This document shows, one piece after another, positions 1 through 64,000 of a stretch of DNA of 64,000 nt. Source of the stretch: Candidatus Moraniibacteriota bacterium (GTDB lineage Bacteria; Patescibacteriota; Minisyncoccia; Moranbacterales; UBA2206); assembly GCA_013334765.1 (NCBI GenBank), contig JAAXWW010000002.1, positions 21,453-85,452 on the forward strand. Reading direction: 5' to 3'. The position numbers and the translations under genes are program-made. A model generated the notes under the pieces. The model ran no database searches. It had not been told where the DNA came from and was given only the letters and a program-made list of their open reading frames with translations. Numbering within the stretch: position 1 is the first letter of the stretch; each line of letters begins with the position of its first letter.

Positions 1-248
1 CCTATCGCTTGATCATGGGATTCTTTCCTATTTATATTCCGAAAGGCTTTGCCGCTTCCATCCGACCTGCAGCCAGTATACGTATGAAGCCGTGGAGCGT
101 TTCGGAATCCTGAAAGGATCATGGCTCGGACTGAGACGCATCATCCGATGCCATCCCTGGAACGACGGGGGATATGATCCGGTTCCGAAAGAATAGATCT
201 TTGAATTGAGAATATTCGATCAGAAAGAGGCATTCAACCAACCATAAT

Positions 249-572
249 ATGGAGGAGGAGATGAGAAAGACACTGAGGATTTTCCATGTGATGCTGGAAG
301 ACAAAAAAGGAACCTTTGCCGGAGTTCTTTATTGTCACAAGAAGAGGAAGCTCACAAGACTGGAAGAATTTGATACGCGCAAAACCTGTCCTGGCTGCGC
401 GTGCACCTTTCCCCTTATGAGAACGGAAATTTTCTATGTCTCATCTCTCACTCATCTTGCGCGAGTCATTGCCAAGATGTATGACATGGATGGATTGCCA
501 GTTCCCGAAAGATTTATCATGGGATACATCACCAGCCATTTAAAGACTCCCGATAAGGATATGGCGGCATAG
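249..572 (+). CDS. hypothetical protein (107 aa, Cys-rich CPGCAC motif)
   Basis: ORF in a locally GC-richer segment. No recognisable family. A strong terminator follows the next small ORF. Confidence 0.3.
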   Translation: MEEEMRKTLRIFHVMLEDKKGTFAGVLYCHKKRKLTRLEEFDTRKTCPGCACTFPLMRTEIFYVSSLTHLARVIAKMYDMDGLPVPERFIMGYITSHLKTPDKDMAA

Positions 573-601
573 TTTCCGCGGCCAATCATTATTCAGAAAC
601 C

Positions 602-805
602 ATGGAGGAATGGAAAGTTATGTCGATAGAAGACGGGATAGTGAAGTGCAAGCATCATGTTCCCGGACAATCCCCAGTGGTAACGGGGAAATTTTCCAAA
701 CCGGCTGAACCCGAACCCAAGGAAGAGCAGCCAGACAGATCCAGACATGAAGATTCTGATCGTCAGCCCGGCACAACGCCGTGCCCGTGCATGTATGAAT
801 TCTGA
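602..805 (+). CDS. hypothetical small protein (67 aa)
   Basis: ORF with charged, P/E-rich C-terminus, immediately followed by a 14-bp-stem terminator. Confidence 0.25.
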   Translation: MEEWKVMSIEDGIVKCKHHVPGQSPVVTGKFSKPAEPEPKEEQPDRSRHEDSDRQPGTTPCPCMYEF

Positions 806-812
806 GGCATCC

Positions 813-864
813 GGCCCGGAACGCAAAATCGCAACAGCGATGACTTGCGTTCCGGGCCTTTTTT
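813..864 (+). terminator. rho-independent terminator
   Basis: Perfect 14-bp stem ggcccggaacgcaa / ttgcgttccgggcc followed by TTTTTT. Confidence 0.65.
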
Positions 865-910
865 ATGCTTAAATTCACTCAGCAAATCGTAACTTTTCCA
901 ATAAAAACCT

Positions 911-1969
911 ATGCTTAAAAGACGACGCACGAAAAAAATAAGGATCGGGAATATATTTATCGGCGGAAACGCGCCGATTGTCGTTCAGTCCATGACCAAT
1001 ACCGACACAGCTGACGTGAAAGCCACAGTGAGGCAGATAAAAGCGCTGGAAAAGGCCGGATGCGAGATGATCCGGGTAGCTGTCCCGAATATCGAAGCTG
1101 CCAAGGCTATCGGAAAGATAAAAAAGCAGATCAATATCCCCTTGGTTGCCGATATCCATTTTTCGGCCGAATTGGCAATCGAAGCCATCAATCAGGGAAT
1201 AGACAAACTCAGAATCAATCCTGGAAATATCGGATCCGAAGAAAAAATCAAAGCGGTGGTCGAGGCTGCCAAGAAAAAGAATATCCCAATCCGCATCGGA
1301 GTGAATGCCGGGTCTTTGGAAAAGGACCTGATCGAAAAATACAAAGGCAAAGTGACAGCCAAAGCCATGGTCGAATCCGCCATGCGGCATATCAAGATCC
1401 TTGAAAGGCACAATTTCAAGAACATCCTGATTTCCCTCAAAGCTTCCGACATAGAAAGGACCGTAGAAGCATACAGGCTGTTATCCGAACAAGTGAACTA
1501 TCCTCTGCATATTGGAGTGACGGAAGCCGGCACTTCCTTCCGCGGAACTGTCATGTCATCCATCGGGCTCGGCATCCTTCTTTATGACGGGATAGGGGAC
1601 ACTCTGCGCGTTTCCCTGACGGCCGATCCTATTGAAGAAATGAAAGTAGCATGGGAAATCCTGAAATCACTCGGACTCAGAAAAAGAGGCATAACCGTGA
1701 CCAGCTGCCCGACCTGCGGAAGAACCCAAGTCGATCTCATCGGCCTTGCCAAAAAGGTCGAGGATGCGTTGGTAGGCATCGATAAGGATATTCATGTTGC
1801 TGTCATGGGCTGCGTGGTGAATGGGCCTGGAGAAGCAAGGGAAGCAGACTTGGCGATCATCGGAGGGAAAGGCGTCGGGCTTATCACGAAAAAAGGCGAT
1901 ATCATCAAGCAAGTATCCGAAGACAAACTGATCAAGGAGTTCCTGAAAGAAGTCAGGAAATTCAATTAG
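911..1969 (+). CDS. ispG: 4-hydroxy-3-methylbut-2-en-1-yl diphosphate synthase (MEP pathway)
   Basis: N-terminal motif IGGNAPIVVQSMTNTDTADVKATVRQIKALEKAGCEMIRVAV and C-terminal CPTCGR / Cys cluster are typical of GcpE/IspG. Confidence 0.9.
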   Translation: MLKRRRTKKIRIGNIFIGGNAPIVVQSMTNTDTADVKATVRQIKALEKAGCEMIRVAVPNIEAAKAIGKIKKQINIPLVADIHFSAELAIEAINQGIDKLRINPGNIGSEEKIKAVVEAAKKKNIPIRIGVNAGSLEKDLIEKYKGKVTAKAMVESAMRHIKILERHNFKNILISLKASDIERTVEAYRLLSEQVNYPLHIGVTEAGTSFRGTVMSSIGLGILLYDGIGDTLRVSLTADPIEEMKVAWEILKSLGLRKRGITVTSCPTCGRTQVDLIGLAKKVEDALVGIDKDIHVAVMGCVVNGPGEAREADLAIIGGKGVGLITKKGDIIKQVSEDKLIKEFLKEVRKFN

Positions 1970-2855
1970 CACTGAGCGTTCCTATTTTTTTCATAACTTC
2001 ATCAATTATCCAAGACGGAGTCGAAGCTCCTGCTGAGATTCCGACACTGCTCGCTCCTTCAAACCACCCTAGGTCAATATCAGCCGCTCTTTCTATGAAA
2101 TATGATTTCTGATTCAGGCTTTTCGATATTTCATATAGACGTGTCGAATTGGCGCTGTCGGGAGAACCGATGATTATCATGACGTCATTCTCTTCGGACA
2201 TCTTTCTCGCTTCTGCCTGCCTGTTCTCAGTCGCAAGACATATGGTGTTTTTTATTTCCGCCTGCGGATACCTTTCAACGATTATCCTGGAGGCTTCGTC
2301 GAAAAAATCCTTGTTCTGAGTGGTCTGTGAAATGATGACGATTTTCCTGTCAGGATCAAGATCAAGACGAGAGAGATCATCGCGATCAGAAACCAGAATA
2401 CCTCTTTTCCCTCCGCATTCGAAAATGCCCTTGACCTCCTTGTGATTCTTGTCGCCGATAATGACGACTTGCGAACCGTTCTTCGAATGAAGGGAGGACA
2501 GATTCTGTACCTGGACCACTTTCGGACAAGTGGTGTCGATTATGGCGATGCCCCTTTCTTCGGCCAGCGAATAGATATCCGGGCCGACTCCGTGAGCGGA
2601 AACTATCAATGTCCCGATGTTGCCATACTGCCCGCTTATGAAATCGTCAGGGCTTATTTTCCTGATTCCTTTTTCTTCTATTTTCCTCATCACGTCGTCA
2701 TTGTGCACGAGGGAGCCTAATATGAAAATAGGAGCGGCGGTCTTCGACATATCCAAGCCAGCCACCATGTCATAGGCGCGCTTGACTCCTCCGCAAAAAC
2801 CGGCGAAGCGGCTCAGGGTTATTTCCATAGCGATCAAGTTAGGTTTTTTATCCAC
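1962..2855 (-). CDS. ispH: 4-hydroxy-3-methylbut-2-enyl diphosphate reductase
   Basis: GFCGGVKRA N-terminal motif, plus the length and His/Cys pattern of LytB/IspH. Convergent with ispG. Confidence 0.85.
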   Translation of the reverse strand: MDKKPNLIAMEITLSRFAGFCGGVKRAYDMVAGLDMSKTAAPIFILGSLVHNDDVMRKIEEKGIRKISPDDFISGQYGNIGTLIVSAHGVGPDIYSLAEERGIAIIDTTCPKVVQVQNLSSLHSKNGSQVVIIGDKNHKEVKGIFECGGKRGILVSDRDDLSRLDLDPDRKIVIISQTTQNKDFFDEASRIIVERYPQAEIKNTICLATENRQAEARKMSEENDVMIIIGSPDSANSTRLYEISKSLNQKSYFIERAADIDLGWFEGASSVGISAGASTPSWIIDEVMKKIGTLSAN

Positions 2856-2911
2856 TCAAATATCTCACAAACCAGGCTAAAAATCAAACGAGGGCGCGCT
2901 TCAGGCATTCG

Positions 2912-2940
2912 TTGCCAAACGGGAGAATTGCTGGTATAAT
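2912..2940 (+). promoter_or_regulatory. sigma70-like promoter upstream of obg
   Basis: TTGCCA-17 nt-TATAAT with TG at -14 and -15 (extended -10). Confidence 0.5.
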
Positions 2941-3001
2941 CATACGGATGCAGGATTTCCTGCCCATGCTAGCGACCTAACAACCCTAACGGCAAAACAT
3001 A

Positions 3002-3967
3002 ATGTTCACAGATGAAGCCAGAATAAGAATCTCAGCGGGACGCGGCGGAAACGGAGTCGTGGCTTTCGACAAGATAAAGATGAGCCTCGGACCGACCGGC
3101 GGATGCGGAGGAGATGGAGGGGATATCTATTTCGAAGGCGTAACGAACCTCTCGGCACTCAACAAATACCGCCACAAGAGAGACTACTATGCCAGCGACG
3201 GCAGCAACGGGAAATCGGACAAATCGGACGGCATAAGTGGGAAAGACTTCATCCTGACAGTTCCTATCGGATCCGTTATTCACAACCTCGACACTAAGAA
3301 AGATATCGATATCAAGGAAGCAGGACAAAGGATTCTTGTCGCGAAAGGCGGCAAAGGAGGAAGAGGCAATTTCTATTTCCGATCTTCGACAAACACTTCC
3401 CCTCAAGAGAAAGAGGAAGGGAAGCCAGGCCAGGAGTTCAATCTCTTCATTGAGTTGAGACTGATAGCGAGCATCGGGCTTGTCGGCCTTCCAAGCGCCG
3501 GAAAATCCAGCCTGCTCAATGAGCTGACTGCCACTGACGTCAAAGTCGGCGCCTATCACTTCACCACTCTTGAACCTAATCTCGGCTCAATGGACGGAAC
3601 CATCATCGCAGACATCCCGGGACTTATCGAAGGGGCTTCCGAAGGAAAGGGACTCGGAATGAAATTCCTGCGCCATATCCAAAGAACCAAGGTGCTGGCT
3701 CACTGCATAAGCTCCGAAGCGGAAAATCCCGAAGAAGATTATCGTATAATCCGAGGAGAGTTGGAGAAATTCAATCCTGATCTGATCAAGAAGAAGGAAA
3801 TCATCATCCTAACCAAGACCGATCTTCTGGATGAGGAATCACTGAAGGGAAAAACCAAGGAACTCAAGAGCATAAATCCCGACATGATAGCCGTTTCCAT
3901 ACATGACTTCGACGCCATAGAAAGGCTCAAAAGCTATCTCGTCGAGGAACTCGCCCGGGTTGAATAG
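3002..3967 (+). CDS. obg: GTPase Obg/CgtA
   Basis: Gly-rich Obg-fold N-terminus (GRGGNGVVAF, GGCGGDGGDI). G-domain with GLVGLPSAGKSSLLN and DIPGLIEGA. Confidence 0.9.
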   Translation: MFTDEARIRISAGRGGNGVVAFDKIKMSLGPTGGCGGDGGDIYFEGVTNLSALNKYRHKRDYYASDGSNGKSDKSDGISGKDFILTVPIGSVIHNLDTKKDIDIKEAGQRILVAKGGKGGRGNFYFRSSTNTSPQEKEEGKPGQEFNLFIELRLIASIGLVGLPSAGKSSLLNELTATDVKVGAYHFTTLEPNLGSMDGTIIADIPGLIEGASEGKGLGMKFLRHIQRTKVLAHCISSEAENPEEDYRIIRGELEKFNPDLIKKKEIIILTKTDLLDEESLKGKTKELKSINPDMIAVSIHDFDAIERLKSYLVEELARVE

Positions 3968-4012
3968 GCAATCGGGGATATGCTATAATCCAAAAAAGAT
4001 AAGCATAAAAAA

Positions 4013-4213
4013 ATGGAAAAAAATTACGTACTCCTGTTGATAGCCGTTTCTGTCTGGACTATCCCTTGGAAGGGAATAGCCCTCTGGCGGGCAGCTAAGA
4101 ACAACGACCGGGCATGGTTCCTTGCCATTCTCATCCTGAATACCCTCGCCATTTTGGAAATACTCTATATTTTCGTCTTTTTCCGCAAAAATCGGAACGG
4201 GCGCCTAGACTAG
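4013..4213 (+). CDS. small two-TM membrane protein
   Basis: 66-aa ORF with two hydrophobic segments. No family recognised. Confidence 0.4.
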   Translation: MEKNYVLLLIAVSVWTIPWKGIALWRAAKNNDRAWFLAILILNTLAILEILYIFVFFRKNRNGRLD

Positions 4214-4222
4214 AGCAAGCTC

Positions 4223-4915
4223 ATGTACTGGATATTCCTCGTCTTATTCATAACAGCGGTTCTTGTTCCTGACCTCATAAGAGGCCAGGTCTATTTCATT
4301 ACCGAAGAACGCGCTGAAGAAATCCTCATTTTCGTTCTAGGCATGATAGCTTTTCTGACGTTCATTAATAACGAACGGAAAATCGCCCATCAGAAGAAGG
4401 AAAAGGAAAAAGCAGAGAAAAAGATAGATCAGACAGTCAAGGATCTTGTCGACTCATACAGCTATATCGGAGAGGTCAACAGGAAAATGGATATCCTTAT
4501 GGGAGTGGCGCTGGGACTATCCGACCGTTCCGCGCTCGACAGGAAAAAGGAAAACGAGATATACCTTTCCATCCTCAATGCGGCAACATTCCTTCTCAAG
4601 GCCGAGAGTGTGATGCTTCGCTTCGTCAATATCAAGACAGGTCGCACGGAAAAAGAAATCAAGCTGCCCGAAACGGGAAAAATGACAGTTTCCAATAAGG
4701 TATTGGTTGGGATAGAAGAGAATATGAACCTGAAAAAGCAAAATGACTCGATCATCATCTCCTCTTCGCAGAAGATAAGCGACATCAAAAGCTTCCTTGT
4801 CGCGCACGATTATGATGAGAACGAAGAGAACAAGCCCAAGAACATAGAGATACTGAAACTGTTCGCTTCGCAAGCCATATTCCTGCATTCATACATGAGC
4901 AAATCCGATAAATAA
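4223..4915 (+). CDS. hypothetical membrane-anchored protein
   Basis: 230-aa ORF. N-terminal TM helices followed by a Lys/Glu-rich coiled segment. Same strand as groES, directly upstream. Confidence 0.45.
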   Translation: MYWIFLVLFITAVLVPDLIRGQVYFITEERAEEILIFVLGMIAFLTFINNERKIAHQKKEKEKAEKKIDQTVKDLVDSYSYIGEVNRKMDILMGVALGLSDRSALDRKKENEIYLSILNAATFLLKAESVMLRFVNIKTGRTEKEIKLPETGKMTVSNKVLVGIEENMNLKKQNDSIIISSSQKISDIKSFLVAHDYDENEENKPKNIEILKLFASQAIFLHSYMSKSDK

Positions 4916-4934
4916 TTTTTAACCACATACACCT

Positions 4935-5210
4935 ATGAAAAAAGAGAACATCAAGCCGATCGGTCAGAACGTATTGGTGATGCCGCTTAAGGCTGAAAAG
5001 AAAACCAGTTCTGGAATCGTCCTCCCGGAAACTGCATCCGCGGAACGCTCGCAGGAAGGAAAGGTTATCGCAATAGGGGATAGCGAAAAGATAAAAGTGA
5101 AGAAAGGACAGACGATAATCTTTGCCAAATATTCAGGTTCTGAAATAAAAGCCGACAAAGACGAATGCATCCTCATAAAGGCCGAGGACATATTGGCCAT
5201 AGTCGAATAA
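4935..5210 (+). CDS. groES: co-chaperonin GroES (10 kDa chaperonin)
   Basis: 91 aa with IVLPETA, KVIAIGD, FAKYSGSEIK, ILAIVE. No groEL downstream. Confidence 0.9.
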   Translation: MKKENIKPIGQNVLVMPLKAEKKTSSGIVLPETASAERSQEGKVIAIGDSEKIKVKKGQTIIFAKYSGSEIKADKDECILIKAEDILAIVE

Positions 5211-5234
5211 CGTTTCTCTTTGAGCAATAAAGAA

Positions 5235-5269
5235 AGACCGGTTTCCATTTTCAGGAACCGGTCTTTTTC
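5235..5269 (+). terminator. rho-independent terminator after groES
   Basis: Perfect 9-bp stem agaccggtt / aaccggtct followed by a T-run. Confidence 0.55.
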
Positions 5270-5286
5270 TAAGATATTCCGATATG

Positions 5287-6126
5287 CTATTTGACAGTCT
5301 CGTATCCTTTCTGCTTCCAGACATTAAGCCCCTCTGCCAATGAATATGCATTGATAACGCCCAGATCGTTAAGGCGCACCGCCGCTTTGTACGCGGCAAG
5401 GCTATCGGAATCATAAACGACTATCTTCCTGCCAAGAGGAATCTGCCTCCTTTTGGACTCCAAATCATCGGCGGTTATGTTGATCGCTCCCTTCAGATGC
5501 TCAAGAGCGAATTCCTGATTGCTCCGCACGTCAATAAGAAGAAGGTTCGGATTAGTCGCCATCCAAGCCTTCAGATCGTCAGCTTTGACATAGCTGACTT
5601 TGGCTTGATCGGAAAAGGACATCGGATCGCCGTCGTTTATGGTGGGGTTCATGCCGTTTTTCCAGGCAGAAAAACCTCCGTCGAGAAAGGAAAGATTGCC
5701 GACACCATTGTCCGAAGCAAGCGAAGCTATCTCTCCGATATTCTGAAGATCTCCGGAAGCGTCGACCACGACATAATATTTCTTGCTGTCGAGAGACGGA
5801 ATGAAAGAAGCGAAACTCTCGATCGGGATGTTCTTCGAGTCTATGATATGCTCGGACCTGAAATCGTCCGGATTCCTAAGATCGATGACGACCAGGTTCC
5901 TATCGCTGATCAGCTTGGACCTGAGGCTGTCCAGGCTTATTTTCCCTATTTTCGAAAGGTCGATATCCTTGGCTTTGATTCCATCAGCAGGACCATTTCC
6001 AGTTTTCGAATTGCCGGCATCGAAATGCGCTTTCACGAAAAATATCCCGACAACGAGGACGATTAAGGCGAAACCGACCAGAATAACCTGGACGTTGTCT
6101 TTTTTCTGATTGAGAGTTTTCTGCAT
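5287..6126 (-). CDS. membrane-anchored tandem rhodanese-domain sulfurtransferase
   Basis: N-terminal TM helix. Two rhodanese-like modules (VVIDLRNPDDFRSEHI and LLLIDVRSNQEFALEHL). Confidence 0.7.
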   Translation of the reverse strand: MQKTLNQKKDNVQVILVGFALIVLVVGIFFVKAHFDAGNSKTGNGPADGIKAKDIDLSKIGKISLDSLRSKLISDRNLVVIDLRNPDDFRSEHIIDSKNIPIESFASFIPSLDSKKYYVVVDASGDLQNIGEIASLASDNGVGNLSFLDGGFSAWKNGMNPTINDGDPMSFSDQAKVSYVKADDLKAWMATNPNLLLIDVRSNQEFALEHLKGAINITADDLESKRRQIPLGRKIVVYDSDSLAAYKAAVRLNDLGVINAYSLAEGLNVWKQKGYETVK

Positions 6127-6127
6127 T

Positions 6128-7096
6128 TTATTTTAAGACGCTTCCCAGAAAGCCGGGATTGCCGTTTATGAAATCGCTTATACTGACTTTGTTTTTCCCT
6201 TCCAATTGGACTCCTTCCAGTATGATCGCTCCTTTTCCGGCTTTGACCGTGATTTTTCCGCTGTCAGTCATTATGGCTTCGCCTTCGAAATGCATATCCC
6301 CGAAATCAATATCGCTCAAGGATATGCTGTTGAGTTTCAGCCGCATATTCGTTCCGTTCCTTTCCCAAAAGGTGAATATTCCCGGCCAGGGACAAAGAGC
6401 CCTGAATCGGTCATAAATGGATCCCGCGTCCTCGGACCAAATCACATGCCCGTCGCTTCTTTCAATGAGCTGGCAAAGGGTAGCCTTGGAACTGTCCTGA
6501 GGATGGGACTCGATTTTCCTTTCCACCCAGAGCGGAAGGGTTTTCAAAAGCAATTCCGATGAAACAGCAGAAAGCCTCAGGAGCAGCTCCGGATATGTCT
6601 CATCGCTTCCTATTGCAATCTCTTCTTGTGCGATGATTTCTCCCGTATCAACGCCTTTATCCATCAGCATTATGGTTGTTCCGGTCGTTGTTTCTCCATT
6701 CAGGATGGCATTCTGAACAGGCGATGGACCGCGATATTTCGGCAGCAGGGACGGATGGATATTTATCGCTCCGAAGCCCGGAAGGCTCAGCACGGCTTCA
6801 GGCAGGATCTTTCCGTAGGCAGCGACAATGAGAAGGTCTGGCTGCTGCTGCTCAAGCTCTTTTATTGCCGCATCGTCGAATTTCTTCGGATCAAGCACCT
6901 TTATCCCATTTTTTTCTGCAAGCGCTTTGACCGAAATATCATGCGCCTCCTTTTTCTTTTCAGGCTCCTTGCCGATATTCGTGTATACGGAAACTATGTT
7001 GTATTTCTCCTGGATAAGGCGATCAAGGATGATTGCGGCGAAAGAAGAAGTGCCCATAAAAACAGTCCTGAGACCGATGGCTTTTTTTGTCTGCAT
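6128..7096 (-). CDS. fmt: methionyl-tRNA formyltransferase
   Basis: HPSLLPKYRGPSPVQNAIL formyltransferase signature plus C-terminal Fmt domain. Directly downstream of def. Confidence 0.9.
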   Translation of the reverse strand: MQTKKAIGLRTVFMGTSSFAAIILDRLIQEKYNIVSVYTNIGKEPEKKKEAHDISVKALAEKNGIKVLDPKKFDDAAIKELEQQQPDLLIVAAYGKILPEAVLSLPGFGAINIHPSLLPKYRGPSPVQNAILNGETTTGTTIMLMDKGVDTGEIIAQEEIAIGSDETYPELLLRLSAVSSELLLKTLPLWVERKIESHPQDSSKATLCQLIERSDGHVIWSEDAGSIYDRFRALCPWPGIFTFWERNGTNMRLKLNSISLSDIDFGDMHFEGEAIMTDSGKITVKAGKGAIILEGVQLEGKNKVSISDFINGNPGFLGSVLK

Positions 7097-7140
7097 AATT
7101 CGGATGTATTTATTCGGATTATCTATTTTTATTTTTCCGG

Positions 7141-7611
7141 CTATTTCCTGTCTATGAAAAGCGTCCCGTCCAAGTGGTCGATTTCGTGCTGAAGAGCTCT
7201 CGCCAACATCCCTTCGGCTTCTATTTCGATTTTATCTCCCTCTTTCGTTTCAGCGTGCACTTTGACCTTCTTGGATCTTTTGATCGGTATGAACTCTCCA
7301 GGGAAAGACAGGCATCCCTCTTCCATGACTTCCTTCCTGAGCGATTTGGAGACTATTTTCGGATTTATCAATATGAAAGTCTTCCTTTCCATTTTAATGA
7401 CGCAGAGACGCAGGTTTTCCCCGACTTGCGGAGCCGCGAGACCTAGACCGTTATTGGCTTCCAGCGTATCGAGCATGTCGAAGATGAGCTTCTTGATCTT
7501 GGGATCAGTTGGGTCTTTTATCTTCTTGTTCTTTTTCCGGAGTATCGGATCCGGATAGGTGATTATGGGCAAATCCATTAATTTATTGTTCGGCTTGTTA
7601 TTTCCTGCCAT
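7141..7611 (-). CDS. def: peptide deformylase
   Basis: GLAAPQVG, EGCLSFPG and HEIDHLDG motifs. The start at 7611 overlaps the priA stop (TGATG coupling). An alternative start at 7578 (MDLPIITYP) is possible. Confidence 0.85.
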   Translation of the reverse strand: MAGNNKPNNKLMDLPIITYPDPILRKKNKKIKDPTDPKIKKLIFDMLDTLEANNGLGLAAPQVGENLRLCVIKMERKTFILINPKIVSKSLRKEVMEEGCLSFPGEFIPIKRSKKVKVHAETKEGDKIEIEAEGMLARALQHEIDHLDGTLFIDRK

Positions 7612-9635
7612 CAGATTACGGATATCGGATCGACATCGATGATCCATCCTGCCGGAAGCCATTGCAATGCCTTCCTGAGAGCATCGGGCATCTCTTTTTC
7701 GAATCTGACGATTATCTGACTCCTGAATCGTCCGCGCACTTTAGGAACGAAACTTTCTTGAGACTCGGAAACTTTTATACCATCGATTCCTAGGAGGACC
7801 TCAGCAATTCTTTTCGCTTCGGCATCAGCCTTGTCTTTTCTGAAATCTTGGAAAACCAGCTTGATGAGGCGACCGAACGGAGGAAGGGCAAGCGCCTTCC
7901 TTTCCTTGAATTCCTTTTCATAGAAAGAATCCGGATCCTTTTTCGCTATCAGCTTGAGCAGCCTGTTTTCAGGATGATATGTCTGGATGATCACGCGTCC
8001 CGGATATTTGGCTCCCGGTCGCGAGGTGCGGCCAGCCACCTGCATAAGCAGGTCAAAAGCCCGTTCTTCTGCCGAAAAATCAGGCAATGTCAGCATATTG
8101 TCTGCGTCTATGATACCAATTAAAGCGACATTCGGCAAATCCCAGCCCTTGGAAATCATCTGGGTCCCGATGAGGATATCCGCCTCATGATCCGAAAATT
8201 TCCGATAGGCCTCTTCATGGGCATCCTTCCCCTTGAGCTCTTGGCTATCCGCCCGCATGACGCGAGCTCCTGGAAAGAATTCCTTGATTTCCTTTTCCAC
8301 CTTCTGAGTCCCGAGCCCTACGTTCTTGAAAACGATGCCCTTGCACTTCGCGCACTTCGGAGTGATGGAGGTCCTGAAGCTGCAATGCAAGCATCTATAT
8401 TCTCCTGAATTTTCATATACCAGCGCCCGATCGCATTTGGGACATTTGAGAACCGTCTTGCAGGCAGCGCAGACCGAGAAGTTGCTCATTCCCTGGCGAT
8501 TGATGAAAAGGATCGCCTGCAAGCCGTATTTGAGGGCATAGGAGATTTCGGATCTCAATTTTTTGGAAATCGAAGAGAATACCGGCTGTTGCTGCCTTTG
8601 ACTGCCATATGATCTGTTCTGCCATCTTTCACGGCGCATATCGACCAGTTCCATGGTCGTTTTCACCGCTTCCGATCTGCTATTGGGTATTTCAAGATCG
8701 GGGATGACCAGCAATCCGCTTTTTCCATTCCTGGCTGAATGATATGAGACGACGCTCGGAGTCGCCGAACCGGAAACTATCTGGCAGTCATGGATGCGGG
8801 CGATTTCCAAGGCGGCAGTCCTGGCATCATAGCGCGGATTCATGTCCCACTGCTTGAAGGAAATATCCTGCTCTTCATCGATCACGACCAGCCTGAGATT
8901 CCCGAACGGAGCGAACACTGCCATCCGGGTCCCGATGATTATCTTCGCTTCGCCCGATCTTATGCGCTTCCAGTTGTCATAGAATTTCCCTTTGGAAATA
9001 TTGCTGCTCAAGACGACAATCTCATCTGAATCGAAATATGCCCCATAGCGCTCCAATGCCTGCGGGGTCAATGTTTTTTCCGGCAGGAGAATCAGGAACT
9101 GACCATCCTTGTACTGCTTTTTTAATTCAAGGATGGAATGGATATATACCTCGGTTTTCCCGGAACCTGAGGACCCGAAAAGCAGATATGCGGCATGTCC
9201 CTTTTTCCTGTCCGATATTTCCGACACGGCAGAGTGCTGTTCCTTGGTGAGTTCTATTCCTAGCTTGCTGATCTGCGAAGCAGCTTTCTTTTTTTCTTTC
9301 AGGCTCCTCTTCATTATTTTCGGCACGAAATTCTTCATGACGATTCCAAGAGGGGAGATATAGTATTCGGAAATGAATCGCGCCAATTCCATCTGCTCCG
9401 CCGTCAGAAAATCCTTTTCGATGACATTCCCTATCCTCTTGAGTTCCATCCCGCCAGTCCGTTCGAAATCAGCCGCGCTGTCGATGACGATTCCTTCGAT
9501 CTTCCTTCCAGAGAAGGGAATACTGACCAATGTCCCAGGCGATAGCTTCTCATTGCCCAAGTAATAGAAAAACTGATCGCGCATGAGCGATATCCTAATA
9601 AGCGGAACGACGGAGATGATGAATTTGTCAGGCAT
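7611..9635 (-). CDS. priA: primosomal protein N' (replication restart helicase)
   Basis: Walker A GSSGSGKTEVY, DEEQD box, Cys4 zinc-binding insert (CKTVLKCPKCD...CLHCSF). Confidence 0.9.
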   Translation of the reverse strand: MPDKFIISVVPLIRISLMRDQFFYYLGNEKLSPGTLVSIPFSGRKIEGIVIDSAADFERTGGMELKRIGNVIEKDFLTAEQMELARFISEYYISPLGIVMKNFVPKIMKRSLKEKKKAASQISKLGIELTKEQHSAVSEISDRKKGHAAYLLFGSSGSGKTEVYIHSILELKKQYKDGQFLILLPEKTLTPQALERYGAYFDSDEIVVLSSNISKGKFYDNWKRIRSGEAKIIIGTRMAVFAPFGNLRLVVIDEEQDISFKQWDMNPRYDARTAALEIARIHDCQIVSGSATPSVVSYHSARNGKSGLLVIPDLEIPNSRSEAVKTTMELVDMRRERWQNRSYGSQRQQQPVFSSISKKLRSEISYALKYGLQAILFINRQGMSNFSVCAACKTVLKCPKCDRALVYENSGEYRCLHCSFRTSITPKCAKCKGIVFKNVGLGTQKVEKEIKEFFPGARVMRADSQELKGKDAHEEAYRKFSDHEADILIGTQMISKGWDLPNVALIGIIDADNMLTLPDFSAEERAFDLLMQVAGRTSRPGAKYPGRVIIQTYHPENRLLKLIAKKDPDSFYEKEFKERKALALPPFGRLIKLVFQDFRKDKADAEAKRIAEVLLGIDGIKVSESQESFVPKVRGRFRSQIIVRFEKEMPDALRKALQWLPAGWIIDVDPISVI

Positions 9636-9686
9636 ACCATCATTTTACTACAGAAAACCATCCCGAGCTAAGACCACCATCCGCAA

Positions 9687-9715
9687 TTGCCAAAGAGCTT
9701 ATTCTAAGCTAAACT
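9687..9715 (+). promoter_or_regulatory. putative promoter for thpR operon
   Basis: TTGCCA-17 nt-TAAACT. Confidence 0.3.
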
Positions 9716-9722
9716 GCAAGAT

Positions 9723-10265
9723 ATGAAAAGAAAAATATTCCTAAGCATCAATATCCCGCTGGCAGTCCAGAGAAGGATCGCATCAAGAGCCGAGAAATGG
9801 CGCGATTTGCCCGTCAAATGGACAAAAGAGGCCAATATGCATGTATCCTTGTTTTCGCTCGGCCACATCGAAACGGAACTGCTTCCGGAAATATGCGAAA
9901 AAGTCCGCGAGGCAATAGACGAAAACGAGATATTCGATTTGGAATTCGAGAGCCTGGAATCGGTTCCGGAAGGAGAAGCGCCGCAGCGCATACAGCTTTC
10001 CGGGAAAGCGAGCGAGGGGCTCAAAGATCTTCATGAAAGAATAGAAAAATCGCTCGGAATATTCTCGGCACCCAAAAAAGCCTTCAAGCCGCACATCGTC
10101 GTCGGCAGGATCCGCAGCAACAAATGGGAAGAGCTTGCAGAAAAACCGGAGATCAAAGAGAAGTTCTCTCTCAATGTTTCCGTCGAATCGGTCGATGTCA
10201 TGGCGAGCGACTTCGGAGAAGGGGAGTCGGAATATGCGTTGATAGAATCTTGCCCGTTGAAATAA
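9723..10265 (+). CDS. thpR: 2H phosphoesterase: RNA 2',3'-cyclic phosphodiesterase / 2'-5' RNA ligase
   Basis: Two H-x-T/S-x motifs (HVSLFSLG and HIVVGRI) at the spacing typical of LigT/ThpR. Confidence 0.7.
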   Translation: MKRKIFLSINIPLAVQRRIASRAEKWRDLPVKWTKEANMHVSLFSLGHIETELLPEICEKVREAIDENEIFDLEFESLESVPEGEAPQRIQLSGKASEGLKDLHERIEKSLGIFSAPKKAFKPHIVVGRIRSNKWEELAEKPEIKEKFSLNVSVESVDVMASDFGEGESEYALIESCPLK

Positions 10266-10269
10266 GCCC

Positions 10270-10968
10270 ATGGACATCCTAGGCATCAGAATCGACAATT
10301 TTACTCAAAAAGAAATTATTGAAAAGATAGTTTTCTTTTTTTCGGAAGAAAAGCTCCATCAGGTTGCGACTGTCAATCCTGAATTCATTCTCGAAGCTCA
10401 GAAAAACGAACTCTCCCGTGAAATCCTCAACTCCTGCGATCTGAATGTCGCTGACGGATTCGGCATATCCTGCGCTTTCTTGAGATACGGGAAAATGCTG
10501 AAAGCACGAATCCCGGGAGCTGATCTTGTCCATGAAATCCTCAGGATTGCCGACCAAAAAAAAATGGGCGTATTCCTGGCAATAAATAAAGACGGGCTCA
10601 GTGGTTTTCAGGAAATCAAGGATGCTATTTCGAAAACATATCCCAATATAGCCGTTTCCAGTGCTGATTTGGACAGAAATGACACAAAATATCAATTGCC
10701 AGACAGTGCCGGGAGCATACTGTTTTGCAACTTCGGCCATCCGCAGCAGGAAGCCTTCATAAATAGCCAAAAATGTGGTAATATTAGACTCGCGATGGGA
10801 GTAGGCGGCAGTTTCGATTATCTGACTGGAAAAGTGAAACGTGCCCCGATTTTCATGCAACGCCTCGGGCTGGAATGGCTGTTTCGCTTGATCCGGCAGC
10901 CGAAAAGAATCGGCAGGATATGGAGAGCGGTCGTAGTTTTCCCAATAAGAATAGTCTTGAATAAATAA
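10270..10968 (+). CDS. tagA: WecB/TagA/CpsF-family glycosyltransferase (UDP-ManNAc-type transferase)
   Basis: About 230 aa. C-terminal RLGLEWLFRLIRQPKR is the family hallmark. Confidence 0.8.
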   Translation: MDILGIRIDNFTQKEIIEKIVFFFSEEKLHQVATVNPEFILEAQKNELSREILNSCDLNVADGFGISCAFLRYGKMLKARIPGADLVHEILRIADQKKMGVFLAINKDGLSGFQEIKDAISKTYPNIAVSSADLDRNDTKYQLPDSAGSILFCNFGHPQQEAFINSQKCGNIRLAMGVGGSFDYLTGKVKRAPIFMQRLGLEWLFRLIRQPKRIGRIWRAVVVFPIRIVLNK

Positions 10969-10969
10969 T

Positions 10970-11419
10970 ATGAAAAAAGGAGTAGATTATATAGGTGTCG
11001 GATGCGGAGCTATGATATTCAATGCGGACGGGAAAGTGTTTCTGGCAAAAAGAGGCCCGAACGCAAGAAACGAATCCGGCAAGTGGGATTTTCCCGGAGG
11101 AGGAGTAGAATTCAGCGAAAGATGCGAAGACGCATTGAAAAGGGAAATAAAAGAAGAATACGATATAGAAATAGAAATCATAGAGCTCCTCGACGTCGTC
11201 AGCCACATTTTGCACGAAGAGAAACAGCACTGGGTTTCCCCGTCATACATAGCCAAAATAACTTCCGGCGAACCGAAAATAATGGAACCGGAAAAATGCG
11301 AAGAGATCAAGTGGATAGAATTGAAAGATATTGATTCTGACTCTCTCACGTTAACAAGCCAATCTGATATAAAAAAATATACGGAAAAATACGGATTCGA
11401 TACGCCAAAGATCCAATAA
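10970..11419 (+). CDS. NUDIX hydrolase
   Basis: Nudix box GGGVEFSERCEDALKREIKEEYDIE. Confidence 0.75.
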   Translation: MKKGVDYIGVGCGAMIFNADGKVFLAKRGPNARNESGKWDFPGGGVEFSERCEDALKREIKEEYDIEIEIIELLDVVSHILHEEKQHWVSPSYIAKITSGEPKIMEPEKCEEIKWIELKDIDSDSLTLTSQSDIKKYTEKYGFDTPKIQ

Positions 11420-11424
11420 ATGAT

Positions 11425-12954
11425 ATGAACAAAACAAGAGTCAGATTCGCACCATCACCGACCGGATATCTTCATATCGGAAGCCTCCGGACGGTTCTGT
11501 ATGATTATCTTTTCGCCAAAAAATCCGGCGCTGATTTCATTTTGCGCGTCGAGGATACCGACAGGAAGCGCTATGTCCCCGGATCGGTCGAAAAACTGAT
11601 CGAATCGCTCGAATGGGCAGGCTTGAAATGGGATGAAGGAATTTTCACGCAAAAAGAAATAGCCGACGACAGAGCAACCGTCACTGAATCTGTCTCATAT
11701 CCTGGAACATTCGAAGCCGGGGAATACGGCCCATATGTCCAGTCCGAACGGCTGGAGCTGTATAGGAAATATGCCGAGGAATTAGTGGAGAAAGGACATG
11801 CCTACTATTGCTTCTGTATGCCGGAGAGATTGGAAGAACTGAGAAACCAGCAATCGGCCGCTAAGCAGGCGCCGATGTATGACAGATACTGCCTCACCGA
11901 TTTGAGTCAGGAAGAGATAAACAAAAAACTGAAAGAGGAATGTCCGCATGTCATCCGCCTCAAAGTTCCCAAAGATGAAATCATAGAATTCGAAGATGTG
12001 GTTCGAGGCAAAGTGAAATTCAACACCAACACTACTGATGACCAGGTGCTTTTGAAATCGGACGGGTTCCCGACATATCATCTGGCGGTCGTCGTCGATG
12101 ATCATTTGATGAACATCACGCATGTCATCCGCGGCGAAGAATGGTTGCCCAGTACGCCGAAGCACATCATCCTATACAAAGCACTAGGATGGGAACCGCC
12201 GAAATTTGCCCATCTTCCGCTGCTTCTCAATCCCGACAAAACCAAACTATCCAAACGCCAGGGCGATGTCGCCGTTGAGGATTATACCGCGAAAGGATAT
12301 CTCAAAGAAGCGATCATAAACTTCGTCGCGTTGCTCGGTTGGAATCCGGGAGACGGCGAAACCCAGGAAATTTTCAGCATGGAAGAATTGATTGAAAAAT
12401 TCGACTTGTCCCGTGTCCATAAAGCCGGAGCTGTTTTCGATATCAAGAAATTGGATTGGATAAACAGCGAATATATAAAGAGGCTTTCCCTGGATGAACT
12501 GCATGAAAAAGCGCTGCCGTTTTTCGAAAAGAAGGATTTCTATATCAACGCCCCGACAGAAAGAAAAACGGATGAATATCTCAAAAAAGTATTGGCTATC
12601 GAGCAGGAAAGGCTAGCCAAACTTTCCGAGGTGGGGGAGAGCAACAGATTCTTTTTTCAGGATATCGATTATGCGAAGGAACTATTGAAATGGAAAGAAT
12701 CGAGCGAAGAAGATACGAAGGCTTCTCTCCAGAAAACGAAAGATGTCTTGGAAAAGATTTCCGATTCCGATTGGACAAGAGAAAATCTGCAGAATCTCCT
12801 CATGGAGGCAGCCGGCGAAAAGAGGGGAGACCTGCTCTGGCCGCTCCGCGCATCGCTCACCGGAGAACAGAAATCGCCTTCCCCTTTCGAAGTGGCTTGG
12901 GTGCTTGGCAAAGATGAGTCATTGAAAAGAATAGGACGAGCTATTGAAAAATAG
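11425..12954 (+). CDS. gltX: glutamyl-tRNA synthetase
   Basis: PSPTGYLHIGS (HIGH) and KLSKRQG (KMSKS) motifs. Class I GluRS architecture. Confidence 0.9.
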   Translation: MNKTRVRFAPSPTGYLHIGSLRTVLYDYLFAKKSGADFILRVEDTDRKRYVPGSVEKLIESLEWAGLKWDEGIFTQKEIADDRATVTESVSYPGTFEAGEYGPYVQSERLELYRKYAEELVEKGHAYYCFCMPERLEELRNQQSAAKQAPMYDRYCLTDLSQEEINKKLKEECPHVIRLKVPKDEIIEFEDVVRGKVKFNTNTTDDQVLLKSDGFPTYHLAVVVDDHLMNITHVIRGEEWLPSTPKHIILYKALGWEPPKFAHLPLLLNPDKTKLSKRQGDVAVEDYTAKGYLKEAIINFVALLGWNPGDGETQEIFSMEELIEKFDLSRVHKAGAVFDIKKLDWINSEYIKRLSLDELHEKALPFFEKKDFYINAPTERKTDEYLKKVLAIEQERLAKLSEVGESNRFFFQDIDYAKELLKWKESSEEDTKASLQKTKDVLEKISDSDWTRENLQNLLMEAAGEKRGDLLWPLRASLTGEQKSPSPFEVAWVLGKDESLKRIGRAIEK

Positions 12955-12987
12955 AAGCAGCCATAAAAACACATACCGAATCAGCAA

Positions 12988-14253
12988 ATGCAAAAAAATA
13001 GAAAAACAAACCGAATATTTTTCTCCGGAATCGCGATGACTGGAATAGTCCTATCGGCGCTATATTTTTCAACATTCTCATTCGCAAATGCATCATTGTC
13101 TTTCAATTGCGATGACTATGAGGGAGACATGAAAGACGAATGCGAAGAGAAACAGAAAACTGCCAGGACACTGGAAAGCATAATAAAACTGAAGGAAAAA
13201 CAAGCCGATGTCATCACGACGCAGCTTGATACCATAAACAAGCAACAAGAAAAGAATGTTTCAGACCTTCAGCTTACAAAAAAAACGGTTGAGGATCTCG
13301 CAAGAAAAATAAACGATCTCGACCGCGACATAGCCGACAAAGAAAATCTCATACAGTCGCAAAAAAAACTTCTCACCGGGCTGATGCAGTCATACTATGA
13401 ATATGACCAGCAAGGAACCCTGGATGTTGTTTTGGCTGATCAGGATTTCTCGACGACCTTCGCCCAATCGGATAATATCGAACAGTCAGAAATGAAGGTC
13501 TCCGACATATTGAACACGATAAAGGAAGCCCGCCAGGAATTGCTCCAGGAAAAATCAGATATTTCCGAAAACAAAGAGAAACATTCCGAGATGAAAGAGA
13601 ATCTGGAAAAGAAAGGATTGGACCTCCAATATACCGAAGACCAGAAACAGAAACTGCTTGGACAGACCCAGGCTGAAAAAGAGAAATACGAAAAGCAATT
13701 GAATGATGTCCGCAATGAAATCTATGACCTGGAATCGAACAAAAGCGTTGACTATGGAAACATACCAGCAGCCAAGGGCGGATATTTCGATTATCCCGTT
13801 TCGAAGCCTTCCATAACCCAAAGCTACGGATGCTTGCAGAATTCATTCGCAAAAGCATCCTATCCGGCGTGCAACGGAGGGAAAGGAGGATTCCACAACG
13901 GATTCGATTTTGGAAGCAATAGCGGCTCGACGATATTCGCCGTAAAAAGCGGAAAGGTCATAGGTTCAGGAAACAATGGAAGATATGCCTATGGGCAATG
14001 GATTGCGATCGATCATGGCGACGGCCTAGTGACACTATACGGGCATCTAAGCAAAAAATACGTTTCAAAGGGCGATCAGGTCGATGACGGAGAAAAAATA
14101 GGAATCATGGGAAACACCGGTTATTCGACCGGAACCCATCTTCATTTTTCAGTTTTCGACAAAAAAAGCTTTGAAACCGTAGAATCAACTAAAGTCGATG
14201 GATTGATACTTCCGACTGGCGCCAGCGTGAGCCCGGGAAGATATTTGAAATAG
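12988..14253 (+). CDS. M23-family peptidoglycan endopeptidase with coiled-coil (EnvC-like)
   Basis: N-terminal TM, long coiled-coil, C-terminal LytM motif HNGFDFG...YGHL...GNTGYSTGTHLHFSV. Confidence 0.8.
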   Translation: MQKNRKTNRIFFSGIAMTGIVLSALYFSTFSFANASLSFNCDDYEGDMKDECEEKQKTARTLESIIKLKEKQADVITTQLDTINKQQEKNVSDLQLTKKTVEDLARKINDLDRDIADKENLIQSQKKLLTGLMQSYYEYDQQGTLDVVLADQDFSTTFAQSDNIEQSEMKVSDILNTIKEARQELLQEKSDISENKEKHSEMKENLEKKGLDLQYTEDQKQKLLGQTQAEKEKYEKQLNDVRNEIYDLESNKSVDYGNIPAAKGGYFDYPVSKPSITQSYGCLQNSFAKASYPACNGGKGGFHNGFDFGSNSGSTIFAVKSGKVIGSGNNGRYAYGQWIAIDHGDGLVTLYGHLSKKYVSKGDQVDDGEKIGIMGNTGYSTGTHLHFSVFDKKSFETVESTKVDGLILPTGASVSPGRYLK

Positions 14254-14385
14254 TTTCAAAATACCGAAAAAAACAATCAGCCTTCCCCTATCAAAAAACT
14301 AATTTCAAGAGGGGATAGCCAGACGGGAAATTCAAGACACATATACCCCCGATTGGTATTATCAAAACAGACCCAAAGAAACCAA

Positions 14386-14420
14386 ACAAGCGACTCCTTA
14401 ACCAATCGCTTGTTTTTTTT
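14386..14420 (+). terminator. putative terminator downstream of M23 peptidase gene
   Basis: 7-bp stem acaagcg / cgcttgt plus T8 run. Confidence 0.4.
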
Positions 14421-14891
14421 ATTTTCTAAAAAATATTATTTGCATGCACATAATTTTATTTCATATTTTTTATTTTCATCAAAATAATTTCAAGAAAATA
14501 TTTTTTCGAATCGATGATCGCTTTTTGTCCATTCATGTCATCGGATTCACAAAAACAATGATTCCTGAAAAATCATCAAAAAACGACCTCAAATTTTGAG
14601 CTCTAAGCGTCTTTGAAAAATATGGACATACATCTATGTATCTGTATTTGATCGATTCTGGAAAAAAATCAAAGCATTTTATTTTTGAAATAAAAAAAAA
14701 TAAAAAAATAATATAACGACAGCTAATAGGTTAAGAGTAGAGGAATGAAATAAAAAAATATTTTTTATTATCTGCGTATTAAAAAACAATCTGTTCTGAA
14801 AAAATAAAATACGGATAGGGAATAGCGGGTTCAAAAGACGCCGAGGCTCAAATAGGCGTATATATGGGAATAAGCCCTTTTTCTGAAATGC

Positions 14892-14925
14892 ACAGTGTCG
14901 TAAAAGATACATTGTGCGACACTGT
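14892..14925. repeat. perfect 9-bp inverted repeat (hairpin) in AT-rich island
   Basis: acagtgtcg ...16 nt... cgacactgt. Confidence 0.5.
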
Positions 14926-15112
14926 ATATATTTCCGCAGGGACAACTCCCCGCTTATTTTCTTCCTATTTTCGAACTCAATAATACCTTCGGAAATATTC
15001 TCCTCGCTCCTCTATTCCTCATATAAAAAAAGCGATTCAAAAAAAATAATACTCTTCTTCATCTATTCCTGCCTCCGTCTGTTATCCTCGTATTTTAAAT
15101 AGTTTTCTTTAT

Positions 15113-15141
15113 TTGACATAAATGTATTTTATGTTATAAAT
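15113..15141 (+). promoter_or_regulatory. sigma70-like promoter facing GC-rich segment
   Basis: TTGACA-16 nt-TATAAAT. Confidence 0.4.
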
Positions 15142-15142
15142 A

Positions 15143-15460
15143 ATAACTCTAAAAAAGCCGCCCGGTGAAATGATCTCCACTGGGCGACTATGAAATGTGC
15201 AAGGAACGGAGCGGGCCTATCTAGGCAGCTGCCTTCTCTCTCGCTAAGGGACAACCGTGCTCCGCTGAGCAGAGGATGACCTCGGCAGGATCGTTAGCCC
15301 GCAAGCATGGACACGCTCTCGGATTCCTGACCGGACATGGTTTTTTAGCGAGATTATCCCCATGAACATGGCCCACGGATTCCGATCCTTCCCTAATCAT
15401 ATGGCGTTACCCACCTTTTTAAAAGGTTTAATCCTCTTGACCAACAAAGCCAAGTTCCCT
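15143..15460. other. GC-rich structured non-coding segment, candidate ncRNA (identity and strand unresolved)
   Basis: About 300 nt at GC near 55% inside a segment at about 25% GC. No ORF. Multiple palindromes (ggcagctgcc). Bounded by a plus promoter and a minus terminator. A minus-strand promoter TTTACA-17-TACAAT lies at 15615-15643. Confidence 0.3.
15151..15188 (-). terminator. strong minus-strand rho-independent terminator
   Basis: 11-bp stem (gccgcccggtg / cactgggcgac, one G-U) followed by UUUUUU on the minus strand. Confidence 0.55.
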
Positions 15461-15664
15461 TCCATTATTGCCTCCATGTAGAGAGGCCTTCTCTACTGAA
15501 TAAATGGCCAGGAAACCGAAAACAAGCACAACGCAAAAGACTAGAGAAAGCAACATTGGGCAATTCCCTCGCTTGTTTATGTTGATATTTGTCAAGGACC
15601 GATTTAATTTCCGTATTGTAGCGCTTATATGGATTTATGTAAATAGCAGCGAAGTGATGGGGTG

Positions 15665-15693
15665 TTGACGATCTATTCGTATTATGATACATT
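15665..15693 (+). promoter_or_regulatory. promoter for small ORF
   Basis: TTGACG-17 nt-TACATT. Confidence 0.4.
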
Positions 15694-15721
15694 CTCAGGC
15701 TAGGCAAAAGGAGGCCGAGAG

Positions 15722-15871
15722 ATGAAAGGGATAATGTCCTATCTTTCAAGAGTTTTGGAATGGTGGCAGATAATAGCGTTATTATTGATAATAATCGTAA
15801 TACTACTGCCCCTCATCTGTTCATATTCCATATGGATCCACTCCATACTAATAAGAAACCTTTTCAATTAA
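15722..15871 (+). CDS. 49-aa hydrophobic small protein (MKGIMSYLSRVLEWWQIIALLLIIIVILLPLICSYSIWIHSILIRNLFN)
   Basis: AAAGGAGG Shine-Dalgarno 7 nt before ATG. Upstream promoter and downstream hairpin. Below the ORF-track size cut-off. Confidence 0.4.
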   Translation: MKGIMSYLSRVLEWWQIIALLLIIIVILLPLICSYSIWIHSILIRNLFN

Positions 15872-15905
15872 GCCGCTGCTCCCAAACGTGGGAACGGCGG
15901 CTTTT
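15872..15905 (+). terminator. putative terminator after small ORF
   Basis: Imperfect hairpin gccgctgctccca/aac/gtgggaacggcggc plus TTTT. Confidence 0.3.
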
Positions 15906-15938
15906 AATGTCGTGCTATGAATCTTCTTCAGATGAGAC

Positions 15939-16319
15939 TTATTTTTTCTTCCGATAATCCTCTATCGCCGCGTGCAATGCGTCGCTGGCCAGGTTGGAGC
16001 AATGCATCTTGATCGGTGGCAGTCCGCCAAGCGATTCGGCTACCGAATCCCTTGAGATTTTCATCGCTTCATCGATGGTTTTCCCTTTTGCCATATCAGT
16101 GACCATCGATGAGGTGGCAATCGCGCTGGCGCAGCCAAGGGTTTCGAACTTGATATCCGAAATGAACTCCCCTGCCGTCTTATCCTTCTTGACCTTGATA
16201 TATATCTTCATCAAATCGCCACAGACCGGATTCCCGACCATGCCGGTTCCGCTCGGGTTCTTGATGACGCCCTGATTATGAGGGCGCGTAAAATGCTCTA
16301 TGACTTTTCTTGAATACAT
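15939..16319 (-). CDS. nifU: Fe-S cluster assembly scaffold NifU/IscU
   Basis: NPVCGDLMKIYIKV, ETLGCASAIATSSM, MHCSNLA: three conserved Cys of the U-type scaffold. Confidence 0.85.
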   Translation of the reverse strand: MYSRKVIEHFTRPHNQGVIKNPSGTGMVGNPVCGDLMKIYIKVKKDKTAGEFISDIKFETLGCASAIATSSMVTDMAKGKTIDEAMKISRDSVAESLGGLPPIKMHCSNLASDALHAAIEDYRKKK

Positions 16320-16355
16320 ATAGTTTGTACTTATTTAAATACTTACCTGTTTCAT

Positions 16356-17612
16356 TTAGTGGCAAGCGCAGCTGTCAGCCTCGCCTTTCTTGTTATCGTA
16401 ATATTCTTCCAGTATATCTCCGGAAACCTTCCTCAGCTTTCCGACAACTTTCTTGAGCTTCTCGATGAACATCTCGATTTCCCTTTTCGTCGTGTGCCGG
16501 CCGAGCGTCACCCGGAGCGATCCATGAGCGTCTTCGTGCTTGAGCCCGATAGCGAGAAGCACATGGGACGGATCAAGCGAACCTGACGAGCAAGCCGAGC
16601 CGGTGGAACAGGCAACGCCTTCCATGTCGAGATAGAGAAGCAGGCTCTCCCCTTCCGTGTCGCGGAAACTGAAATTGGCATTGTTGGGAGAACGCTTTTC
16701 CGCCGAACCGTTGAGGCGCGTTTTGGGGATTTCTTTCGTGACGCGTTCGATCATGTAGTCTCTCAGGAGTTCCATCCTTTTTATGTCTTTCTTCTGGTTC
16801 TTTTCGACAAGCCTGATGGCCTGCCCAAGACCCACGATTCCGGGAGAATTGAGCGTCCCGGCCCGCTTTCCGGATTCCTGCTCTCCCCCATCCTGAACCT
16901 GCTTTATCCTCGTTCCTTTCTTCACATACAGCGCTCCGACGCCTTTCGGGCCATATATCTTGTGCGCTGACATAGACAAAAGATCAACCCCGATATTCCC
17001 GACGTTGCAATCGAAATAGTTGACTGCCTGCGTGGCATCGGTATGGAACAAAGGATATGCTTTGTCTTTCGAAGCATTCTTCTTTTCATTGATAATTTTC
17101 CCTATCTCGGCAATCGGCTGAACCGTCCCGATTTCATTATTAACATACATGACCGAGACCAGGATAGTGTTTTCCTTGATGGCCTCTTTCACGTCTTTCG
17201 CTTTGACTATCCCGTCGCTATATACCGGCAAATACGTCACTTCGGCAATCCCTTCCTTCTCCAGATTCTGACAGGCCTTCAGGATGCAGCTATGTTCGAA
17301 CTGGGTAGTGATGATGTGCGGCTTCCTGACCTTATTGCTTTCGTCTCGAAAATATGCCCGGATAACGCCCTTTATCGCCAGATTGTTCGATTCCGTCGCG
17401 CCGCTCGTGAAGATTATCTCCTCAGGCGCCGCGTTGAAAAAGCCGGCCAGGATCTTGCGCGATTCACCGACCGCTTCGGCCGCTTCCTGCCCGAATGAAT
17501 GAAGCGAAGAAGCATTGCCAAACTTTTCCGAAAAATACGGCAGCATTGCTTCCAGCACTTCCGGATCAACCGGAGTGGTCGCAGCATGGTCAAGATATAT
17601 TCTTTTTGGCAT
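16356..17612 (-). CDS. nifS: cysteine desulfurase (class V aminotransferase)
   Basis: IYLDHAATTP start, PLP-lysine region SMSAHKIYGPKGVGALY, active-site SSGSACSSG. Start placed at 17612 to avoid overlap with iscR. Confidence 0.9.
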   Translation of the reverse strand: MPKRIYLDHAATTPVDPEVLEAMLPYFSEKFGNASSLHSFGQEAAEAVGESRKILAGFFNAAPEEIIFTSGATESNNLAIKGVIRAYFRDESNKVRKPHIITTQFEHSCILKACQNLEKEGIAEVTYLPVYSDGIVKAKDVKEAIKENTILVSVMYVNNEIGTVQPIAEIGKIINEKKNASKDKAYPLFHTDATQAVNYFDCNVGNIGVDLLSMSAHKIYGPKGVGALYVKKGTRIKQVQDGGEQESGKRAGTLNSPGIVGLGQAIRLVEKNQKKDIKRMELLRDYMIERVTKEIPKTRLNGSAEKRSPNNANFSFRDTEGESLLLYLDMEGVACSTGSACSSGSLDPSHVLLAIGLKHEDAHGSLRVTLGRHTTKREIEMFIEKLKKVVGKLRKVSGDILEEYYDNKKGEADSCACH

Positions 17613-17620
17613 ATTTTTTT

Positions 17621-18004
17621 TTAAATTAATTTGCTTAATCTTATTCCAAATAATGTTTCCCTTATCTTGGCGTTGAGCGTTCCCCAGACAAGGCTCGAGG
17701 AGCATTTGCCGCTCATGGCACAGCCTTCATGGTCGCACTTGGAAACGAGCGGGCCTTCCAGGACTTCGACTATTTCCCCTACTGAAATGGCTGCCGGTTT
17801 TTTCGAAAGCACATATCCCCCGTTCTTTCCTTTGCTGCTTTCAACCAAGCTGCTTTTTCTCAGATCCCCCACGATGCGTTCGAGATATTTCATGGAAATA
17901 TTCTCTTCGACGGATATTTCTTTGATATTCTTTTTTTCCGGATAGACCCTGGCTAGATTGACCATGGCGCGCAGCCCGTATTCCGCTTTGGTGGAGAATT
18001 TCAT
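17621..18004 (-). CDS. iscR: Rrf2-family transcriptional regulator (IscR-like, Fe-S binding)
   Basis: N-terminal HTH KAEYGLRAMVNLA. Three clustered Cys (CDHEGCAMSGKC). Confidence 0.8.
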   Translation of the reverse strand: MKFSTKAEYGLRAMVNLARVYPEKKNIKEISVEENISMKYLERIVGDLRKSSLVESSKGKNGGYVLSKKPAAISVGEIVEVLEGPLVSKCDHEGCAMSGKCSSSLVWGTLNAKIRETLFGIRLSKLI

Positions 18005-18043
18005 TATATATAATCCTACTCTTTTAGTATGCTTTAATGTTAC

Positions 18044-18071
18044 AAAAAGACGCCTGACTTGTCAAGCGTCT
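18044..18071 (-). terminator. terminator between ABC exporter gene and iscR
   Basis: 6-bp GC stem agacgc / gcgtct flanked by an A-run and a T-run (bidirectional). Confidence 0.4.
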
Positions 18072-18098
18072 TTTGAAGGCTTATTTAAAGCAATACCA

Positions 18099-19829
18099 TT
18101 ACACAGAAATCTGCTGCAGCTCGCTCAGTTTCTGATAGACTCCGCCTTTTTCGAGAAGCTCCTTGTGGTCTCCTGATTCGACGATGCGTCCGTTTTCAAT
18201 GACCAGGATCAGATCAGCCTTCCTGATGGTGCTCAAACGATGGGCGATGACGAAAGTCGTCCTGTTCTTCATCACTTCCTGGAGCGCCTCTTGAACATAT
18301 TTCTCCGATTCGCTATCAAGCGCGCTGGTCGCTTCGTCAAGGATGAGGATCTTCGGATCGCGAAGGATCGCCCGAGCTATCGCCACTCGCTGCTTCTGCC
18401 CGGTCGAAAGCTTCACGCCTTTGTCTCCGACCACTTGGGAATATTTCTTTGGAAAAGACATAATAAAATCATGGCAATTGGCTGACTTGGCAGCCGCGAT
18501 AATCTCTTCTTCTGTCGCATTCATCTTGGAATATGAGATATTGTTCCTGATAGTGTCATTGAAAAGAGCAATCTCTTGCGGCACGATCGCGATCTGCCTT
18601 CGAAGATCTCCAAGCCTTATTTTCCTCGTATCGATCCCATCAAGCATCACTTTCCCCTTGCTAGGGACGTTATAGAGAGAAATCAGGTCCACCAACGTGC
18701 TTTTCCCCTCTCCGCTCTTGCCGACAATCGCTATCATCTGTCCAGGTTCAGCTTTAAATGAGATGTTTTCCAGAACAGTTTCTTTGTCATATGAAAAGCT
18801 GACGTTTTTGAACTCAATCTCGCCTTTGCAGCTTTCGAGAGCTATGGCATTCGGATTATCATAATCCTCCGTCGCTTCGGAAAAAATCCTGTCAGCCCGC
18901 TCAATAGTCACCAAGCTTTCTTGGAACTGCTTATACCGGCTGCCAAGGCCGGAAATAGCGGTGGTAGCATAGCCGACATATCCCAGTAGCATGATGAATT
19001 GCCCAATAGTTATTCTTCCGATACTGACAAGATACATCCCGGCAGAAAACAATGATAGGAAACTTATAGCATAGATGAAATCCTGCCAAGAAGAAACCTC
19101 AGACCATAATCCCAGTTGTTTTATATGGGATCGCCTTCCTTTTTTGAAATTGCGGATATTGTTGCTACATTCGAAATCTTCCGCCACATTCGATTTGATA
19201 CTGATGATGTTCTGCGTCCGATCGAAAATATCGCCATATGCTTTCTCATGGATCTTGTTCATTTCCGTCTGGCATTCAATGACCGGCTTGGTCTTTTTCA
19301 CGGTAGCCCAGAAATATGTCAGGGTAAAAACGACGTATATCGCTGCCAATATCCAATCGATCCAAGCGATCACGGCAAAAGCCAGGAATGAAGTCAGCAA
19401 GTTAGGCAATATTTCGAAAATCCCTTCGGAAGACAAATCAGCTATTCGCATGTCGGCCCGAGTAAATCGTTCCAATAACTCGCCGATTTTCTGTGATTTA
19501 TGAAAGGCCAGTGGTAAGCGAGACAAGCGATCGACTGATTTAACAGTCAGGTCAGTTGCCACTTGGTATCCGATGTCCCAAGAACGTCTTTCCCGAATTC
19601 GTCCAAACCAACTGCCCATGAGGCTACCGGCTGTCCAGACTGCCAGAAGAACAAGCACTGATCGCTCAAAGAAAATTCCCTTCGTCACGATATCCACCAC
19701 GCGGCCATAAACTACTGGCAAAACCAATTGGATCGCATTCTCCAACACGACAAAAACAGCCGTCGCATATATGGCTTTCTTATACGGCTTCAGGTATTTT
19801 ATGATCGGTTTGAGTTTTCCGGTTTTCAT
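18099..19829 (-). CDS. ABC transporter, fused permease/ATP-binding (MsbA-like exporter)
   Basis: Six-TM N-terminal domain. Walker A GKSGEGKST, signature LSTGQKQRVAIARA, Walker B ILILDEATSALD. Confidence 0.85.
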   Translation of the reverse strand: MKTGKLKPIIKYLKPYKKAIYATAVFVVLENAIQLVLPVVYGRVVDIVTKGIFFERSVLVLLAVWTAGSLMGSWFGRIRERRSWDIGYQVATDLTVKSVDRLSRLPLAFHKSQKIGELLERFTRADMRIADLSSEGIFEILPNLLTSFLAFAVIAWIDWILAAIYVVFTLTYFWATVKKTKPVIECQTEMNKIHEKAYGDIFDRTQNIISIKSNVAEDFECSNNIRNFKKGRRSHIKQLGLWSEVSSWQDFIYAISFLSLFSAGMYLVSIGRITIGQFIMLLGYVGYATTAISGLGSRYKQFQESLVTIERADRIFSEATEDYDNPNAIALESCKGEIEFKNVSFSYDKETVLENISFKAEPGQMIAIVGKSGEGKSTLVDLISLYNVPSKGKVMLDGIDTRKIRLGDLRRQIAIVPQEIALFNDTIRNNISYSKMNATEEEIIAAAKSANCHDFIMSFPKKYSQVVGDKGVKLSTGQKQRVAIARAILRDPKILILDEATSALDSESEKYVQEALQEVMKNRTTFVIAHRLSTIRKADLILVIENGRIVESGDHKELLEKGGVYQKLSELQQISV

Positions 19830-19919
19830 AATAATAAGCCCATTTTATCACCTTTTTGGCTTATAGTAAAGGAAATCTACCTCGAAATCTATCTATTTTT
19901 GATGCCTGCCATGTCGCCA

Positions 19920-19948
19920 TTGACATAATATGTTTTTTCTGCTATCAT
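19920..19948 (+). promoter_or_regulatory. promoter for small gene at 20002
   Basis: TTGACA-17 nt-TATCAT. Confidence 0.4.
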
Positions 19949-20001
19949 AACGCGATGCCTGATTTCAGCATCAAAAAAACATCAAGAAAAGGAGCTCCCA
20001 G

Positions 20002-20226
20002 ATGAGCCAAAAAGGGCGTCTCAACCGTGAAGTAACAACCCACGAATGCAACTGGCTCAAGGAAGACCTTCCTAAAGGTCTGAAAGTTCACAAGTTCAAT
20101 GGGTACACCTATGGGTGCATCGAATCCGGAGTGGCCGTCACCATAAAACCCTGGTGGCACTGGATTCTTTTTTGGCGTAAACCTCCTTTCTTCGAGGTTC
20201 CGTCCGACGCCGTGGGTTGGAAATAG
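20002..20226 (+). CDS. hypothetical small protein (74 aa, His/Cys/Trp-rich)
   Basis: AAGGAG RBS 7 nt upstream. Own promoter and terminator. Confidence 0.45.
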   Translation: MSQKGRLNREVTTHECNWLKEDLPKGLKVHKFNGYTYGCIESGVAVTIKPWWHWILFWRKPPFFEVPSDAVGWK

Positions 20227-20248
20227 CCTCCCGCACAGCCATCCGCAA

Positions 20249-20290
20249 GCCGCTACCTACGAATCAACGATTCGCAAGGGGCGGCTTTTT
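20249..20290 (+). terminator. bidirectional terminator
   Basis: gccgc...cgaatc/gattcg...gcggc nested hairpin plus TTTTT. Confidence 0.5.
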
Positions 20291-20298
20291 AATATAGT

Positions 20299-20916
20299 TT
20301 ACAAAGACAGTTTTTCAGATAAGAAATTCTCTACTCGTCTGTATATTTTTTCATGTCCTTTGGCATTCGGATGCAATCCATCTGACAAATCTTCCTTTGT
20401 CAAAACATCCCACAAAGGAATAAAATCCAAATCGTATTTTTTGCAAATATTTTCAATCTCATCATTATACCTTTTCATATCCTCATTTTCCCAATACTCG
20501 TTTTCTGACCATGGCTTGGTTTTTTCTTCGTCAACAATCATGAGTCCGGTGAAAACAATATCGTTTGAATATTTCTTGGATATTTCGACAATCTTTTCCA
20601 GATTACTCCGATATGAATCGAATGGAACTCCGACATTATCCTTAGTGTCTACATAGACAGGATCGTTCGATCCGATTGAAAATATGAGGGTATACTCTTC
20701 GGGTTCGATTTTGTTGAATTTTTCAATATCGCTCTCAATCGTTTCTAATACTCCCGCGGTATTGTTAGACGAGACTGACAAATTGTAAACGCCAATCCTC
20801 TTCCCTTCGCTGAAAGTGTCCAGATATCTCGTCTTCAATCTCTCAACCCATCCGCCCTTTTCATCATCGAACGCGCCCCAAGATATGCTGTCACCGAATA
20901 TTAGAATCTTTTTCAT
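20299..20916 (-). CDS. SGNH/GDSL-family hydrolase (lipase/esterase)
   Basis: Block I IFGDSIS, block III GSND, block V DGLHPN. Confidence 0.8.
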   Translation of the reverse strand: MKKILIFGDSISWGAFDDEKGGWVERLKTRYLDTFSEGKRIGVYNLSVSSNNTAGVLETIESDIEKFNKIEPEEYTLIFSIGSNDPVYVDTKDNVGVPFDSYRSNLEKIVEISKKYSNDIVFTGLMIVDEEKTKPWSENEYWENEDMKRYNDEIENICKKYDLDFIPLWDVLTKEDLSDGLHPNAKGHEKIYRRVENFLSEKLSL

Positions 20917-20925
20917 AATGTTATT

Positions 20926-20953
20926 GGATGTAAAATCGAATTATCCTTTCACT
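20926..20953 (-). repeat. conserved 3-prime-end element, copy 1 (NUDIX gene)
   Basis: Plus-strand reading ttggatgtaaaat...ttcact. The TGA stop lies inside ttcact. Confidence 0.4.
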
Positions 20954-21389
20954 GCCTCAATCTTTCCCCATACTCGCCAATCGATTCCCTGACCGCAGGT
21001 GACAGGTTATCCTTACTCAATGCTTCTTCTATCGTGAAATATTCCAGCTTCTGACCTTCGTTCAATTTCAATCCTTCAAGCGATTGATCGGTCTTCGCAA
21101 GGAAAACGAAAAGTCTGATCGTTTCGGTTTTCTTGTCGCCATCACTCCTGGTTGCATATGTGACCATCCTGCTTCCCATCTCCTCAATATCATAAACGCA
21201 AATATTCGATTCTTCTTGAAGCTCGCGTTTCAAAGCTTCGATCGACTGCTCGCCTTCTTCGATGCCGCCACCCAGAAGACCATACATACCCGGGTTCGGA
21301 ATGGTAGGCTTATTATCCCTTAGAACGAACAGGTATTCGCCGAGATTCTCGTTTCTTATGAAGACCTTGGCACCGTTTTTGATTGCCAT
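20949..21389 (-). CDS. NUDIX hydrolase
   Basis: Nudix box GGGIEEGEQSIEALKRELQEESNI. Confidence 0.75.
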   Translation of the reverse strand: MAIKNGAKVFIRNENLGEYLFVLRDNKPTIPNPGMYGLLGGGIEEGEQSIEALKRELQEESNICVYDIEEMGSRMVTYATRSDGDKKTETIRLFVFLAKTDQSLEGLKLNEGQKLEYFTIEEALSKDNLSPAVRESIGEYGERLRQ

Positions 21390-21477
21390 ATGGAAAAATA
21401 AGTCTTATTTATGACAGCATTTATGTGATTTGAGTGAAAGAAAAGATTCAACCTTTAAAAATCTATCTGCACGCTTT

Positions 21478-22044
21478 TTATTGAACTTCATACATGCTGT
21501 TGTCGGCAAATCTTTCCTGCCAGCTTCTCAGCTCATCGAATATTCTATCGTCAAAATCATCCGGTTTGAATTTTAAGATGGCGTTGGCGTTCTTTACGCA
21601 GTGGTTTTTCAATTCATTCTCGTTGTTTTGGCTGGAATACCATTTGAAGCTGTCAATAATATCAGCCGTTTTGACAATGAGAGCGTCTTGCCCGTTTTGC
21701 ACGCATCTTTGAATCAGTTCATTCGTCTTTTCCATCTTGTCCGCAATCGTATCATCCTTAGTACTCGCAAAAACCAAGCGGACAACATTGTCACCGAATT
21801 CATCCCTTAATGATTGTTCCTCAACATCAGACCACTCGATTGCGTCGTGCAGAACGCCAGCCAAAACAATATCTTCCGAATAACCGTTTTCATACAAATA
21901 CACGCCGACGCGTATATCGTGGAACATCACAGGCTTTCTGCTGTTTTCATCCGACGGCGGCATATGTTCCGACAGAATCCGCACGGCTTTTTCAAATTTT
22001 ATGCTAAGTGATTTTGACATGAAGCATTCAATAGACTTTACCAC
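21478..22044 (-). CDS. HD-domain phosphohydrolase
   Basis: H...HD metal-binding motif (FHDIRVG...VLHDAIE). Confidence 0.6.
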   Translation of the reverse strand: MVKSIECFMSKSLSIKFEKAVRILSEHMPPSDENSRKPVMFHDIRVGVYLYENGYSEDIVLAGVLHDAIEWSDVEEQSLRDEFGDNVVRLVFASTKDDTIADKMEKTNELIQRCVQNGQDALIVKTADIIDSFKWYSSQNNENELKNHCVKNANAILKFKPDDFDDRIFDELRSWQERFADNSMYEVQ

Positions 22045-22357
22045 CCAATGGTATTTCTTTGTCAGGACTCAGTAATACGCATTCGTTTTCAGCATCGGGA
22101 ACACCCAGTGTAAGCACTTCAGAGATATTTTTGCCGATTTGCTTGGGTGGAAAATTGAGTATCCCAATGATGTTTTTGCCAATCAGCTCTTCGGTGGAAT
22201 AGTTTATCAACCTGGCGCATGATTGCTTTTGACCGATTTTTTCACCGAAATCTATAATGATTCTGTGTGTCGTATATTTGGCATTTTCGATCCGTTCCGC
22301 TTTAACTATCTTGCCTATTCTGACATCGATTTTACTAAACTCTTCGTATTGAATCAT
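22028..22357 (-). CDS. csaA: tRNA-binding protein (CsaA/Trbp111-like OB-fold)
   Basis: KIDVRIGKIVKAERI and LGVPDAENECVLLSPD are typical of the MetRS C-terminal-like tRNA-binding domain. Overlaps the HD gene by 17 nt. Confidence 0.7.
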   Translation of the reverse strand: MIQYEEFSKIDVRIGKIVKAERIENAKYTTHRIIIDFGEKIGQKQSCARLINYSTEELIGKNIIGILNFPPKQIGKNISEVLTLGVPDAENECVLLSPDKEIPLGGKVY

Positions 22358-22413
22358 ATGTTTTATGATGAAAAATTTGGTCGATAAAATTTTACTTTCC
22401 TTTTGAGCCGCAT

Positions 22414-22443
22414 ACTCAGTGTTGTCGGATGTAAAAATTCACT
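22414..22443 (-). repeat. conserved 3-prime-end element, copy 2 (cupin gene)
   Basis: tcagtgttgtcggatgtaaaaattcact. Confidence 0.4.
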
Positions 22444-22801
22444 TCTCATTCTTGTCTATCTTGTTGTTCGGTATGCTAGGAGTCCTTACGGAAACAGTAA
22501 TGGTTGGCTCATATACTTCGAGGATAGCTTCGGTTACATTGTTTCTCAGAAAAATAAAATCGCCATCGCTCAGTACGGAATCTTCACCATCCAACTGCCA
22601 CTTCAATTTTCCCTTGATGACAATGCAGACTTCCGTGCCATGCGGATGATAATGCGGCGGATAAGCATCACCGGGTTTCAGCGTGTCATACTTCACTTCC
22701 AGCTCAGAATTTTTTTGAATGGAATCATCAGGAAAAAACTGCCCGCAAAGCCAGCCTTTCGTTTCTGTATAATTTCTAACGTTATCAACCTTATATCTCA
22801 T
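22439..22801 (-). CDS. cupin-domain protein
   Basis: PPHYHPHGTEVCIVIKGK: cupin motif 1 with His ligands. Confidence 0.6.
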   Translation of the reverse strand: MRYKVDNVRNYTETKGWLCGQFFPDDSIQKNSELEVKYDTLKPGDAYPPHYHPHGTEVCIVIKGKLKWQLDGEDSVLSDGDFIFLRNNVTEAILEVYEPTITVSVRTPSIPNNKIDKNEK

Positions 22802-23049
22802 AGAAATGTGATAAATTACAGAACCGGATGTTTTATGTTAGGCGATGTAGCAAAAAATTTTATTCAACATAATTATAAAAAGCAAATTTAAAAAAGAAAA
22901 AGAATTTTATTTCACATAACGTATCCAAATATGAGAAGTTTTTGTCCGCTTCCTTATTATATATCAATAGAAGAAAAGGGCGAAAATTTGGGTTGAGAAA
23001 AATTTGCTTTCCTTGTTAATATAATTGTGCAAATTTTTTGAACCTCATA

Positions 23050-23092
23050 TTCGGTGTTGGACGATGTGAATAATATTTTTTAATTTTTCACT
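23050..23092 (-). repeat. conserved 3-prime-end element, copy 3 (P-loop kinase gene, more divergent)
   Basis: tcggtgttggacgatgtgaataat...ttcact. Confidence 0.35.
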
Positions 23093-23622
23093 TCATTATA
23101 AAATGCTATTTCTTTTTTCATTTGCTCGGCTATAATTTCAGGCTTAGCATGGGAAAATATTTTGATATCACCAAGCTCTTTATAAATCGGAAAGCGTTGA
23201 ATAAATTTTGTTTTTTCTCTGTCTTCCTTCAAGCCAAAGCCCCTTGAAAGTTGTCTTTTAACGACGATTTCCGCACTCTCATCTAAAGACTTTGATGGCA
23301 AAAGTAAAACGGAAATTCCTTGGTCTTTCAAAGTTTGTTTATGTTTCAAAGTTAGTTCATCCATATTCTCATGAATCAAAAATCCAGAGGACAGAGAAAA
23401 AACAAAATTTTCTAAATGTTGGCCCAAAATCTCATAGAATAACTTGGAGTTCTCGAGGCAATATTTTTCATAACCTAAGTTGTTGATATAAGTACCAACA
23501 TTTTCAACGCGTTTGCAAAATTCCAAATCTAAATCGATGAAATTATAGCCGAGCAAATTCGCTAAAATTTCTCCGCACGTTGACTTACCCACGCCACCTG
23601 GACCAATTATAAATATTTTCAT
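23080..23622 (-). CDS. P-loop NTPase, shikimate-kinase-like small kinase
   Basis: IIGPGGVGKST Walker A followed by DLD. AroK/gluconokinase-like size of 180 aa. Confidence 0.5.
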   Translation of the reverse strand: MKIFIIGPGGVGKSTCGEILANLLGYNFIDLDLEFCKRVENVGTYINNLGYEKYCLENSKLFYEILGQHLENFVFSLSSGFLIHENMDELTLKHKQTLKDQGISVLLLPSKSLDESAEIVVKRQLSRGFGLKEDREKTKFIQRFPIYKELGDIKIFSHAKPEIIAEQMKKEIAFYNEVKN

Positions 23623-23818
23623 AGCGGGAAAAAAGAAATAGCAATCATTAGAAGAAAAATTTAAAAATATTATTTATTTCGCCCAACTCTTTCATACGCG
23701 AAGTGTTTTCGCATATCATGCCCGACACCTCGCTAGTTCCAAAAATAACAGCTTAAATATAGCATAAAACAGACATAATAACCAACTTCGGCGGCTGAGC
23801 CTGGAAGCAAGGCTCCAA

Positions 23819-24961
23819 ATGCGATATACTGGGAATATGCGCATATCATATTCGTCATTCGAGACATATAACAACTGCCCCCTGAAATACAAGTTCCAGG
23901 AGATCGACAAGATCAGGACTCCAAAATCCAAGGAGGCCGTTTTCGGTTCCGTCATCCATGGAACCATGAAATTCATCCACACGCCCGGCATCCTCTCCCC
24001 CACCATGGAGCAGACCATGGAGCATTTCTCCAATTCATGGAACCCGGCCGTTTTCGATTCGGAACAGGAAGAACGTTCCGCCTTCGCGCAAGGCGTCAGG
24101 ATCATTCAGGACTACTATAAACGCAACCGGCCCGAAGATTTCAATATCGTCAATCTCGAGTCCCGCTTCGCCATCGAGATCGGAGAAGAGGGCGGAAAGC
24201 ATATCGTTTCCGGGATCATCGACCGCATCGACCGCACGGATGATGGCTTTGAGATCATCGACTACAAGACCGGCAAGAAGATGCCGACCCAGAAGGATAT
24301 CGACGAGAACGTCCAGCTGACCGTCTATTTGCAAGCCTTCCTTTCGCAATATCCCGAAGAAGCCAAAAACCTCAGCAAGCTCAAAGTCAGCCTATATTTC
24401 CTGAAGCACGGCGTGAAACTGAGCGCATTCCGAACCGAAGAGCAATTGAAAGCCAACGAGAAGATGTTCCTCGAGACCATAAAACTCATCGAGGAAGGCA
24501 AGTTCGAACCGAACATCTCGCCGCTTTGCGACTGGTGCGGCTATCAGAAGAACTGTCCGATGTGGAAACACAAATTCAAAGAAGAAAGGAAAATCGACAC
24601 CGAAGAAATCAACTCTTCCATCCAGGAATATATCGACTTGAAATCCGCCATGACCATCACCAAGGAAAGGCTCGGCAAGCTTCAGGAAGATATCATGCAG
24701 TATATGGAGCAGGAGGAAGTGGAAAGGGTCTTCAGCGAGAACGGCATCGTCTCGAAGACGCTCCGGAAGACATATAAATATGACGACGCCAAGATAAAGG
24801 AACTGCTTGAGCCGATCGGGAAATGGAAGGATGTCCTCAAACTCGATCCGACAGCCCTCAAGAATATCTTTCCCGTGCTTCCCGGCGCCGTCCAGCGGGA
24901 AATCGAAAAAGCCAAAGTCATCGACAAGGAAAGCGCCAGCTTGAATGTGAGGAAGAAATAG
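23819..24961 (+). CDS. Cas4-like / RecB-family PD-(D/E)XK nuclease with Fe-S cysteines and a roughly 130-aa C-terminal extension
   Basis: N-terminal Cys (YNNCPLKY). Catalytic core IIDRIDR...EIIDYKTGK...QLTVY. C-terminal CDWCGYQKNC three-Cys cluster. Confidence 0.6.
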   Translation: MRYTGNMRISYSSFETYNNCPLKYKFQEIDKIRTPKSKEAVFGSVIHGTMKFIHTPGILSPTMEQTMEHFSNSWNPAVFDSEQEERSAFAQGVRIIQDYYKRNRPEDFNIVNLESRFAIEIGEEGGKHIVSGIIDRIDRTDDGFEIIDYKTGKKMPTQKDIDENVQLTVYLQAFLSQYPEEAKNLSKLKVSLYFLKHGVKLSAFRTEEQLKANEKMFLETIKLIEEGKFEPNISPLCDWCGYQKNCPMWKHKFKEERKIDTEEINSSIQEYIDLKSAMTITKERLGKLQEDIMQYMEQEEVERVFSENGIVSKTLRKTYKYDDAKIKELLEPIGKWKDVLKLDPTALKNIFPVLPGAVQREIEKAKVIDKESASLNVRKK

Positions 24962-24996
24962 TCTCATGAAAAAAGGCTCGGCATCCGTGACGGAGG

Positions 24997-25488
24997 TTGA
25001 GCCTTTTGAATAATAAGGATATGCCCCTAGAAAAAATCGTTTCAAAAATCAAAAACTTCCTCTTGAAGTTCTTCCTGATCGACGACACGCCGCACAAGGT
25101 CGCAGCCGGGGCGGCATTGGGGGTTTTCTGGGGAATCATGCCAGGCGAAGGGATTGGGACGACCATCGTCACAGCGGCGATCTTCCGATTCAACCGGCTA
25201 TCCGCGGTCACTGCCGCTTTGGCGACGAACACCTGGACATCTTTTTTCATCCTGCCTTTGGCCGCAGTCATCGGAGGATATATTTTCAAGACCGATCCAG
25301 GAAAGCTGATCGACGATTTCAAGAATACCTATCACCTAGACATTAGATACTTTTTCACTGAAGACATACTGTTCGGGCTTATCATCCCACTCCTCGCAGG
25401 TTTCGCTATCGTATCGATCGCGATTTCCATGCTCGTATATTTTTCGGTCTATTTCCTGTTGAAGTATAGGAAGATAAGATTCCGATAA
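24997..25488 (+). CDS. DUF2062-like membrane protein
   Basis: 163 aa, 3-4 TM helices. Gene starts 36 nt after the nuclease gene. Confidence 0.45.
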   Translation: MSLLNNKDMPLEKIVSKIKNFLLKFFLIDDTPHKVAAGAALGVFWGIMPGEGIGTTIVTAAIFRFNRLSAVTAALATNTWTSFFILPLAAVIGGYIFKTDPGKLIDDFKNTYHLDIRYFFTEDILFGLIIPLLAGFAIVSIAISMLVYFSVYFLLKYRKIRFR

Positions 25489-25592
25489 AATCAAAATCCC
25501 AAAGATCAAAGTCTAAACCCAACCTAAATACGAAAAATAGGAGACCTGATCTCTGGATTTTGAAATCGATTTGCCGTTTGGATTTTGGATCT

Positions 25593-26039
25593 TTATTTGC
25601 ACCCTTTCCCGGCGACCCTGCCCTGCCCGATCGCTTCCTGCTCAGAGGAAAAGCAGACCAGATTTTCAGGCTTGATCCTTTTCGCCCATTGGCAAGTCGG
25701 CGGATAGTATTTGTCCGAACTTTTGCTGCCAACATAGGCGCAACCGGTTTTCACTGGAGAGGCACTCCCAGCACTATTCTGGAGCGTTTCAGCGGCCTTA
25801 TTGCCCGTGTCCGGTGTCTTAGCGGTTTCGCAACCCAAAACGCTTCCTGGGTCATTTTTAGGGCTTTCGGGTGTTTTTTCAATCACAATCGGGCTCGATT
25901 TGGCATTTCCAGCCTTCAGATAGCCCGCCTCAAAGGAAACCGCCCCCACCAAAAGAAGCCCCACAACCAGGACAATCTTGTGTTCGTATTGCTTGAAAAA
26001 CTCTTTTATTTTTTCTTTCATTGACTTATTATTAAACAT
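25593..26039 (-). CDS. membrane-anchored protein with C-terminal Ada-like metal-binding domain
   Basis: N-terminal TM. C-terminal YYPPTCQWAKRIKPENLVCFSSEQEAIGQG...GCK resembles the Ada Zn-binding domain pattern. Confidence 0.4.
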   Translation of the reverse strand: MFNNKSMKEKIKEFFKQYEHKIVLVVGLLLVGAVSFEAGYLKAGNAKSSPIVIEKTPESPKNDPGSVLGCETAKTPDTGNKAAETLQNSAGSASPVKTGCAYVGSKSSDKYYPPTCQWAKRIKPENLVCFSSEQEAIGQGRVAGKGCK

Positions 26040-26086
26040 GTGTTAACAATATATATTCGAACAACCTATAACAGAAGGAGTTCGGC

Positions 26087-26467
26087 ATGGAATCGCCCCT
26101 TAAAAGAGAGCGCGAGAATATCCAGCCCATGATTGATAAGACAGTTATGGTTGATTTCCTGGATTTACTGGATGGTATTTTATGGCTGGTTGAAGATGCG
26201 TCTGATTCCTGTGCATCCGAAATGGCAGAGATTCTTTTATTGGTCAGTGTTCTTTTGAAAAAAATTAACAAATTGAGCGAGCAAGCCAGGCAGGAACTAG
26301 TCAATCTGGCCAATACCCAAGATTACCGGTCTTTTTCCAGGGAAACCGTTCAGGAATTGATAACCCTGAGCATCATAGGAAAGGACGGGGCTATCAGCCT
26401 GCCCATGCGGAGCGCGATTGTGGTATTTTTCAAGGGCAATAACAATCCCTCCGAGGTGGCCGCCTAA
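26087..26467 (+). CDS. hypothetical protein
   Basis: 126-aa acidic ORF. Hairpin terminator downstream (ccccttacgaaa...tttcgtgagggg). Confidence 0.35.
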   Translation: MESPLKRERENIQPMIDKTVMVDFLDLLDGILWLVEDASDSCASEMAEILLLVSVLLKKINKLSEQARQELVNLANTQDYRSFSRETVQELITLSIIGKDGAISLPMRSAIVVFFKGNNNPSEVAA

Positions 26468-26625
26468 CTCCCCATCTCCGGCACACGCCAGCACCATCCC
26501 CAGCCCCTTACGAAACGCATTTCGTGAGGGGCTGATTTTATTGAAAAACCGTTTAATCCCCTCTCTTATCGTTCTATATGTTCTATGTTTTATGTTCCAT
26601 GTTTCGTGTCCCATGAGGACGGCTA

Positions 26626-26654
26626 TTGACATTATATCACGGATTGGTTAGAAT
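26626..26654 (+). promoter_or_regulatory. near-consensus sigma70 promoter for rpmA
   Basis: TTGACA-17 nt-TAGAAT, about 105 nt upstream of the ATG. Confidence 0.55.
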
Positions 26655-26760
26655 TGGACTTGTAGGAATATGGCTGGTTTACAGCTGTTTTTTAAGTAAA
26701 TAAACCTAACTTTTGCATAGCCACCTTGCTTGACGCATCTTGAGTTTTGCATTCTGAAAT

Positions 26761-27054
26761 ATGGCGCATAGAAAAGCTGGAGGATCCACCCAACTGGGAC
26801 GCGATTCCATATCCAAAAGACTCGGAATAAAGATTTTCGGAGGACAGAAAATAAAGACCGGACAGATAATCGCTAGGCAGCGCGGAACCAAATTCCGCCC
26901 CAGCAAGAATGTCGGTCGCGGAGAAGATGATACGCTCTTCGCTCTGAAGGACGGCATCGTCAAATTCACAACCAGGAAAATCCGCCTCTTCACCGGAAAG
27001 CTGGCTAGCCGGAAATTCATCTCTGTCGTGACTGAAGAGAAAGCTGCGAAATAG
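26761..27054 (+). CDS. rpmA: 50S ribosomal protein L27
   Basis: [16 protein letters not shown]...[14 protein letters not shown]...[13 protein letters not shown]. Confidence 0.9.
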
Positions 27055-27076
27055 TTTCCAAAATCCGAAATTTGAA

Positions 27077-27102
27077 AGTCCCCTTCGCGGGGACTTTTTT
27101 TA
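27077..27102 (+). terminator. rho-independent terminator after rpmA
   Basis: agtcccc-ttcgc-ggggact followed by TTTTTTT. Confidence 0.65.
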
Positions 27103-27129
27103 TTGTCTGCAAAAGACAGCTTGGATCAC

Positions 27130-27161
27130 TAAAAAAATCCCCAACCACGAGAGTTGGGGAT
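27130..27161 (-). terminator. rho-independent terminator after pyrG
   Basis: Perfect 9-bp stem atccccaac / gttggggat. U-run on the minus strand. Confidence 0.6.
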
Positions 27162-27181
27162 TTTCATTTTCAATCGGGAAA

Positions 27182-28822
27182 CTATTTCTTCTTCTTGGCC
27201 GCGGCCGCGATGAGCCCCAGGAACAACGGATGAGGATCAAGCGGTTTCGATTTCAGCTCCGGATGGAATTGGGAAGCCATGAAGAACGGATGGACGCTGG
27301 ACGGAAGTTCCGTTATCTCCATAAGCGTTCCGTCCGGCGATTTGGCAGAAAATACCAGTCCGCCCTTAGCAAGCTTGTCGACATATTCAGGATTGACTTC
27401 CCAGCGGTGCCTGTGGCGCTCTGAGATTTTGCTCTTTCCATATAGCTTGTATGCGGCTGTACCCTTTTCAACAACGGCTGGATACGCGCCGAGCCTCATG
27501 GTCGCGCCATAATTGTGATCTTCGAGATTCTTCTTCTGTTCAGGCATGATGTCGATCACCGGATATTTGGTGTTGCGATCGATTTCCGTAGTGTTGGCTC
27601 CAGTGAGCCCCAAGACGTTCCTGGCATATTCAATGACTGCCAACTGCATGCCATAGCAGAGTCCCAGGAAAGGGATCTTGTTCTCGCGGAGATATCTGAT
27701 GGCGCTGATCTTGCCTTCTATGCCGCGCGAACCGAATCCGCCAGGAACGACCACTCCGTCAAGGTCTTTGAGCTCTTCGAGCTTCTCCGGATTCTTTTCG
27801 AAACTCTCACTGTTGATCCAGACTATTTCCGGTTTCAGGCTGCTTTTGAACGCGGCATGCTTGACCGCTTCGATCACTGAGATATACGCATCGGAAAGGA
27901 CGAAATCGCCCGTTCCGAAATATTTGCCGACGATTCCTATTTTTACTTTGCCTTTCGGATTCTTCACCCTGTCAAACAGGTCGTACCACTCCTTGAGATC
28001 GGTTTTGCCATATGGCAGGCCGAGCTTCTTGAGAATGAGCCTGCTCAGGTCATCGCGCTCGAAGTTGATGAGCACTTCGTATATATTGTCGACATCCGGA
28101 GCGGAAATGACATACTGTTCCGGAACATTGCAGAACATCCCGATCTTCTCTTTCCTTTTCTTGTCCAGATAGGTCTCGCTCCTGGCGATGATGACGTCAG
28201 GCATGATTCCTGAGCTGTTAAGCGTCCTCACGGCATATTGCGTCGGTTTGGTTTTCATTTCGCCGACCTTGGACGGGATAGGCAGATAGCTCACCATGAC
28301 GAACATCACGTCATCCGGATTCTTTATCTTCATCATCCTGGCCGCTTCCAGGAAAAGGATATTCTGATATTCTCCGACCGTTCCTCCGATTTCGATTATG
28401 GTTATGTCCGATTTGGCTTTCTCGGAAGCCTTGGTTATCCTTTCGATGACTTCCATCGGGATATGCGGAACCACCTCCACGCATTTTCCGTTATATTCCA
28501 AGTTGCGTTCCTTATGGATCACGGTTTCGTATACCCTGCCGGTAGTCATATAGTTCATGCGGGTCAGAGTGATGTTCAGGAATCTTTCATAGTTTCCCAT
28601 GTCCTGATCGGTTTCGTCCCCGTCATCCAGCACGAAAACCTCACCGTGTTCGGTCGGGTTCATGGTTCCGGCATCCACGTTGATATATGGGTCGATTTTG
28701 ATGGCGGTGACATTGTATCCGCGCGCTTTCAGGATCGCTCCTATTGAGGAAGTAGTTATGCCCTTGCCCACTCCGCTCATCACTCCCCCAACCACAAAGA
28801 TGTACTTCCTGTCGACTTTCAT
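27182..28822 (-). CDS. pyrG: CTP synthase
   Basis: N-terminal GGVMSGVGKGITTSS, glutamine amidotransferase C-domain GLCYGMQ, 546 aa. Confidence 0.92.
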   Translation of the reverse strand: MKVDRKYIFVVGGVMSGVGKGITTSSIGAILKARGYNVTAIKIDPYINVDAGTMNPTEHGEVFVLDDGDETDQDMGNYERFLNITLTRMNYMTTGRVYETVIHKERNLEYNGKCVEVVPHIPMEVIERITKASEKAKSDITIIEIGGTVGEYQNILFLEAARMMKIKNPDDVMFVMVSYLPIPSKVGEMKTKPTQYAVRTLNSSGIMPDVIIARSETYLDKKRKEKIGMFCNVPEQYVISAPDVDNIYEVLINFERDDLSRLILKKLGLPYGKTDLKEWYDLFDRVKNPKGKVKIGIVGKYFGTGDFVLSDAYISVIEAVKHAAFKSSLKPEIVWINSESFEKNPEKLEELKDLDGVVVPGGFGSRGIEGKISAIRYLRENKIPFLGLCYGMQLAVIEYARNVLGLTGANTTEIDRNTKYPVIDIMPEQKKNLEDHNYGATMRLGAYPAVVEKGTAAYKLYGKSKISERHRHRWEVNPEYVDKLAKGGLVFSAKSPDGTLMEITELPSSVHPFFMASQFHPELKSKPLDPHPLFLGLIAAAAKKKK

Positions 28823-28922
28823 ATTTATGTTTATATAAAAAAATTAAAGAATGCCTGGATGGATTTTATAGACAAAAAGTCGCATTCCCCGCGACTTTCT
28901 GTTTGTGATTTCTAAGATCAGG

Positions 28923-29366
28923 TTATTTCTCTTCCGTGATTATGACCTTTATCTCGCTTTTGATTTTCGGTCCGAAAACGACTTCGACCGAATACTCCCC
29001 GGCTTTCCTGATGGGAGACTTGAGCATCAGGTCCTTTTCCTTTATTTCGAATCCTTTCTCCTTGAGCTTGGCTATGATATCCTTGGCGCCGACCGAACCG
29101 AACAGCTTCCCGTCTTTTCCTTTGGATCCGATTTCCACCTTCTCGCCTTTCAGCTTGTCAGCTTCTTTCCTAATGAGATCATCGTGGAGCTTCTGTTCCT
29201 CCGCTTCCCTTTTCTTTTTCGTTTCGGCCTGCACCACGGCTTCTTTCGTCGCGATGGCAGCCAGTTTCTTGGGTAGCAGGAAATTCCTAGCATATCCTTC
29301 GGAAACTTCTTTCACGTCTCCCTTGTTACCGAAACCCTTCACATTTTGGAGCAGTATTATCTTCAT
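28923..29366 (-). CDS. rplI: 50S ribosomal protein L9
   Basis: MKIILLQNVKGFGNKGDVKEVSEGYARNFLLP. Confidence 0.85.
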   Translation of the reverse strand: MKIILLQNVKGFGNKGDVKEVSEGYARNFLLPKKLAAIATKEAVVQAETKKKREAEEQKLHDDLIRKEADKLKGEKVEIGSKGKDGKLFGSVGAKDIIAKLKEKGFEIKEKDLMLKSPIRKAGEYSVEVVFGPKIKSEIKVIITEEK

Positions 29367-29419
29367 AACCTATATATTATACCAAAAGAATCAACGTGAC
29401 AAACCAGCGCCGGTTCAGC

Positions 29420-30682
29420 CTATATTTTCCCTTTGATTATCTCCAGCGCCTTGTCCAATTGCGGGTCGCGATTGTTCTCATAGTCATCCCGTGTCATGTC
29501 CACCTCGACATCCGGACTGATGCCTTTTTCCATGATATAGTCGCCGCTGGGCGTGAGCCATTTGGCAACCGTTATCTTGACGCTTGATCCCCCCGGAAGA
29601 TTGGAAAGCTCCTGAACGGAACCTTTTCCGAAAGACTTCTTTCCAACCAGGACGTCTCCCTGATTATCCTTGAGCGCGCCAGCCAATATTTCCGAAGCGC
29701 TGGCGCTTCCTTCGTTGATAAGGACCACAATCGGAAGATAGGAAAGCTTGTCCCCGCCCTTGGTGTTCAGATTGCTCCTGTTTCCGGAGCTGTCTTCTTC
29801 AGTAACGACAACTTTTCCTTCGGGTATCATGCGGCTGGCTACGGAAACGCATCTGTCCAGAAGCCCTCCCGGATCATTGCGCAGATCAAGGACTATGCCT
29901 TTGGCTCCCTGAGAGAGAAGCGAATTCATCGCCGCGTCGAATTCCTTGTCGGTGTTCTCTCCGAATTCGTTTATCTTGAGATAAGCGATACCGCCATCCT
30001 TCATTTCCAGCTTGACGCTTTTCACCTGGATGGTATCGCGAGTGATAGTTATGTCTTTGGTGTCTTTCTGCCCGTTCGGAATAATCGTTAGATGGACATC
30101 GGTTCCTTTCTTTCCTCGGATAAGGCTCACGGCTTCGTCCACTGTCATGTCGGAAACCGTTTTGCCCTCGATCTTCAATATCTTGTCACCGGTGCGGAGC
30201 CCGGCTTTTTCAGCAGGAGATCCGTCAAGCGGAGCGATGACTGTCAGCATGTTGTCTTTGACTCCGAGTTCCGCCCCGATCCCTTCGAAACTGCCGCCGA
30301 GATCCTCCGAGAAGGCCTTGTTTTCGGCCGGATCGAAAAAGGAAGTATACGGATCGCCGGTCGCCTTGAGCATTCCGCTGATCGCGCCGTATATCATCTT
30401 CTGGGAATCGAGCGAACTCTTGCTGATATGCTTTTCCCGCACCAGATCCCAGACTTTCCAAAAAAGCGAGAAATTGACGTTCTTGTCTTTGATCGGGCTC
30501 TTGTTTTCCAGTATCGCTTTGTCCAAAGGAACGCTTGACGCGTCCTGAGGACCGGCGGCTGTTTTCTGACCGCGCGAAAAGCCGAAAGAATAGCTTCCGC
30601 CGATCATGAAAGCGACCAGGAAAACCAGGATGGCCTTCCTGAATATCATTCTGTTTTTCTCATGCGCGATATTCTCTTCCAT
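29420..30682 (-). CDS. ctpA: S41 carboxyl-terminal processing protease
   Basis: N-terminal TM, PDZ domain. Catalytic region VLINEGSASASEILAGALKD...KSFGKGSVQ. Confidence 0.85.
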   Translation of the reverse strand: MEENIAHEKNRMIFRKAILVFLVAFMIGGSYSFGFSRGQKTAAGPQDASSVPLDKAILENKSPIKDKNVNFSLFWKVWDLVREKHISKSSLDSQKMIYGAISGMLKATGDPYTSFFDPAENKAFSEDLGGSFEGIGAELGVKDNMLTVIAPLDGSPAEKAGLRTGDKILKIEGKTVSDMTVDEAVSLIRGKKGTDVHLTIIPNGQKDTKDITITRDTIQVKSVKLEMKDGGIAYLKINEFGENTDKEFDAAMNSLLSQGAKGIVLDLRNDPGGLLDRCVSVASRMIPEGKVVVTEEDSSGNRSNLNTKGGDKLSYLPIVVLINEGSASASEILAGALKDNQGDVLVGKKSFGKGSVQELSNLPGGSSVKITVAKWLTPSGDYIMEKGISPDVEVDMTRDDYENNRDPQLDKALEIIKGKI

Positions 30683-30703
30683 ATGATTTCAGGTTTTTGA
30701 TTC

Positions 30704-31516
30704 TTAGTTATGTTCCGGAAGCGGCTTCCCCCAATATTTCCTGAAATACTTCACCGAACTGATGATATGGATCCAGGTCAGGCGGTTCGAGACAAGCAGC
30801 TTGAGGATGTTCTTGCCGGCCGATCCTCTCCCGTGATAGTGATACATTTCCGAATCAGGATTGAAAACAACCTTGTATCCTTTTTCCCAAAACCTCCTGC
30901 ACCAATCAGTGTCTTCGAAATACATGTTGAACTGCGGATCCAGAAGCCCGATTTCCTCGATCATGGATCGCCTGGTCATGAGCGCCGAGCCCATGAGCCA
31001 ATCGACTTCCTTGATCGTCTTGTGATCGAAACCCTTCATCAGGAAGCGGTCCAGATGGTTCTTAGCGAAACCGAACCTGCCCAAAAATGTCCGCCGATAG
31101 AGTATCGTAAGCGGCGTATAGAAACGGAAACAGGACAGCTGGAACGTTTCGTTGAAATTGAGAAGTTTCGGACCGACAATGCCGACGTCCGGATTCTTTT
31201 CTATATAGCCAAGCAGCGTCTCTATGGAATCCTTCTTGATGATGATATCGCCATTAAGGACAAGCACGTATTCCCCTGAGCTTTTCCCGTATCCATTCCT
31301 CACCGCGCCGCCGAATCCGACGTTCTCCTTAGAAGGAATGAAGGTCATCTCCGGGAATTCATCCTTCATCATGAGAGCCGTGTCTTCCTCAGTGGCGCTG
31401 TCAGCGACGATGGTTTCATAGTCCGTCATAGACAGATTCTTCCTGATAGAATCCAGGCACACCCAAAGAAGATCCGGATTCTTATAATTCGTGACTATGA
31501 TGGAAAGTTTAGGCAC
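30704..31516 (-). CDS. family 2 glycosyltransferase
   Basis: LSIIVTNYKN...ADSATED...LNGD GT-A motifs. Confidence 0.75.
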   Translation of the reverse strand: MPKLSIIVTNYKNPDLLWVCLDSIRKNLSMTDYETIVADSATEEDTALMMKDEFPEMTFIPSKENVGFGGAVRNGYGKSSGEYVLVLNGDIIIKKDSIETLLGYIEKNPDVGIVGPKLLNFNETFQLSCFRFYTPLTILYRRTFLGRFGFAKNHLDRFLMKGFDHKTIKEVDWLMGSALMTRRSMIEEIGLLDPQFNMYFEDTDWCRRFWEKGYKVVFNPDSEMYHYHGRGSAGKNILKLLVSNRLTWIHIISSVKYFRKYWGKPLPEHN

Positions 31517-31526
31517 AAGAATGATC

Positions 31527-32771
31527 TTACTGTTTGACGTCTTGCGGCGCTATGTCTGACTGCGCCGGAATATCGAATATTTTGGCAGCCACTTCATGGA
31601 TCTTGTCGTAGTTGTCCCCGCGCGGAAGCAGGATATATCCGGCGTCCCCTTCGGCCGGGTGATAAAGCAGGCCCTCGTCGGAATCTTCGAGCACGCGCTG
31701 ATAACTCTTGGGATTCTCCATTTTCCTGTATACATCGAAAAGCGCCTGCATTTCCCAGATCTGCATATCGGTTCTCACATTATCGCCGAGACTATTGAGC
31801 ATTCCGTTTATCTTGGAAAAATCAGTCAGAGTCCCCAGGCTCAGCATCTTGTCTTTCACGAGCTGCATGACCAGCTGCTGCCGCTTGGCTCTTTCGAAAT
31901 CGCTGGAAGTCTTCCTTGACCTCACGAAACAGAGCGCCTTTTCGCCGTTCAAAGTCTGCTTGCCGGCCGGCAAGCTGAAGTTCCCGCCGCACTCCGTGTC
32001 AGGATTGGTGCAAAGAGGATAGCGGGCCGTCACTTTCTTGATGCCTGTCTTTTTGTTGGTCTTGGTCTTGGTCTGATATTCTCCAGTCGGCACGGTGAAG
32101 ACATAATCATCGCAGACATGAGCCTCATTGAACTGCATGCTTTCATCGAAAGGCTTGTCCAAAGTCACATCCACTCCGCCGATAGCGTCGACTAGCTGAG
32201 TGAATCCGGTGAAGTTGATCGATGCAGCATAGTGGATCGGGAGTCCCGTGACTTCAGAAGCGATGGTCTTCATATCTTCCAGTCCCTTGCCTTTGCCTTT
32301 CTGTTCGCCATAGGCATGAACGGCGTTTATCTTCTGTTTGTCTCCGGTTCCTGGAACGGTCACATAGAGATCGCGCGGAATGGAAATCATCGCTATCTTG
32401 TTTTCAGCCGGCTTTATGCTGACAACCTGTATCGAATCAGCCAGCAATCCGCCGCCAGGAAGGTTCTCGCCGCGCATTCCGAGCACCAGGACATTTATCC
32501 TTCCGTCCTTCTCGCCTTTCAATTCATCACTGACCCCGGGAATGGAATGAACGATCGAATTCAATATCCCTCCTGTGGAAATCTTATTGAGGGTCCGTCC
32601 GGTCTTCCACGCGAACACGGCGCCTCCGATCAGGATGATTCCGAGGATGGCAGCCGTTATCTTGAACCACCTTTTCTTATAGAACTTCTTGGCGCTCTCT
32701 CTGGAAACGCCTCTTCCTCCGATATAAGCCATCTTTTTTAATAATCCCGAAATATTCGGGACTCTGGACAA
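31527..32771 (-). CDS. LytR-CpsA-Psr (LCP) family glycopolymer phosphotransferase
   Basis: N-terminal TM. INVLVLGMRG...DSIQVVSI...ISIPRDLYV LCP core. Confidence 0.8.
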   Translation of the reverse strand: MSRVPNISGLLKKMAYIGGRGVSRESAKKFYKKRWFKITAAILGIILIGGAVFAWKTGRTLNKISTGGILNSIVHSIPGVSDELKGEKDGRINVLVLGMRGENLPGGGLLADSIQVVSIKPAENKIAMISIPRDLYVTVPGTGDKQKINAVHAYGEQKGKGKGLEDMKTIASEVTGLPIHYAASINFTGFTQLVDAIGGVDVTLDKPFDESMQFNEAHVCDDYVFTVPTGEYQTKTKTNKKTGIKKVTARYPLCTNPDTECGGNFSLPAGKQTLNGEKALCFVRSRKTSSDFERAKRQQLVMQLVKDKMLSLGTLTDFSKINGMLNSLGDNVRTDMQIWEMQALFDVYRKMENPKSYQRVLEDSDEGLLYHPAEGDAGYILLPRGDNYDKIHEVAAKIFDIPAQSDIAPQDVKQ

Positions 32772-32903
32772 TATTTAATAAAAAATGCATAACATTTATA
32801 TTCTACTTTGATTCCGTTCTTTGTCAACAGCCGATTATTAATTCATAAACCATTGAAAACCGCCTATTTCAAGAGCTTTTTGAAACACAGGACTTACGCG
32901 TTC

Positions 32904-34088
32904 TCAGCCCATGCTTCTGAATATCTCAAGCACTTTCTCAGCCGAACTTTTCCAAGAAAAAAGACCAGCCCTCTCTTTTTCGTTCTTGACGACCGAGGCT
33001 CTCAATTTTTCATCGCTCATGATCCTCACCAGATCGCGGGACAGCTCGGCGGCATCCGCCGGATCGAAAAGGACCGCTGTTCCGCCCGATATCTCTTCAT
33101 GCGGAGGAATCCTGGAAGCGACGACCGGCACCCCGGCCACGAATCCTTCCAGAACCGGAATGCCGAATCCCTCATAGAGAGACGGCGAACAGACGCACGA
33201 GGCAAGCGACATAAGCGCCGCCTTGTCCTTTTCTCCGACAAATCCAGGCATAATAACCTCGGATTCCAAACAATTCTTTTCTATTGCACTGTCTATCCTC
33301 GCGTCGTAGTTATAGCCTTTGCCTCCTGCCAGGACGAGCTTCGCTCCATCCAGCCGGTCTTTCGCTTTGGCAAAAGCCTCGATGAGCAGCGGGATGTTCT
33401 TTCTCGGCTGCAATGTTCCGATATATAGGATGAACTTTTCCGGAAGATCGAATTTCCTGACTGCTTCTTCCTTATCATCCTCGCTCAGCGATTCCAATTC
33501 CTTGATAAAACCATCAGAAACGGCATTATGCATCCAAGCGACTTTTTTGGGTTCGGTCTTGAAATATTTCACTATTTCCCTCTTGGTGAACTCGGAAACG
33601 CCGATCACCTTATCAGCTCTCTTGATGCTAAGCGGTATGAGCATCCGCAGAAACAGGAGGTCGCGCTTCCTGATCAGCTCCGGGAAGACTATGAATGAAA
33701 CGTCGTGAATGATCGTCGCTATCTTTATTTTCCTTGGCACGAAAAACGGCGTTATGTATTGAGTGAGATAGATATCGACCGGATGCTTGCGAAGGCGGCG
33801 CTGGACCGTCCAAAAATTCCATACGAACTTGTTTCCTGAACCGAGCGGAATCATCTTGAAATTATTGCTCCCGTTTATTCCGAGATCCGTTCTCATCTTC
33901 TCAAGGGCCTCTTCGCTTCTTGAGTCGATGAAAAGATAATATTTGTTCTTGCTGTCCAGCTCGGCGAAGTTCCTGACCAGATTGGAAAACACCGCCTCAT
34001 CGCCGGTTCTTTTCTTTCCGATATTCCTGATGTCGATCGCTATTCTCATATTTTCCTTATTGTCATCTATTATACGTCCGGTTCTCAA
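32904..34088 (-). CDS. family 4 glycosyltransferase
   Basis: C-terminal EGFGIPVLEGFVAGVPVVAS GT-B motif. Confidence 0.8.
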   Translation of the reverse strand: MRTGRIIDDNKENMRIAIDIRNIGKKRTGDEAVFSNLVRNFAELDSKNKYYLFIDSRSEEALEKMRTDLGINGSNNFKMIPLGSGNKFVWNFWTVQRRLRKHPVDIYLTQYITPFFVPRKIKIATIIHDVSFIVFPELIRKRDLLFLRMLIPLSIKRADKVIGVSEFTKREIVKYFKTEPKKVAWMHNAVSDGFIKELESLSEDDKEEAVRKFDLPEKFILYIGTLQPRKNIPLLIEAFAKAKDRLDGAKLVLAGGKGYNYDARIDSAIEKNCLESEVIMPGFVGEKDKAALMSLASCVCSPSLYEGFGIPVLEGFVAGVPVVASRIPPHEEISGGTAVLFDPADAAELSRDLVRIMSDEKLRASVVKNEKERAGLFSWKSSAEKVLEIFRSMG

Positions 34089-35676
34089 TCAGCGATACGC
34101 TGATTCCCAGCCACACCCACACATATGCCATCAATATTCCAGCGTTGAACAGATTGGGAATGACGATTGCGAACCAGGATGCGGTCAGGAATATCCCGAT
34201 CGCCTGATCGGCATTGCCCTTCTCTTGAAAAAAACATCTCAATCCTCCGAAAAGAATATACCCAAAAACAGCCACGAAAGAAAGAATCCCGATGATTCCG
34301 CTTCCGAGCCAGATCTCGAGGAAGATATTGCTGGAATTAAGGGTCGCGCCGTTCTCATCTTTCCCGAGAACTTGCCCGATACTCCCCCATCCGATTCCGA
34401 AAACCGGACTCTTCTTGATTTCCTGCCAGGATTTCTTGTATATCTCGGCACGGATATTGGACGTGGGATCTTTCCTGGAAATTTCTCCAACGGAAAATCC
34501 CCTTGATTTTTCGCTTTCGATATCTTCAAGATCGATATGCTCGCATCCGGTATTTTCCAGTTGCGAAATATTCTCGATCGGATTTTTGAGGGAATCGAAT
34601 TCTGATTGCGTCTCGCAGGCAACCGTTATTTTCTGCAGTCCCGAGCTGGTGCTTGTCGCCCTGTTGAACAGCTGGAAAGAAGTGAGATGGAAAATGAAAA
34701 CGAAAGCCAAGGCTATGACGGCCATCGAAACGATGCCTATTTTCATTTTCGCGAACTCCCAAAAATTCCACTCTTTGCGCATAACTCGGATGAATGATAC
34801 GCACAAAAAAACGACAGTCACCGCCGCTGCGCCAAGCCAAGCGGAACGCGACACGGCAATGAAGAGAAGGATGAAAATAGGGATGAGAAAAACATATAGC
34901 AAAATTTTTCCGATTCTTGAAAGCGGATCATCCAAAGATTCTTCCGCACTTCTTCTCTCATAGAAATACATAAGTGCATAAACGGCAGCGAGCGCGAAAA
35001 CCAAAAACATCCCGAGCCAATCCGGCTCAGGAAAAGTCGCGTTCGGGCGCCCCGGCATAACCTCGAAAGAGGATTGACCGAGAATGTTCCTGATGTTCTG
35101 CCAAATGCCATATGCGGAAACTATCAGCACGGAACTCAGGAAAAACGGGGCTATTCTTCCGAGATCAGTTCTATCCTGAACATAATTCCTGACAAGGAAA
35201 TACAAGGCGGCGAAACTGGCAAGGATTATGGACAACTTGAAACTCGCGCCTTTCGATGAAGAGAAGGCCGCGCTCAGGAATCCGGAAACCGCTATTGCTA
35301 TGACCAGATAGTCCCAAAGAGTGATTTTCGCTAATTTGAATCCGAGTTTTTTCGAAGCGAGCCTTGCGATGACTGCAAGGATGACGAGCGCGCCCAAAAG
35401 CTGATACGGACGGACCATAATGCCGATATTTTCCGGAGCAAGATTCACATTTTCAATTGTTATCACTGAAATGAAAAACAGGAATGCCCAACTCGGACGA
35501 TACATCGCCAATCCCAGAGCAACCAAGGCAAAAAAGAAAAAATCGCTCGCTCCAAGCGGCAATACTCCGGTATTTTGAAGGACAATAAGAAAAAACACCC
35601 CCGATGAAGCCCAAAAAACCAGCCCGACCCGGGTCTTGTTGAGGCTATTGACAAAATATTTTATTTGTGCTAGCAT
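34063..35676 (-). CDS. O-antigen ligase/Wzy-like polytopic membrane protein
   Basis: At least 10 TM helices with a large loop. Size and topology match Wzy_C-type polymerases or ligases in glycan loci. Assigned by context and topology only. Confidence 0.45.
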   Translation of the reverse strand: MLAQIKYFVNSLNKTRVGLVFWASSGVFFLIVLQNTGVLPLGASDFFFFALVALGLAMYRPSWAFLFFISVITIENVNLAPENIGIMVRPYQLLGALVILAVIARLASKKLGFKLAKITLWDYLVIAIAVSGFLSAAFSSSKGASFKLSIILASFAALYFLVRNYVQDRTDLGRIAPFFLSSVLIVSAYGIWQNIRNILGQSSFEVMPGRPNATFPEPDWLGMFLVFALAAVYALMYFYERRSAEESLDDPLSRIGKILLYVFLIPIFILLFIAVSRSAWLGAAAVTVVFLCVSFIRVMRKEWNFWEFAKMKIGIVSMAVIALAFVFIFHLTSFQLFNRATSTSSGLQKITVACETQSEFDSLKNPIENISQLENTGCEHIDLEDIESEKSRGFSVGEISRKDPTSNIRAEIYKKSWQEIKKSPVFGIGWGSIGQVLGKDENGATLNSSNIFLEIWLGSGIIGILSFVAVFGYILFGGLRCFFQEKGNADQAIGIFLTASWFAIVIPNLFNAGILMAYVWVWLGISVSLIENRTYNR

Positions 35677-35733
35677 TCGAAGTTCCTTTACAATAGAATT
35701 ATACCTTTTTTCTCAACTACAACCAAGCGGGAG

Positions 35734-36195
35734 TTGACCATGAACACGCAGCAAGCAGAAAATAAGACGAGCAGCAACTTTGCATTTGTCCTTCTATGGT
35801 CATTTCTTTTCGTCGCCACTTTGTTCATCGGATTCAGCGCGGGAACGTTATACGAGGGAAGGTTTGGCGAAAGCGCCGAAACCATCACGTCCCTGAAGGA
35901 ATTGGTCAAGGTCAAGACTGAAAACATCAACAGTAAAAGCGAGATCATCTATGCTCAGGATGATTTAATCAGGAATCATAATAAGTTCATTGGCGACACA
36001 GATGAGCTTATTCTCCATCAGCAAGACTCTATCAATAAATTGGAAAAGATGAACAAGATTGTCAAAGCGTTTATCGGTGCATTGAGCCATCCTGCTGGTC
36101 CACAAGAAAGGGGGAAATTTTTAAAGCGAGCCTCCAGGCTGACGGATGAATTGAACCGCAAACACATACAAGGAGACGCACCAAGCAATAAATAG
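35734..36195 (+). CDS. hypothetical membrane-anchored protein
   Basis: 153 aa with N-terminal TM. Followed by a bidirectional terminator. Confidence 0.35.
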   Translation: MTMNTQQAENKTSSNFAFVLLWSFLFVATLFIGFSAGTLYEGRFGESAETITSLKELVKVKTENINSKSEIIYAQDDLIRNHNKFIGDTDELILHQQDSINKLEKMNKIVKAFIGALSHPAGPQERGKFLKRASRLTDELNRKHIQGDAPSNK

Positions 36196-36232
36196 TTTGG
36201 GGCTGTAATAACGGCTCCTTGCGCTCTCAAAA

Positions 36233-36264
36233 GGCTTCGACGAAACTTCGTCGGGGCCTTTTTT
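36233..36264. terminator. bidirectional rho-independent terminator
   Basis: 12-bp stem ggcttcgacgaa / ttcgtcggggcc (two G-U pairs) plus TTTTTT. A-rich 5-prime flank. Confidence 0.55.
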
Positions 36265-37431
36265 CTATTCCACGCTTTCAATAATATTCAAAACTTTCTT
36301 CGTGAAAACCTTCCAGGAAAATTTCTTTGCCCGTTCTTTAGCTCGCTCAGACAGCGACCGGCGAAGCTCATGATTCATGATCAGGTTCTTCATGACCATC
36401 GCCACATCTGCGACATCGTTCGGTTTGCAATAAAGGACGCCGTCTCCCCCAACCTCCGGCAGGGACGATGTCTTGGAAGCGATGACCGGCTTTTCTTGAT
36501 TCATCGCTTCAAGCACCGGCATGCCGAATCCTTCATATAAGGAAGGATAGATGAAGAAGAGCGACTCAGCATAAAGAGCCGGCAGACTGTCTTGAGGGAC
36601 GCTCCCGAGCAGTTCCACGTGTTTTTTGAGGTTGAGTTCAGCCACGAGATTTTCAGCGTCCGTCACAAGCGGAGCGAGTTCCGGCATCAGATGTCCGAAA
36701 ATGGCCAAGCGCGGAAAATCATGAATGAAATGCTCGCGAGAATTCCTATCGAGAAGCATCTTGTATGCCCAAATCACGCTTCCTATGTTCTTGCGCAATT
36801 CCATTCCCCCGCCAGCGAAAATATACCCCGGTTTCAGTTTGTATTTTCCCAACACCTTTTTGCGCGCCTCGGCGGACGGCTTTTTCTTGTATATCCTATC
36901 GACATCGATATAGTCGACGGCGATCTTGTCGCCCGGAATTCCGAGATGATTGATGATGTCTTTTTCGGTGTGCTTCGAAACAGCGATCAGCCTATCCGCT
37001 TTCTTGATGGCCGCTTCGATCATGTTCTGATAAATCTTCTTTCTCAGATTATTGAGATATTCCGGGAACAGTTTCGGAATGATGTCATGCACCAGCACGA
37101 TGTGCTTGATGCTTTTCGGCATGACAGTCGGGCATTGATAGAGGCTCAGGAAAACTTCGCAGCCGTCTTTCTTGGCGCGTTTCGGAAGAGCATATTTTTC
37201 CCACCAGATCTTGCGGATGAGATCGTCGCGACGATAGAGCGACGGCAAGAAGGCTTCGCATTTGAAGCCGGACGGAAGCTCGAGGCCTTTCGGCAGCTCT
37301 TCTTCCAGATACAATATGAATTCGTCTTTCTTGTTCGCAACGCCAGAAAGCTCTCGCAGGAAGTTAAGAGTGACTTGTCCGATACCGGTATTCGGTTTTC
37401 TGAGAAACGAAGCGTTTATTCCTATTTTCAT
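36265..37431 (-). CDS. family 4 glycosyltransferase
   Basis: EGFGMPVLEAMNQEKPVIAS... Confidence 0.8.
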   Translation of the reverse strand: MKIGINASFLRKPNTGIGQVTLNFLRELSGVANKKDEFILYLEEELPKGLELPSGFKCEAFLPSLYRRDDLIRKIWWEKYALPKRAKKDGCEVFLSLYQCPTVMPKSIKHIVLVHDIIPKLFPEYLNNLRKKIYQNMIEAAIKKADRLIAVSKHTEKDIINHLGIPGDKIAVDYIDVDRIYKKKPSAEARKKVLGKYKLKPGYIFAGGGMELRKNIGSVIWAYKMLLDRNSREHFIHDFPRLAIFGHLMPELAPLVTDAENLVAELNLKKHVELLGSVPQDSLPALYAESLFFIYPSLYEGFGMPVLEAMNQEKPVIASKTSSLPEVGGDGVLYCKPNDVADVAMVMKNLIMNHELRRSLSERAKERAKKFSWKVFTKKVLNIIESVE

Positions 37432-37538
37432 GATGGAATTATATCATTTCGTTTCCCTTTTTGCTATGCCTTGTCAAGACATGAAAACTTGCCTAGAATA
37501 CAATCCAGTAGGAATATTAAACTCTTAAATCAAACTAG

Positions 37539-38822
37539 ATGGAAAAAAACATGAAGAAAACCGTCTGCGTGATCGGCCTGGGATATGTCGGGCTTCCGAT
37601 AGCAGTCAGAAGCGTCGAGAAAGGATATGACGTTATCGGTTATGAGCTTTCGAAAGAAAAGGTGGACATGATAAACAAAGGGAAGAGTCCGATCGAGGAA
37701 AAATACCTCGATGACAACATGCAGAAATTCCCAGTGAAAGCATCGACGGACGAAAAGGTCATCAAGAAAGCCGACATAACCCTTATCTGCGTCCCGACTC
37801 CGGTCGATGAGTTCTATAACCCCGACCTCTCTCCGGTGATCGGAGCAACCGAAGCGATCATCCGCAATCTCAAGAAAGGATCTTTGGTTGTCCTTGAATC
37901 GACCGTGAACCCTGGCGTTTCAGAAGAAGTTTTGAAACCGATGTTCGAAGCTGCCGGATACAAAGTCGGCACGGATGTCTTCATCGCCCACTGTCCGGAA
38001 AGGATCAACCCGGGAGACCCGAAATGGAACGTTTCCAATATTCCAAGAGTGGTCGGATCATTCGACAAGAAAGGATTGGATGCGGCTGTCGAATATTATA
38101 GGAACATCACTACCGGAGAAGTGCGCCCGATGAAATCCATCCGCGAAGCCGAAGCAGTCAAGATCCTGGAAAATTCTTTCCGCGATATCAATTTGGCTTT
38201 CGTCAACGAAGTGGCGAGATCGTTCAATATCCTCGGGATCGATGTGAAAGACGTGATTGCCGGTTCTGCCACCAAGCCGTTCGGATTCATGCCGTTCTAT
38301 CCTTCTTGCGGAGTCGGCGGACACTGCATTCCGGTCGATCCGTATTATCTCATCGAGCGCGCCAAGAAAGCCGGATTCGATCACAAGTTCCTGAGGCTAT
38401 CGAGGGAAATCAACAACTCCATGCCGGTATATGCCGTCGAGCTTCTGAAAGATGCTTTGAACGAAGTGAAATTGCCGCTCAATGGAACTGCGGTCGGAAT
38501 CATGGGCGTGGCATACAAGGCCAACATCGATGATGTGCGCGAATCGCCAGCTGTGAAGATCATGGAGCTGGTGAAGAAGGGCGGCGCCAAGATGAATGTC
38601 TTTGATCCGCATATTCCGAAATCATCGAATGTGAAAACGCTTGAAGAAATCCTCAAGAAATCGACAGCGCTCGTGATCGCCACCGATCATAACGAATTCA
38701 AGCTGATCGACCCGAAACTGTTCAAAAAACACGGCATCAAAGTCATCATCGACGGAAGGAACTGCCTGGACAAGAATGCCATCAAGAAACTGGGAATCGT
38801 TTATAAAGGGATCGGGAGATAG
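37539..38822 (+). CDS. UDP-sugar (UDP-glucose/UDP-ManNAc/GDP-mannose family) dehydrogenase
   Basis: VCVIGLGYVGLPIAV Rossmann motif. Catalytic Cys region GGHCIPVDP. Confidence 0.85.
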   Translation: MEKNMKKTVCVIGLGYVGLPIAVRSVEKGYDVIGYELSKEKVDMINKGKSPIEEKYLDDNMQKFPVKASTDEKVIKKADITLICVPTPVDEFYNPDLSPVIGATEAIIRNLKKGSLVVLESTVNPGVSEEVLKPMFEAAGYKVGTDVFIAHCPERINPGDPKWNVSNIPRVVGSFDKKGLDAAVEYYRNITTGEVRPMKSIREAEAVKILENSFRDINLAFVNEVARSFNILGIDVKDVIAGSATKPFGFMPFYPSCGVGGHCIPVDPYYLIERAKKAGFDHKFLRLSREINNSMPVYAVELLKDALNEVKLPLNGTAVGIMGVAYKANIDDVRESPAVKIMELVKKGGAKMNVFDPHIPKSSNVKTLEEILKKSTALVIATDHNEFKLIDPKLFKKHGIKVIIDGRNCLDKNAIKKLGIVYKGIGR

Positions 38823-38848
38823 ATATAGCTTATTACCGAAATAAAAAA

Positions 38849-38874
38849 AGAGAGGCTGGACCTCTCTTTTTTTA
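38849..38874 (+). terminator. rho-independent terminator
   Basis: agagagg-ctgga-cctctct plus TTTTTTT. Confidence 0.6.
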
Positions 38875-39216
38875 TTTCCCATGAATATATTTACCTTTTC
38901 TGCCTTGCCTTATCCAAGATAAGCAGTACCAGTATCAATATCAAGATTATGACAGAAAATCCAAACAATTCAATAACATTTTTTAATATCCCGAAAAAAA
39001 CAACGTCGCAATCCATTCCATCGCTCCCGGCATTATATTTTGTCCGATCATCCCTAAGAGGATAAATAGTAAAAAGGCCACAAGCATCAAAAAAACGTGT
39101 GGTTTTTCATCTTTTCTATTTCTGAATAAAACCACTTATTGATTTTCATTTTTGTTTTTTTATTTGTTACAATTTTTATGCTTTATATTATACCACATTT
39201 AAAGCTTATACATTAC

Positions 39217-39245
39217 TTGCCTTCCGGCCCCAAAAAAGGTATAAT
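39217..39245 (+). promoter_or_regulatory. putative promoter for 39286-40501 operon
   Basis: TTGCCT-17 nt-TATAAT. Confidence 0.4.
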
Positions 39246-39285
39246 CCGAGCATAATAATCCGAATACATAAAAAAACAAAAACAT

Positions 39286-39516
39286 ATGTTTTCATTATTG
39301 AAACTGGTCGTTTGGCTGGCAGGAATCGTCGTTATCGCCTATCTGGTTCTCGGCTATTTCGGCTATGAAGTGAATATGGCCTATTTCAAAGAGACGAAGG
39401 CCGCTTGCCAGGCAAAATTGGACGAATGTAAGAGCAAACTCATACATAACGGCATCGACAATGCGAAATGCGATTTCGCCTGCGCCGATCCGAAACTAAT
39501 CATTAGCAAGAAATAA
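39286..39516 (+). CDS. small membrane-anchored Cys-rich protein (76 aa)
   Basis: N-terminal TM then 4 Cys (CQAKLDEC...CDFAC). Directly precedes the GT2 gene. Confidence 0.4.
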   Translation: MFSLLKLVVWLAGIVVIAYLVLGYFGYEVNMAYFKETKAACQAKLDECKSKLIHNGIDNAKCDFACADPKLIISKK

Positions 39517-39517
39517 C

Positions 39518-40501
39518 GTGAAACTGATCGTAAACATCCCGGCGTATAACGAAGAAAAGGAAATCGCCAAAACCATAACGCGCATAAGAAAAAGCTTCGA
39601 TTTGGATTTCTATTCCAAAGAAGAAGGAAAAGTTATCGACGAAAAACTGATCCAGGTGGTTGACGACGGATCAAGCGACAATACGGCCGAGGAGTGCAGA
39701 AAAGCCGGAGCGGATATAGTCATTTCATACAAACCCAACCGCCGCCTCGCCTATTCCTTCAAGCGCGCAGTCGAAAGCTCTCTTGAGAACGGAGCTGACA
39801 TGATGGTCAATATCGATGCAGATGGTCAATTCGACCCTAATGACATTCCCAAGTTGCTAGTCCCTATCTTGGATGGGAAATGCGATATGGTGATTGCTAA
39901 CCGTTTCGGAGAACACGAAGCTAAAAACATGCCGTTTATCAAGCATTTCCTTAACCGTTTCGCCGCCAACATGATTGGATTCTTCCTTAATTATCCGATT
40001 CAGGATCTCACTTGCGGATTCCGAGCGCATAACCGTGAAACAATGTTGCGCTTCAATTTGACCAATGTCCATTTCACCTATACGCAAGAAACCATTATTG
40101 ATGCGATAGGAAAAAACCTGAAACTTCAATGGGTGCCAGTCAAAGTTTCCTATTTCGCCGACAGGGAATCCAGGATCGTGAAATCGGTCTGGAAATTCGT
40201 CTCCAATTCCGCCAAGATCATCCTGAAAGCAGTCCGTGATGTGCGTCCGATGAAATTCTTCGGCATTCCCGGACTTGTGATGATGCTTGCCGCACTTGCC
40301 GTTTTCATCGTTTTTCTTTTCCATTATTTCGCTACTTTCCAAATCACGACTTATAGGAATTACGTTTTTCTTTCGGTTATCCTTTTCTTCATCGGTCTCC
40401 AATTCTGGGTTTTCGCCCTCATTGCAGACATGATCAAAACCAACCGGAATCTCACAGAGGAACAATTATATTTCATCAGAAAAGAAAAATACAAGAAATA
40501 G
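39518..40501 (+). CDS. polyprenyl-phosphate sugar synthase-type GT2 (DPM1/ArnC/GtrB-like) with C-terminal TM helices
   Basis: NIPAYNEE...VDDGSSDNT...DADGQ motifs and two C-terminal TM helices. Confidence 0.8.
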   Translation: MKLIVNIPAYNEEKEIAKTITRIRKSFDLDFYSKEEGKVIDEKLIQVVDDGSSDNTAEECRKAGADIVISYKPNRRLAYSFKRAVESSLENGADMMVNIDADGQFDPNDIPKLLVPILDGKCDMVIANRFGEHEAKNMPFIKHFLNRFAANMIGFFLNYPIQDLTCGFRAHNRETMLRFNLTNVHFTYTQETIIDAIGKNLKLQWVPVKVSYFADRESRIVKSVWKFVSNSAKIILKAVRDVRPMKFFGIPGLVMMLAALAVFIVFLFHYFATFQITTYRNYVFLSVILFFIGLQFWVFALIADMIKTNRNLTEEQLYFIRKEKYKK

Positions 40502-40676
40502 CAAAGAGAACATGTTTGGGAAATCGCAAGCTCATTTTGAAAATCACTATTGCGAATTTTGTGGAAACAAGCCTGCTTTTCAGGAAAAGCGTAGAAATGG
40601 ATATTTCTGGAAGCATCTGATATGAGTAATTTCCAAAATGAGCATACGATTTCTGATCATTGAAAGACCATAGCTT

Positions 40677-41795
40677 TTGTTTATGAAAATATTATTCGTT
40701 TCACATTCCTATCCTCCGACGCTCGGGGGCGTGGAAATCCAGAATTTCAACCTGGCAAAAGGCCTCGGACAAATAGCCGAGGTCAGAGTCATAGCTAATG
40801 GCAAAGGGAAAAAGCATCTCCCTGTTTTTTTGCCCCTGACATTTTTCAAGATTCTTTTCCTGATGCCGAAATACGATGCCTGCCTCATGGGAAACGGCGT
40901 TCTTGCTCCGCTCGGAGCGGCTGCCAGGATATTCCATCCTAAAAAGAAATTCTTCTGCGTCATCCATGGACTCGACATCACTTTCGCCAGCAAGAAAGGA
41001 CTGCTTTCCAGGATATATTCCGCGGTCAATATCCCCTCCCTCAAATTCGTCGACAAGCTCTTCATGGTTGGAAACGCGACAATCGAAGAAGCGGTCAAGA
41101 TCGGGATCGAACGAAACCATTGCATCTTCATTCCGAACGGAATCGATGCTAAGAAGCTCAGGAAGCCGCATGACCGAACCGAACTTTCAAAACTGTTCGG
41201 GAGCGACATTCAAGGCAAGCAAGTCATCTTGAGATTGGCGCGTTTCGTCAAGCACAAAGGAACAAGCTGGTTCATCGAAAACGTCATGCCGAAACTTCCA
41301 GATTCTGTCGTCATGATAGCAGCCGGGCACCGCGTCGGGAAGAATACAGCCGGAGACAAGGACAACTTTTCGGTCTGCGAAGATATCATCAAAGAAAAAC
41401 ATCTTGAAAATCGAGTGAAGCTCATGCCGTCACTGCCGCAAAAAGACATGGAAACGCTTCTTAATACCGTCGACATCTGTGTTTCCCCGAACATCGAAGT
41501 TCCTGGAACCATGGAGGGATTCGGCATAAACGTCATCGAGGCCGGCGGATGCGAACGGGTGGTTATCGCGTCCGATCTTGAAGGTCTCAAGGACGCGATC
41601 AAAGACGGAAAGAACGGATTCCTGGTCGAACCGGAAAATGCCGAGGCCTGGACGGAAAAAATCAATGAAATCCTCGGGAAAGACGACGCTTTCAGGAAAG
41701 AATTCGGCAAGAAAGCCGCAGCATACGTGGAGGAGAATTTCAATTGGGAAAAGATTTCGAAGAGATACCTGGAAGAAATGACAAAAATGCAATAA
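40677..41795 (+). CDS. family 4 glycosyltransferase
   Basis: GT-B. MEGFGINVIEAGGCERVVIAS. Confidence 0.8.
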   Translation: MFMKILFVSHSYPPTLGGVEIQNFNLAKGLGQIAEVRVIANGKGKKHLPVFLPLTFFKILFLMPKYDACLMGNGVLAPLGAAARIFHPKKKFFCVIHGLDITFASKKGLLSRIYSAVNIPSLKFVDKLFMVGNATIEEAVKIGIERNHCIFIPNGIDAKKLRKPHDRTELSKLFGSDIQGKQVILRLARFVKHKGTSWFIENVMPKLPDSVVMIAAGHRVGKNTAGDKDNFSVCEDIIKEKHLENRVKLMPSLPQKDMETLLNTVDICVSPNIEVPGTMEGFGINVIEAGGCERVVIASDLEGLKDAIKDGKNGFLVEPENAEAWTEKINEILGKDDAFRKEFGKKAAAYVEENFNWEKISKRYLEEMTKMQ

Positions 41796-41810
41796 CCTCT
41801 TAAAATAGTT

Positions 41811-43748
41811 ATGATGCTTTCATTCATCAGCCAACAATTTGCCTTCTATCTGACCCTTCTCCTGCTGTTCTTCCTGCCGGGATATTTTTTGCTGGGCGCG
41901 GTTTTCAAGAAGGACAGCTTCTCCTTTTTTGAGCACGTCATCATCGGATCCGGGCTTAGCATCATCACGACCGATTTCACGATACTCGTTCTCGATCGCG
42001 CGAATATCCCCCTGACAAGATATTCGCTCGCGCTCTCCATACTCGCCATAACTGCCGTCGCATATTTCGTCTCGAAGAAAGGGCAGACCGGAAATTCCAG
42101 CTTCGCCAAACTGAACTTCACTAAAAAGCAAGGCATGCTGATAATAATCCTGATCTGCTCGACTGTCTTCATAAAGGCCTATTATCTCAGAAACGCCGTC
42201 ATGCCGGGAACTACCGACCTGGGGCACCATCTCTATTGGTCGAAAGTCATCGCCGAGACCCACCATATTCCCGAATACACCCAAAGAGACGTCATCAGCC
42301 GGGACGAGACGAACATGATCGGCGCGCCGAAAAAGATCAGCGACTTCATCATCGGCGAACAGCTGTTCTATTCTTCCGTTTCTATCGTTTCCGGAATCGG
42401 TTTCATCTCATATTTCCCGGTGCTCGCGCTTTTCCTGGTGAACACGATGAGCATCCTGGCGCTCTTCATCCTGGCGCTCGAGCTTTTCAGGAACAACCCC
42501 AGGAGAAAAAGCATCGCCATCCTTTCGCTCCTTTTCATCGGTCCGCTTTTCTCGATCGATCCGCCGCAAGCAAAGTTCGTCGCCGGAGGAGTGACCGGGA
42601 ACCTGATCGCCAACTTCCTCGTCCCGCTCACGCTCTATTTCTATATCCGCTTTTTCCATGAAAGAACGAGGGGCTTCCTTTTTTTCGCGTTGCTTTTTTC
42701 CATGGGATTGTTCTATACGCATCACCTGACCGGTTTCATGTTCCTGATCTCATTCGCTTCATTCGTCATCCTTTCTTCCGTCTTCAATTTCAAGGAATTC
42801 TTCGCGCTCATCAAGGATAAATCCAAATTGCTGCTATCCCCACAGATAATCGGATTTTTCGTTTTCGCGCTGATTTTCGTCGCTGCCATATACACCCCGT
42901 CATATCTCACCAATAAAGCTGTCACGACTGTGGTCGGCGCAGTTTCGAAAGCAGGACACGGCGGCCTCACCCTCAATCAGTTCCGGGACACGCTCGGGGA
43001 GACAAGGATCGTCTGGGGAATGATGGGGCTCCTTTTCGCCATCTTCCTTATCAGGAAAAGCGCTGAAAAATTCTCGCTCATCATGGTTTCCGCATGGGCA
43101 GGCGCCATCTTCCTAGTTTCCATGTTCCCGGATATCGTCAAGATCGACCTCCCATCCGGAAGGGCCGCCAACTATGCCAGCTATCCCCTTTCCATCCTTT
43201 CCGCATTCGCGATAGTGACGCTCGCAGCGAAAAGTTTCTGTTCAAAGAATGCTGTCATCCAAAAAACCAGTTCCCGCTTCTTCCTTGGCGCTTTCGTGCT
43301 TCTTGTTTCATTCATAATGATAAACGGCGTGAGCGACAACGTCGGATATCTCATGAAAGACAACTTCTATCCGGACAAGATCCAGGAAACATACGCCGCG
43401 TCGAGCTATCTTTCTTCCAAGATGAGCGGTCAGGATATTCTCGCGGATGATCATATATATATCACTGCCGATTCATTCGTGAAACTCTTCTTCATGCGCG
43501 ACTACAACTTCCCGCTCTATCGGGCGAACCTGGAACGCTACACTAACAACGTCGACAAGGATGAATTCTGCACCCTTTGGATGATATCGGGACCGGAAAC
43601 TCCGGACAGCGAGAAATGCTTCCGGGACCTCGGGGTGAATTTCGTCCTGGTCAACGGAAAGACCGACGCGGCGCAATTCGAGAAGCTCGGCAATTTCCAG
43701 AAGGTATATTCGAACAACGAATTAAATGCTTATTATCGAACAAACTAG
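41811..43748 (+). CDS. large polytopic membrane protein (putative glycosyltransferase-associated, GT-C/YfhO-like)
   Basis: 645 aa, at least 12 TM helices followed by a soluble C-terminal domain. No sharp motif. Confidence 0.45.
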   Translation: MMLSFISQQFAFYLTLLLLFFLPGYFLLGAVFKKDSFSFFEHVIIGSGLSIITTDFTILVLDRANIPLTRYSLALSILAITAVAYFVSKKGQTGNSSFAKLNFTKKQGMLIIILICSTVFIKAYYLRNAVMPGTTDLGHHLYWSKVIAETHHIPEYTQRDVISRDETNMIGAPKKISDFIIGEQLFYSSVSIVSGIGFISYFPVLALFLVNTMSILALFILALELFRNNPRRKSIAILSLLFIGPLFSIDPPQAKFVAGGVTGNLIANFLVPLTLYFYIRFFHERTRGFLFFALLFSMGLFYTHHLTGFMFLISFASFVILSSVFNFKEFFALIKDKSKLLLSPQIIGFFVFALIFVAAIYTPSYLTNKAVTTVVGAVSKAGHGGLTLNQFRDTLGETRIVWGMMGLLFAIFLIRKSAEKFSLIMVSAWAGAIFLVSMFPDIVKIDLPSGRAANYASYPLSILSAFAIVTLAAKSFCSKNAVIQKTSSRFFLGAFVLLVSFIMINGVSDNVGYLMKDNFYPDKIQETYAASSYLSSKMSGQDILADDHIYITADSFVKLFFMRDYNFPLYRANLERYTNNVDKDEFCTLWMISGPETPDSEKCFRDLGVNFVLVNGKTDAAQFEKLGNFQKVYSNNELNAYYRTN

Positions 43749-44123
43749 ATGAGCGAGAAAAAAATAATCATCGTCATTTCCGTTTTCGTCCTTGTTGTCT
43801 TTTCGGCGCTTTCCTGGCGGGAGATGAAATTCCAAACAGGAACATACAGGAACGGCTGGTGGGGCATATATTTCAACGACCCCAAAGGATCAAGCCTTGA
43901 TTTCACTATCAACAACGAAAGCAAGCCGGAAAAATTCTCATGGAAAGTCACCTCTCAGGATGGCAGCACGACATTCCTGCAGGGAACGGAAAACGTTTCT
44001 TCAGGAGAAAAAAGAGAGCTGTCCTTCTCCAGCCAGGATATTCCCCAGAGTCAGAAGATCATCATCAAGGTAACGAATGGGAGCGACGGAACGGAAAAAG
44101 ACATATACAAGACCCTTCCTTAG
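43749..44123 (+). CDS. small secreted/membrane-anchored protein
   Basis: 124 aa with N-terminal TM. Start overlaps the stop of the upstream gene. Confidence 0.35.
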   Translation: MSEKKIIIVISVFVLVVFSALSWREMKFQTGTYRNGWWGIYFNDPKGSSLDFTINNESKPEKFSWKVTSQDGSTTFLQGTENVSSGEKRELSFSSQDIPQSQKIIIKVTNGSDGTEKDIYKTLP

Positions 44124-44150
44124 TTTGAGAAAAAGAACCGCTTGATAAAA

Positions 44151-44177
44151 AACAAGACCCGAGGGTCTTGTTTTTTG
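44151..44177. terminator. bidirectional terminator
   Basis: aacaagaccc / gggtcttgtt stem plus TTTTT. Confidence 0.6.
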
Positions 44178-44202
44178 TTCCTATTCGTCACTGCTTCGAA
44201 CG

Positions 44203-46053
44203 CTATTTCTGAGCCTTATAGACCTCCACATAATTCTTGTCGCGCCCGTTTATGGATATCCTCCAGACCGGTTCGGCGTCGGAATAGTTCACGATATTTT
44301 TCTTGATCTCTTTCCAGGTGTCAGCATACATTACCGATCCGCGCCTGGTCCTCACGACATAGTCTATCTTATCGAGTTCTCCAGTGCTAGCATTCCTTTT
44401 GTAAGCTAGATCCCCTTTTATGCATATTCCCTTGAAGAAAGGGCAGAATCCGTTCTGATCAGCCCAGACAACCATTTTTTCGGCCCCAGGAAGGGCGTTC
44501 AGGTGCTCCGCGGCCTCATAGCCTCCATAGCCCCATGAATCGGCTATGAGCGATTTCTGAGGCAAGAAAGCGTTCGTGTAGTTGAAATAGAAAGGCTTGG
44601 CCGACCAAAGGCTCGCGGCGCCTATGATTAGCAGCCCGGCGGTCAGATATTCTTTTTTTATGCCCGCTATCCTTTTCCAGGAAAACAGCTCCCATATCCC
44701 GATAGCGGAAAGGATGAAAATCAGCGGATAGAGCATTATGGTATAGCGGATATTGACCAGAAGCCCCTGATATATGACGGCTCCATAGAAAGCGGCTATG
44801 AAAACAGCGGTGGACGCGACTATCCATGCCTGTTCCGTCTTCTTCCAGAAAGACTTCGCAAGAACAAAAAACAACAAGAAAAACACTAATGGCAAAACGG
44901 AAAAGATAAGAGGAGCCGCTTCCAGGAAAATCTTTTCATGGAGCTGCTGTTTTCCGAAAATTATCCCCATGTCGGAATCGAACGGAATTTTCCTCAGATC
45001 CGGCATGAGACGGAAACCCGAGGAATGATTCAGGAAAGTTATCAGGAAAACAGCAAGAACCAAGAATATAGGAATGGAAAAAATCAGCCTGCCCGCTTTT
45101 GCAATAAAGCGATATGCCAGATTCATAATCCTTCCCCTATTGAGAAATGCGTCCAGAATGAAAAGCAAGTCAGCAGCAACAGTCGCCCAGAATATTTTCG
45201 ACATGCCGGAAAATCCGATCGTCCCAGCATAGAATATCTTCGGATTGACTATGCCTGCGGGCAGGAATATCGCGAAAACCAGGAAGGCTCCGGCAATCAG
45301 GCAGAGATGCGCCGCAGCGAATCGGCCTATTTTCCTGCCAGTATCGCCTTTCCAATCGGAATATCTGAAAATGGCGATCATCAGGAAGGCGGACAGATAG
45401 AAAGGAATCAAGACAAGGGCGGCATATTTGGTCAAAAGCGCCAAACCCAAGGAAGCAGCCGAAATGGCAACCGATTTCTTTTCTTCCGATTTCAGGTAGT
45501 CGAGAAAGGAAAGGATGGAAATCGCCGAGAAAAGCCACAGCAAGGCATCAGGATTGACGATCTGGGAAACTCCGACGATTATGGGACTCGTCAGGATGAA
45601 GATAGTCGACCAGAGGGCTATCCAGTCGTTTTGGGTTATCCTCCTTATCAGCCAGAAAATGATAATCGCCCCGAATGCATTGAAAATGATTATCGGGACG
45701 CGGAAGAACAGATCAATTGTCCTTATTTTTCCAGGATCATATATGCGGTAATAGTCATGATCAGAAAAAATATTTTCCCTGGAAACATTGAGCAAGGCAT
45801 TCCCTATTCCGGAAATGAGAGCGACGGTCACTCCGGGCTTGTCGTTTATGTATGTGTGTTTCCAATCGCCGGAAAGGATAGCCTTCCAATATTGATCCAC
45901 CCGTCCTGTTCCAGGATCATATATCCAGTAATGCTCATCCACCGTTTCGAATTCGGAAAGATGATAGAACGCGAAAGAAAGATACGTCAGGATAGCCAGC
46001 GAAAGAAAGATGATTACGGTTTTTTTGGATGCGCGGTTTTTCGTCGAAAGCAT
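44203..46053 (-). CDS. GT-C-fold membrane glycosyltransferase (ArnT/PMT-like), paralog 1
   Basis: 616 aa. TM1 then a loop with a DEHYW (DE) motif. KPGVTVALISGIG, SQIVNPDALLW, C-terminal WGYGGYEAAEHLN and GFCPFFKGICI. Confidence 0.55.
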   Translation of the reverse strand: MLSTKNRASKKTVIIFLSLAILTYLSFAFYHLSEFETVDEHYWIYDPGTGRVDQYWKAILSGDWKHTYINDKPGVTVALISGIGNALLNVSRENIFSDHDYYRIYDPGKIRTIDLFFRVPIIIFNAFGAIIIFWLIRRITQNDWIALWSTIFILTSPIIVGVSQIVNPDALLWLFSAISILSFLDYLKSEEKKSVAISAASLGLALLTKYAALVLIPFYLSAFLMIAIFRYSDWKGDTGRKIGRFAAAHLCLIAGAFLVFAIFLPAGIVNPKIFYAGTIGFSGMSKIFWATVAADLLFILDAFLNRGRIMNLAYRFIAKAGRLIFSIPIFLVLAVFLITFLNHSSGFRLMPDLRKIPFDSDMGIIFGKQQLHEKIFLEAAPLIFSVLPLVFFLLFFVLAKSFWKKTEQAWIVASTAVFIAAFYGAVIYQGLLVNIRYTIMLYPLIFILSAIGIWELFSWKRIAGIKKEYLTAGLLIIGAASLWSAKPFYFNYTNAFLPQKSLIADSWGYGGYEAAEHLNALPGAEKMVVWADQNGFCPFFKGICIKGDLAYKRNASTGELDKIDYVVRTRRGSVMYADTWKEIKKNIVNYSDAEPVWRISINGRDKNYVEVYKAQK

Positions 46054-46054
46054 A

Positions 46055-48106
46055 TTATTCCTGATCAGTTCCGGTTATTTCCACAGCTTTATATATCTTG
46101 AGATAATTCTCCCCTCTGTTGTCTATTTTCATCTGCCAGACCGCCTTGCTTGCTCTTGGATGAGGGAAGCTCGGCTTCAACTGGCCTCGCAGGGTATTGT
46201 AATAATAGTCTATGCGGTATTTCTCCGTATCCACCTTCGTCTTGTGGATGCATTTTCCGACAAAGAATTCACAGAATCCGTAGGAATCGGCCCAGACAGT
46301 CAGATTTCGAGCCCCAGGCAGCTTGTTCATATGCTCGGCTGCTTCATAGCCTCCATAGCCCCAAGCGGCTGTAATCATGTATTTCTGAGGCAGGATGCTG
46401 CTGGTATAGTTGAAATAGAACGGCTTGATGTGCCATATGCTCGCGAAACTTATGGCGACGATGCCAACAAAAACCAAAAGGCCGTTGGTTGCGAAAGCCG
46501 GCTTTCTGATTGGAAACTTCTTCATTATGAATATCGAAAAAGCCGCGGCTGCGATCGGGATGACAAACCAGAACCATTCGTGGTATTTCAGGAATTCCTT
46601 AATGCTTCTCTCCTTGATCATTCCGTTCTTGATAGCAAGGGAATAAAGGATGACTCCTCCGATAATGAGGAGGATGGTCAGATATGCTGCTGCCGGAGCT
46701 ATGCGGCGATCATTCGCATTTTGGTTTTCTTTGTTTGAAAAGAATTCGAAGACAGCCAATCCGCAAAGGAACGAAGCGACTGGATAAAGGATCATCGAGT
46801 AGCGGATCTGCAGGAGAAGTCCTTCAGCTATGGATGCCAGAAAGAATATGAGGATGAAGCTCGAGAGCATGAAGGCAGTCGTCTTATGCAATATGTCATT
46901 GAAAAGGCCTTTCGCCCAAAGATAGAACAAGGAAAGGATCGCGAGCGGAGTCAAGGAAAAAGCCAGCGGAACCGCTTCTGCCGCATATCTCTTCAGAAAG
47001 GGAATCTTGGCGAAATCATCTTTTAGCTTCATGTCGAACGGGATGCTTTTGAAGCTGGCAAGAAGCTGCCCTGATATCCAATTCACGAGGACGAAGACGA
47101 AAGTGGCGATCAGGATAGCATAAAGGACCGGCGGCAGGATCTTGCGAAGAGGCTTGAGCTTCTCGAAAATCCCGAACAGCAACCGGCCTTGCAAGAAACG
47201 ATTCTCCAGAATAAGCAGGATATCCAGTGCTATGACCAGCCAGAAAACCGGCACCATGTCGCGCGACCCGATCGTATTTTGGGAAAGGTATTTTATATCA
47301 GTGAATATGGCCGGCATCATGAGCGCGAAGATCAGGAAGCCTCCGAAAGTGATAGCCAGATGGCTCATGAGGCTTCCGAACATCCTTTTCCTGAATTTTT
47401 CCCTGTCCTCGGCGAACACATCGAACTCCATGAAGAAATATGCCAGGATCATGAACAGGATGAACGGAACCAGGATGAACGCCACGTATTTGCTGGCCAT
47501 GCCAAGACCGAAAAAGAGAGTCGTGAGCGCCACCAGCTTCCTGCTCGGCTCTTTGAGATAGCCCATGAAGGTGAGGACTCCGGAAAAAGTAAATATCCAG
47601 AACAGCGAGTCCGGATTGACTATCTGCGACATGCCAATGACTATCGGCGAAAGGAGGATGAAAGTCGTCGCATAGAGCGCGATCCAGGGGTTGTCCGTTA
47701 TTTTCCTGATTATCCAGAAAAAATAGAGCGAGAAAAGGCCGCCGATGAGAAGGATCGGAAAGCGATAAAGAAAATTCAGCCTCTTGGTTTCTGATGGATC
47801 ATACACTCTTGCGGTTCCGTCATCGCTCAGGATCTGGGCATCCGGATTGCGGTCGATAAGGACTGCCGAGATGGATGAGTATGCCAATGTCACGCCCGGC
47901 TTGTCATTTATGCGAGTGCCTTTCCAGTCGCGGTTCGCGACTGCCTCCCAATAGTTCCCGATGCGGCTCTGCCCGGCGCCGAACCAATAATGCTCGTCTG
48001 ACGTGATAAAATCGGTCAGGTGATAGAGACCGAAAGAAAAGAATATTATAAGCGGGATAAGAAGGAGCGCCTTCGGATTGCCAGCGTATTTCTTTATGCT
48101 ACCCAT
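46055..48106 (-). CDS. GT-C-fold membrane glycosyltransferase, paralog 2
   Basis: 683 aa. Same DEHYW, SQIVNPDSLFW, AWGYGGYEAAEHMN and GFCEFFVGKCI motifs. A 1-nt gap separates it from paralog 1. Confidence 0.55.
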   Translation of the reverse strand: MGSIKKYAGNPKALLLIPLIIFFSFGLYHLTDFITSDEHYWFGAGQSRIGNYWEAVANRDWKGTRINDKPGVTLAYSSISAVLIDRNPDAQILSDDGTARVYDPSETKRLNFLYRFPILLIGGLFSLYFFWIIRKITDNPWIALYATTFILLSPIVIGMSQIVNPDSLFWIFTFSGVLTFMGYLKEPSRKLVALTTLFFGLGMASKYVAFILVPFILFMILAYFFMEFDVFAEDREKFRKRMFGSLMSHLAITFGGFLIFALMMPAIFTDIKYLSQNTIGSRDMVPVFWLVIALDILLILENRFLQGRLLFGIFEKLKPLRKILPPVLYAILIATFVFVLVNWISGQLLASFKSIPFDMKLKDDFAKIPFLKRYAAEAVPLAFSLTPLAILSLFYLWAKGLFNDILHKTTAFMLSSFILIFFLASIAEGLLLQIRYSMILYPVASFLCGLAVFEFFSNKENQNANDRRIAPAAAYLTILLIIGGVILYSLAIKNGMIKERSIKEFLKYHEWFWFVIPIAAAAFSIFIMKKFPIRKPAFATNGLLVFVGIVAISFASIWHIKPFYFNYTSSILPQKYMITAAWGYGGYEAAEHMNKLPGARNLTVWADSYGFCEFFVGKCIHKTKVDTEKYRIDYYYNTLRGQLKPSFPHPRASKAVWQMKIDNRGENYLKIYKAVEITGTDQE

Positions 48107-48161
48107 GTGCCGATTATTTTATGATGAATTAATATGCCACGACTGCGAACATTCCAGTCCC

Positions 48162-50090
48162 CTATTCTATGCCTGTGTCGGATTCATCGCCGCCGCTTGA
48201 CTGAGCCTCTTCTGAATCGACAGAAGCCGCTTTCATGATTTCAAAGATGTTATATTTAGAACTGTACACATCCACGCTGTTTCCTTCGCGACCGTCGATC
48301 GCCAGATGCCAGGCAGCATCGGTATCATCCATTTTTCTGATATTTTTCCAGATGCCCGCGAAATCGCTTTCGATCCCGCTTCGGGTAACCACATAATAAT
48401 CGATATTCATCCCGCTTTCTATGAGAGATTTCTTCTTTATGCCCGTGCTCTTTATGCATGTCCCACGAAAGAAAGGACAGAATCCCCAATAATCGGTCCA
48501 GACCACCAGTTTGTCGGAATCAGGCAAAGCATTGAGATATTCGGCTGCTTCATAGCCCCCATAGCCCCAGGCTCCGGTTATGATCCGGCTCTTGGGCAGC
48601 ATATCGTTAGTATAATTGAAATAGAAAGGTTTGATAAGCCAAAGGCTTATGGAGCTTATGGCTATCGCTCCGACATAGATGGCGATCCTCCATCGGCTCC
48701 TGAGTTTTTCCCAATCGAAAAGCTCATAGATGCCGATGGCTGCCAGAATCGAGATGATCGGATAAAGCATCACTCCGTAACGTATGCTTATCAGCAATTT
48801 CTGCTGCAGGACTCCGGCATAGAAAGAAATGATGAACGCCGAAAGGATGAAGACCAGCTTCTTTTCGGAAAAAGGATTGGATATGCCTTTTATCCAGGCG
48901 AAAAGGGCTGAAAAAAAGACTATCGGCGTCAGCGAAAAAATGATCGGATAAAGCTCCAAGAAAATCTTGGTCATGATGCTCTTGCTGAAAAAAATCTTGT
49001 CGCGTCCGGCATTGAATGGCACGTCTTTTATCACAAAAGGCTTGTTATCCAAGGCATAATTCAAAAAGACCGCCAGAAAAGACAAGGCTATAAGGGCCGA
49101 CACAAAGGGAACGAGAGCCATGAAGATCTTTTTCGTTTTGGAAAGGAAAAGCAGCAGGAAGCGGCTTTTCCTGATTCCGGCATCCAGGAAAATAAGCGCG
49201 ACGAAAAGGAACAGTCCCAAAAAAGCCAGCAAAGGACTGGTTTTTTTGAATCCGATAGTGCCTTGATACAGGATGCTCGGGTCAACGAAGACCGCCGGCA
49301 TCAGCAAAGAAAAAACAGCGGCGGCAACGGCAAGGATCAAGAAATATCCGGCGATGAAACGTCTGGCTTTCTTGTGCAGGACGCCATCCTTGTTCCACTG
49401 TTCAAAACCATAATAAAATTCGATCGCAAGCGTCAGGATGAAGAACGGGACCAGAATTATGGCCGCGTATTTGCTGAGAAATGAAAGCGCCAGGAAAAAT
49501 CCTGTCAGGAAAGCATATTTCCACTTGTCATCTTTCAGATATATCAGGAAGCTGAGAATGGAAGCAACTGAAAATTCCCAAAGCATCGAATCCGGATTGA
49601 CGATTTGGGATATGCCGATGATTATCGGAGAAAGCAAGATCAGGGATCCGGCCAAAAGCCCCAGCCAGATCTTCCCAGTCAGCTTCCCTATGAGCCACAT
49701 AAGAACCAGACCAAACAGCCCGTTGAATATGAGAAGCGGCAAACGGAAAGCCAGATTGACCTCCTTCATCCTGTCGGGATCATTGACCGTATAGCCGGAA
49801 CCTTTCAAAGTCATCCGGGTGTCCGGCGTTTTTTCAAAAATAGTCCCGATTCCGGAAACATACGCCAGCGTCACTCCCGGCTTGGTGTTTATGCGGGTAG
49901 CAATCCAATTCTCATTCTTAATCGCGTCCCAGTATTGGAAAATCCTGGAAGTGGAATTGTAATACCAATAATGCTCGTCAGCGGTTGAGAAATCGGTCAG
50001 ATGATAAAGGCCGAAAGAAAAATAAACGGCCAACGGAACAAGCGCGAGGAGCGCCAGCTTTGAAAACCCCAACTTCCAGTGATGCGGCAT
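48162..50090 (-). CDS. GT-C-fold membrane glycosyltransferase, paralog 3
   Basis: 642 aa. DEHYWYY, SQIVNPDSMLW, AWGYGGYEAAEYLN, GFCPFFRGTCI. Acidic Ser-rich C-terminal tail. Confidence 0.55.
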   Translation of the reverse strand: MPHHWKLGFSKLALLALVPLAVYFSFGLYHLTDFSTADEHYWYYNSTSRIFQYWDAIKNENWIATRINTKPGVTLAYVSGIGTIFEKTPDTRMTLKGSGYTVNDPDRMKEVNLAFRLPLLIFNGLFGLVLMWLIGKLTGKIWLGLLAGSLILLSPIIIGISQIVNPDSMLWEFSVASILSFLIYLKDDKWKYAFLTGFFLALSFLSKYAAIILVPFFILTLAIEFYYGFEQWNKDGVLHKKARRFIAGYFLILAVAAAVFSLLMPAVFVDPSILYQGTIGFKKTSPLLAFLGLFLFVALIFLDAGIRKSRFLLLFLSKTKKIFMALVPFVSALIALSFLAVFLNYALDNKPFVIKDVPFNAGRDKIFFSKSIMTKIFLELYPIIFSLTPIVFFSALFAWIKGISNPFSEKKLVFILSAFIISFYAGVLQQKLLISIRYGVMLYPIISILAAIGIYELFDWEKLRSRWRIAIYVGAIAISSISLWLIKPFYFNYTNDMLPKSRIITGAWGYGGYEAAEYLNALPDSDKLVVWTDYWGFCPFFRGTCIKSTGIKKKSLIESGMNIDYYVVTRSGIESDFAGIWKNIRKMDDTDAAWHLAIDGREGNSVDVYSSKYNIFEIMKAASVDSEEAQSSGGDESDTGIE

Positions 50091-50172
50091 GGTGACTTTT
50101 TTAGACGGTTATGGTACCATTCGATTGTAATATTTTTTCAACCTTTTCGCAATAATACCCCGATTTATCCAT

Positions 50173-51306
50173 ATGAAGATATTGTTCTTGAATTATGAAT
50201 TCCCACCGCTCGGCGGAGGGGCAGGAAATGCCACATCATATCTTCTCAGGGAATTCTCAAAAATTCCCGGTTTGGAAATAGACTTGGTGACATCTTCAAC
50301 AGGATCTTTCCGCATCGAGAAAAAATATCCGAACGTGACAATCCATTATCTCGATATCGGGAAGAAAGGCAACCTGCACTATCAATCGATGAAGGATCTC
50401 CTGGTCTATTCCAAAAAAGCCTTGAGCTACAGCAAAGGACTGATAGAAAAAAACCGCTATGACCTTTGCCATGCCTTCTTCGGCATCCCGTGCGGATTCA
50501 TCGCGATGCGGCTCGGCATTCCCTATATCGTGTCCCTTCGCGGAAGCGATGTCCCCTTCTATAACAACCGCTTCTTCCTTCTGGACAAGCTGCTTTTCCA
50601 AAGGATAAGCCGCAAGGTCTGGAAAAATTCAAGAAGGGTTGTCGCATTGAGCCATGACCTGAAAAACCTGGCCATGAAAACCGCATCCGACCAGGATATT
50701 TCCATAATATATAACGGCATCGACACTGACGAGTTCTCTCTCGGAACAGATGTCAGGCAAAATGAAAAGCATACCAACATCCTTTTCGTCGGCAGACTCA
50801 TCGAAAGGAAAGGCCTCGGATATCTCTTGGAAGCATTCCGCAACATTTCAAAAGGCTATCCTGATTCCAGGCTGATCGTTACTGGAGACGGACCGCTTCG
50901 GGAAACCTATCAAAAATATCTGGAAGACAACCGTCTCGAAGACAAGGTCGAGATGCTCGGAATAGTAAGCCATGACAAAATCAAGGAAATATACCAGAAA
51001 TCGCATATCTTCGTTCTCCCCTCTCTCAACGAAGCGCTCGGCAACGTTACTCAGGAAGCGTTGGCGACCGGACTGGCCATCATAACGACCGACACCGGCG
51101 CTGCCGAAATCATCCAGGGAAACGGATTGATCATCGAAAAGAAATCTTCGGCATCGATCGAAGAAGCATTGAAAAAACTGCTAGATGACAAAACGATGAT
51201 CGACGAGATGTCGAAAAAAAGCCGCCAATTGGCTGAGAAGATGGATTGGAAAGCGATAGCCGAAAAATATCTGGAAATATACAAAGAGGCTTCTTCGGAA
51301 AAATAA
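50173..51306 (+). CDS. family 4 glycosyltransferase
   Basis: MKILFLNYEFPPLGGGAGNA... GT-B. Paralog of the 54483-55649 gene. Confidence 0.8.
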   Translation: MKILFLNYEFPPLGGGAGNATSYLLREFSKIPGLEIDLVTSSTGSFRIEKKYPNVTIHYLDIGKKGNLHYQSMKDLLVYSKKALSYSKGLIEKNRYDLCHAFFGIPCGFIAMRLGIPYIVSLRGSDVPFYNNRFFLLDKLLFQRISRKVWKNSRRVVALSHDLKNLAMKTASDQDISIIYNGIDTDEFSLGTDVRQNEKHTNILFVGRLIERKGLGYLLEAFRNISKGYPDSRLIVTGDGPLRETYQKYLEDNRLEDKVEMLGIVSHDKIKEIYQKSHIFVLPSLNEALGNVTQEALATGLAIITTDTGAAEIIQGNGLIIEKKSSASIEEALKKLLDDKTMIDEMSKKSRQLAEKMDWKAIAEKYLEIYKEASSEK

Positions 51307-51370
51307 TAACTTGGCTTGAGACACAAAAAAACCTCGACGTCTTGTCGAGGTTTTTTGTTTTTCAGGATCA

Positions 51371-53416
51371 TCACTCCGCAACGCTTTCTGATTTGTACAG
51401 GCGGATATAGTTCTTATATCTTCCGTCGAGCGTAATCTCCCAGACCGGATTTTCGCTCAGCTTGTATTTGAAAGCCGGCGCTACCGAGCTTTTTGCTGTC
51501 TTATAAAAATAATCTATATGATATTTGCTGGTGTTCACTTTGGCTTTATGGATGCACTTTCCCACGAAAAACTCGCAGAATCCGTATGAATCCGCCCAGA
51601 CGGTCAGATTTTCGGCTCCAGGCAGCTTGTTCATATACTGCGCCGCTTCATAGCCTCCATAGCCCCAAGACCCCACGGTGACGTATTTCTTAGGCAGGAT
51701 GTCGTTCGAGTAGCTGAAATAGTATGGCATGATCAGCCAGACGCTTATGAAAGAAAAGGCGATGATAATGAAGGATATCATTTCCGGCTTGGTCTTCTTG
51801 AGTCCTTCCAGCGAAAGCACGCGATACATGACAAAAGCGATTGCTCCCATTGAAGCGGCCAGGATTAGGGAAAATACGGCTTTATGGGAAGCCATAAATA
51901 TCCCAAATCCGCTCTCGCTCACGATCCCTGCCTGCATGATGGCAGAAAGCGCCCAAAGAAACGCAATCGCCGAAATGACTATTGAGAAAGTCCCGAAAAT
52001 CTTCCTGAATAAGCCGTCCTTCGCCCGATCATAGAAGAATTCCCAAATGGCGATGGAGATGAGGATCATGCACAGCGGATAAAGGATGATGCTGTAGCGG
52101 ATCGTCAGAAGAAGCCCCTGCTCTATGACAGCTATATAGAATATGATGATGAATGAAGAGAACAGGAATGTCAGATATTCATAATTAGATTTCCTGAAAA
52201 TGGACTTTATCCAGACATAGAGAAGGAGCAGCAGCGTGAAAGGCGTCAGCGAAAAGACCAGTGGCACCGATTCCATCAGGAACTTATACAGGAACGGGAG
52301 TTTGGCGAATGACGGATCGCGCTTGGTGTCGAAAGGAATGCTTTCGAGATCCAGCAGCCTGTGGCGCGACAGCCAGTTGATGAGTATGAAAACGAAAGTG
52401 AAGGCAAGAATCAGATAGACCAGTTTCGGCAGCCATTTCTTGAGCGGTTGGAGCTTGGCAAGAACCCAAAGCCAAAACCTGCTTTTCAGGAAATAGGCAT
52501 CCGCCATAATCAGCAGATTGAAAGCCATCAGTGGCCAGAATACCGGTCCCATGCCGGGAAACCCGATCGTCCCTTCATAGAAATATTTCCATTTCACAAA
52601 AACCGCCGGCATCATGAGAGCGAATATGAGGAAGCCGCCCATGACTATCGCAAGATAGCCGAGACTAAGAGACAGCAATCGTTTGGAAAACTCGTCTGTC
52701 TTGTCCTTCCATTCATCATATTCGAAATAATAATAGGTGTGCAGCATCATGAAATAGAATGGAATGAAGATGATGCTCACGTATTTGCTGGCCATGGAGA
52801 GGCCGAAAAAAAGAAGCGTCAGCCAGCAATATTTCTTTTCGAAGAACTTGAGATAGGCCAGGTATGTCAGGATGGAAGCGAAACCGAAAATCCAGAAAAC
52901 AGAATCCGGGTTGACGATCTGGGACATGCCGATGATAACCGGAGAAAGATACATCAGAATGATCGACCAAAGGGCGACCCACGGATTGCCCAGGATCTTC
53001 TTGAGCATCCAGAAAAAGAAGATCGCGAAAAGGCCGGCGACGATGAGGATCGGCGTGCGATAAATGAAGCTTATTTCCTCTATTTTTCCCGGATCGAAAA
53101 TCTTGACTGTTCCGTCGGTGAATTTAAGCTGAGCTTCCGGATTATGTTCAAAGAAAAGCCCGATACCGGAGGTATACGCGAGCGTGATTCCCGGCTTATC
53201 GTTTATGCGGGTCTTCTTCCAATTCTGGTCGGCTATGGCTTGCCAGTATTGATGGATCCTGTCCGATTCTGGATTGAAAAGCCAGAAATGTTCATCGGAA
53301 GAAACGAAGCGCGTGATATTGTGGAATCCGAAAGCGAAAAACATCACTATGACCGAAGCCAGGAACAGCTCGACTTTGATATTCTTGCGCCCTTTCATTT
53401 TTTGGAATAATTTCAT
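51371..53416 (-). CDS. GT-C-fold membrane glycosyltransferase, paralog 4
   Basis: 681 aa. DEHFW, SQIVNPDSVFW, SWGYGGYEAAQYMN, GFCEFFVGKCI. Confidence 0.55.
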   Translation of the reverse strand: MKLFQKMKGRKNIKVELFLASVIVMFFAFGFHNITRFVSSDEHFWLFNPESDRIHQYWQAIADQNWKKTRINDKPGITLAYTSGIGLFFEHNPEAQLKFTDGTVKIFDPGKIEEISFIYRTPILIVAGLFAIFFFWMLKKILGNPWVALWSIILMYLSPVIIGMSQIVNPDSVFWIFGFASILTYLAYLKFFEKKYCWLTLLFFGLSMASKYVSIIFIPFYFMMLHTYYYFEYDEWKDKTDEFSKRLLSLSLGYLAIVMGGFLIFALMMPAVFVKWKYFYEGTIGFPGMGPVFWPLMAFNLLIMADAYFLKSRFWLWVLAKLQPLKKWLPKLVYLILAFTFVFILINWLSRHRLLDLESIPFDTKRDPSFAKLPFLYKFLMESVPLVFSLTPFTLLLLLYVWIKSIFRKSNYEYLTFLFSSFIIIFYIAVIEQGLLLTIRYSIILYPLCMILISIAIWEFFYDRAKDGLFRKIFGTFSIVISAIAFLWALSAIMQAGIVSESGFGIFMASHKAVFSLILAASMGAIAFVMYRVLSLEGLKKTKPEMISFIIIAFSFISVWLIMPYYFSYSNDILPKKYVTVGSWGYGGYEAAQYMNKLPGAENLTVWADSYGFCEFFVGKCIHKAKVNTSKYHIDYFYKTAKSSVAPAFKYKLSENPVWEITLDGRYKNYIRLYKSESVAE

Positions 53417-53493
53417 ATCGTTTTCCCCATCAGGACTTGCGCATTTGCCTCAAAAACCTTTTAAACCGCGAGGCTATGCGGAATCCGTCCGGG

Positions 53494-54486
53494 TTATAAT
53501 GTTTCTCCTATTTCTTTTTCTTCTATCTCTTCTATGATTCCCCTGTCCTTCTTCGTTTTGAGATACATCGGAAGCGCCGCGAAGCTGATGAGCATCTGAA
53601 GAAAACGGCTAACAATGGAAACCGCCGTCACCGCCGCGCTATTGACTCCGAATATCCCGAAAAAAGTCACAAAAGCCCATTCTTTGAGCCCGATGTTGTT
53701 GATTGAGATCGGAATGGAAGAAACGATCGTGATTATGAATATCACGGACAAATAATTTATGATCCCGATATGGACTCCGAAGGCCAGCAACAGGACATAG
53801 TTGGCAAGCGCCATGCCGACTATGGAAAACACGCCGCCCATCATGACGCTCTTCACCAGTATGCCGTGATCGCTGCTATACAATCCCAGTTCATGAAAGA
53901 ACTCCGTGATCTTCTCCGGAAGGATTTTTTTGGCTTGGTTCTTTATGAGCGGGATGCTTTTCACTTTTGCCAGGAAAAGGTCGAAAAGGAAGGAAAGGAA
54001 AATAAGCGCATTGGCAACCAAAAGGGCTTTATTTCCCATGACCGTTCTGAAATTGATCAGGCTGAAAACAAGGACCAGGACGGTCGCGCCAACCAGCCCG
54101 GTTATCCTGTCCATCATGACCGAAGACGCCGCCTGAGCGAATTTGTTGCCCTTCTTGCCGATTTCATACGACTTGTATGTGTCGCCGCCAAGGAAGCCGG
54201 GCATGAAGTTGTTGATGAATGTGCCAGTCAGATAATATTTGAAGAAATCGCCGAACGGGCGATGGATGCCTTTGAATCCGGCCAGCATCCTCCATTTGAA
54301 AGCCGAGATGAATATCCCGGAAACGACGATCGCGAGATACAGGGCGATCTGCCAATAATTCACTTGCCCTAAATAAAAAAGGACTTCGTTCCATTTGATC
54401 TTGAAAACCAGCCAGGCGATGAAACCGAGGCTGACCAATATCTTGACCGCGTTCTTGAATATCTTTCCCTTGAATATCTTTTTCAT
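53494..54486 (-). CDS. flippase-like membrane protein (lysylphosphatidylglycerol-synthase TM-region / UPF0104 family)
   Basis: 330 aa, about 8 TM helices. N-terminal ILVSLGFIAWLVFKI...LAGFKG pattern of this family. Overlaps the GT4 gene by 4 nt. Confidence 0.6.
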   Translation of the reverse strand: MKKIFKGKIFKNAVKILVSLGFIAWLVFKIKWNEVLFYLGQVNYWQIALYLAIVVSGIFISAFKWRMLAGFKGIHRPFGDFFKYYLTGTFINNFMPGFLGGDTYKSYEIGKKGNKFAQAASSVMMDRITGLVGATVLVLVFSLINFRTVMGNKALLVANALIFLSFLFDLFLAKVKSIPLIKNQAKKILPEKITEFFHELGLYSSDHGILVKSVMMGGVFSIVGMALANYVLLLAFGVHIGIINYLSVIFIITIVSSIPISINNIGLKEWAFVTFFGIFGVNSAAVTAVSIVSRFLQMLISFAALPMYLKTKKDRGIIEEIEEKEIGETL

Positions 54487-55649
54487 TTTTGTCTTGTTAT
54501 CTTTTCGTATTCGCCGGCATATTTTTCGGCGACTGTCTGCCAGCTCATTTCCTTGGACATCTCCAGGCTCTTTCGTGACATCGATTCCCGGAGATTATTG
54601 TCGTCCATTATGAGCTTGATTTTCTCGGCGATGTCATGGCTGTTTTCGAATCCGACGATGAATCCGTTTTCTCCTGGTCTGACCAGTTCGCTCGCTCCGC
54701 CGGTATTGGTCGTCACGATCGGAAGCCCGGTCGCCAATGCCTCAAGCATGGCGTTGCTCATGCCTTCGTTAAGTGAAGGCAGAACGAAAAGGTCCGCTTC
54801 CTGATATCGCGGCACGATATCTTCATGCGAAAAACGCCCCAAAAATTCGATATTCTTTTCCAGCTTCAATTCGCGGACCAGGTTCTTGAGGTTTTCGCTT
54901 TCGTTGCCCTCCCCCATTATCCTGAGCCGGATATGCGGATGATCCGGAACAAGTTCAGAAACGGCTTCGACCAGATATTTGAGTCCTTTTCTTGCGGTTA
55001 TCCTCGATCCTCCCGGAGTGATGACGAATTCCTGGGGGTTCTTTCTTTTTTCATCAGGTTTGAATTGTTCGATATTGACCCCGTTATGAATCACGCCGAT
55101 CTCCTGATCAGGGCTTGACTCGAGAGCCAGTTCCCGAAGCCCCATGGAATTGGAGATGACGCTTCCGGCTGATTTCCAAATCTTCACGATCAGGGGTTTC
55201 AAAATATCATATATGAACATGAAGCGGTCGCTATAGCCGGGAACATCCGAGCCTCTGAGGCTTATGATATAGGGTATGCCGAATTTCTTTTTGAACCTAT
55301 AGGAGAGATATCCGCAAGGGACGGTGAAAAAAGAATGCGTGGCGTCGTATCCGTTGTCGCCGGCTTCCAGAATGAGTTTCTTTGAAAACCAATAGGCTTC
55401 CCAGGTATAGACCAGCAGGTCCTTTTGGGATTGGAAATGGAGATTCCTGCTGTTTTTCCCGATAGGAAGGCGGTGGACGCGGACATTCTCCCCCATCTTC
55501 TCGAGGTGATATTCGCTATCGACAGATGAAGTCACCAGGTCTATTTCCAAATCGGGATTCTTTGCGAATTCGCGCAGGATGCAAAAAGCCGCATTGGCTG
55601 CGCCCCCTCCCAATGGCGGATATTCGTAGTTGAAAAAAAGTATTTTCAT
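54483..55649 (-). CDS. family 4 glycosyltransferase
   Basis: MKILFFNYEYPPLGGGAANA... GT-B. Confidence 0.8.
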   Translation of the reverse strand: MKILFFNYEYPPLGGGAANAAFCILREFAKNPDLEIDLVTSSVDSEYHLEKMGENVRVHRLPIGKNSRNLHFQSQKDLLVYTWEAYWFSKKLILEAGDNGYDATHSFFTVPCGYLSYRFKKKFGIPYIISLRGSDVPGYSDRFMFIYDILKPLIVKIWKSAGSVISNSMGLRELALESSPDQEIGVIHNGVNIEQFKPDEKRKNPQEFVITPGGSRITARKGLKYLVEAVSELVPDHPHIRLRIMGEGNESENLKNLVRELKLEKNIEFLGRFSHEDIVPRYQEADLFVLPSLNEGMSNAMLEALATGLPIVTTNTGGASELVRPGENGFIVGFENSHDIAEKIKLIMDDNNLRESMSRKSLEMSKEMSWQTVAEKYAGEYEKITRQK

Positions 55650-55758
55650 AACAGGGTTATTATATCAGACAAATGAGGCCGGAACAATATGCTGCTCGAA
55701 ACAAAAAAGGCTCCTGAAACCCGCTTCGATCGGATTTCAAGAGCCCTGGAAACTGGGC

Positions 55759-56259
55759 CTATGCCGTATAGAATTTTTCTCCCGGGGTGTTGCAGACCGG
55801 ACAGTTGTCAGGCGCGGCTCCGATAGCCGGATATCCGCAGACCGGACAGATATAGTATTCCTCGTCTGAGACGTCTTCGCCGAGTTCCAGTTTCTCAAGA
55901 GCCAAGTTGAAAAGATCCTGATGGACGCCTTCGACTTTCAACGCTCCCTGGAATGAAATTTCAGCCGCTTTGATTCCTTCAGCCTTGGCATCTTCAAGGA
56001 ATTCCGGATACATTTTTTCTATTTCATAAGTCTCTCCGGCAATTGCTGCTTCGAGATTTTCCTTGGTGCTTTTGATTCCTCCGGAAGCTTGCAGGTGATT
56101 GAGCGCATGCACTGTTTCCCCTTCCGCTGCCACGCGGAAAAGTTTGGCTAGCCCTGGTTTTCCCTCTTCTTCGGCTTTTTTGGCAAAAGCCAGATATTTC
56201 CTGTTAGCTTGGGACTCGCCGGCGAATGCCGCTTTGAGGTCTTCTTGTGTTTTTGACAT
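55759..56259 (-). CDS. rbr: rubrerythrin
   Basis: Ferritin-like diiron E...EXXH pairs plus C-terminal rubredoxin CPVCG...CPVCN. Confidence 0.85.
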   Translation of the reverse strand: MSKTQEDLKAAFAGESQANRKYLAFAKKAEEEGKPGLAKLFRVAAEGETVHALNHLQASGGIKSTKENLEAAIAGETYEIEKMYPEFLEDAKAEGIKAAEISFQGALKVEGVHQDLFNLALEKLELGEDVSDEEYYICPVCGYPAIGAAPDNCPVCNTPGEKFYTA

Positions 56260-56326
56260 ATTTTTTATGGATTATTGAAAAATATTTTTTGCTTCTTTAT
56301 GCCTATTCTAACATAAATTGGAAGAT

Positions 56327-56361
56327 AAAAAAACGGGCACACGCAGGTTCACGTGTGCCCG
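56327..56361 (-). terminator. rho-independent terminator
   Basis: Perfect 10-bp stem cgggcacacg / cgtgtgcccg. U7 on the minus strand. Confidence 0.55.
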
Positions 56362-56390
56362 TTGGGGGCGGAGCGACTGACCAATGTCAG

Positions 56391-56600
56391 TCAAAGTCGC
56401 TGAGCAACTTCCCTTCCTTCAATGAAAACTTTTGCATTGGCAAGGTTGATGTCGTCAATGCCGAGCTTTTCAAACAAAGTCTGCCCAAGACACCTCGCGA
56501 TATCTTCCTTGGCACACACATTGTCAGAAACAAGGAAGTGGTGCTTTCCTCCCTTGAAAAGATAAAACCCCACAACCATGCCATTCGCTTTTTCAGCCAT
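56391..56600 (-). CDS. hypothetical small protein (69 aa)
   Basis: AAGGAG RBS 9 nt upstream. Own terminator. A second hairpin (gactgac/gtcagtc) overlaps the stop codon. Confidence 0.4.
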   Translation of the reverse strand: MAEKANGMVVGFYLFKGGKHHFLVSDNVCAKEDIARCLGQTLFEKLGIDDINLANAKVFIEGREVAQRL

Positions 56601-56699
56601 TTCTTGACACTCCTTAGCGCCAGTTTTTTCTGGTTAAGAACAAAAGATAACAATAAGACCTTACAACAATATCCACACAAAGTCAATAGCGTGAAAACA

Positions 56700-56737
56700 T
56701 AAAAAATCCCCGATACGCAAACGTGTGCGTGTCGGGG
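56700..56737 (-). terminator. rho-independent terminator
   Basis: ccccga-tacgca...tgcgtg-tcgggg extended hairpin. U6 on the minus strand. Confidence 0.55.
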
Positions 56738-56756
56738 AATAAGCGAGGAAAAGATT

Positions 56757-57089
56757 CTAAGCGGCCTTTCTCCTTGAAAGAACAAACTTATCAGCGATGG
56801 CACCTGTCGTCATTCCTTTCAGTGCTGCCACGCTGATTTCCGGAATTGCATAAACGGCACCCATGGTATGAAGCTCAATGCCGCTGATAACGCCAATCGC
56901 TGGCTTCCTTTTGAAAAAATTCGCAAGTTCCCGAGCAGCATCAAAAAGGGCCGGCTTGAGATTGATATGTCCCTTCAGCTCGATTCTTTTAACGAGCGGA
57001 ACGATACTGCCTTTCGCGTCATACGAATTAGGGCTCAAGAAAGACAATGTGCAACACGTAGCATTCTGCTGTGAAGTTTCCTTTTTCAT
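56757..57089 (-). CDS. hypothetical protein (110 aa)
   Basis: ORF with its own terminator. No family recognised. Confidence 0.35.
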   Translation of the reverse strand: MKKETSQQNATCCTLSFLSPNSYDAKGSIVPLVKRIELKGHINLKPALFDAARELANFFKRKPAIGVISGIELHTMGAVYAIPEISVAALKGMTTGAIADKFVLSRRKAA

Positions 57090-57269
57090 GACGCCATGTC
57101 CTTTCTTCTGATTGTTTCAGAAAATGTTTCAGGCTTTCCCCTGCCAAAAGTACTATATACGCACGAATAATGAAGAAACTATACCAAAACAAGCTTCGGA
57201 AGTCAAATAGGGAAACAAAAACCGCCCTCAAAGAATGAGAGCAGTTTATTGAAAGAATATTCTTGAAAT

Positions 57270-58586
57270 CTATTCCGCGTCCACTCGTCCGACAGAATAA
57301 TATTTGAAACCTTCTTTCTTCATCGCTTTCACGGTATAGACATTTCGGAGATCAACAACGACCGGGGCATTGAGAAGCGATTTGACGCGTTCCAAATCAA
57401 GCGCGCGGTATTCGTTCCATTCGGTCATGAAAACGAGCACATCCGCTCCCTCGCAAGCCTTGTACGGATCATCGACATATTCCAGATCAGGCATGATCTT
57501 CTTGGCTTCTTCCATAGCTTCAGGATCATGAGCTTTGATCCTGGCTCCCTTTTCGGAAAGAGCCGAAAGGATGGTGATCGCCGGAGCATCGCGCATATCA
57601 TCGGTTTCTGGCTTAAAAGCAAGTCCGAGAACAGCAACAGTTTTTCCTGATTCGCTTCCTCCCAACGCCTTCTTGATTTTCCTGATCATCTTGGCTTTCT
57701 GAGCTGAATTGACTTCGACAACCGTTTCAACAATGCGAAGAGGCGCTCCATATTCCTGTCCAGTCCTCATGCAAGCCTTCGTGTCCTTCGGAAAGCATGA
57801 TCCGCCATATCCAGGACCAGCCTGTAGGAATTTCATTCCGATACGGCTGTCCAGTCCCATGCCTTTCGAGACATCATCGATATTGGCTCCGATCGCCTCG
57901 CAAAGATTAGCGATTTCATTGATGAAGCTGATCTTGGTCGCCAAAAATGCATTAGCGGCATATTTTGTGAGCTCAGCTGACATGAGATCAGTGATAACAA
58001 TCGGGGTCTTCGAAAGATAAAGAGGTTCATATATTTTCTTCATGGTCGCCTCAGCCTTTTCAGAAGCTACTCCGATGACCACGCGATCAGGTTTCATGAA
58101 GTCGCTGATCGCGGCACCTTCCCTGAGAAATTCAGGATTGGACGCCACATCGAAATCAGCTTCCGGATTGGTTTCTTTGATGATTCTCGCCACCTGATTG
58201 GCGGTTCCAACTGGAACGGTGCTTTTGTCCACGATGACGGTATAGCCTTTGAGATGCTCGGCGATATTTTTCGCCGCTTCGAATACATAGGTGAGATCCG
58301 CATAACCGTCTCCTCGCCTGGAACTCGGGGTTCCGACAGCGATGAAAACAGCGTCCGCTTCTGAAATAGCAGGATCATAGGAAGTGGTGAAATTCAATCT
58401 TCCAGCAGATGTGTTCTTCTTGACCAATTCATCCAGTCCTGGCTCATAGATAGGAATTTTACCCTCTTTAAGGCTTGTTATTTTCTTTTCATCGATATCG
58501 ATGCAAGTGACAGTGTGTCCGAAATCAGCGAAACATGCTCCGCTCACCAATCCCACATATCCAGTTCCAATGACTGCTATTTTCAT
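57270..58586 (-). CDS. ugd: UDP-glucose 6-dehydrogenase
   Basis: MKIAVIGTGYVGLVSGACFA, catalytic GGSCFPKD, 438 aa. Confidence 0.9.
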   Translation of the reverse strand: MKIAVIGTGYVGLVSGACFADFGHTVTCIDIDEKKITSLKEGKIPIYEPGLDELVKKNTSAGRLNFTTSYDPAISEADAVFIAVGTPSSRRGDGYADLTYVFEAAKNIAEHLKGYTVIVDKSTVPVGTANQVARIIKETNPEADFDVASNPEFLREGAAISDFMKPDRVVIGVASEKAEATMKKIYEPLYLSKTPIVITDLMSAELTKYAANAFLATKISFINEIANLCEAIGANIDDVSKGMGLDSRIGMKFLQAGPGYGGSCFPKDTKACMRTGQEYGAPLRIVETVVEVNSAQKAKMIRKIKKALGGSESGKTVAVLGLAFKPETDDMRDAPAITILSALSEKGARIKAHDPEAMEEAKKIMPDLEYVDDPYKACEGADVLVFMTEWNEYRALDLERVKSLLNAPVVVDLRNVYTVKAMKKEGFKYYSVGRVDAE

Positions 58587-58606
58587 ATTTTTGGTATTTT
58601 AATTTA

Positions 58607-59545
58607 TTAGGCTTCTGTGATTTCTTTTATCGAATAGTTCATGCGGTTCATGCTTTTGTAGTAGTTCTTGACCAGGATATCGGACAGGATTCCGGAAACG
58701 AACAGCTGGATTCCGACGACGATAAGGAGCACTCCGACCAGCGGCCAGATCTTTTCGGAAATGGAAGCTTGGAAAACGATCTTGTCGATGGCCATCCAAA
58801 GGAGAATCAAGCTTCCGATGAGCGAGAGGAAGATGCCGGTTCCGCCGAAAAGATGCAGCGAGCGGTTGGAATATTTCCGCCAGAACCAAATGGAAATCAT
58901 GTCGACAAAGCCTTTGACAGCGCGTCTCCAATTGTATTTCGTCACGCCGTGCATCCTGGCTCGGTGATTGACTTTCACTTCCCCGACGCTATACCCTTGA
59001 AGCTCGAGAAGGGCCGGGATGAAGCGATGCATTTCCCCAAAAAGATCGACTTCCTTGAAACATTCCCGCTTGTATGCTTTCAAGCTGCAGCCGCTGTCGT
59101 GGATCTTGTCCTGAATAAGGACCTTCCTGAGAAGATTGGCGCCGCGCGAAAAGAATTTCTTGGAAAAAGTATCCTTCCTTTTGAATCTCCAGCCGGAGAC
59201 GATATCATATCCGCCCTCTTCCATTTCCTTGATGAGCAGCCCGATGTCGTTGGGATCATTCTGGAGATCTCCGTCCATCGTGACAACCACTTCTCCGGTC
59301 GATGCCTTGATGCCGGCATCGAAGGCGGCGGTCTGTCCGAAATTCTTGCGGAACCTTATGAGCCGGAGCGGCGTGAGGCCTTTGCATTCCTCGACTGTCT
59401 TGTCGCTCGAACCGTCATCGATGAAAACTATCTCGTATGACCTTCCCAATTTCTTGCAGGCGTTATTGATCTGCTTGTGGAGTTCTATGACATTCCCCTC
59501 TTCGTTGTAAAGCGGAACGACCACGGATAAGAACTTTCCTTCCAT
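58607..59545 (-). CDS. polyprenyl-phosphate sugar synthase-type GT2 (ArnC/GtrB/DPM1-like) with C-terminal TM helices
   Basis: LSVVVPLYNEEGN...FIDDGSSDKT...MDGDLQNDP plus two C-terminal TM helices. Confidence 0.8.
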   Translation of the reverse strand: MEGKFLSVVVPLYNEEGNVIELHKQINNACKKLGRSYEIVFIDDGSSDKTVEECKGLTPLRLIRFRKNFGQTAAFDAGIKASTGEVVVTMDGDLQNDPNDIGLLIKEMEEGGYDIVSGWRFKRKDTFSKKFFSRGANLLRKVLIQDKIHDSGCSLKAYKRECFKEVDLFGEMHRFIPALLELQGYSVGEVKVNHRARMHGVTKYNWRRAVKGFVDMISIWFWRKYSNRSLHLFGGTGIFLSLIGSLILLWMAIDKIVFQASISEKIWPLVGVLLIVVGIQLFVSGILSDILVKNYYKSMNRMNYSIKEITEA

Positions 59546-59607
59546 GTGTTTTTAAGATAAATGATTATGGCCGACTCATATAATGTTAGTATAAAAGGCG
59601 GAAAATA

Positions 59608-59910
59608 TCAATTATTCCCGTCTTTTTCGTTCCTCAGCTCACGAATCGCCATCATGACAGTGAAAATCAGGAAATAATAGGCATAGATAGCGGTCTGTTC
59701 GGCAATATCCCTCCTTTCAGTCATCAGGAAAAAAGGGGTGGCGACAAGCAGCGCTATCGCTCCTGAAGCGAAGATCCGGCTCGGAAGCGGATGCAGTATT
59801 ATCCATACGAACAGCGTAAAGAAGACAGTATCCAGCCAGGCCCATTGGAAATGGACGCCCATCGCGACCGCCGCTGCCAGGAATATCAAGTTGATGATTT
59901 TCTTTTTCAT
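59608..59910 (-). CDS. small polytopic membrane protein (100 aa)
   Basis: Three hydrophobic helices. Downstream of the GT2 gene. GtrA-like role is possible but not demonstrated. Confidence 0.35.
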   Translation of the reverse strand: MKKKIINLIFLAAAVAMGVHFQWAWLDTVFFTLFVWIILHPLPSRIFASGAIALLVATPFFLMTERRDIAEQTAIYAYYFLIFTVMMAIRELRNEKDGNN

Positions 59911-59914
59911 ATGG

Positions 59915-61576
59915 TTATTTCCTATTGAACCCGGCTGTGAATTTCAGATTCTTGAGCCCGAAATATTTGGATTTCTGCGGGCTGTCCGGGTCATATGCGA
60001 TTTTCAGGTATACGTCTTTCGAGCTTGTCGAGACTTGCGAAGCGAAATCGAATTCCTGAAGCTGAGCCCCGGCTGTTCCCGAAGCGGTATCTGAAACCGA
60101 GTTGTCGGTATCGTCCGCTTGCGAATCACCCGCGGATTGATCAGAGCTGTCGGGTTCTTGACTGCTATCATCTTCCGAGGAAACATCAGTGTCCGACTGG
60201 TCACCTATCCCAGCAACCTCAGCACTTGGGATTTCCTGCCAATTCAAGTTGTCGAAAGAATAATAGGCTTTGACGCTGTTCCAGCCCGCCCTCGCCTGTT
60301 CAGCCTGGAAGGAAATGGCAAAAATAGGATGCCCCGCGTGGAAACGATAGACATATTCGCTGCCTGGTTTGGACGAACCGATGATTATCTTCTTGCTGCT
60401 ATCAAAACTCGCTCCTTTGGAGGAATCCAGATCAGCCATGTCCATGAATGTCCCAGAGGTCGCGTATGCATACATGCCTTTTCTTTTTCCTGAATCTTCG
60501 ATGCTGGCGCCGGAAAGCAGTTTCTGTCCGTCGTATTCCTCGAACCCGGCACCGTATGTCGCGAAGAACAGGTCCCCGTCTATCTTATAGAAATTCTTCC
60601 CCTGTTTCATGAAGGCGCTGCCGTCCGAATAGGCGCTCTCTTTTTTCGAACCGAGAAGCACCAGATGATTGGAATCGCTGACATCCACTTTGGAATTGTC
60701 TATGCCTATCATATACAATTTCCCTTTTTCAATAGGCCCATAGAGAGGGAAACGGAAAGATCCGTCATCCTGGCGGTATTTGTCCAGATCGCTCCCGACA
60801 GAAAACCTCACCTCGGCAATAGCGGAACTTATATCGTCCACATTGACTCCGTCATAATCGGCTTCTTTCAAGAACAGGGAATATTCGCGCGATCCGGGAT
60901 CGAGGCCTTTGACGATATTCATCTTGAGCGAAACGCCTGAGAGATAGTCGCTGTCAGCCTTGAACACCTGGCCGATGACCGTCTTCGGGCTCTTGAGCCA
61001 TGGGAATTCATAGGAAGAATCCTTCGTCTCGGATTGATCGACAAGCGTCGTGTCGACATTCCCGAAAACGGTCGGCAGAAGAGCGGCGAATTCCGCATCG
61101 CTTGAAATTCCGAGCTGAGACAGCTTGACGCTTTTTATGAAAACGCCAGCTCCGTCTTTCGGATCGTTTTTCTCGAAAACGACATTCGGGTATGTGCCGT
61201 CCACCTGGAAGAGTATTTCCTTGTTCCGATATTCGCCCGATGGGGCCAGGTCGAAATCCTGCAAGCCTTGGTCCTTCTCGGAATAGGTGGCCATCTTGAC
61301 CGCGACATGCGTTTCCTTGTCAGTTTTCAGCTGATATGTCAGCCGATAATAGCCGGCGTTTCTGTCTTTCAGGATATCGTCGACATAATAGAAAGGGTTC
61401 TCGTCGCTGAGATTCGGCACATCGGCAACCTTGGCGCATTTGCCGGAAGTGCAGTCTTCCGTCTTGATCGTCTGGGTCGTGAACAGTCCTTGGCTTATGG
61501 AAAAAGCCAAAACCAAAACGATGACAGCCAGGATATGCCGGGTATATTCTTTCAGAAATTGTCTCATTGTTCCCAT
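59915..61576 (-). CDS. large membrane-anchored extracellular protein with acidic Ser/Asp-rich linker
   Basis: N-terminal TM. About 450-aa ecto-domain. D/S-rich low-complexity segment near the C-terminus. Start chosen downstream of the overlap with the next gene. Confidence 0.45.
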   Translation of the reverse strand: MGTMRQFLKEYTRHILAVIVLVLAFSISQGLFTTQTIKTEDCTSGKCAKVADVPNLSDENPFYYVDDILKDRNAGYYRLTYQLKTDKETHVAVKMATYSEKDQGLQDFDLAPSGEYRNKEILFQVDGTYPNVVFEKNDPKDGAGVFIKSVKLSQLGISSDAEFAALLPTVFGNVDTTLVDQSETKDSSYEFPWLKSPKTVIGQVFKADSDYLSGVSLKMNIVKGLDPGSREYSLFLKEADYDGVNVDDISSAIAEVRFSVGSDLDKYRQDDGSFRFPLYGPIEKGKLYMIGIDNSKVDVSDSNHLVLLGSKKESAYSDGSAFMKQGKNFYKIDGDLFFATYGAGFEEYDGQKLLSGASIEDSGKRKGMYAYATSGTFMDMADLDSSKGASFDSSKKIIIGSSKPGSEYVYRFHAGHPIFAISFQAEQARAGWNSVKAYYSFDNLNWQEIPSAEVAGIGDQSDTDVSSEDDSSQEPDSSDQSAGDSQADDTDNSVSDTASGTAGAQLQEFDFASQVSTSSKDVYLKIAYDPDSPQKSKYFGLKNLKFTAGFNRK

Positions 61577-61577
61577 G

Positions 61578-63683
61578 TCATTCATTATGCCTTTTTTTAG
61601 CGTCGAGGACAAGAAAAGCGGCAGTTGTCAGAAAAGCCGCTACCATGGCGATGATGCCGAGGTTGAGATAGGCTTGGGGTTTGAAAAAAATAGTCAGCCG
61701 GATATCTATGCTTCCGTCGCTGTTCATGGAATAGCTTCCGGATGGAAATTTTTTCTTCACATATTCCGGATCGATCAGGAATGAATTGAGTTTGGCGTCG
61801 TTTTGGAAGTGATCGGCATCAGGAAGAAAATAATCGCTTTTCGCGATAGCATCCATCCAGCTGATGCCGTCCGCGCCCAGTTTCCAATCAGGATGATAGG
61901 CTTCGGAAAAATTGAGCCAGACAGGATTCCTGACATCCTTGATGGTGAGCGAATATCGAACCGGGCTTTTTTGGACATACTCGACAGCCTGAAACGGCAG
62001 ATTCCTGTGAACGGTTTCCATCCGATCGGTCGCATAGATATGCGGGCGATAATCCGGGTTCTCGAAAATTTCACTTTTTTCCAAATCGACACCGCTATCA
62101 ACAAGCCCCGAGACACTGCTTGCGCTATCGACATACAGCCCGCCTTTTTTTTCTGCGATAACATATTTTACGGAACTGATATCGAGGATGTTCTTGAAAT
62201 ACGGCAGATTGAAAGTATGGATTATTCTTTCTCTTCTGCTAGCATCATCGCCCTGCCCGTAATTCTTGGAAAAGCTGCCCCAATCCCCTTTCTCCATTTC
62301 AACCATATTCATTTTAGGGTGCCGATTGCTATAGGTCGAAAAAATAGATTCCGAAGGAACCATGAGCGTCCGATAGAAATCATCTTTGCTGTTCACGATC
62401 TCCCGTATGGCAAGATCCTCAGCCGACGGATTCTTCGGCACGAACATAGTCCCGATCTTTCCAGTAAGGATTGACTGAGCGTTCCACAGGAACAATCCCG
62501 AAACGAAAACCGCGACGGCATATTTTCCCCAGGACGCAAATCGGCTCCCTTTGCGGCTTTCAATGATCCAGGAAACGAAAGATCCGATCAGAATGGAATA
62601 TCCCATGGCGATCAGAACGAAGAATTTGCTGGCTTCGCGGAAAGCTCCGAATCCGGGAACGCTGTCATGCAGCCAGAGATAGAAATGACTGAAAGGCTCA
62701 GCGGTCTGCTTAGTGAGGACTATTCCGATCATCGAAACTATCGCAAAAAAAACGACGTTCCTGTTTTTCCTTCCGAACCAAAGTCCGCAGGATGCGAAGA
62801 CCGGAACGAGCCAGAAATACAGAGGGATGGATTGCTCTTCGAACCAGAGCGGGACCGCTCCGGTCCAGAAAGGATGGAACAGCGTCATGGCGCGCGGAAG
62901 ATCCAACGAGAAATCGATGATATCCCTTGAAAGGACATCATTGGCAGCGAGCGATCCCATCTTGGCGAAAGCCAGGATCCAATAGAGATTGAAAAGGATC
63001 GTGAGAAGAGCGAAAACCGAAAGGCTCGCCAGCGCTTTTTTGAAATGATTTTCTTTCTGCTCCGTGGCGATCGAAAAAAGGAAATAGAAAAAAACGATGA
63101 AGCCCAGGATATATGCGACTCGGAAATCATATGACCCGACAACGAAAAACGAGAGCGCCGAGAGCGCCGAAAAAGCGATTCTTGATTCTTCCAATGCCTT
63201 GATGAAGAACAAGATGACCAGCGGCGCAAATGATCCGGCAACAGACAAGGAAAAATGGCCCTGTGTGTTTATGGCCAAGAAATAGGTATTGAAAGAATAG
63301 GCTATGGCGGCAACGATGGCGCCGATGTCGTTTTTGAGAATTCTTCTGCCCAAAAAGAAGCTGGCGAGCGGCGTCACGAAGATGAACGGCCAGAAAATGA
63401 AGAACTTGTCCGCCACATTGGAAGGAAATCCGAAATGTCCGAAGATTCCCGGCAGGGCATCGAAAAGGAGCATCCAGATGGTGATATTGGGCGAACCGAG
63501 ACCGATGCTCCCCCGCCAGATGGAAAGGGTGAAATATTCCTTGAGCGTTTCGGGAAAACGGAACCAATAGTCGGCGAAGGAGAAGATATCGAAAGACATC
63601 CAGCGGTGATATATGACCGCGGAAATGACGATGAGCGCGACAATCGCCCAGTTTTTCTTGAAAGTGTTTTTCAGTTTTTCCAT
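61578..63683 (-). CDS. large polytopic membrane protein with C-terminal extracytoplasmic domain (YfhO/GT-C-like)
   Basis: At least 12 TM helices then a roughly 250-aa soluble domain and a final TM. Start placed at MEKLKNTF. Confidence 0.45.
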   Translation of the reverse strand: MEKLKNTFKKNWAIVALIVISAVIYHRWMSFDIFSFADYWFRFPETLKEYFTLSIWRGSIGLGSPNITIWMLLFDALPGIFGHFGFPSNVADKFFIFWPFIFVTPLASFFLGRRILKNDIGAIVAAIAYSFNTYFLAINTQGHFSLSVAGSFAPLVILFFIKALEESRIAFSALSALSFFVVGSYDFRVAYILGFIVFFYFLFSIATEQKENHFKKALASLSVFALLTILFNLYWILAFAKMGSLAANDVLSRDIIDFSLDLPRAMTLFHPFWTGAVPLWFEEQSIPLYFWLVPVFASCGLWFGRKNRNVVFFAIVSMIGIVLTKQTAEPFSHFYLWLHDSVPGFGAFREASKFFVLIAMGYSILIGSFVSWIIESRKGSRFASWGKYAVAVFVSGLFLWNAQSILTGKIGTMFVPKNPSAEDLAIREIVNSKDDFYRTLMVPSESIFSTYSNRHPKMNMVEMEKGDWGSFSKNYGQGDDASRRERIIHTFNLPYFKNILDISSVKYVIAEKKGGLYVDSASSVSGLVDSGVDLEKSEIFENPDYRPHIYATDRMETVHRNLPFQAVEYVQKSPVRYSLTIKDVRNPVWLNFSEAYHPDWKLGADGISWMDAIAKSDYFLPDADHFQNDAKLNSFLIDPEYVKKKFPSGSYSMNSDGSIDIRLTIFFKPQAYLNLGIIAMVAAFLTTAAFLVLDAKKRHNE

Positions 63684-64000
63684 GAAAAGAAGCCCGTTAT
63701 GCGATATTCCAAGGATATCACGGAAGGAAAAATTAAAAAAGGCGGCCTTCCTGTTGGAAGAACCGCCATTGAAAAAGAAAACGCGCCCTAGATTCACGCT
63801 CTCAGCTCGACATGGCATGAATGATCGTCGGAAAGCAGAACGCCGAATTGACATTCGACGTGTCTGCAAATCGACGCGATACACTTGATGACAGCCATCG
63901 CCTCTTTCGGCCTCAGTGTGCCTTCTTTAAGAAAGAGGCGCAGCGCCGCAATGACAATCCGGCAGGATAGCTCCGATCGAACCAATAGGTCATATACCTC

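Follow-up and report, generated by a model that had tools for sequence, protein, structure and literature searches.

Most bacteria, including Escherichia coli and Bacillus subtilis, have an XerC/XerD-dif system, in which the dif site is intergenic, lies close to the replication terminus, and consists of two 11-bp arms around a 6-bp centre (11-6-11). In the single-recombinase systems (XerA, XerH, and XerS), one recombinase species serves both arms. XerCD and XerA sites have 28 bp, as against 31 bp for difSL and a greater length for difH. CTXphi, VGJphi, and other filamentous phages use dif as Xer-integrated elements (IMEX). Phage dif-like sites have degenerate arms, as reported in a dif survey of 16 phyla that includes no CPR phylum (Kono et al. 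2011, PMC3025954). Inoviruses have been reported in CPR hosts, in a paper in which Xer is not mentioned (PMC6813254), and we found no description of a dif site in CPR/Patescibacteria in the literature searched.

Here, we examine a gene-free island in a 64-kb stretch of DNA (the window) from a Candidatus Moranbacteria genome. We conclude, with a probability of roughly 0.8, that the island is a non-coding and otherwise ordinary AT-rich spacer where two gene sets converge on the chromosome, and that its functional core is a 28-bp Xer-type site.

The island is a spacer between converging operons

A first-pass annotation of the window had singled out positions 14254 to 15940 as free of genes, and this holds: the M23 gene (+ strand) ends at 14253 and nifU (− strand) at 15939, leaving a gap of 1.69 kb, the largest gene-free stretch in the 64 kb. 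Spacers elsewhere in the window are, as had been stated, nearly all shorter than 150 nt, the next largest measuring 436 and 246 nt. The island indeed separates the gltX-M23 operon from the nifU-nifS-iscR operon, and the two operons converge. Open reading frames within it had been judged not to be real, in agreement with our finding that none between M23 and nifU has a Pfam match or a homologue. The description of its composition was overstated. Positions 14420 to 15130, given as 75 to 80% AT, measured 70.6% AT (73.0% for 14420 to 14890); they form the lowest-GC 711-nt window in the whole 64 kb. The “GC-rich” segment at 15150 to 15480 has just 51.4% GC, where the window averages 46.4%, and 10% of 331-nt windows reach its GC content.

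The gene order gltX-M23-gap-nifU-nifS-iscR is common to five relatives (L001, L002, L004, L005, and L006). No normal gene occupies the position of the island in relatives; in its place are spacers measuring 290 bp to 1.3 kb, of which neither length nor sequence is conserved. The 28-bp site is the sole conserved DNA in the gap across L001 to L006, and some relatives also share one non-coding block.

A predicted Xer/dif-type site within the spacer

The perfect 9-bp inverted repeat that had been reported as a hairpin (ACAGTGTCG...CGACACTGT) is present at 14892 to 14925. It encloses a 28-bp element at 14895 to 14922 (+ strand), GTGTCGTAAAA-GATACA-TTGTGCGACAC, which we predict to be an Xer/dif-type recombination site. 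Two inverted 11-bp arms flank a 6-bp centre, the architecture of Xer/dif sites, and a single base separates the left arm (ATGTCGCAAAA) from the reverse complement of the right arm (ATGTCGCACAA). The consensus is ATGTCGYAAAA-GATAYA-TTGTGCGACRT, with information content falling off outside 28 to 30 bp. Among 119 distinct copies, it is the sequence that is conserved and not the base pairing: bases outside the core pair at chance level, so that the 9-bp stem is a local accident. A variant in relative L007, ACGTCGCATAA-GTATCA-TTATGCGACAT, has the canonical inner ATAA/TTAT.

The window contains one copy of the site with up to 3 mismatches allowed (chance expectation, 0), and this is the sole copy in the 73.7 kb read of the Moranbacteria genome. 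We detected no second or degenerate copy, and no half-site, above chance in the window. At least 143 further contigs among the matches listed (120 metagenome and 23 viral) carry the site once each, as counted per contig. Seven site-bearing contigs among the matches listed are 0.47 to 0.97 Mb (473 to 973 kb) long and have one copy each. Metagenome matches were found with a near-exact pattern, and conservation of the core among them is therefore partly by construction. In 124 of 126 loci, the site falls between genes. Of 71 loci, 46 have convergent and 5 have divergent ORFs nearest to it; the loci are phylogenetically non-independent.

Gene orientation and GC skew around the site

GC skew is higher to the left of the site than to the right in 25 of 29 loci. 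Skew that is positive on the left and negative on the right occurs at 15 loci, the reverse at 1, and within as little as 120 nt of the site there is an excess of G over C on its left and of C over G on its right. Within the Moranbacteria genome, cumulative GC skew is flat over the 24.6 kb to the left of the site (mean, −0.003) and falls over the 49 kb to its right (mean, −0.051); it peaks locally at 14.25 kb. Top-strand skew in +-strand genes is +0.040 on the left versus −0.060 on the right. A leading-strand signature is not clearly evident in the left flank of this genome, where skew is about 0 and only 41% of coding bases are on the + strand. The skew shift and gene convergence of a terminus region are thus found across loci and are weaker within the Moranbacteria genome.

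Several roles had been proposed for the island at first pass. Association with replication termination is the one that fits, given a hairpin that resolves into a dif-type Xer site, convergent flanking genes, and a drop in skew. The suggestion of an origin-like zone is contradicted, as the flanking genes converge and skew passes from positive or flat to negative.

Recombinase genes and prophages beside the site

The commonest Pfam families in the nearest ORF to the left of the site are Phage_int_SAM_1 (14 of 88 loci) and Phage_integrase (13 of 88). An Xer-type recombinase gene adjoins the site in 13 to 14 of the 88 loci (approximately 15%), lying 211 to 588 bp away and transcribed away from it. 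Nine of ten such neighbours that we tested are full-length Xer-type proteins, scoring 130 to 260 bits with XerC/XerD models and 129 to 228 bits with the archaeal XerA model. In the window, ten ORFs of suitable size all belonged to other families, and no xer gene occurs among the called genes of a further 10 kb to the left (about 74 kb covered in total).

In seven loci (L150, L214, L216, L219, L221, L222, and L223), a hybrid copy of the site lies 2.2 to 5.9 kb to the right of the intact one, in the same orientation. The left arm of the hybrid copy is unrelated, foreign sequence, and GATATA-TTGTGCGAC, that is, the centre and right arm, is identical. Intact and hybrid copies bracket inovirus-like prophages in 6 of the 7 loci. 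In the loci where we scanned the intervening DNA, genes for a Zot-like ATPase and for a rolling-circle Rep lie between the host genes murG and DUF3048, and the prophage ORFs scanned gave no match to an integrase. The paired intact and hybrid copies at these seven loci support the view that the site can recombine, with strand exchange probably occurring at the borders of the centre.

From its sequence and setting, we read the 28-bp element as a CPR chromosome dimer-resolution site near the replication terminus. Molecules of a host Xer-family tyrosine recombinase would bind the two inverted 11-bp arms and exchange strands across the 6-bp centre, thereby resolving dimers of the chromosome as replication finishes, as happens at dif. 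Since each arm is almost an exact mirror of the other, a single recombinase species may serve both. Filamentous, inovirus-like prophages without an integrase would exploit the same reaction, integrating to the right of the site and leaving a hybrid copy behind.

Conserved and lineage-specific DNA flanking the site

To the left of the site, a conserved hairpin block at 14266 to 14315 (+ strand; CCUUCCCCU...AGAGGGGA) begins just past the M23 stop codon. It is 92% identical to its counterpart in the close relative L172 and folds at −11.8 kcal/mol (z, −3.3); it is probably a 3′-UTR element of the gltX-M23 transcript. An intrinsic terminator for this operon follows at 14384 to 14425 (+ strand), with a 10-bp stem (AAACAAGCGA/UCGCUUGUUU) and then a U-run (−11.1 kcal/mol; z, −5.0), and L172 has an equivalent hairpin and T-run in the same place.

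The shared non-coding block, at 14574 to 14676 (+ strand), is promoter-like, with an A-rich stretch, a −35-like TTGAGC (14596 to 14601), an A-rich −10-like region, and then a palindrome, ACATACAT-CT-ATGTATCT (14626 to 14643). It is about 90% identical in L172 and occurs in 6 to 7 relatives (by nhmmer in L002, L003, L006, L101, and L172, and inverted in L004), always 267 to 340 nt to the left of the site. The palindrome is kept with some two-sided changes among 6 sequences. Neither strand of the block has a significant fold (z, 0.1 and 0.3), and it contains no conserved ORF. A structured RNA or a small protein was considered for this block and set aside on these grounds, together with a weak fold of the 6-sequence alignment. 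We speculate that the block may act as an operator or constitute a small unit of transcription.

In other loci, prophages lie to the right of the site. On this side, the window has about 0.95 kb of lineage-specific DNA (14926 to 15869) that is absent from the closest relative, L172, whose alignment runs to 14931 and then gives way to unrelated DNA. In 11 other syntenic relatives, the spacer from the site to nifU is 56 to 206 bp. We found no homologue of this region by blastn in phages or plasmids, by blastn or tblastn in 223 loci, or in an exact 23-mer scan of viral contigs.

Within this region, an intrinsic terminator at 15145 to 15185 (− strand; 8+5-bp stem followed by U6; −20.2 kcal/mol; z, −4.5) would end a transcript that passes through the 51%-GC segment. 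This orphan segment (15186 to 15480, − strand) may be a structured RNA or may form the 3′ portion of the minus-strand transcript. A 361-nt minus-strand fold that includes it reaches −132 kcal/mol (z, −3.0; plus strand z, −1.8), and a 59-aa ORF called there by the annotator matches only itself among 5.8 billion proteins. A cluster of small RNAs had also been suggested for the island. Rfam at gathering score gave 0 matches in the whole 64 kb, searches at an E value of ≤10 gave chance-level matches only (14100 to 16100 and the 541 nt at 15120 to 15660), and ARAGORN found no tRNA or tmRNA; these searches lend the suggestion no support, leaving orphan transcription signals and one promoter-like block. 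RNase P, tmRNA, SRP, and 6S RNA were rejected for the 51%-GC segment, where some SRP-like strings are visible by eye and have no model support.

Two small hydrophobic ORFs complete the region. A possible 42-aa ORF at 15428 to 15556 (− strand; MLLSLVFCVVLVFGFLAIY...), a candidate with a GAGGGA Shine-Dalgarno sequence, lies downstream of a promoter-like TTTACA-17-TACAAT (15643 to 15615) and has no tblastn relative in the compared loci. The signals of the self-contained small-peptide gene noted at first pass are borne out at 15665 to 15871 (+ strand), with a promoter-like TTGACG-17-TACATT, a AAAGGAGG Shine-Dalgarno sequence, and a 49-aa ORF (15722 to 15871) followed by a strong hairpin at 15870 to 15903. 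The 49-aa ORF is missing from the gene calls of the public assembly and has no homologue in the 5.8-billion protein collection or the compared loci. The hairpin can terminate both the transcript of this ORF (+ strand, then UUUU) and that of nifU (− strand), folding at −23.6 and −24.3 kcal/mol (z, −3.8 and −5.2), respectively.

Alternative explanations

The 28-bp element might instead be a dedicated attB at which integrating elements enter by means of an Xer-like recombinase, with no role in dimer resolution or at the terminus. Integration beside the site is, after all, what is directly seen, and the left flank of the Moranbacteria genome has no clear leading-strand skew. However, the site is equally conserved in most loci that are free of elements, including otherwise empty 290-bp spacers (L005 and L104), the scanned elements do not have a recombinase of their own, and the convergent-gene and skew statistics point to a terminus. 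A site kept so exactly across deep lineages needs a host function, and we consider a purely integrative role improbable. More improbable still is a hairpin in RNA or DNA (a bidirectional terminator or the stem of a small RNA) or the operator of a dimeric transcription factor. The perfect 9-bp stem in the window, the variable core positions 5 and 6 (C/T and A/G), which would form G-U wobbles on the + strand, and a position between convergent genes, where terminators are expected, are consistent with such an element. Against it, complementarity outside the core is at chance in the 119 copies, the “stem” is no more invariant than the 12-nt “loop,” the flanking operons have separate, ordinary terminators, and 290-bp spacers hold no downstream gene to regulate; the hybrid direct repeats around prophages and the adjacent recombinase genes would be left unexplained. 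We give the least credence of all to a replication origin or nucleoid-organising hub. AT richness, A/T tracts, and the TGTGGATAA box that some distant loci have about 250 nt away from their site would suit one, but the genes converge rather than diverge, the change in skew has terminus polarity, neither dnaA nor dnaN is nearby, the island has no DnaA-box cluster, and spacer length and sequence are not conserved. The island is better viewed as a spacer at the terminus, holding a single well-defined functional site as well as some strain-specific DNA, than as a mysterious hub.

For the DNA at 14926 to 15869 alone, a different alternative deserves attention, namely, that it is a decayed IMEX that has lost its distal hybrid site and whose small hydrophobic ORFs are left-over phage-type membrane proteins. 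This DNA is on the side of the intact site where all observed integrated elements lie, the closest relative has different DNA there, the spacer is far shorter in the 11 other relatives, and the region has its own promoters and terminators besides the two ORFs. Yet neither a second site nor a half-site exceeds chance, there is no Zot, Rep, or other recognisable gene or phage, plasmid, protein, or compared-locus homologue, and a fast-evolving spacer with orphan ORFs would explain the same facts; we regard decay of such an element as possible though doubtful. The first-pass proposal of a mobile-element scar may hold for the lineage-specific 1 kb to the right of the site alone, and it falters there on the lack of a second recombination site. 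We suggest two possibilities for this DNA: rapidly turning-over filler close to the terminus, or what is left of an element that had come in at the site.

Comparison with known Xer systems

This type of element is already known, and it is the lineage that is new. If our reading as a dimer-resolution site is right, the 28-bp consensus (ATGTCGYRAAAGATAYAWTGTGCGACRT) could serve as a cheap terminus marker for curating and closing CPR metagenome genomes and as a precise handle on Xer-integrating prophages and elements in uncultured bacteria, of which six inovirus-like examples are reported here. It would also suggest that these reduced genomes may resolve dimers with a symmetric site and perhaps one recombinase. 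A much broader scenario, which we offer as speculation and think unlikely, is that CPR/Patescibacteria share a near-invariant, near-palindromic dif with a single XerA-like recombinase, a third bacterial single-Xer system and one closer to that of archaea. DNA to the right of the site would then be a landing pad for small integrase-less elements, the orphan 1 kb a minimal Xer-exploiting cargo (a structured RNA of about 300 nt and two tiny membrane peptides), and the left block a terminus-linked regulatory RNA gene.

The prophages resemble IMEX such as CTXphi and VGJphi in having a Zot-like ATPase, a rolling-circle Rep, and no integrase match, and in lying directly beside an intact site and terminating at a hybrid site with the centre and one arm retained. 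They differ in that their hosts are known just as uncultured bacteria with 30 to 33% GC, and the window itself is without such an element.

With XerC/XerD-dif, the site shares its 28-bp length, 11-6-11 layout, intergenic location, and proximity to the terminus. E. coli dif (GGTGCGCATAATGTATATTATGTTAAAT; PMC3025954 supplement) equals the site at 17 of 28 bases by our own count, the left arm resembles the XerC arm (TCGCAAAA versus GCGCATAA), and the L007 variant has the canonical ATAA...TTAT core. In contrast, the right arm of the site mirrors its left arm (TTGTGCGAC), whereas in XerC/XerD sites the XerD arm has a sequence of its own (TTATGTTAAAT or TTATGTAAACT); the outer part of the right arm reads GCGAC and not the XerD-arm consensus TTATGTnAAnT. 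The neighbouring recombinases, at about 240 to 260 bits, also fall under the NCBIfam XerC/XerD equivalog cut-offs of 330 to 335.

The single-recombinase systems, archaeal XerA/dif, XerH/difH of Helicobacter (PMC3325230), and XerS/difSL of streptococci, differ from the locus described here in that the recombinase gene is not adjacent to the site in the Moranbacteria genome and most other loci. They are like it in their near-palindromic arms and, for the approximately 15% of loci with a neighbouring xer gene, in having the recombinase gene a few hundred bp away with the site upstream. Several of these neighbouring proteins score at or near the cut-off of the archaeal XerA model (213 to 228 bits versus 220).

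Synteny and composition of the gap

Between the plus-strand operon of gltX and the M23 peptidase gene (an assignment that Pfam confirmed) and the minus-strand iscR-nifS-nifU operon lies the gap at 14254-15938, the longest stretch without genes in the window, which the first-pass annotation had described as a gene-free island. That annotation was largely right in its observations and somewhat overstated in its figures. The segment at 14420-15130 is the lowest-GC 711-nt window in the 64 kb, but its AT content is 70.6%, not 75 to 80%; the segment called GC rich (15150-15480) reaches just 51.4% GC; and the 9-bp inverted repeat (14892-14925) is present and perfect. A second low-GC stretch lies at 22000-24000 (GC, 0.36 to 0.37), another gene-free gap of 436 nt lies at 38822-39259, and no tRNA genes were found within the 64-kb window. 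The genome is that of a “Candidatus Moranbacteria” bacterium (CPR/Patescibacteria). One island ORF corresponds to a “hypothetical protein” of a “Candidatus Moranbacteria” MAG in the NCBI annotation. The window's contig was also found in the Logan assembly of SRR11449211, and its GltX is 63 to 68% identical to those of Moranbacteria and Parcubacteria MAGs.

The order gltX-M23-gap-nifU-nifS-iscR is common to the syntenic relatives L001, L002, L004, L005, and L006 and to several metagenome contigs, with gaps ranging from 290 bp (L005 and L104) to 1.7 kb. The first-pass annotation had named a normal protein-coding gene in relatives, degraded in this genome, as a finding that would speak against its reading, and no relative has a protein gene in the gap that could have decayed here. 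The proteins of these relatives share only about 65% identity, and nothing in the gap is conserved at the DNA level apart from a stretch of about 28 bp centered on the “hairpin.” The order of gltX, M23, and this site is retained in more than 30 loci with GltX only 33 to 40% identical to that of the window, and the flanks of the site show no relatedness between groups of loci. The linkage of gltX and M23 to the putative terminus site is unusually stable. The adjoining M23 peptidase (12988-14253), which forms a gene pair with gltX, contains a coiled coil and, going by sequence alone, is possibly EnvC-like; a connection of this linkage to cell division is speculation.

A candidate dif-type Xer site

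The element, GTGTCGTAAAA-GATACA-TTGTGCGACAC at 14895-14922 (consensus, ATGTCGYAAAA-GATAYA-TTGTGCGACRT), consists of two 11-bp arms, mirror images but for one base, around an asymmetric 6-bp center, and its information content declines beyond 28 to 30 bp. This layout is that of an Xer/dif site. Complementarity outside the core is at chance level in 119 distinct copies, so the element is conserved as sequence and not as a stem; the 9-bp stem in the window is incidental. A variant site in L007 (15043-15070; GltX 63% identical), ACGTCGCATAA-GTATCA-TTATGCGACAT, has arms that form a perfect palindrome.

The window contains one copy of the motif, even at 3 mismatches (chance expectation, 0), and none of its other 28-mers is closer to the motif than in shuffled sequence. 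A metagenome pattern scan returned at least 120 contigs, all different, with one motif copy each among the matches listed; 7 of the listed contigs span 0.47 to 0.97 Mb. The core identity of these matches is partly built in, because a near-exact pattern was used to find them. Scanning viral contigs added 23 further contigs with the motif. All locus counts refer to phylogenetically nonindependent loci.

Of 126 loci, 124 have the site in an intergenic position, and its nearest ORFs are convergent in 46 of 71 and divergent in 5. GC skew is higher on the left than on the right in 25 of the 29 loci with enough flank, passing from positive to negative across the site in 15 and from negative to positive in 1; the 120 noncoding bases on each side have G over C on the left and C over G on the right. 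For this genome, the skew profile covered the window plus 9.75 kb added on the left. Cumulative skew is flat over the 24.6 kb left of the site, has a local maximum at 14.25 kb, and falls steadily over the 49 kb to the right. Top-strand skew is +0.040 on the left versus -0.060 on the right for plus-strand genes and -0.029 versus -0.045 for minus-strand genes. This profile agrees with a terminus but alone is no proof. We propose that the island core is a dif-type Xer site; among the roles suggested by the first-pass annotation, the termination-associated one is supported. The hexamer TTCCCT occurs within 120 nt of the site in 24 right flanks and no left flank of 130 loci (9 on the opposite strand of the left), and CYYCCCTAT lies 25 to 60 nt from the site in many Parcubacteria-type loci; this excess may be a mere C-rich strand effect or a real box.

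Flanks of the site

To the left are a conserved hairpin just after the M23 stop codon, an intrinsic terminator (14384-14425), and a noncoding block of about 100 nt (14574-14676) that is about 90% identical to that of the closest relative, L172. Copies occur in L002 (6690-6797), L003 (13467-13570), L006 (9646-9752), and L101 (4699-4805) and, on the minus strand, in L172 (8436-8539) and L004 (13560-13621, where it is inverted), always 267 to 340 nt left of the site. The block, better conserved than the protein genes beside it, is missing in relatives whose spacers are short and has a promoter-like layout (an A-rich stretch, TTGAGC or TTGACC, an A-rich -10 region, and then a palindrome), with no significant fold or conserved ORF. 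About 20 loci (e.g., L102, L110, L123, L148, L150, L166, L185, L190, and L200) share a box, GTGTGGATAAC or GTGTGGAAAAC, which includes the DnaA-box-like TGTGGATAA, some 250 nt to the left of the site; in several of them, the GTTC-N7-GTTC direct repeat ATGTTCTATTTTTGTTCTAC is also present some 350 nt to its right. Neighbors in this group include an ORF of about 300 to 330 aa without a Pfam match beside murG and a TrwB/TraG-like ATPase of about 900 aa.

To the right, L172 (proteins 81 to 90% identical) aligns as far as 14931 and is unrelated beyond, and the right-hand spacers of 11 other syntenic relatives are only 56 to 206 bp long; we therefore consider the roughly 0.9 kb right of the site to be strain specific. 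It holds back-to-back promoter-like sites and two small hydrophobic ORFs: one of 49 aa on the plus strand, equipped with a terminator and a strong Shine-Dalgarno sequence, and a possible one of 42 aa on the minus strand. It also holds a 51%-GC stretch whose minus-strand fold beats shuffles (z = -3.0) and ends in a clean terminator.

Comparison of loci gives indirect evidence that the site is recombined. In L214, L216, L219, L221, L222, L223, and L150, a second copy lies 2.2 to 5.9 kb right of the intact site in the same orientation, with an unrelated left arm and an identical center and right arm, GATATA-TTGTGCGAC. An intact copy paired with a hybrid one is the signature of elements that integrate via the host Xer recombinase. 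The six loci from the viral collection (all but L150) carry inovirus-like prophages of 5.1 to 5.9 kb, on contigs of 30 to 33% GC, flanked by host murG and DUF3048 genes. Where scanned, the ORFs between the copies encode a Zot-like assembly ATPase and a G2P-type rolling-circle replication protein, as in filamentous phages (plus a DUF2726 protein in L216), and no integrase. Inoviruses have been reported in CPR hosts, with no mention of Xer (PMC6813254). In the window, no second recombination site marks an integrated element, and the right-hand 0.9 kb has no match in Rfam, phages, plasmids, the comparison loci, or the protein collection. This DNA may be fast-evolving filler or, less probably, what erosion has left of an element that came in at the site.

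Recombinase genes and comparison with known systems

No Xer-type recombinase gene was found in about 74 kb of this genome. Among the nearest left ORFs of 88 loci, the commonest families in the Pfam census were Phage_int_SAM_1 (14), Phage_integrase (13), and Peptidase_M23 (12); on the right, no integrase family is among the 25 commonest. Nine of ten such left neighbors tested with NCBIfam are Xer-type recombinases, 8 spanning the full XerC/XerD models, with scores of about 130 to 260 bits against XerC and XerD (under both cutoffs) and 129 to 228 bits against archaeal XerA (cutoff, 220). Within about 100 nt left of the site, L099, L120, L135, and L142 carry extra inverted left-arm copies with a partial center (e.g., TATCTTTTACGACAT) 15 to 40 nt upstream of the full site, and L099 and L142 also carry additional right-arm copies, forming small half-site arrays; such copies could serve in autoregulation of the recombinase or be scars left by aberrant recombination.

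We found no description of a dif site for CPR bacteria in the literature searched, and the main survey covers 16 phyla, none of them CPR (PMC3025954). The site should be useful for curating CPR genomes and for finding Xer-dependent prophages in these bacteria. Dif-type Xer sites are a well-known kind of element and not a new mechanism. By our count, E. coli dif (sequence from the PMC3025954 supplement) has the same base at 17 of 28 positions, and the inner ATAA/TTAT of canonical dif is matched by the L007 variant. The neighboring recombinase genes, 211 to 588 bp off the site, point away from it in their transcription, an arrangement that resembles xerS/difSL and xerH/difH.

Follow-up and report, generated by a model that had tools for sequence, protein, structure and literature searches.

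The window analysed here, a 64,000-nucleotide stretch from a Candidatus Moraniibacteriota bacterium, contains an intergenic region of 1.7 kb between convergent genes, and a 49-codon ORF facing iscU occupies its right end. iscU is the last gene of an Rrf2-iscS-iscU operon, and beyond it on the - strand lie iscS, the gene for the Rrf2 regulator and one for an ABC transporter (18099-19829). The flanking genes, the ORF and the elements around it are as follows:

11425-12954, + strand: gltX.
12988-14253, + strand: M23 peptidase gene.
15657-15905 (approximate boundaries), + strand: lineage-specific segment of ~200-250 nt that holds the promoter-like site, the Shine-Dalgarno (SD) sequence, the ORF and the hairpin.
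15665-15693, + strand: promoter-like site TTGACG-17-TACATT, 9/12 consensus matches, with a TG two bases before the -10.
15707-15714, + strand: SD sequence AAAGGAGG, followed by the 7-nt spacer CCGAGAG and the ATG at 15722.
15722-15871, + strand: 49-codon ORF from ATG to TAA (stop 15869-15871), starting ATG-AAA.
15870-15903, no single strand: G+C-rich hairpin that overlaps the stop codon of the ORF and is common to the convergent ORF and iscU.
15939-16319, - strand: iscU (NifU_N), whose product is 100% identical to an NCBI Candidatus Moranbacteria protein.

The product of the ORF (MKGIMSYLSRVLEWWQIIALLLIIIVILLPLICSYSIWIHSILIRNLFN) contains 12 Ile, 10 Leu and 3 Trp. Its N-terminal stretch, MKGIMSYLSRVLEWW, carries K2, R10 and E13 and is followed by a hydrophobic span of about residues 16-38 with Trp at either end (W14, W15 and W38). 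Pro30 and Cys33 lie within the 22-residue Ile/Leu core. The tail, HSILIRNLFN, includes His39 and Arg45 among the residues H, S, R, N, N and F, and only one of these is clearly charged. The Kyte-Doolittle maximum over 19 residues (KD19) was 3.11, and 14 of 15 residues were hydrophobic. An AlphaFold2 model made from the single sequence, without an alignment, consisted of one helix (residues 2-48, pLDDT 95.6), which is the expected result for such a sequence and no independent proof. Trp residues at the interfaces are a usual feature of helices that insert stably. From the charges, an orientation with the N-terminus inside is weakly favoured. The preliminary description of this DNA had read the ORF as an unannotated gene for a 49-residue, Ile/Leu/Trp-rich peptide with a single transmembrane (TM) pass, and the composition, the KD19 value and the one-helix model agree with that description; gene records contain no entry for the 49-aa product. 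A gene caller run on an identical Logan contig (SRR11449211_7286) left the ORF uncalled and chose a 35-aa antisense frame (15739-15846) instead. The DNA coding for the TM span is A+T-rich, of low complexity and partly palindromic (GATAATAGCGTTATTATTGATAATAA). GATAAT repeats within the ORF look Fur-box-like by eye.

The expression signals were then evaluated one by one. The promoter-like site predicts a transcription start at about 15700 and a leader of about 22 nt. Its -10 hexamer, TACATT, agrees with the consensus at 4/6 positions, and our promoter scan of 8 kb returned 33 sites of this kind, compared with 13.5 in shuffled sequences, a false-positive rate of about 40%. The SD sequence forms a duplex of -11.8 kcal/mol with the anti-SD. 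The hairpin at 15870-15903 folds with -23.6 kcal/mol on the + strand and -24.3 kcal/mol on the - strand (z = -5.6 on both), and on the + strand none of 200 shuffled sequences folded as well. The hairpin proposed earlier to follow the ORF is thus present and stable. On the + strand it is followed by the U-run UUUUAAUG, whereas the side on the iscU strand continues with UUAAUUG; this polarity favours a terminator of the ORF transcript over one of iscU. When 15700-15912 is folded, the minimum free energy (MFE) structure pairs the SD, through its GGAG, with a CUCC near 15826, and the whole RNA scores z = -3.65, partly because of the terminator. The predicted pairing is suggestive of SD sequestration in the putative ORF mRNA, a single-sequence fold being weak evidence. 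The preliminary description had called the signals textbook. All of the elements were indeed located, and the SD lies 7 nt before the ATG at 15722 as described, but the promoter was overrated in view of its -10 and of the excess of similar sites, and the perfect SD carries the caveat that ordinary genes of this genome use none (see below).

To estimate how often such a combination would arise by chance, the window itself served as the reference. Among its 2431 ATGs on both strands, the anti-SD duplex reached -8 kcal/mol or lower in 2.2% and -10 kcal/mol or lower in 0.45%, and 2 of 160 ATG-ORFs of 40-70 aa had a KD19 of at least 3.0. By chance, a window would therefore contain about 0.01 cases of a strong SD in front of a very hydrophobic ORF of 40-70 aa, an estimate that leaves aside both the suitably placed promoter-like site and the terminator directly at the stop codon. 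Of the intergenic ATG-ORFs of at least 25 aa in the window, the 49-codon ORF alone reached a duplex of -10 kcal/mol or lower. Given the local composition, 49 open codons have P = 0.03. Any single element could be due to chance, but it is unlikely that the combined signals are accidental, and because of the joint estimate of about 0.01 per window we rate the ORF as a probable real gene. An unannotated gene for a small membrane peptide, as proposed in the preliminary description, is a reasonable reading of expression signals that are coherent and statistically unusual and that surround a single hydrophobic helix. Codon usage was less favourable. The ORF scored -0.05 bit per codon, real genes 0.26 +/- 0.14 and spurious ORFs -0.20 +/- 0.24; only 2.3% of 48-codon windows from real genes score lower, and 30% of spurious ORFs score as well. 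ATA accounts for 9 of the 12 Ile codons and TTA plus CTA for 4 of the 10 Leu codons, as against 3% each in host genes. The conserved cassette ORFs described below scored -0.18 and -0.20, no better than the 49-codon ORF, so non-host codons are as good an argument for a recent or foreign origin as for a lack of coding function.

We searched for homologues of the peptide at several levels. A word-indexed search of 5.8 billion clustered proteins yielded no candidate, and none of 1.84 billion representatives matched in full phmmer at E <= 1e-3. No homologue was detected by a back-translated pattern search in six frames, confirmed by tblastn, in one genome per GTDB species, JGI metagenomes and IMG/VR. 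The peptide had no match in Pfam, PADLOC or PHROGs at E <= 1, and the sole match up to E = 10 was to a tape-measure family of PHROGs (E = 2.1, chance level). tblastn of the peptide against related genomes, the check that had been proposed for it, gave no match in 89 fetched loci or in the window. No paralogue, tandem copy or duplicated source of the inserted segment was found in the window, and the repeats that we found were short and at chance level. The DNA at 15100-15940 gave only a 37-nt chance match to phage and plasmid records. Known RNAs were sought with Rfam gathering thresholds over the whole window, at E <= 10 on 14200-16000 and with ARAGORN, and nothing credible was returned. As judged from these comparisons, the 49-aa peptide is a complete orphan.

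The surroundings of the ORF are conserved. The arrangement in which Rrf2-iscS-iscU faces M23-gltX is kept in about 15 species-level Moranbacteria/Parcubacteria genomes, the IscS proteins of which are 58-67% identical. Using IscU as an anchor, we obtained seven closer contigs (L083, L084, L085, L086, L087, L088 and L089), the identity of which to the window is 89-94% for IscU, up to 90% for IscS and 88% for the M23 peptidase. No comparable ORF follows iscU in the approximately 15 species-level relatives or in the seven closer contigs, and the segment at 15657-15905 was absent from the latter seven in both MAFFT alignments and blastn comparisons. In L087 and L084, the iscU terminator lies within about 27 nt of the -35 of the next promoter, which is that of a small-gene cassette on the iscU strand. 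In the aligned window, about 200 extra nt part the hairpin from the cassette promoter (15643-15615), and these consist of the ORF with its SD and promoter-like site. The distance from the iscU stop codon to the ATG of the cassette is accordingly 383 nt in the window versus 162-181 nt in the relatives. The most parsimonious reading of the alignment would be that a compact promoter-SD-ORF-terminator unit was gained in the lineage of the window. In L087 and L084 a TTGACC-17-TAAAAA/TGAAAA motif faces the iscU terminator at the equivalent place.

The G+C-rich segment at 15150-15610, which had been described as a neighbouring structured segment, proved to be a coding cassette of two genes that is transcribed divergently from the ORF. 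Its features are as follows:

15615-15643, - strand: cassette promoter-like site TTTACA-17-TACAAT, 10/12 matches, with identical hexamers in L084.
15428-15556, - strand: cassette ORF A, a small protein with one TM helix, 42 aa long if started at ATG and 55 aa if started at TTG 15595.
15221-15400, - strand: cassette ORF B, a Cys-rich protein of 59 aa, NCBI hypothetical protein HGB08_01870.
15157-15190, - strand: cassette terminator GTCGCCCAGTG...CACCGGGCGGC followed by UUUUUU, -20.2 kcal/mol, z = -5.0.

Both cassette ORFs are preceded by SD-like sequences, GAGGG for ORF A (-7.9 kcal/mol) and AAGGTGG for ORF B (-8.5 kcal/mol). The relatives hold analogous ORF A/ORF B pairs at the same place, with a fusion in L083. 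Positional analogues of ORF A are TM ORFs in L083, L084, L086, L087 and L088, and no significant pairwise similarity was detected between ORF A and the ORF of L087. ORF B is 41% identical to that of L087 (pairwise E = 1e-6), and an alignment with five relatives contained three invariant Cys, a fourth Cys in most sequences and CP motifs. Because this protein similarity persists where the DNAs are too diverged for blastn, ORF B evolves as a protein. A profile search found four members of the ORF B family in 5.8 billion clusters, none of which resembles the 49-aa peptide. In a joint alignment of the peptide with the ORF A proteins, only Met1 was invariant, and the identity to ORF A of the window was 13%. 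The relatives carry equivalent hairpins of the GCCGCCC type at the cassette terminator. The hairpin at 15870-15903 is of the GCCGC...GCGGC type found in these cassette terminators and is not homologous to the A+T-rich iscU terminators of the relatives. The 49-codon ORF therefore fits the cassettes of this locus in that it lies between iscU and a conserved 28-bp palindrome (14895-14922) and has a strong SD and a G+C-rich terminator. Compared with the cassettes downstream of iscU in the five relatives that carry a positional analogue of ORF A, it is alike in locus, SD, GCCGC-type terminator, non-host codons and a small TM product; it differs in that it lies on the opposite strand, occurs in one lineage only and has no detectable homology to ORF A or ORF B.

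The presence of an SD distinguishes these small genes from the rest of the genome. Among the confidently coding genes of the window, none of 48 had an anti-SD duplex of -8 kcal/mol or lower, and the mean was -0.6 kcal/mol; in the close relatives, 0/26 housekeeping genes lay below -7 kcal/mol. The window contains 84 GGAGG motifs, almost all of them away from gene starts. At this locus, on the other hand, a properly spaced SD with a duplex energy of -7.9 to -14.8 kcal/mol preceded 9 of 11 cassette ORFs of the window and the relatives, the protein-conserved ORF B among them. The lack of SDs in the host genes agrees with a report in which only 48% of the 16S genes of Parcubacteria carried a detected anti-SD motif (PMC9297842). 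A 16S rRNA 3' end, from which the anti-SD could be read, was found neither in the window nor in the fetched loci. The SD of the ORF may be inert in this host, which would weaken the main argument of the preliminary description. Set against this is the local enrichment of SDs at genuine small genes, which makes the SD part of the 'grammar' of an accessory locus, a grammar that the 49-aa ORF follows.

A chance or non-functional ORF remains a serious rival, and we regard it as possible, with odds clearly below even. The 0.2 kb would then be A+T-rich filler or the remnant of a decayed cassette in which an SD-like purine run, an ATG and a frame with T at second positions coincide, and the hairpin would merely end iscU. 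This fits the absence of a homologue and of the ORF from the relatives, the non-host codon usage that 30% of spurious ORFs match, the indifference of host genes to SDs and the scatter of the 84 GGAGG motifs mostly away from starts, the promoter-scan false positives of about 40% and the choice of the antisense frame by the gene caller. Moreover, two positions within genes, 34248 (- strand) and 46669 (+ strand), show a chance GGAGG-ATG arrangement with at least 49 open codons. What a coincidence explains poorly is that a duplex of -10 kcal/mol or lower and a KD19 of at least 3.0 occur jointly about 0.01 times per window, that the frame exactly fills the space from the SD to the hairpin, that the polarity and style of the terminator match the strand of the ORF and the cassette genes, and that SDs are strongly enriched at the conserved cassette ORFs of the same locus. 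Alternatively, the segment could encode a functional RNA, namely an sRNA of about 200 nt on the + strand, the 3' hairpin of which would be complementary to the 3' end of the iscU mRNA, with an incidental ORF. About 205 nt are delimited by the promoter-like site and the strong terminator, with a fold of z = -3.65, and the motif that faces the iscU terminator in L087 and L084 hints at an ancestral short antisense transcript. We consider such an RNA improbable, because it would leave the perfect SD, its ideal spacing, the ATG-AAA start and a frame open exactly to the hairpin unexplained; there is no Rfam match and no sequence conservation that would show a structure, and the overlap with the iscU mRNA is limited to the terminator. 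A real gene in the antisense frame on the iscU strand (15739-15867, - strand, 42 aa if started at TTG and 35 aa if started at ATG) is the least probable of these readings and hardly credible to us. It is the choice of the automatic gene caller, and host genes need no SD, but it lies beyond the iscU terminator hairpin without a promoter-like site of its own, its codon score (-0.06) is no better, and nothing similar occurs in any fetched locus. Furthermore, open hydrophilic frames arise easily opposite T-rich frames that code for TM segments.

If the ORF is a real gene, its product might be a type I toxin, as the preliminary description had proposed with the neighbouring segment as the antitoxin RNA. 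In this case the peptide would depolarise the membrane, and its mRNA would be curbed by an antisense or trans-acting RNA, by read-through from iscU or by RNA of the neighbouring segment. Type I toxins have been sought as proteins of <70 aa with a TM stretch in which >=10/15 residues are I/V/L/F/C/M/A (Fozo et al., PMC2887945), and the peptide has this size and hydrophobicity (49 aa, 14/15, KD19 3.11). Like the chromosomal type I toxins of the Fst/Ldr, TisB, Ibs, ZorO and BsrG/TxpA families (PMC2887945), it would be a short single-helix peptide with its own promoter and terminator, both predicted here, at a variable, accessory intergenic site, it was missed by gene callers, and its SD may pair over a long range, with the CUCC near 15826. 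The ORF is convergent with iscU, so that read-through would be antisense to it. It differs from these toxins in that no antitoxin RNA gene, no significant complementarity and no tandem copy were found for it, and it may differ in its C-terminal tail, which is weakly polar and has one Arg and one His instead of a charged cluster. No promoter-like site was found on the - strand within or after the ORF. The initiation region of the ORF paired with the cassette mRNA and with its antisense strand no better than shuffled sequences (z = -1.3 and -1.8; 10 and 5 of 100 shuffles were as good). The segment at 15150-15610 was rejected as an antitoxin RNA because it is coding, with a conserved and NCBI-annotated ORF B, and lacks complementarity. 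Searches of Pfam, PADLOC and PHROGs and with phmmer gave no match of the peptide to known toxin families (Hok, Fst/Ldr, TisB, Ibs, ShoB, TxpA, BsrG and others), and for a lethal toxin it would be unusual to have an unrepressed near-consensus promoter together with a perfect SD. We therefore consider a type I toxin unlikely, though somewhat less so than a functional RNA. The earlier suggestion of a bacteriocin-like peptide was not upheld either. We found no double-glycine or signal-peptidase-type leader in the peptide, no transporter, no immunity gene and no family match, and the genes next to it are iscU and two small ORFs that match no family. The ABC transporter encoded at 18099-19829 was considered as an exporter and rejected, since it belongs to the conserved isc neighbourhood and is also present in relatives without the ORF. 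The peptide is type I toxin-like in shape only, and there is no support for a toxin-antitoxin or bacteriocin role.

We therefore favour the reading that the 49-codon ORF is a genuine, recently gained orphan gene for a single-span membrane peptide, to which we assign a probability of roughly 0.55. On this reading the ORF would be transcribed from its own sigma-70-type promoter and translated from a strong SD, and transcription would end at the hairpin that it has in common with the convergent iscU. It would be part of an accessory, hypervariable locus flanked by iscU and by the conserved palindrome of 28 bp, a locus which in this Moranbacteria clade appears to hold interchangeable small-gene cassettes with SD-led ORFs, G+C-rich terminators and non-host codons. 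The peptide would be made and would insert as one helix with Trp at both interfaces and the N-terminus probably inside, and it may target the membrane itself or a protein within it. The small membrane regulators encoded by sORFs such as those for AcrZ, MgtS, KdpF and SgrT are conserved within a genus and are encoded beside their target or co-regulated with it. The 49-aa peptide shares with them the single TM helix in fewer than 50 aa and the unannotated sORF with an SD of its own. It differs in that it has no orthologue even where the neighbouring genes are 90% identical, and in that its neighbours are the convergent iscU and the divergent accessory cassette. We consider an accessory or conflict-type membrane-active peptide more likely than a housekeeping regulator.

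The 28-bp palindrome invites a comparison with Xer sites. In Acinetobacter, small gene modules flanked by Xer sites, termed dif modules, occur on plasmids and the chromosome (PMC12907356). The two systems would share small discrete gene modules beside short dyad-symmetric 11-6-11 sites; in L086, an integrase-bearing insert abuts the 28-bp site. They differ in that each locus here has a single copy of the 28-bp site and that no Xer gene was seen among ten scanned ORFs of the window. The likeness concerns the locus and not the peptide, and recombination at the site is a possible lead. Neither the 28-bp palindrome nor the 30-nt dyad flanking the ORF was found a second time at up to 7-8 mismatches, and an IMEX-like or module-like insertion was rejected for lack of such a copy. 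A replication terminus or dif site at the locus was also considered. Genes converge locally and the skew peaks near 14 kb, but at the 4-kb scale the skew follows the gene strand, and no Xer gene was present among the ten ORFs of the window that were scanned; for these two reasons we do not claim a terminus. A more far-reaching version of the favoured reading holds that the ORF was newly born or captured in a recombination hot spot and belongs to a distinct class of SD-dependent accessory small genes, coding for membrane peptides and Cys-rich mini-proteins, in Parcubacteria with SD-less core genes, that SDs mark mobile or conflict cassettes exchanged beside an Xer/dif-like 28-bp site close to the isc operon, and that the peptide would be a lineage-specific membrane-active effector. 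Taken as a whole, we regard this version as speculative and rather doubtful.

Taken alone, the peptide is one more candidate for an unannotated small membrane protein and, having no homologues, is of limited value until its expression is shown. The locus is also a clean case in which gene callers choose the wrong strand. The dichotomy in SD use and the cassette locus are observations that can be reused more widely than the peptide. If the dichotomy is true genome-wide, the SD would be a simple signature of accessory or recently acquired small genes in Patescibacteria, and it would bear on the question of whether their reduced ribosomes still use SD pairing.

The convergent spacer between iscU and the M23 peptidase gene holds exactly one copy of a 28-bp imperfect palindrome with an 11-6-11 architecture in every related genome. 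The set comprised the window, the related Moranbacteria/Parcubacteria loci L002-L006, L008, L012, L013, L016 and L020, and the close relatives L083, L086, L087 and L089.

14895-14922: 28-bp imperfect palindrome, GTGTCGTAAAA-GATACA-TTGTGCGACAC

The consensus across these genomes is rTGTCGCAAAA-GATAYA-TTGTGCGACAc. Conservation is higher in the palindrome than in the proteins encoded on either side, and it extends to the A-versus-C asymmetry of the arms. It lies 100-190 nt downstream of iscU in most relatives, whereas the distance is about 1 kb in the window. The palindrome arms resemble the XerC half of the Escherichia coli dif site (GCGCATAA), and the palindrome is a candidate site for recombination of the Xer/att type. 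A replication terminus at this locus has no clear support from the skew, and a scan of ten window ORFs turned up no Xer gene. In L086 (JGI 3300027796, Ga0209373_10000693), the M23/gltX side of the palindrome has been replaced by other genes.

L086 6452-7574: gene for a phage integrase (PF00589), an HTH-like ORF of 64 aa and unknown genes

An integration hot spot at or around the palindrome would fit this replacement.

Conserved non-coding DNA was also detected between the M23 stop codon and the palindrome, exemplified by AAAAAACGAcCTCAAAtTTTGAGCTCTAAG and ATGGaCATACATCTATGTATC.

14560-14640: conserved non-coding stretch
14266-14315: conserved non-coding stretch

Window positions 14577-14932 share 71% identity with L087 across 369 nt, and shorter patches of this non-coding DNA match L083 and L011, another related locus. 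The conserved stretches had no Rfam match; they may hold a small RNA or a regulatory region that has gone unrecognised.

On the other side of the palindrome, toward iscU, lies a variable two-gene cassette with its own promoter and a G+C-rich terminator.

15150-15643, minus strand: two-gene cassette downstream of iscU
Counterparts in close relatives: L083 4186-4488; L084 4310-4680; L086 ~5516-5960; L087 5535-5871; L088 from 1608 onward

ORF A encodes a small TM protein and ORF B a Cys-rich protein of 57-65 aa, and the two are joined as one fusion in L083. The ORF B motif is PCP...CP...C...GCP, in which three Cys are invariant in five relatives and the fourth is present in most. Only four members of the ORF B family were found among 5.8 billion protein clusters, and the cassette proteins had no match in Pfam, PADLOC or PHROGs. 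Immediately beyond the cassette terminator is a 30-nt element, ATTTGACATAAATGTATTTTATGTTATAAA.

15111-15140: 30-nt element
Counterparts: L084 ~4772-4801; L086 ~6020-6049

The element differs from the window copy by one base in L084 and by five in L086, whereas the cassette coding DNA has diverged past recognition. Its sequence can be read as a consensus promoter (TTGACA-17-TATAAA) aimed back at the terminator, antisense to ORF B, and it has a dyad (ACATAA...TTATGT) that recalls dif arms; it may serve to start an antisense RNA or as a site of recombination.

In the identical Logan contig, an automatic caller put a gene of 35 aa at 15739-15846 on the minus strand, opposite the 49-aa candidate membrane-peptide ORF. 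This call is a strand mis-assignment opposite the TM-coding frame. Besides the 49-aa ORF, only one 40-70-aa ATG-initiated ORF in the window has a 19-residue Kyte-Doolittle mean of at least 3.0.

38891-39016, minus strand: second candidate unannotated small membrane protein, 41 aa, MDCDVVFFGILKNVIELFGFSVIILILILVLLILDKARQKR

Located within a 695-nt intergenic gap, it has GGGAG 7 nt upstream of its ATG, a C-terminal cluster of charged residues and, ~15 nt past its stop codon, a clear terminator, in which a T-run comes after AAGAGAGG-TCCA-GCCTCTCTT.

Shine-Dalgarno use differs between core and cassette genes. Across the whole window, none of 48 core genes had a Shine-Dalgarno at -8 kcal/mol or better, whereas strong ones precede 9 of the 11 ORFs in the cassettes downstream of iscU (window and close relatives L083-L088). 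Several core genes, such as those starting at 37431, 55649, 35676 and 19829 (all minus strand), carry a TATAAT-like box only 7-20 nt upstream of the ATG, which suggests leaderless transcripts or very short leaders. Two more Shine-Dalgarno-led small ORFs encode Cys-rich motifs.

249-805, plus strand: region of the two ORFs
ATG 261, plus strand: 103 codons, CPGCAC motif, preceded by GGAGGAGGAG
ATG 620, plus strand: 61 aa, C-terminal CPC, GGAGG 11 nt upstream

These ORFs may constitute a further accessory small-gene islet similar in style to the iscU-downstream cassettes.

What the first reader, a model, noticed from the sequence alone, without database searches (positions are those of the whole stretch)
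20926..23092. Conserved approximately 25-nt element at the 3-prime ends of three neighbouring, separately transcribed genes
The NUDIX (20949), cupin (22439) and P-loop kinase (23080) genes each end inside a shared sequence. On the plus strand it reads (t)gttg-N2-3-ggatgt(a/g)aa(a/t)aat...ttcact. On the mRNA it reads TGA-A-(A/T)TTTTACATCC-N-(A/C)AACAC, with the TGA stop codon embedded in the TTCACT part. Other minus-strand genes in the same island (SGNH, HD) lack it. Such a 3-prime UTR box could be a binding site for an RNA-binding protein or sRNA, a processing or stability determinant, or the footprint of a small dispersed repeat.
Basis: seen in the sequence. Interest (0 to 1): 0.5.

Follow-up and report, generated by a model that had tools for sequence, protein, structure and literature searches.

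The report
Decayed integron-like gene cassette array
The short box seen after three genes is the tip of a folded recombination site that separates mobile gene cassettes in an integron-like system of ultra-small (CPR/Patescibacteria) bacteria and their phages; I found no published description of this system, and this genome carries a decayed copy of it without its recombinase gene.

Summary
The motif is real but was misdescribed. The core, ACATC-NNNN-AAC on the gene strand, occurs four times in 64 kb. All four copies lie in 2.2 kb on one strand (0.04 expected for the stricter form). Two weaker copies also exist.

The box is the 5' end of a structured element of about 110-170 nt. The window has one intact copy after the kinase (110.9 bits) and two decayed copies, after the cupin and after the HD gene.

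A covariance model found 209 copies in 100 metagenome contigs, always co-oriented within a contig, with strong compensatory base-pair changes. Co-oriented genes lie between copies. The two ends of each cassette are long inverted repeats (19/21; 28/33 around the window's kinase). Identical elements carry different downstream DNA starting at a GTT box.

In 16 contigs a divergent tyrosine recombinase sits upstream of the array next to a conserved attI-like site. The window has that site (23676-23717) but no recombinase. The recombinase resembles integron integrases most but lacks their signature insertion.

Verdict: an integrase-less remnant of an integron-like platform, which I did not find described in the searchable literature. 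The mechanism is inferred from sequence, not shown.

The parts
23676..23717 (-). attI-like site heading the array. Gene sense: GATATGCGAAAACACTTCGCGTATGAAAGA|GTTGGGCGAAAT.
   Evidence: It aligns with the conserved site next to the recombinase gene in 14 other loci, for example L188 ATATACGAAAACACTTCGTATAATAACCA|GTTAGTTGCAAT. It is one of only 3 GTTNNNNGAAAT hits in the window.
23655..23687 (-). 5' inverted repeat of the kinase cassette (GTTGGGCGAAATAAATAATATTTTTAAATTTTT).
   Evidence: It matches the reverse complement of the kinase 3' flank at 28 of 33 positions. No other 33-mer in the window reaches 22 of 33.
23080..23622 (-). Cassette gene: shikimate-kinase-like P-loop kinase, stop codon TAA.
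   Evidence: Pfam SKI, E 4.5e-15; stop codon checked.
23054..23088 (-). 3' inverted repeat of the kinase cassette, including first-reader copy 3 (ACATCGTCCAACAC; R''-type box GTCCAAC).
22908..23068 (-). Intact structured attC-like element: R'' box, L'' stem, hairpin 1, ACCCAAATTT, hairpin 2, AAACTTC, L' stem, R' box GTTATGT, GAAAT.
   Evidence: Covariance model R1: 110.9 bits, E 7.6e-25, full length. Nested inverted repeats I4 and I25. Single-strand DNA fold z = -2.6. Nearly identical to L206:1517-1678.
22909..22920 (-). R'-type box plus flank (GTTATGTGAAAT). This is the inferred crossover point and the start of the next cassette.
   Evidence: The same leader, GTTATGTGAAATAAAATTCTTT..., starts the first cassette at the attI-like site of L148 and follows elements in L166 and L198.
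22835..22848 (-). Fourth exact core copy (ACATCGCCTAACAT; R'' box GCCTAAC). It ends a roughly 85-nt ORF-less segment and is followed 12 nt later by GTTCTGT. I read it as a collapsed element.
   Evidence: weak model hit 22708-22849, 19.6 bits.
22439..22801 (-). Cassette gene: cupin.
   Evidence: Pfam Cupin_2. Homologues at 81% identity in L081 and L082 carry the same 3' box. In L082 the gene has complementary ends and a full element downstream.
22372..22436 (-). First-reader copy 2 (TTTTACATCCGACAACAC) plus the 5' half of a truncated attC-like element.
   Evidence: Local alignment with the kinase-side element scores 37 against a shuffle mean of 18.4. nhmmer E 2e-20. Model hit 22328-22433, 24.8 bits, E 1.3e-3.
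22360..22374 (-). Degenerate core copy (TTTTCATCATAAAAC), followed by AT and then the ATG of the tRNA-binding-domain gene.
   Evidence: One-mismatch hit; sequence shown.
22028..22357 (-). Cassette-region gene: tRNA-binding domain protein.
   Evidence: Pfam tRNA_bind.
21478..22044 (-). Cassette-region gene: HD-domain protein.
   Evidence: Pfam HD_4. A 68%-identical homologue sits in the array of L136.
21375..21511 (-). Degenerate attC-like element spanning the HD stop codon and the HD-NUDIX spacer (ATTTGCCGACAACAGCATGTATGAAGTTCAATAA...CTTTCACTCAAAT).
   Evidence: Model R1: 23.2 bits, E 3.2e-3.
20949..21389 (-). Cassette gene: NUDIX hydrolase.
   Evidence: Pfam NUDIX.
20918..20935 (-). First-reader copy 1 (TTTTACATCCAATAACAT). 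Only the R''-type box survives, one base before the SGNH ATG.
   Evidence: model hit of 11.2 bits only.
20299..20916 (-). Last gene of the island: SGNH/GDSL hydrolase, followed by a GC-rich hairpin at 20247-20287.
   Evidence: Pfam Lipase_GDSL_2; inverted repeat I5.

Best explanation
The boxes are the upstream ends (inverse-core R'' box RYYYAAC plus an ACATC flank) of attC-like recombination sites. These sites separate gene cassettes in an integron-like platform that is common in CPR/Patescibacteria bacteria and also occurs in phage-like contigs.

In complete versions a 270-290 aa tyrosine recombinase gene is transcribed away from a conserved attI-like site. After that site comes a one-directional array of cassettes. 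Each cassette starts with TT-NNNN-GAAAT, carries a gene or nothing, and ends with ACATC-NNNN-AAC followed by a structured element of about 90-150 nt that ends in G of the GTT box.

Inferred mechanism. The recombinase cuts at the GTT box. Recombination between two successive boxes excises a cassette as a circle. In that circle the two cassette ends pair and extend the element's outer stem into a long hairpin. Circles re-insert at the attI-like site or at another element. Covariation indicates that the folded single strand is the functional form, but this has not been shown.

The window holds a horizontally acquired, low-GC island (about 20299-23717) that is such an array without a recombinase gene in these 64 kb. 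It has an attI-like site, a kinase cassette with an intact element, and then progressively decayed junctions after the cupin, HD and NUDIX genes. It is probably no longer mobile on its own.
For: In the window. Core copies cluster on one strand. There is one full and two partial model hits, all on the gene strand and all at gene boundaries. A 28/33 inverted repeat brackets the kinase gene. An attI-like site lies at 23676-23717. The island has 0.37-0.42 GC against about 0.47 around it, and it is absent from about 25 relatives, where the Rrf2 and PD-(D/E)XK nuclease genes are direct neighbours.

The element family. Model R1 finds 209 copies in 100 loci. Among the 150 best matches, 38 loci hold 2-5 copies and none mixes orientations. 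Base pairing: 95.2% of cells paired against 67.9% in shuffles; 880 double-sided changes against 241; slid controls 38-57%.

Cassette logic. Flanking ORFs are co-oriented with the element, 71:8 upstream and 56:18 downstream. The flanks of one element are not complementary (7.19 against 7.06 for random pairs). The two ends of one cassette are complementary: 19/21 in five arrays, always with the same GAAAT-versus-GATGT mismatch. Near-identical elements are followed by unrelated DNA starting right after GTT (L082 versus L092). The cupin cassette recurs elsewhere with its box.

Recombinase. It is the most recurrent neighbouring protein (16 of 117 loci), and in all 16 it lies upstream of the array and is divergently transcribed. 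Each has an attI-like site with TTCGTATA, 7-8 nt, then GTT, mirroring the L'-R' end of the element. Its best family and structure matches are integron integrases: TIGR02249 at 184-228 bits and VchIntIA (PDB 2a3v) at E 2e-45.

Folding. Joining the kinase cassette's own ends across its element gives -31.5 kcal/mol, against -22.9 for the junction as it stands in the array.
Against: - No recombinase gene is present in the window (tblastn E > 0.6; 30 ORFs scanned by Pfam). Activity here could only come in trans from elsewhere in the genome, which I could not examine.
- Only one of the window's elements is intact.
- Nothing is experimental. Excision, circles and the use of single-stranded DNA are inferred.
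- The recombinase scores below the integron-integrase cut-off (265 bits) and lacks the IntI-specific insertion thought necessary for folded-attC recombination. The chemistry may differ.
- The L'-spacer-R' segment also looks like an ordinary double-stranded core site with two inverted arms (my reading). Conventional duplex recombination is therefore possible.
- Family members were collected with a sequence pattern, and alignment A4 was fitted to the model. Both inflate apparent conservation and pairing.
- Only 16 of 117 loci show the recombinase; many of the contigs are only 1-5 kb long.
- The GTTNNNNGAAAT pattern by itself is not enriched in the window (3 hits, 4.8 expected).
Confidence: 0.78

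Rival explanations
1. An RNA-level element: a 3' UTR or intercistronic structure acting as a terminator, an RNase processing site or a stability element. Complementary mRNA ends would give protected transcripts.
For: The elements are co-oriented with genes and start 4-30 nt after stop codons in many loci. The stems covary, and a G.U-compatible wobble is kept in 148 of 150 sequences. Hairpins followed by T-rich runs could terminate transcription.
Against: It does not explain identical elements joined to different DNA at GTT, the recombinase plus attI-like site heading arrays in 16 of 16 cases, or the presence of cassettes in unrelated genomic contexts. There is no Rfam match. In the window two copies sit directly before a start codon with the rest of the element missing. 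It could still be a secondary role.
Confidence: 0.1
2. Xer/dif-type modules, like the pdif modules of Acinetobacter plasmids. A housekeeping Xer-like recombinase would act on ordinary double-stranded 11-6/8-11 core sites (the L' arm, a spacer and the R' arm). The long hairpin architecture would be incidental.
For: The recombinase passes the XerA-type model NF040815 in 4 of the 6 proteins tested (cut-off 220 bits; scores 209-231) and lacks the integron-specific insertion. Published work groups the recombinases of candidate phyla as Xer-related (PMC8138268). ACTTCGTATAA and TTATCGGAAAT are imperfect inverted arms around a 7-9 bp spacer (my reading).
Against: Covariation between L'' and L', between R'' and the start of the cassette, and within two internal hairpins is not needed for a duplex site and implies selection on intrastrand folding. 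Arrays are unidirectional, with an attI-like site and a divergent recombinase, unlike the alternating pdif sites (from my own knowledge of that literature).
Confidence: 0.1
3. A miniature transposable element (a MITE or REP-like repeat) that inserted repeatedly behind genes, or mobile insertion cassettes bounded by transposon-type terminal inverted repeats.
For: It is a dispersed, structured repeat of 100-170 nt with inverted GTT...AAC ends. Genes are bracketed by inverted repeats.
Against: The flanks of an element are neither target-site duplications nor complementary. No transposase recurs among neighbouring proteins. Orientation within arrays and relative to genes is strict. The recurrent partner is a tyrosine recombinase with its own matching site.
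Confidence: 0.02

Closest known systems
Integrons (IntI, attI and attC cassette arrays), especially sedentary chromosomal integrons with homogeneous attC sites such as the Vibrio cholerae repeats
   Same: - A divergent tyrosine recombinase sits next to an attI-like site.
- The array is unidirectional, made of mostly single-gene, co-oriented cassettes.
- Each cassette ends in an imperfect-palindrome site with RYYYAAC ... GTTRRRY boxes, inner L-type stems, an unpaired spacer and a variable terminal region.
- Junctions fall at the GTT box.
- The start of a cassette is complementary to its own inverse core.
- Typical cassette cargo is present (Fic/DOC, methyltransferases, NUDIX, cupin).
   Different: - The recombinase is 270-290 aa and lacks the IntI-specific insertion (about 43 residues missing relative to VchIntIA 184-244). 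It scores under the TIGR02249 cut-off.
- The site carries two conserved internal hairpins and conserved unpaired motifs (CACCCAAATTT, AAACTTC).
- Complementarity between cassette ends runs 20-33 nt or more beyond the 7-bp box, with a fixed two-base mismatch.
- The hosts are CPR bacteria and phage-like contigs.
CALIN (cluster of attC sites lacking an integron integrase; the IntegronFinder category)
   Same: The window itself is an array of attC-like sites with no recombinase gene nearby.
   Different: The sites are not shown to match the canonical attC model. All but one are decayed. An attI-like site is still present.
Xer/dif recombination and Xer-dependent modules (pdif modules, IMEX elements)
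   Same: A Xer-like recombinase without the integron insertion, and a possible 11-spacer-11 core site with inverted arms.
   Different: One dedicated recombinase gene is linked to the array. The sites are directional and structured, with covarying stems, rather than 28-bp duplex sites in alternating orientation.
Mobile insertion cassettes and MITEs
   Same: Passenger genes are bracketed by inverted repeats, and no mobility gene lies inside the unit.
   Different: There is no transposase partner and no target duplications. The repeats are cassette-specific apart from a short conserved core.

Membership tests
Integron | An IntI integrase: a tyrosine recombinase carrying the IntI-specific additional domain around patch III (PMC9668308, citing Messier & Roy 2001) | tested here: not met
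   The window has no recombinase. In related arrays the recombinase matches TIGR02249 in two pieces (model positions 2-178 and 239-313) at 184-228 bits, below the 265-bit cut-off. Against VchIntIA (PDB 2a3v), query residues 180-197 stand in for IntI4 residues 184-244.
Integron | attC sites with an RYYYAAC (R'') box upstream and a GTTRRRY (R') box downstream, as imperfect inverted repeats | tested here: met
   AACA and CGTT are invariant or nearly invariant in 48 aligned elements, for example GCCTAAC ... GTTAGGC in L106. The window's intact copy has GTCCAAC ... GTTATGT.
Integron | An inner L''/L' stem, an unpaired central spacer and a variable terminal structure, with structure conserved more than sequence | tested here: met
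   The L stem has 11 pairs, 7 of them with double-sided changes, and 96.3% of cells are paired. The spacing between the L and R boxes is 2-3 nt longer on the 3' side. The terminal region is variable in length. Unlike classical attC sites, parts of the terminal region are conserved in sequence.
Integron | Extrahelical bases in the L box that set strand choice | tested here: inconclusive
   Fixed irregularities exist: a G.T wobble at the inner end of the L stem (148/150), an A.C mismatch in hairpin 2, and a CA/AA mismatch in the ACATC/GAAAT extension. No bulged bases equivalent to those of classical attC sites were identified.
Integron | attC length of about 57-141 bp | tested here: inconclusive
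   The distance from the AAC of R'' to the GTT of R' is 86-143 nt, so 94-151 nt with the full boxes. This overlaps the upper range. (The 57-141 bp range is from my own knowledge of the integron literature.)
Integron | An attI site next to the divergent integrase gene, where the first cassette is joined at GTT | tested here: met
   A conserved ...TTCG(T/C)ATA-7/8 nt-GTTRnnnGAAAT lies 46-123 nt from the recombinase start in 14 loci. The first cassette of L146 is cognate with it. The window has the site but not the gene.
Integron | Cassettes that are co-oriented, mostly single-gene, and individually mobile | tested here: met
   ORF orientation is 71:8 and 56:18. Element spacing in arrays is 406-3232 nt. 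The same element occurs with different downstream cassettes, and the cupin and HD cassettes occur in different arrays. Mobility is inferred from comparisons, not observed.
Integron | A match to the curated attC covariance model of IntegronFinder | not testable with these tools
   That model is not available here. Rfam has no matching family.
CALIN | At least two attC sites with no integrase nearby | tested here: inconclusive
   The window has one strong and two weak hits to my own model, with no recombinase in 64 kb. Whether the canonical attC model would call these sites is untested.
Xer/dif site | A 28-30 bp duplex site: two 11-bp inverted arms around a 6-8 bp centre, used by the chromosomal Xer recombinase | tested here: inconclusive
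   The arms ACTTCGTATAA and TTATCGGAAAT match in 8 of 11 positions when inverted (my reading). Recombinase scores on NF040815 straddle the cut-off. The covarying long-range stems are not a dif feature.

The most novel reading that the evidence does not exclude
CPR/Patescibacteria and their phages carry a distinct class of integron. A Xer-like recombinase without the I2/IntI-specific domain would recombine large, sequence-conserved, folded attC-like sites whose stems extend 20-30 bp into each cassette. This could be either a relative of the pre-I2 ancestor of integrons or an independent invention of the same logic. It would also mean that many recombinases now annotated as 'XerD' in candidate phyla are cassette integrases.
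Probability: 0.5. Interest if true: 0.88.

Novelty: new variant of a known kind. Interest (0 to 1): 0.8.

Why it matters
Integrons are the textbook system for capturing and shuffling genes. Their defining innovation is held to be the extra helix (I2) that lets the integrase recombine folded single-stranded attC sites (PMC4792948 and PMC7790495, abstracts seen).

A platform with the full integron layout but without that helix bears directly on how integrons arose. It can be tested with existing recombination assays.

It would also give CPR bacteria a dedicated route for gene exchange. These organisms have tiny genomes and few recognised mobile elements, and the element also occurs in phage-like contigs. 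Thousands of proteins now labelled 'XerD-like' would need re-annotation.

Standard integron detection keys on the IntI-specific domain (PMC9668308) and so would not call these recombinases integron integrases. My literature searches found no description of integrons in these phyla.

For this particular window the consequence is modest: the six-gene island is explained as a decayed cassette array.

Tried and rejected
- Chance: rejected.
- A general Moranbacteria motif or a conserved regulatory site at this locus: rejected. It is absent from 80 related loci, and the island itself is absent there.
- A sigma-70 promoter (TTTACA as the -35 box) or a leaderless-mRNA promoter in front of the SGNH and tRNA-binding genes: the spacings are inconsistent between copies (by eye).
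- A DnaA box (TGTGAATAA in copy 3 only) or a full dif site: there is no dyad symmetry in the 25-nt box itself.
- tRNA genes or known RNA families in or near the island: none.
- The + strand ORF 23819-24961 as an integrase: it is a PD-(D/E)XK nuclease, conserved next to Rrf2 in relatives.
- Small ORFs starting 5 nt after copies 2 and 3 (MRFKK..., MRLKR...): this similarity is explained by homology of the element, not by coding.
- Exact look-ups of the window's cupin and kinase proteins found nothing on record.
- Cupin homologues at 70-79% identity (L083-L089) show ordinary genomic contexts, and those checked (L083-L086) lack the box. Only the closest (L081, L082) were informative.
- Three of the five viral-contig pattern hits were chance matches.
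Full report
**1. The observation**

The region was read directly. On the gene (minus) strand the three copies are:
- NUDIX: TGA-N13-TTTTACATCCAATAACAT
- cupin: TGA-A-TTTTTACATCCGACAACAC
- kinase: TAA-N12-TTCACATCGTCCAACAC

The common core is ACATC-NNNN-AAC, which on the + strand reads GTT-NNNN-GATGT.

- GTTNNNNGATGT has four hits in the whole window, all on the + strand between 20920 and 23067.
- ACATCNNNYAACAY has four hits against 0.04 expected.
- The probability of such clustering is about 2e-5.
- The 10-mer TTTTACATCC alone is not significant.

The fourth exact copy (22835-48) lies upstream of the cupin gene. A one-mismatch copy (22360-74) abuts the ATG of the next gene. The kinase stop is TAA at 23080-82, not the TGA in TTCACT.

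**2. Context**

The window comes from a Candidatus Moranbacteria-type CPR genome. Its PD-(D/E)XK nuclease (23819-24961) is 65-77% identical to those of Moranbacteria assemblies.

In about 25 relatives the Rrf2 regulator and this nuclease are direct neighbours. In the window they are separated by an ABC transporter plus six small minus-strand genes: SGNH, NUDIX, HD, tRNA-binding, cupin and SKI-like kinase. That stretch has 0.37-0.42 GC against about 0.47 elsewhere. The genes therefore form an acquired island.

The window has no tRNA gene and no Rfam family. It has no integrase.

**3. The box is the tip of a larger element**

The kinase-cupin and cupin-tRNA-binding spacers share homology well beyond the box (score 37 against a shuffle mean of 18.4). 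The kinase-side copy contains nested inverted repeats (I4 and I25).

The closest cupin homologue (81% identity, contig L082) is followed by the same box and a full-length relative of the element, with compensatory changes in both stems. It is preceded by another copy.

A pattern taken from the element's 3' half found two genuine copies in phage-like IMG/VR contigs. One is behind a DNA methylase. The other ends 13 nt before a terminase gene.

**4. Anatomy of the element**

This is taken from the alignment of 48 copies. In order, 5' to 3':
- (T)ACATC
- R'' box (RYYYAAC), then A
- L'' stem (about 10 nt, with an invariant TAT)
- GGTTC
- hairpin 1
- TTCACCCAAATTT
- hairpin 2
- AAACTTC
- L' stem (invariant ATA)
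- 3-5 unpaired nt
- (A)C, then the R' box (GTTRnnn)
- GAAAT

The distance from AAC to GTT is 86-143 nt.

A covariance model, R1, finds 209 copies in 100 loci. On the 150 best, 95.2% of cells are paired against 67.9% in shuffles. There are 880 double-sided changes against 241, and slid controls give 38-57%.

Two caveats apply. The seeds were chosen with a pattern that fixes ACCCAAATTT, AAACTTC and ATA, and alignment A4 was fitted to the model. Even so, the 60 hits that lack the exact pattern keep CaCCCAaATT, AACtTC, AACA, TAT, GG.T and cGTT.

**5. In the window**

Model R1 gives:
- one full copy after the kinase (22908-23068, 110.9 bits)
- a 5' half after the cupin (24.8 bits)
- a degenerate copy across the HD stop codon and the HD-NUDIX spacer (21375-21511, 23.2 bits)
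- weak hits at the two bare boxes (22708-22849 and 20909-20932)

All are on the gene strand.

**6. Cassette logic**

- ORFs next to elements are co-oriented with them, 71:8 upstream and 56:18 downstream.
- Among the 150 best matches, 38 loci hold 2-5 copies and none mixes orientations. Several loci hold more in the full 209-hit table.
- The two flanks of one element are no more complementary than random pairs (7.19 against 7.06 of 21 positions).
- The right flank of one element and the left flank of the next, which are the two ends of a cassette, match at 19/21 in L082, L095, L149, L152 and L198. The same two-base difference is always present: GAAAT at the cassette start and GATGT (ACATC) at its end.
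- In the window the kinase gene is bracketed in the same way, 28/33. No other 33-mer in the window reaches 22 matches.
- Near-identical elements (L082, L092, L107, L121, L133, L134, L165, L189 and others) are followed by unrelated sequence beginning right after GTT.
- Homologues of the window's cupin and HD genes are cassettes in other arrays.
- Joining the kinase cassette's own ends across its element gives a long hairpin at -31.5 kcal/mol, against -22.9 for the junction as it stands in the array.

**7. Recombinase and attI-like site**

Clustering all ORFs near elements shows that the most recurrent protein is a 270-290 aa tyrosine recombinase, in 16 of 117 loci. Next come Fic/DOC proteins (9 loci) and a methyltransferase (6 loci).

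In all 16 loci the recombinase lies upstream of the array on the opposite strand. At 46-123 nt from its start codon, 14 loci show a conserved site...AAC(A/T)CTTCG(T/C)ATA(T/A)(A/T)AAC(G/C)A|GTTRnnnGAAAT. It is often preceded by an inverted TATACGAA and a second TTCGTATAA. This mirrors the L'-spacer-R' end of the element.

The window has a good copy of this site at 23676-23717, immediately upstream of the kinase cassette. About 130 nt further on it has the conserved nuclease gene instead of a recombinase.

**8. What the recombinase is**

- Its best NCBIfam hits are 'integron integrase' TIGR02249 (184-228 bits, cut-off 265, matched as model 2-178 plus 239-313) and the XerA-type model NF040815 (209-231 bits, cut-off 220).
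- Its best solved structure is VchIntIA (PDB 2a3v), E 1.8e-45, again in two pieces that skip IntI4 residues 184-244.
- It therefore lacks the IntI-specific domain that defines integron integrases (PMC9668308).
- The family is large: more than 6600 proteins at E < 1e-30. Sources name them only 'tyrosine-type recombinase' or 'XerD', in Moranbacteria, Portnoybacteria, Gracilibacteria and similar groups.
- A published classification groups candidate-phyla recombinases as Xer-related (PMC8138268).

**9. Interpretation**

Shown by sequence comparison:
- a structured, covarying element family
- unidirectional arrays with co-oriented genes
- cassette-specific complementary ends
- junctions at GTT
- a linked divergent recombinase with a matching site

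Inferred:
- excision and insertion at G|TT
- circular intermediates
- use of a folded single strand

The last point rests on covariation that a duplex site would not need. It is weakened by the missing IntI domain and by the dif-like look of the L'-R' segment. The window's island is best read as an integrase-less, partly collapsed array. It runs: attI-like site, kinase cassette with an intact element, an ORF-less leader and a collapsed site, the cupin, a half element, the tRNA-binding and HD genes, a degenerate element, NUDIX, a bare box, and SGNH.

**10. Rivals**

- An RNA role may coexist but does not explain the DNA junction patterns.
- A MITE is contradicted by the flank test and by the lack of a transposase.
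- A Xer-type duplex mechanism remains a real alternative for the chemistry.

**11. Novelty**

Searches of the paper library for integrons or attC together with Patescibacteria, CPR or Parcubacteria returned only resistome surveys. The IntegronFinder 2.0 and archaeal-integron papers do not mention these phyla. The library is incomplete, so prior description cannot be excluded. I file it as a new variant of a known kind, not as a member of the integron family, because a defining feature (the IntI domain) was tested and not met.

Noticed in passing
L106, L139 and L148: first 150-250 nt after the attI-like site (sequences): The first cassette in three arrays carries a shared motif, GGGG(T/A)AATAAGGTGTTTT-[hairpin]-AAAACGA(T/A)TTTAT. 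It could be a leader, a promoter or another structured element.
   Followed up: no
Right flanks of elements in L207, L211, L175, L201 and L190: 'Empty cassettes' of about 35-45 nt consist only of the complementary cassette ends around a loop (T)CCGCT(T/A)CGCTCC. The same loop motif occurs in hairpin 2 of the element.
   Followed up: no
window 22875-22920 (minus strand): The leader GTTATGTGAAATAAAATTCTTTTTCTTTTTTAAATTTGCTTTTT that follows the intact element also starts the first cassette at the attI-like site of L148 and follows elements in L166 and L198. It seems to be a mobile ORF-less segment.
   Followed up: partly
window 19830-20298: A GC-rich non-coding stretch between the ABC transporter and SGNH genes, with a 19-nt hairpin at 20247-20287 and a 71-aa ORF (19945-20160, minus strand) that has no Pfam hit. 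Possibly a terminator or a small RNA.
   Followed up: no
L090:5210-6943 (minus strand): A phage terminase large subunit interrupted by an intein (HINT / intein-splicing domains). An attC-like element ends 13 nt before its start codon.
   Followed up: partly
window 18099-19829: The ABC transporter between the Rrf2 and nuclease genes is present in only one of about 25 syntenic relatives (L022). The Rrf2-nuclease gap therefore appears to be a recurrent insertion spot; several relatives have 1-3 kb of other DNA there.
   Followed up: partly
window 22356-22414 (+ strand): A sub-threshold Rfam hit to the eukaryotic snoRNA family Z13/snr52 (24.9 bits, gathering score 47, E 0.18). I judge it a chance match.
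   Followed up: yes
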